Notes under the pieces: model-generated
The model's database searches: none
Told to the model about the DNA's origin: nothing
What the model saw: the letters and a program-made list of their open reading frames with translations, nothing else
Shown here: positions 1-4,781 of the stretch, piece after piece
Layout: the number at the start of each line of letters is the position of its first letter
Numbering within the stretch: position 1 is the stretch's first letter
Program-made: the position numbers and the translations under genes
IMG/VR virus record: IMGVR_UViG_2534681663_000014
DNA from: a virus
Lineage: Duplodnaviria; Heunggongvirae; Uroviricota; Caudoviricetes
Strand: one strand, 5' to 3'
Length of the DNA stretch: 4,781 nt

Positions 1-1428
1 CTGGGGAACTACAGGCTGACAGTCCGGGCAGTAAATGCGTGGGGGCAGCAGGGCGATCCGGCGTCGGTATCGTTCCGGATTGCCGCACCGGCAGCGCCGT
101 CGCGGATTGAGCTGACGCCGGGCTATTTTCAGATAACCGCCACGCCGCATCTTGCGGTTTATGATCCGACGGTACAGTTTGAGTTCTGGTTCTCGGAAAA
201 GCGGATTGCGGATATCAGGCAGGTTGAAACCACAGCACGCTATCTTGGCACGGCGCTGTACTGGATAGCCGCCAGTATCAATATCAAACCGGGCCATGAT
301 TATTACTTTTATATCCGCAGTGTGAACACCGTTGGCAAATCGGCATTCGTGGAGGCTGTTGGTCAGCCGAGTGATGATGCATCCGGCTATCTGGATTTTT
401 TCAAAGGCGAGATAGGGAAAACCCATCTGGCTCAGGAGCTGTGGACGCAGATTGATAACGGTCAGCTTGCGCCTGACCTGGCTGAAATCAGGACGTCCAT
501 TACGGATGTCAGCAATGAAATCACACAGACCGTCAATAAGAAACTGGAAGACCAGAGTGCAGCGATCCAGCAGATACAGAAGGTTCAGGTTGATACAAAT
601 AATAATCTGAACAGCATGTGGGCTGTGAAGCTGCAGCAGATGCAGGACGGACGCCTTTATATTGCGGGTATCGGTGCCGGTATTGAGAATACGCCAGCAG
701 GAATGCAGAGTCAGGTGCTGCTGGCGGCAGACAGGATTGCGATGATTAATCCTGCGAATGGCAACACAAAACCGATGTTTGTTGGTCAGGGTGATCAGAT
801 ATTCATGAATGAAGTGTTCCTGAAATATCTGACGGCTCCCACCATTACCAGCGGCGGTAATCCTCCGGCATTTTCCCTGACACCGGACGGAAAGCTGACC
901 GCTAAAAATGCAGATATCAGTGGCAGTGTGAATGCGAACTCCGGGACGCTCAACAACGTCACGATTAATGAGAACTGTCAGATTAAGGGGAAACTGTCAG
1001 CCAACCAGATTGAAGGCGATATTGTCAAAACAGTGGGTAAGGCTTTCCCGCGGGACTCCCGGGCACCGGAGCGGTGGCCATCAGGGACCATTACCGTCAG
1101 GATTTATGACGATCAGCCGTTTGACCGGCAGATTGTTATTCCGGCGGTGGCATTCAGCGGTGCTAAACATGAGAGAGAGCATACTGATATTTACTCCTCA
1201 TGCCGCCTGATAGTGAAGAAAAATGGTGCTGAAATTTATAACCGTACCGCGCTGGATAATACGCTGATTTACAGTGGTGTTATTGATATGCCAGCTGGTC
1301 ACGGCCACATGACGCTGGAGTTTTCGGTGTCAGCATGGCTGGTAAATAACTGGTATCCCACAGCAAGTATCAGCGATTTGCTGGTTGTGGTGATGAAGAA
1401 AGCCACTGCAGGCATCAGTATCAGCTGA
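1..1428 (+). CDS. J: Tail-tip host-specificity protein J (lambda gpJ family), C-terminal ~475 codons; 5' end lies upstream of the window
   Basis: Frame 1 is open from base 1 to TGA at 1426-1428; the ORF track starts at 322 only because that is the first in-frame start (GTG). The translation ([30 protein letters not shown]...[41 protein letters not shown]...[33 protein letters not shown]...) is recognisably lambda J from memory. J-lom-stf gene order matches lambda. No frame disruption anywhere in this 1428 bp. Confidence 0.9.
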
Positions 1429-1446
1429 ATTTTATAACCCAGATAC

Positions 1447-1473
1447 GGGCGCCAGAAATGGCGCCTTTTTTAT
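1447..1473 (+). terminator. Rho-independent terminator-like hairpin just downstream of J
   Basis: Perfect palindromic GC stem GGCGCC (1448-1453) / GGCGCC (1460-1465) with a 6-nt loop AGAAAT, followed directly by TTTTTT (1466-1471) then ATT. Begins 19 nt after the J stop codon. Confidence 0.6.
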
Positions 1474-1495
1474 TGCAGAAAAGCGAGAGGTAATT

Positions 1496-2093
1496 ATGCG
1501 TAAAGTTTGTGCAGCCATTTTGTCCGCAGCCATTTGTCTGGCCGTATCCGGTGCGCCTGCATGGGCGTCTGAACATCAGTCCACGCTGAGCGCGGGGTAT
1601 CTTCATGCCCGGACGAACGTTCCCGGCAGTGATGATCTGAACGGGATTAACGTGAAATACCGTTATGAGTTTACGGACACCTGGGGATGGTGACGTCTTC
1701 AGCTATGCAGGAGACAAGAATCGCCAGCTTACCCGTTACAGCGATACCCGCTGGCATGAAGATTCCGTGCGTAACCGCTGGTTCAGCGTGATGGCGGGAC
1801 CGTCTGTGCGCGTGAATGAATGGTTCAGCGCGTATGCGATGGCGGGTGTGGCTTACAGCCGTGTGTCGACTTTCTCCGGGGATTATCTCCGCGTAACTGA
1901 CAACAAGGGGAAAACGCACGATGTGCTGACCGGAAGTGATGACGGTCGCCACAGCAACACGTCTCTGGCGTGGGGGGCTGGCGTGCAGTTTAATCCGACC
2001 GAATCCGTGACCATTGACCTTGCTTATGAAGGTTCCGGTAGTGGCGACTGGCGAACGGATGCATTTATTGTTGGTATCGGATACCGTTTCTGA
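1496..2093 (+). pseudogene. lom: Lom outer-membrane protein (Ail/Lom/OmpX-type beta-barrel family); reading frame broken by two apparent 1-nt deletions near 1680 and 1698
   Basis: ATG at 1496 preceded by RBS GAGAGG (1485-1490). N-terminus MRKVCAAILSAAICLAVSGAPAWA is a typical signal peptide, then [38 protein letters not shown], recognisably lambda Lom. This frame stops at 1691-1693. The Lom-like reading continues as LGMVTS in another frame (1681-1698) and then as [56 protein letters not shown]...GIGYRF in a third frame to TGA at 2091-2093. Total length 598 bp is not a multiple of 3. Confidence 0.85.
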
Positions 2094-2196
2094 CAACAGA
2101 CGCCGATTTATCTTCTGTAAATATTGTTATGATACGCAGGTTCATCCACCTTATGGGGTGAACTGCGTTTGAGGAAACGTAAAGTTACACTGTCCT

Positions 2197-2231
2197 GAAG
2201 CCCGTGGCGTCACTGCTGCGGGCTTTTTTTA
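2197..2231 (+). terminator. Terminator-like hairpin with U-tract between lom and stf
   Basis: Stem AAGCCCG (2198-2204) pairs with CGGGCTT (2219-2225) around a ~14-nt loop, followed by a run of seven T (2224-2230). It lies ~105 nt after the lom stop and 14 nt before the stf ATG. The loop is longer than in a textbook terminator, so confidence is moderate. Confidence 0.45.
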
Positions 2232-2244
2232 TTGGTGGAAAAGT

Positions 2245-3639
2245 ATGACAGTAAAAATTTCTGGCGTGCTTAAAGATGGCACAGGAAAACCAGTACAGAA
2301 CTGCACCATTGTGCTGAAGGCCAGACGAACTAGCAGCACGGTGGTGGTGAACACGGTGGCCTCTGAAAATCCGGATGAAGCCGGACGTTACAGCATGGAT
2401 GTTGAGCATGGTCAGTACAGCGTCACCCTGCTGGTTGAAGGTTTTCCGCCTTCACATGCCGGGACCATTACCGTCTATGAAGGTTCCAGACCAGGTACGC
2501 TGAATGATTTTCTCGGTGCCATGACGGAGGATGATGTCCGACCGGAGGCACTGCGCCGCTTTGAGCAGATGGTGGAAGAGGTGTCACGTAACGCCTCCGC
2601 GGTTGCACAGAATACGGCAGCCGCGAAAAAATCAGCCAGCGATGCCAGTGCATCAGCCAGCGAGGCGGCAACTCATGCAACCGATGCTGCAGCCTCAGCA
2701 CGTGCCGCCAGCACGTCAGCCGGACAGGCCGCGTCGTCGGCTCAGTCAGCGTCTTCCAGCGCAGGAACGGCATCAACAAAGGCTACTGAAGCATCAAAAA
2801 GTGCTGCCGCTGCAGAGTCCTCAAAAAGCGCGGCGGCTACCAGTGCCGGTGCGGCGAAAACGTCAGAAACGAATGCTGCAGCGTCACAACAATCAGCAGC
2901 CACTTCTGCATCCACCGCGACCACGAAAGCGTCAGAAGCTGCCACCTCAGCCCGGGATGCGGCGGCCTCAAAAGAGGCAGCGAAATCATCAGAAACGAAC
3001 GCATCATCAAGCGCCAGTAGTGCCGCTTCCTCGGCAACGGCGGCAGGCAATTCCGCGAAGGCGGCAAAGACGTCCGAGACAAACGCCAGGTCTTCTGAAA
3101 CGGCAGCGGGACAGAGCGCCTCGGCTGCGGCAGGCTCAAAAACAGCGGCTGCGTCGTCTGCCAGTGCCGCGTCAACAAGTGCCGGGCAGGCCTCAGCCAG
3201 TGCCACCGCGCCGGAAATCGGCAGAAAGGCCGCATCGTCTGCTTCAACAGCCACAACGAAGGCTGGCGAAGCCACTGAACAGGCCAGCAGCAGCGAGGTC
3301 TGCTTCCGCAGCGAAGACATCCGAACGAACGCGAAAGCGTCGGAAACCAGCGCAGAATCCTCAAAAACGGCTGCCGCATCGTCGCCAGTTCGGCGGCGTC
3401 ATCGGCATCATCGGCGTCTGCTTCAAAAGATGAGGCGACCAGACAAGCGTCGCAGCGAAGGGCAGCGCCACGACGGCATCCACGAAGGCGACAGAGGCAG
3501 CTGGCAGTGCGACGGCGGCAGCCAGAGCAAAAGTACGGCGGAATCCGCGGCAACGCGCGCGAGACAGCGGCAAAACGGGCAGAGGATATTGCATCCGCCG
3601 TGGCGCTTGAGGATGCGAGCACGACGAAAAAGGGGATAG
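2245..3639 (+). CDS. stf: stf fragment as it stands (N-terminal domain plus Ala/Ser-rich rod); authentic frame is kept only to ~3288, later residues are mostly out-of-frame
   Basis: ORF-track ORF of 464 aa. Its tail ...PVRRRHRHHRRLLQKMRRPDKRRSEGQRHDGIHEGDRGSWQCDGG... is Arg/His-rich wrong-frame sequence interspersed with short correct-frame stretches (TNAKASETSAESSKTAAASS, SQSKSTAESAATRA). Confidence 0.6.
   Translation: MTVKISGVLKDGTGKPVQNCTIVLKARRTSSTVVVNTVASENPDEAGRYSMDVEHGQYSVTLLVEGFPPSHAGTITVYEGSRPGTLNDFLGAMTEDDVRPEALRRFEQMVEEVSRNASAVAQNTAAAKKSASDASASASEAATHATDAAASARAASTSAGQAASSAQSASSSAGTASTKATEASKSAAAAESSKSAAATSAGAAKTSETNAAASQQSAATSASTATTKASEAATSARDAAASKEAAKSSETNASSSASSAASSATAAGNSAKAAKTSETNARSSETAAGQSASAAAGSKTAAASSASAASTSAGQASASATAPEIGRKAASSASTATTKAGEATEQASSSEVCFRSEDIRTNAKASETSAESSKTAAASSPVRRRHRHHRRLLQKMRRPDKRRSEGQRHDGIHEGDRGSWQCDGGSQSKSTAESAATRARQRQNGQRILHPPWRLRMRARRKRG
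2590..3560 (+). repeat. Low-complexity Ala/Ser/Thr/Lys/Glu-rich rod region of Stf with recurring degenerate units of the type AAKTSETNA
   Basis: Frame-1 translation is almost entirely A/S/T/K/E/Q/G, with recurring units AAKTSETNAAAS, AAKSSETNASSS, AAKTSETNARSS, NAKASETSAESS. The DNA is GC-rich (GCN/AGC/TCN codons) and open in nearly all six frames. Confidence 0.7.
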
Positions 3640-4199
3640 TACAGCTCAGCAGTGCGACCAACAGCACTTCCGAGTCACTGGCGGCAACGCCAAAAGCCGT
3701 TAAGGCCGCGTATGACCTGGCTAACGGGAAATACACCGCACAGGATGCAACGACAGCACAGAAAGGGATAGTCCAGCTAAGCAGTGCGACCAACAGCACG
3801 TCTGAAACGCTGGCGGCAACGCCAAAGGCAGTAAAATCAGCCTATGACAATGCAGAGAAACGTCTGCAGAAAGACCAGAACGGCGCTGATATACCCGATA
3901 AGGGACGCTTCCTGAACAACATTAACGCGGTCAGTAAAACAGACTTTGCTGATAAGCGTGGTATGCGTTATGTGCGAATTAGCAACGGTAACCATGCCAC
4001 AGGCGAGTTCCATCGTTTACATCGCATTGATTGGTGGCGCTGGTTACAACGTCGGTTCCCCACATCAGGCAGGCATTTCAGAACTGGTTCTACGAGCAGG
4101 CAATGGAAACCCCAAAGGAATTACCGGGGCTTTGTGGAAGCGTACAGCCGTCGGATTAACGAATTTCGCCTGGATCAACACATCCGGCGATACATATGA
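3507..4199 (+). CDS. stf: stf middle fragment as it stands; authentic frame from ~3561 to ~4010 (AKRAEDIASAVALEDASTTKKGIVQLSSATNSTSE...DKRGMRYVRISNGNHATGEF)
   Basis: ORF-track ORF starting at GTG 3507. The first ~18 codons and the last ~60 codons (RLHRIDWWRWLQRRFPTSGRHFRTGSTSRQWKPQRNYRG..., Arg/Trp-rich) look out-of-frame; the central part is typical tail-fibre sequence. Confidence 0.6.
   Translation: MRRRQPEQKYGGIRGNARETAAKRAEDIASAVALEDASTTKKGIVQLSSATNSTSESLAATPKAVKAAYDLANGKYTAQDATTAQKGIVQLSSATNSTSETLAATPKAVKSAYDNAEKRLQKDQNGADIPDKGRFLNNINAVSKTDFADKRGMRYVRISNGNHATGEFHRLHRIDWWRWLQRRFPTSGRHFRTGSTSRQWKPQRNYRGFVEAYSRRINEFRLDQHIRRYI
3630..3848 (+). repeat. Two in-frame copies of a conserved tail-fibre motif KGIVQLSSATNSTSE(S/T)LAATPKAVK(A/S)AYD, period 132 bp
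   Basis: Copy 1 at ~3630-3716 (aaggggatagtacagctcagcagtgcgaccaacagcacttccgag...), copy 2 at ~3762-3848 (aaagggatagtccagctaagcagtgcgaccaacagcacgtctgaa...). About 85% nucleotide identity by eye, separated by a 15-codon spacer. Confidence 0.85.
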
Positions 4200-4781
4200 T
4201 ATTTACGTTGAGATTGGCAATTATGCGACGAGTGTAAATATCCATTGGGATTGTACTGCAAATGCGTCAGTTTCTGTTTATACCTCGCCAACATATTCAG
4301 CGAGTAAGCCTTCCAGCGTTACCTATGGTGTTGTTTATACGATGTATAGCTCACATCAGAAACCTACACCATCAGATATTGGAGCACTGCCAACAACCGG
4401 AGGAACAGTTTCAGGTCCGTTGTCTGTTACAGGTGGATTAACTGGTTCATTGAATGGTAATGCAAGTACAGCCACGAAATTGCAGACGGCAAGATCTATC
4501 GGTGGAGTTGTTTTCGACGGTTCTGCAAATATTAACCTTCCAGGTGTAAACACTACGGGTAATCAGAACACCACTGGTAATGCTGCAACTGCTACAAAAC
4601 TTCAGACTGCAAGAAAAATATCCGGTGTTCCATTTGATGGTTCTACTGATATCACTTTAACCGCCGCGCATGTGGCTGCTTTTGCCAGAAGGGCAACGGA
4701 TACATATGCCGATGCGGATGGTGGCGTTCCCTGGAATGCCGAATCAGGCGCTTACAATGTCACCCGCTCTGGCGACAGCTA
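3970..4781 (+). CDS. stf: stf distal fragment (frame 1), open to the window end; carries the tail-fibre repeats
   Basis: Frame 1 is open from the stop at 3913-3915 to base 4781; it is absent from the ORF track, apparently because it has no stop inside the window. In-frame starts are TTG 3946, GTG 3958, ATG 3970. Translation ...GGAGYNVGSPHQAGISELVLRAGNGNPKGITGALWKRTAVGLTNFAWINTSGDTYDIYVEIGNYATSVNIHWDCTANASVSVYTSP...HQKPTPSDIGALPTTGGTVSGPLSVTGGLTGSLNGNASTATKLQTARSIGGVVFDGSANINL...GNAATATKLQTARKISGVPFDGSTDITLTAAHVAAFARRATDTYADADGGVPWNAESGAYNVTRSGDS. Probably not an independent gene but the continuation of stf after a frame change near 4000-4025. Confidence 0.65.
   Translation, partial: MCELATVTMPQASSIVYIALIGGAGYNVGSPHQAGISELVLRAGNGNPKGITGALWKRTAVGLTNFAWINTSGDTYDIYVEIGNYATSVNIHWDCTANASVSVYTSPTYSASKPSSVTYGVVYTMYSSHQKPTPSDIGALPTTGGTVSGPLSVTGGLTGSLNGNASTATKLQTARSIGGVVFDGSANINLPGVNTTGNQNTTGNAATATKLQTARKISGVPFDGSTDITLTAAHVAAFARRATDTYADADGGVPWNAESGAYNVTRSGDS
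4456..4659 (+). repeat. Two copies of a phage tail-fibre repeat (GNA-S/A-TATKLQTAR-x-I-x-GV-x-FDGS-xx-I-x-L), period 120 bp
   Basis: Frame-1 copy 1 GNASTATKLQTARSIGGVVFDGSANINL (4456-4539); copy 2 GNAATATKLQTARKISGVPFDGSTDITL (4576-4659). Matches the classic tail-fibre repeat family from memory. Confidence 0.8.

Follow-up and report, generated by a model that had tools for sequence, protein, structure and literature searches.

Gene J of a lambdoid prophage is a four-block mosaic with a 1A2-class tip that most likely recognises OmpC rather than LamB

The window, i.e. the whole stretch of 4,781 nucleotides that was analysed, opens with the 3' part of gene J, and we found this part to be a mosaic of four blocks rather than a protein that is conserved throughout and diverges at the tip alone. 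The product is most likely a recombined lambdoid prophage fibre that ends in a receptor-binding tip of the 1A2 class, with OmpC and not LamB as the probable porin. Both the receptor and the set of accepted OmpC variants most likely follow those published for a tip that is 94.8% identical to the one in the window. The likely range would thereby include most natural E. coli OmpC variants, e.g. that of the O157 strain EDL933, and not the one of K-12.

By pairwise alignment, the J translation could be placed end to end on residues about 685-1131/1132 of lambda J. The window holds the last 42% of J, and the 5' about 58% to two thirds of the gene lies outside it; the full-length gene and the upstream tail genes are present in the close relatives PhiR55_1 and E. 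coli Z247. Four Pfam models matched above their curated cut-offs, namely Ig_J (aa 1-30, a match shortened by the start of the window), Ig_J_second (aa 32-134), Phage_Tail_Tip (aa 188-316) and Ig_GpJ_C, described as the "C-terminal receptor binding domain" (aa 345-475, E = 1.4e-37), and no Pfam model covered aa 135-187. Two Ig/fibronectin-like domains, a Phage_Tail_Tip stem and a C-terminal receptor-binding Ig domain thus follow each other as in lambda J. The lambda gene order J, lom, stf was likewise found, with a lom homologue and stf downstream on the same strand (Table 1). Searching the sequences in the PDB with J returned A8 gpJ713 (9wca) as the best match (E = 5.4e-190) and lambda gpJ at E = 1.8e-185.

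Just 3' of the J stop codon, a consensus scan, which yields a pattern match only, picked up a terminator-like hairpin with an 8-pair stem (6 G-C pairs) followed by TTTTTATT, and in the record of phage 434 a terminator is annotated in the corresponding position 3' of J. A second terminator-like hairpin with a T run is situated at 2197-2236, after lom; the two hairpins found in all compare with a shuffled expectation of 1.1. The whole window (1-4781) was matched at more than ~96% by no E. coli complete genome or phage record. Individual blocks of it match at 98-99% in E. coli complete genomes or phage records. In a scan with one genome per species, an exact 52-mer of the tip occurred only in Escherichia albertii NBRC 107761, the locus being 94.7% identical overall.

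Table 1. Positions of genes, J blocks and the hairpin after J in the window, with lambda J residues given where a block was compared to them.
Feature	Nucleotides	Residues of J	Strand	Remarks
3' part of gene J (tip attachment protein / central tail fibre)	1-1428		+	475 codons (1-1425) and stop codon (1426-1428)
Block 1, end of the first and whole of the second fibronectin-like domain	1-375	1-125	+	120/125 (96%) identical to lambda J 685-809
Block 2, alpha-helical shaft and top of the beta-prism fibre/stem	376-780	126-260	+	55/135 (41%) identical to lambda J 810-916
Block 3, lower beta-prism fibre/stem	781-975	261-325	+	59/65 (91%) identical to lambda J 917-981
Block 4, neck and Ig-like receptor-binding domain	967-1425	323-475	+	1A2 allele class
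Terminator-like hairpin and T run	1447-1476		+	Pattern match
lom homologue	1496-2095		+	Frameshifted into ORFs 1496-1693 and 1665-2093
stf (side tail fibre)	from 2245		+	Frameshifted; from DNA alignment to intact stf

According to the original prediction, the translation follows lambda J closely up to a divergent end of about 130 residues, and a plot of identity along the alignment was proposed as a check. When this comparison was made, the C-terminus proved far less conserved than aa 1-125, although the string that had been quoted as divergent is in fact 153 residues long (nt 967-1425), with 43.1% identity over 153 aligned positions. Closeness to lambda in the upstream part was borne out for aa 1-125 (96%) and aa 261-325 (91%), but not for aa 126-260, a second divergent block at only 41%, which is as divergent as the tip and carries 21 + 7 extra residues. 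Counted as identical/non-identical positions, the four blocks amount to 120/5, 55/80, 59/6 and 64/85 (chi-square 134, p = 7e-29), the last figure referring to aa 326-475 against lambda J 982-1131 (64 out of 149, 43%). Within block 2, identity to lambda in bins of 30 residues drops to 0.07-0.47, and the additional residues, 28 in total, are located at ~nt 454-516 (21) and ~nt 526-546 (7). The five scaffold motifs DIVK, WPSGT, FDRQIV, DMPAG and GIS, which were said to be kept in the tip, were all seen in both the window and lambda J in the alignment.

At the DNA level, blastn gave 92.4% identity to lambda over 1-445 of the window. Block 3, lambda-like as a protein, is yet only about 77% identical as DNA, and 990-1428 had zero lambda match by blastn. 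The receptor-binding tip is an old allelic replacement and not a product of drift.

Domain names for the shaft and stem are those of Ge and Wang (PMC11101478). Lambda gpJ, solved in a closed (8xck) and a LamB-bound (8xcj) form, shares with the window J the order of its domains, close identity in the fibronectin-like (96%) and lower-stem (91%) parts, and a tip that agrees in its Ig-like fold and its scaffold motifs. The two are unlike in their tips, which are 43% identical, with LamB as the lambda receptor, and in the helical shaft, where lambda is shorter by 28 residues and identity is only about 41%. For aa 101-330, an AlphaFold2 model placed helices at aa 128-152 and 158-205; with a mean pLDDT of 45 this is weak evidence, to be read as helix prediction only.

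More than one pairing of shaft and tip types was found among protein-database homologues. The window-type shaft is joined to a 1A2-type tip in P0032 and P0018, as in the window itself, and to an A8-type tip in P0113 and P0045. P0047 has a lambda-type shaft with an A8-type tip, and a third shaft type was found with both tips (P0022, P0021; P0112). The joins between shaft and tip fall in near-invariant stem sequence with one K/R-variable position; correspondingly, the columns of block 3 are invariant or near-invariant among homologues, and this stretch is common to all allele classes. We propose that J would have been built by recombination of interchangeable modules, i.e. lambda-type fibronectin-like domains, a longer non-lambda shaft, a conserved stem and a tip of the 1A2 class.

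The tip was assigned to a class by tblastn of its 153 residues against 50,697 phage records, which fell into discrete classes. At 89-96% identity stand PhiR55_1, many Stx2a phages, WGPS2, JLK-2012, PPompW and VT1-Sakai (57 records with the tip core as query), followed by a class at 61-65% with 1H12, ev017, 4A7, Stx1 phages and phage 1717. Lambda is found at 43%, and phage 434, WGPS6 and cdtI at 41-43%. Over the 153-residue tip, identity was 96.1% to PhiR55_1, 94.8% to 1A2 (P0007-type), 67.1% to A8, 44.7% to phage 434 and 43.1% to lambda. The comparison with J tips of known receptor, which had also been suggested as a check, thereby gave the OmpC users 1A2 (94.8%) and A8 (67%) as the closest. 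The tip does not belong to the lambda class (common to lambda, HK630, O276 and similar phages), as it has 43.1% identity over 153 residues and is without DNA match beyond 989.

Between the window and 1A2, 145 out of the 153 tip residues are identical and the lengths are the same, with no indels, where the 1A2-type allele is the database protein P0007, whose C-terminus matches every in-frame stretch of the 1A2 DNA, and the identity refers to these in-frame stretches only. The published 1A2 DNA is a machine-read PDF supplement with dropped bases, such that its direct translation is frameshifted and its tblastn matches are broken. Written from window to 1A2, the eight differences are QIK to RVL, DIVK to DLVK, VRI to VRV, HEREH to HEKEH, IVKK to IVRK and GISIS to GITIS. 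All are conservative, and four are situated in the neck (QIK and DIVK in the window, RVL and DLVK in 1A2), outside the Pfam receptor-binding domain. The segment with the HEREH/HEKEH difference varies in length and may be a contact loop. At the position used for the published grafts, the window and 1A2 have an identical conserved stem sequence; unlike the window J with its long shaft of non-lambda type, the published 1A2 chimera keeps the shaft of lambda.

While the core of the domain is of the 1A2 type, the neck (SGSVNAN...) is identical to that of A8. On sequence grounds, the neck variants of the window are compatible with OmpC use because of this identity. The likeness to gpJ of A8 (9wca, closed; 9wcb, open, on OmpC G17 of E. 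coli EDL933) also includes the fold, for which it is the best structural match, and the A8 receptor is OmpC. The A8-class core, on the other hand, is not that of the window, as the tips are 67% identical, the short HEREHTDIY loop of the window is replaced by the long HENFNSNNQQSYWY in A8, and A8 has a shorter PRTNSYASG segment after FPR; only the neck is A8-type. A third group, the tip class of phage 434, WGPS6 and phi330 (PMC12502783), resembles the window in that its lambdoid J proteins end in an Ig-like tip, and its members are OmpC users on K-12, but identity is only 41-45% and the lengths of the variable segments differ.

Structure prediction, as originally proposed and here made for the last 192 residues, agreed with the class assignment. 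The AlphaFold2 monomer is of moderate confidence, with a mean pLDDT of 72 and values of 75-96 over the receptor-binding domain. The best Foldseek matches of this tip model were 9wca and 9wcb (E = 1e-17), then 8xck and 8xcj, down to 9e-16 and with probability 1.00, and the remaining matches had E values above 1e-4. The monomer model superposes on the solved gpJ tips, as predicted for an Ig-like/jelly-roll gpJ tip fold.

The receptor assignment draws on work in which the J C-termini of natural E. coli prophages were fused to lambda J at residue 964, i.e. in the stretch of block 3 (Brödel et al., Nature 2024, PMC11338833). Grafts of 1A2 and A8 redirect lambda particles from LamB to OmpC (PMC11338833), and both need plasmid-borne ompC to deliver DNA into a strain deleted for lamB and ompC (PMC11338833; also 10.1101/2025.02.28.640725). 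For 1A2, the source data list at least 76% delivery on 20 out of 23 natural OmpC variants (PMC11338833). The three failures are G1 (MG1655; 2%), G2 (1.5%) and G40 (0.9%) (PMC11338833), G1 being taken as the MG1655 OmpC since the source data give identical values for it and for the OmpC-MG1655 panel (PMC11338833). Wild-type MG1655, which is LamB+, was entered by 1A2 at only 5.2% at an MOI of 50 (PMC11338833). K-12 OmpC is accepted by A8 and not by 1A2 (PMC11338833). The EB003 vector likewise makes use of the 1A2 tip (bioRxiv 10.1101/2025.02.28.640725), and PDB entry 9wcb shows the A8 fibre bound to the OmpC of EDL933.

The divergent tip had been suggested to recognise either another receptor than LamB or another allele of LamB. 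The former is favoured by the homology to gpJ of 1A2 (94.8%) and A8 (67%), and the latter finds no support, given the poor entry of 1A2 into a LamB+ strain. A tip that still binds LamB, in an allele other than that of K-12, would indeed share its fold and scaffold motifs with the LamB-binding domain of lambda, and OmpC resembles LamB in being a trimeric beta-barrel porin; however, identity to the lambda tip is only 43%, the variable-length segments differ, and the 94.8%-identical tip of 1A2 works in a lamB deletion given a suitable OmpC while hardly entering LamB+ MG1655 (5.2%, MOI 50), which makes this reading extremely improbable.

OmpC as the porin is consistent with the hosts recorded for phages of the same class. 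Out of the 57 phage records with the tip core of the window, none lists a K-12 host, and the isolated phages that carry this core were propagated on E. coli C (PhiR55_1, PhiR5_1) or ECOR13 (PhiR46_1, PhiR47_1, PhiR49_2, PhiR40_1). All phage records with MG1655 as host belong to other tip classes. The preprint using the PhiR phages that share the tip is silent on an outer-membrane receptor. A 2026 receptor-prediction preprint was set aside as a source, since it deals with Drexlerviridae-type GpJ and not with lambdoid tips. Among users of OmpC, K-12 OmpC is used by phi330, whose closest relative is WGPS6 of the 434-type tip class (PMC12502783), unlike the 1A2 class. Altogether, an experimentally shown OmpC user is present in three out of the four tip allele classes compared, and the use of LamB by lambda is therefore the exception.

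Even with a porin as receptor, the eight substitutions and the A8-type neck could still set the window apart from 1A2, by shifting the range of OmpC variants (e.g. towards that of K-12) or by turning the tip to OmpF or another outer-membrane protein. A few point mutations are enough to give lambda J the use of OmpF (PMC11101478), the accepted OmpC variants differ between 1A2 and A8, and the window pairs an A8-type neck with a 1A2-type core. Such a shift is nevertheless unlikely, as all eight differences are conservative (I/V, I/L, K/R, S/T and, in the neck, QIK against RVL), four lie outside the Pfam domain, and the haplotype belongs to a protein cluster of 1940 database sequences, formed at 99% identity over the last 192 residues, because of which we regard the tip as a mainstream member of its class. 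A more specific possibility, to which we give only a small chance, is that the combination of long shaft, A8 neck and 1A2 core could alter either the accepted OmpC variants or the relay of the signal up the fibre. We retain OmpC, with a range like that of 1A2, as the most likely reading.

The way in which the window J is triggered can most likely be modelled on the structures of related tips. By analogy to the solved lambda and A8 fibres, the three Ig-like tip domains would insert loops into the extracellular mouth of a trimeric porin, and the binding of the porin would spread the lower ends of the three domains. This movement would then pass to the beta-prism stem and on to the helical shaft, unlocking the fibronectin-like domains and opening the tail tip (analogy; PMC11101478). 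Upon binding, residues 841-861 of the lambda shaft change from a helix into a beta-sheet (PMC11101478). The stretch of the window that aligns to lambda 841-861 is unrelated to it in sequence, and the shaft of the window exceeds that of lambda by 28 residues.

Compared to the J gene of PhiR55_1, that of the window has 54.5 synonymous and 13.5 non-synonymous differences, i.e. a dN/dS of 0.07 (0.02-0.10 in each block), and because of this ratio we consider the frame to have been under purifying selection over its history. The two downstream genes appeared in a different state. In lom, two single-base deletions near 1681 and 1699, 18 bp apart, were identified against PhiR55_1 and the lom of E. coli complete genomes; the surrounding 1560-1830 of the window aligns to its best genome matches as 271 against 273 nt at 98.5%, with two gaps and two mismatches only. 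For stf, comparisons were made by DNA alignment, since the low-complexity Ala/Ser repeat of this region left tblastn of Stf proteins with hardly any match. In its Ala/Ser-rich part at 3210-3560, ~ten deletions, all of a single base except for one of 2 bp, are found within 350 bp, none of them in the best-matching complete E. coli genomes. The stretch measures 501 nt against 511 nt in intact genes and is 97.8% identical, almost without substitutions.

These frameshifts bear on the possibility that J is a remnant in a decaying prophage whose tip is without present function, a possibility that concerns activity and not domain identity. Decay could account for the two 1-bp deletions in lom, the ~ten more in stf and an out-of-frame junction in the latter, but J has an unbroken frame of 1425 nt and a dN/dS of 0.07, and nearly all differences between the frameshifted stretches and intact E. 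coli genes are single-base deletions, substitutions being rare. Because the deletions are clustered, of single bases and accompanied by few substitutions, the pattern suggests sequencing or assembly error rather than decay as the cause of the lom and stf frameshifts, and we consider it very unlikely that J is such a remnant.

At ~3854-3975, stf contains a short replaced segment, AYDNAEKRLQKDQNGADIPDKGRFLNNINAVSKTDFADKRGMRYV..., which reads in one frame, after which the frame changes. In the second frame, a stretch identical to the Stf of E. coli Z247 (...LATVTMPQASSIVYIALIGGAGYNVG...) follows, and this frame is open to the end of the window at 4781. Judged by this arrangement, the segment looks like an out-of-frame junction of two Stf types. 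The repeat region at 2550-3750 has a G+C content of 0.60-0.64 and an A-over-T skew of 0.26-0.49, and long spurious ORFs occur on both strands within it, e.g. 2837-3799 and, on the minus strand, 2742-3320, as expected for an Ala/Ser/Thr-rich repeat.

The tip is widespread. Among E. coli complete-genome records, 262 match its DNA (970-1431) at 99% or above, and 3364 out of 5426 E. coli genomes have a match that spans 80% of this DNA or more. This class of tip is already known, in that it is common, functionally characterised, bracketed by solved relatives and exploited in engineered particles. Among the J tips of E. coli prophages, the 1A2 class is the commonest, and the finding is accordingly of small weight as a discovery but useful as annotation. 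For a lambda-like prophage with this J, adsorption to OmpC rather than LamB would be predicted, and K-12 laboratory strains would probably not be infected. Lastly, the LamB specificity of lambda appears untypical among lambdoid J tips, whose allele classes exchange shaft and tip modules via the conserved sequence of the stem.

Follow-up and report, generated by a model that had tools for sequence, protein, structure and literature searches.

Gene order and layout of the stf locus

The window analysed here (the whole stretch of 4,781 nucleotides) represents contig AQDJ01000025.1 (4781 bp) of the draft assembly GCA_000354975.1 over its full length, as identified by exact matching of gene products; the 464-aa frame-1 product had no exact counterpart on record. 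As a complete short draft contig, the window is one of those that assemblers yield from multi-copy prophage regions. It contains the 3' end of J, followed by lom and a lambdoid side tail fibre gene, stf, which is the gene order of lambdoid Stf/StfR loci. A Pfam search placed PF08400, the N-terminal domain of lambdoid Stf/StfR fibres, at the start of stf. The features are as follows.

1-1428: 3' end of J; J domains lie in 1-1425, including the C-terminal receptor-binding domain Ig_GpJ_C (Pfam)
1496-2096: lom, split by frameshifts; Ail_Lom match in 1496-2093
2245-4781, + strand: stf (lambdoid side tail fibre gene), 3' of J and lom, disrupted by frameshifts and running past the contig end
2245-2646, + strand: prophage tail fibre N-terminal domain (attachment end), PF08400, E = 7e-71, residues 1-134
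2650-3600, + strand: Ala/Ser-rich rod, GC2 0.80, GC3 ~0.5; ~10 single-base deletions at 3209-3559
3610-3716 and 3742-3848, + strand: two Phage_fiber_2 (PF03406) repeats, 79% nucleotide identity between copies
3780-3976, + strand: StfR (Rac-type) segment, 100% identical to stfR in many E. coli genomes
3976/3977, + strand: junction of StfR-type and knob-type sequence, abrupt and out of frame (frame 3 to frame 1)
3977-4365, + strand: predicted all-beta "knob" domain of ~130 residues (KLATVTMPQ...YSSHQKPT), spanning 4200
4190-4659, + strand: low-GC3 tract (42% GC, GC3 0.27), from base-composition segmentation
4366-4455, + strand: Gly/Thr-rich linker (DIGALPTTGGTVSGPLSVTGGLTGSLN), GC3 0.14
4456-4539, + strand: fibre repeat 1 (GNASTATKLQTARSIGGVVFDGSANINL), from protein-level comparison with repeat 2
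4576-4659, + strand: fibre repeat 2 (GNAATATKLQTARKISGVPFDGSTDITL), AT-rich allele; StfR and Chlobot have a diverged allele of the same repeat
4654-4664, + strand: crossover interval (ACTTTAACCGC), from mismatch positions against Chlobot and CMS-2020a
4660-4781, + strand: beginning of the GC-richer distal region common to StfR-type fibres, 87-100% nucleotide identity to StfR and Chlobot

The stf gene of the window can be aligned collinearly with that of E. coli Z247, whose Stf is intact and 1119 aa long. Intact Stf consists of phage_tail_N (1-134), the Ala/Ser rod, two Phage_fiber_2 repeats (~470-546), the central cassette considered here (~578-812), gp37_C (~830-905), Collar (910-957) and the His-box Phage_fiber repeats (~1005-1100), and is followed by the tfa gene. 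The region 4660-4781 was found in ~1,978 of 5,426 E. coli genomes and, in intact homologues, is followed by gp37_C, Collar and the His-box domains, as determined by Pfam on the Z247 continuation.

A first-pass annotation of the window had described an AT-rich module with two tail-fibre repeats in the distal part of stf, and all peptide strings that it quoted were found in frame 1. The two repeats are real and share 75% amino-acid identity. They lie 120 nt apart and have a nucleotide identity of 63%, at which a DNA repeat finder run on the window did not report them; they were confirmed at the protein level. They do not belong to the Pfam tail-fibre repeat families, as neither PF03406 nor PF03335 matched 4456-4659. 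Instead, PF03406 matches 3600-3870, and PF03335 (Phage_fiber) is found near the C-terminus of intact Stf, over the His-box region. Pfam searches of 3973-4779 and 4366-4659 yielded no match even at E = 10, and no Rfam match was obtained for the whole window. Relatives of the repeats, at 69-82% nucleotide identity, occur in 9g, P1, P7 Sv', Goslar, and in T4-like Acinetobacter, Aeromonas and cyanophage fibres.

The repeated frameshifts of stf had been overlooked in the first-pass annotation. Compared to Z247 and B19374, single bases are absent at 3209, 3217, 3228, 3286 (two bases), 3323, 3383, 3451, 3522 and 3559, and lom is also short of bases at 1680 and 1697. In 100-nt bins around the deletions only 0-3 substitutions occur, and most of the sites lie outside homopolymer runs. 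Deletions far outnumber substitutions, which points to consensus error rather than decay. The frame changes at 3209-3559 and again at 3976/3977, with a stop at 4197-4199; thus, an uninterrupted frame of ~1100 aa followed by tfa was not found in the window, and the contig ends 5' of the 3' end of stf and of tfa. In intact homologues, both the full frame and tfa are present. At the junction, 3780-3976 is 100% identical to stfR and 3977-4781 is 100% identical to Z247; the frame shifts at the switch, and no microhomology occurs between the two types of sequence. None of the 5,426 complete E. coli genomes covered 3780-4060 at ≥80%, and an exact search of IMG/VR for the junction gave 0 matches. The junction and the indels probably reflect faulty assembly or a pseudogene, the junction itself being either a mis-join or a genuine illegitimate recombinant. 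With its multiple 1-nt deletions and the out-of-frame junction, the stf copy of the contig is non-functional as written.

The deletions, the junction and the origin of the window from a draft assembly would also fit an artefact in a wider sense, in which the whole low-GC feature stems from a collapsed or chimeric repeat contig. We consider this extremely improbable, as many finished genomes contain the tract and its right joint at 100% identity, e.g. Z247 for 3977-4781. The tract is therefore genuine, and doubt attaches only to the 3976/3977 junction and the indels. When short draft contigs derive from prophage repeats, they may contain frameshifts and one-off junctions to which no biological meaning should be given.

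Base composition of the tract

The GC content of 4201-4660 is 42.2%, compared to 60.5% in 2650-3900 and 59.5% in 4661-4781. This agrees with the ~42% claimed earlier for the tract and with the GC-rich sequence 3' of it; directly upstream (3900-4200, 300 nt), GC content is 49.5% and not within the 55-62% that had been given for the flanks. We performed an unsupervised two-change-point maximum-likelihood scan over 3600-4781, which confirmed that composition is non-uniform and delimited 4190-4659 from all bases and 4189-4659 from third codon positions, matching the limits drawn in the first-pass annotation. On the window alone, support for this segmentation is modest, with an LLR of 8.3 (the highest of 100 shuffles being 8.5) and, as a second figure, an LLR of 9.3 against a shuffle 95th percentile of 8.6, so that significance is only p ~0.01-0.03.

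Codon positions were analysed in the intact stf of E. coli Z247, which is identical to the window throughout 3977-4781. GC1/GC2/GC3 of the tract were 0.44/0.56/0.27 (GC3 41/153). GC3 was significantly lower than in the left flank (576 nt; 0.47, Fisher p = 9e-5), the right flank (567 nt; 0.53, p = 1e-6) and the remainder of the gene (0.50, p = 8e-8), while GC2 was unaltered (0.56 vs ~0.52-0.55). As GC3 falls at unchanged GC2, the dip is synonymous and does not result from amino-acid content; amino-acid composition was thus ruled out as its source. The rod was dropped as a baseline for the tract, since its ~60% GC is driven by GCN alanine codons (GC2 0.80, GC3 only ~0.5).

GC3 is lowest at 4365-4660 (0.14-0.32). 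The step near 4200 is weak (19/55 in 4200-4365 vs 37/76 in 3973-4200, p = 0.11), and the left compositional edge is statistically soft, with a flat likelihood from 4183 to 4363; the right edge is sharp. A TGA at 4197-4199, exactly at the left boundary drawn earlier, closes the upstream frame-3 ORF and is a trivial contributor to the coincidence at 4200. StfR and Chlobot, too, have central cassettes with a higher AT content than the flanking sequence (GC3 0.32-0.44), and a mid-gene dip is therefore general to this variable zone. Their repeat 2 allele is AT-rich at third positions as well (~6/28, counted from the alignment), so that part of the dip may be intrinsic to the repeat family. Intact stf has a second low-GC3 stretch at its 3' end, where the His-box repeats are encoded.

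Right joint, left edge and distribution

We aligned 4540-4781 with Chlobot, E. coli AR436 stfR, phi458, Cyrano and CMS-2020a and then tabulated mismatch positions. Chlobot and phi458 are lambdoid phages; Cyrano and CMS-2020a are phage-plasmids of ~108 kb. The window differs from Chlobot at 50 positions in 4541-4653 and at 1 in 4654-4781, and from CMS-2020a at 2 positions in 4540-4664 and at 26 in 4665-4781. This switch of mismatches between Chlobot and CMS-2020a locates the change of parent in 4654-4664 (ACTTTAACCGC), which encodes the end of the FDGS-DITLT motif, conserved in repeat 2. The GC step at ~4660 is thus a true recombination joint, with a phage-plasmid-like left and a StfR/Chlobot-like right parent. 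The earlier statement that GC-rich sequence resumes immediately after the second repeat was thus borne out, the step coinciding with 4654-4664.

Past the joint, CMS-2020a carries a homologous AT-rich allele with 88% amino-acid identity and a GC3 of 0.33 compared to 0.53 in the window. Composition therefore tracks lineage rather than protein sequence, and the joint shows up as the GC step. This bears on the possibility that no transfer took place and that low GC3 is intrinsic to these modules, for instance through selection of slowly translated AT-ending codons that aid beta trimer folding or through a mutational bias of the repeat family. Such an explanation would account for the dip of the unrelated StfR and Chlobot cassettes at the same relative position, for their AT-rich repeat 2 allele and for the low GC3 over the His-box repeats. 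We regard it as unlikely, as the downstream domain is AT-rich in CMS-2020a and Cyrano (0.28-0.33) but GC-richer in the window and Chlobot (0.50-0.53), although the two kinds of allele share 85-88% amino-acid identity; in addition, other repeat copies have a GC3 of 0.42-0.64, and the composition step falls within 10 nt of the parent switch.

Loss or regain of homology near the joint was also observed in other relatives. Homology to phi458 breaks at 4637-4640, to Cyrano at 4658 and to many phage-plasmids at 4615; in one class of prophages it is lost at 4430 and resumed at 4705. Chlobot and StfR have an unrelated cassette within the same flanks and, like other lambdoid isolates, rejoin the window at 4576, 4591 or 4633. 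Numerous independent break points are concentrated at the repeats (4430, 4576, 4615, 4621, 4633, 4637, 4658 and 4705), and the conserved repeats may serve as recombination linkers.

An alternative route of exchange would be a Cin/Gin/Pin-type invertase acting at a constant/variable crossover site, as in P1, Mu, P7 and e14. Invertases have been proposed in the literature as drivers of stf exchange (PMC3945230), the repeat is common to P7 Sv', and in phi458 the homology ends at 4637-4640, downstream of which lie a pin-like invertase and a fibre fragment in inverted orientation. However, neither the window nor any fetched locus contains an AAACC-NN-GGTTT-type core, no inverted repeats relevant to a fibre switch were found in 3550-4781 of the window or around the phi458 break, and the window has no invertase gene. 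As the joint that could be resolved is 11 nt of ordinary homology, an invertase is a highly improbable agent here.

At the left, the first-pass annotation had placed a module boundary at 4200, and this did not stand. No break of homology at 4200 was found in 80 IMG/VR loci, in the phage and plasmid collections or in 5,426 complete E. coli genomes; breaks occurred at ~3540-3800, 4122, 4430, 4615, 4637, 4658, 4705 and 4895. As no break point lies at ~4190-4200, the unit of exchange differs from the tract defined by composition. A block from ~4000 to 4640-4660 is 95-100% alike in lambdoid prophages, phi458 and phage-plasmids, and weaker collinear homology reaches ~3795 and then, after a difference in Phage_fiber_2 repeat number, the rod. 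The shared block accordingly extends from ~3977 (or 3795) to ~4660, and 4200 is not a joint. The Phage_fiber_2 repeat zone (3610-3848) differs in copy number between relatives and is the recombination zone on the left.

Position 4200 cuts a single domain that starts at 3977. What had been described as the first domain of the module (YVEIGNYATSVNIHWDC...) corresponds to the latter half of this knob (3977-4365) and is not a separate unit. A scan with HMMER against 1.84 billion representatives matched only 159 proteins, nearly all over query residues 2-130, at very varied positions in proteins of 229-2682 aa. The knob forms a conserved block in alignment A1 with variable neighbours on both sides, and it always travels as one unit. 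AlphaFold2 models of the 269-aa region (25 sequences, pLDDT 49) and of the 130-aa knob (60 sequences, pLDDT 46) both contained beta strands throughout at a confidence that makes them unusable, and a sequence search of the PDB yielded nothing at E ≤ 1.

About 180 complete E. coli genomes carry the tract at 100% identity, and matches to it were found in 780 of 5,426 E. coli genomes, at 771 chromosomal and 205 plasmid places. It also occurs in 244 PLSDB plasmids, 241 of which are non-mobilizable; among the matches listed, all are ~100-120 kb, and these carriers resemble Cyrano/CMS-2020a-type phage-plasmids. In a collection of 50,697 phage records, the combination of knob and tract was present only in phi458, CMS-2020a and Cyrano, and the N-terminal two-thirds of stf matched dozens of lambdoid phages. 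Best matches of 4200-4660 and of 2245-3900, which had been suggested as a test of lineage, indeed came from different phages, those of the tract being CMS-2020a, Cyrano and the lambdoid phi458. The remaining lambdoid phages match the rod, and their homology resumes only at the three positions given above. The segment is thus mosaic, with a parent switch at a defined joint and an occurrence in both lambdoid prophage and ~100-120-kb phage-plasmid backbones.

In the fibres of Cyrano and CMS-2020a, the rod (~87% nucleotide identity), the knob and the tract (91-97%) have the same order as in the window. Unlike the window, these fibres start with another N-terminus (MWYREGTITF...), have three repeats instead of two, and continue into a long AT-rich distal part that includes additional globular domains and matches Gp34_trimer; their homology to the window ends at 4615, 4658 or 4895. 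The Cyrano fibre is annotated as a P1 S homologue. Its GC3 is 0.22-0.40 across most of the distal half, and the tract is compositionally at home there.

A probable mosaic shaft cassette and its precedents

Taken together, we consider it very probable that the tract is part of an interchangeable central shaft cassette of lambdoid stf that became mosaic by recombination between phage-plasmid-like and StfR-like sequence at 4654-4664. The tract would form the 3' two-thirds of this cassette, which would consist of the knob domain, a Gly-rich linker and two ~40-residue fibre repeats and would move among lambdoid prophages and ~100-120-kb E. coli phage-plasmids, the latter having a distal fibre that is AT-rich at synonymous sites as a whole. 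Homologous recombination would have fused a phage-plasmid-like left part with a StfR/Chlobot-like right part, the crossover falling within the conserved end of repeat 2 (FDGS-DITLT), and GC3 would therefore leap from ~0.2 to ~0.5 exactly there. The exchange on the left side would have occurred further upstream, in or after the Phage_fiber_2 repeats (~3540-3800); the fall of GC3 near 4200 would therefore be a gradient internal to the cassette and no joint. Composition suggests that transfer proceeded from phage-plasmid to lambdoid phage.

Horizontal exchange had already been proposed in the first-pass annotation, and the mosaic nature of stf and the right joint agree with that proposal while the left boundary at 4200 does not. 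In its original form, the proposal would make 4200-4660 a self-contained, horizontally acquired cassette for receptor recognition (host range) that is bounded by a joint at each GC edge. Consistent with this are the segmentation of GC and GC3 at 4190-4659, the true joint at the right boundary and the presence of the tract in different phage lineages. However, homology is unbroken at 4200 in every comparison, this position splits a domain that is always found whole, and the left GC3 step taken alone is not significant (p = 0.11). Moreover, receptor recognition by fibres of the Stf/gp37 type resides in the C-terminal part, which needs Tfa or gp38. The tract comprises residues 660-812 of the 1119-aa Stf, ~300 residues before the C-terminus, and gp37_C, Collar, the His-box tip and tfa are all located downstream. 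A self-contained host-range cassette is thus decidedly unlikely, and the designation as a receptor-recognition segment could not be upheld, the tract being upstream of the gp37_C/Collar/His-box tip that works with Tfa. Because of this position upstream of the recognition region, the tract was taken as shaft, and its location suggests that the cassette as a whole forms shaft and not the receptor-binding tip. It is unlikely, but conceivable, that the knob and the repeats act as a second, lateral binding unit, e.g. for a surface glycan, in which case swapping the cassette would by itself redirect adsorption, with no need for a change in the gp37_C/His-box tip or Tfa.

Evidence that unrelated phages exchange tail-fibre segments dates back to ~1990. 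Such exchange is said to have been described for lambda, T4, P2, P1 and Mu by Montag in 1989, by Haggard-Ljungquist in 1992, by Sandmeier and co-workers, and by Hendrix & Duda in 1992, works to which PMC3945230 refers. As in the window, these classic cases display segmental mosaicism with joints at conserved motifs; they involve the C-terminal receptor-binding part and the chaperone, whereas the window has exchanged a mid-fibre cassette. Among the closest known systems are lambdoid Stf/StfR fibres (Ur-lambda Stf and Rac StfR, with Tfa), with which the window shares the J-lom-stf locus, PF08400, the Ala/Ser rod and the Phage_fiber_2 repeats. From 4654 on, its distal region is 87-100% nucleotide-identical to StfR/Chlobot, which have a module of their own where the window has the knob and two repeats. 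The gene of the window further differs in being frameshifted and in having a StfR/knob junction not found elsewhere.

The finding is therefore a well-resolved instance of long-known tail-fibre mosaicism and leaves current understanding unchanged. It provides a clean, base-resolved example, with an 11-nt crossover interval in a conserved repeat that is marked by a step in synonymous-site composition, and it documents traffic of a mid-fibre cassette in E. coli between integrated lambdoid prophages and plasmid-borne phages. Experiments have shown that lambda recombines with Rac stfR to give hybrids of many kinds, and stf is named as a well-documented example of a gene passed between unrelated phages (PMC3945230). 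Engineered Stf chimeras make use of the same modularity (bioRxiv 10.1101/2022.09.30.509847), and the natural splice points described here may help designers of chimeric Stf fibres.

Divergence in the C-terminal domain of J

Compared with Z247, an E. coli strain carrying an intact stf, the first 1000 nt of the window were found to be near-identical, and the most divergent part of J lies directly downstream:

1000-1428, residues 345-475 of the partial J: Ig_GpJ_C, the C-terminal receptor-binding domain

Here, 17-42 mismatches per 100 nt occur along with indels, and GC content dips mildly to about 46-48%. As a host-range segment, this part of J is a stronger candidate than the low-GC3 tract in stf (4190-4659).

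Relatives and repeat content of the fibre

The fibre genes of the phage-plasmids Cyrano (L005, 3169-7194) and CMS-2020a (L004) have the lambdoid Ala/Ser rod in common with stf at approximately 87% nucleotide identity; however, their N-terminus is unrelated to the lambdoid one. CMS-2020a harbors a second copy of the knob, the predicted all-beta domain of stf, at L004 6676-7158 (72% amino acid identity). Matches were also obtained with the virulent siphophage 9g (4513-4781, 88.8% nucleotide identity), running across the 4654-4664 joint, the crossover interval, and with the 80-kb phage vB_EcoM-Ro157c2YLVW (4562-4781, 86%). Upstream of the knob, stf contains the following repeats:

3610-3848, + strand: Phage_fiber_2 repeats, spaced by 132 nt and 79% identical

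Their copy number differs between relatives, with one unit fewer in the lambdoid phage phi458, the phage-plasmids and AR436 stfR, and additional units in the homologous loci L025, L026 and L044. Past the window, the 3' end of the intact Z247 stf (L001, 9160-9518) contains a second stretch of low GC3 (0.25-0.33), which spans the His-box (GAHTHS) repeats that belong to the tip of the fibre.

The 3976|3977 junction and the knob

At 3976|3977, StfR-type sequence abuts knob-type sequence abruptly, out of frame and without microhomology. Neither IMG/VR nor any of 5,426 complete E. coli genomes contains this junction, which reflects an assembly error or else an illegitimate recombination. In a minority of homologous loci and proteins, homology begins within the knob, at approximately window position 4122 (residue 47-50), and the sequence preceding this point is unrelated. 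Such starts were recorded as follows:

Loci: L085 and L086, each at about 4000 of the locus
Homologous proteins: P0037 and P0168-P0170

Indels and the end of the contig

The window comprises the entire contig AQDJ01000025.1 (4781 bp) of draft assembly GCA_000354975.1, which stops 128 nt inside a stretch common to several stf types, as is expected for a break at a prophage repeat. Relative to E. coli prophages that are otherwise 97-100% identical, the stf rod carries about ten single-base deletions (3209-3559), and two deletions and one insertion occur in and around lom (1444, 1680 and 1697), breaking lom and stf up into a number of ORFs. The majority lie outside homopolymer runs, three have lost an A after GTC, and these indels are probably consensus errors. 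The lom-stf intergenic region (2094-2243) displays several indels compared to Z247, among them 73 additional nt in the window at about 2145-2217.
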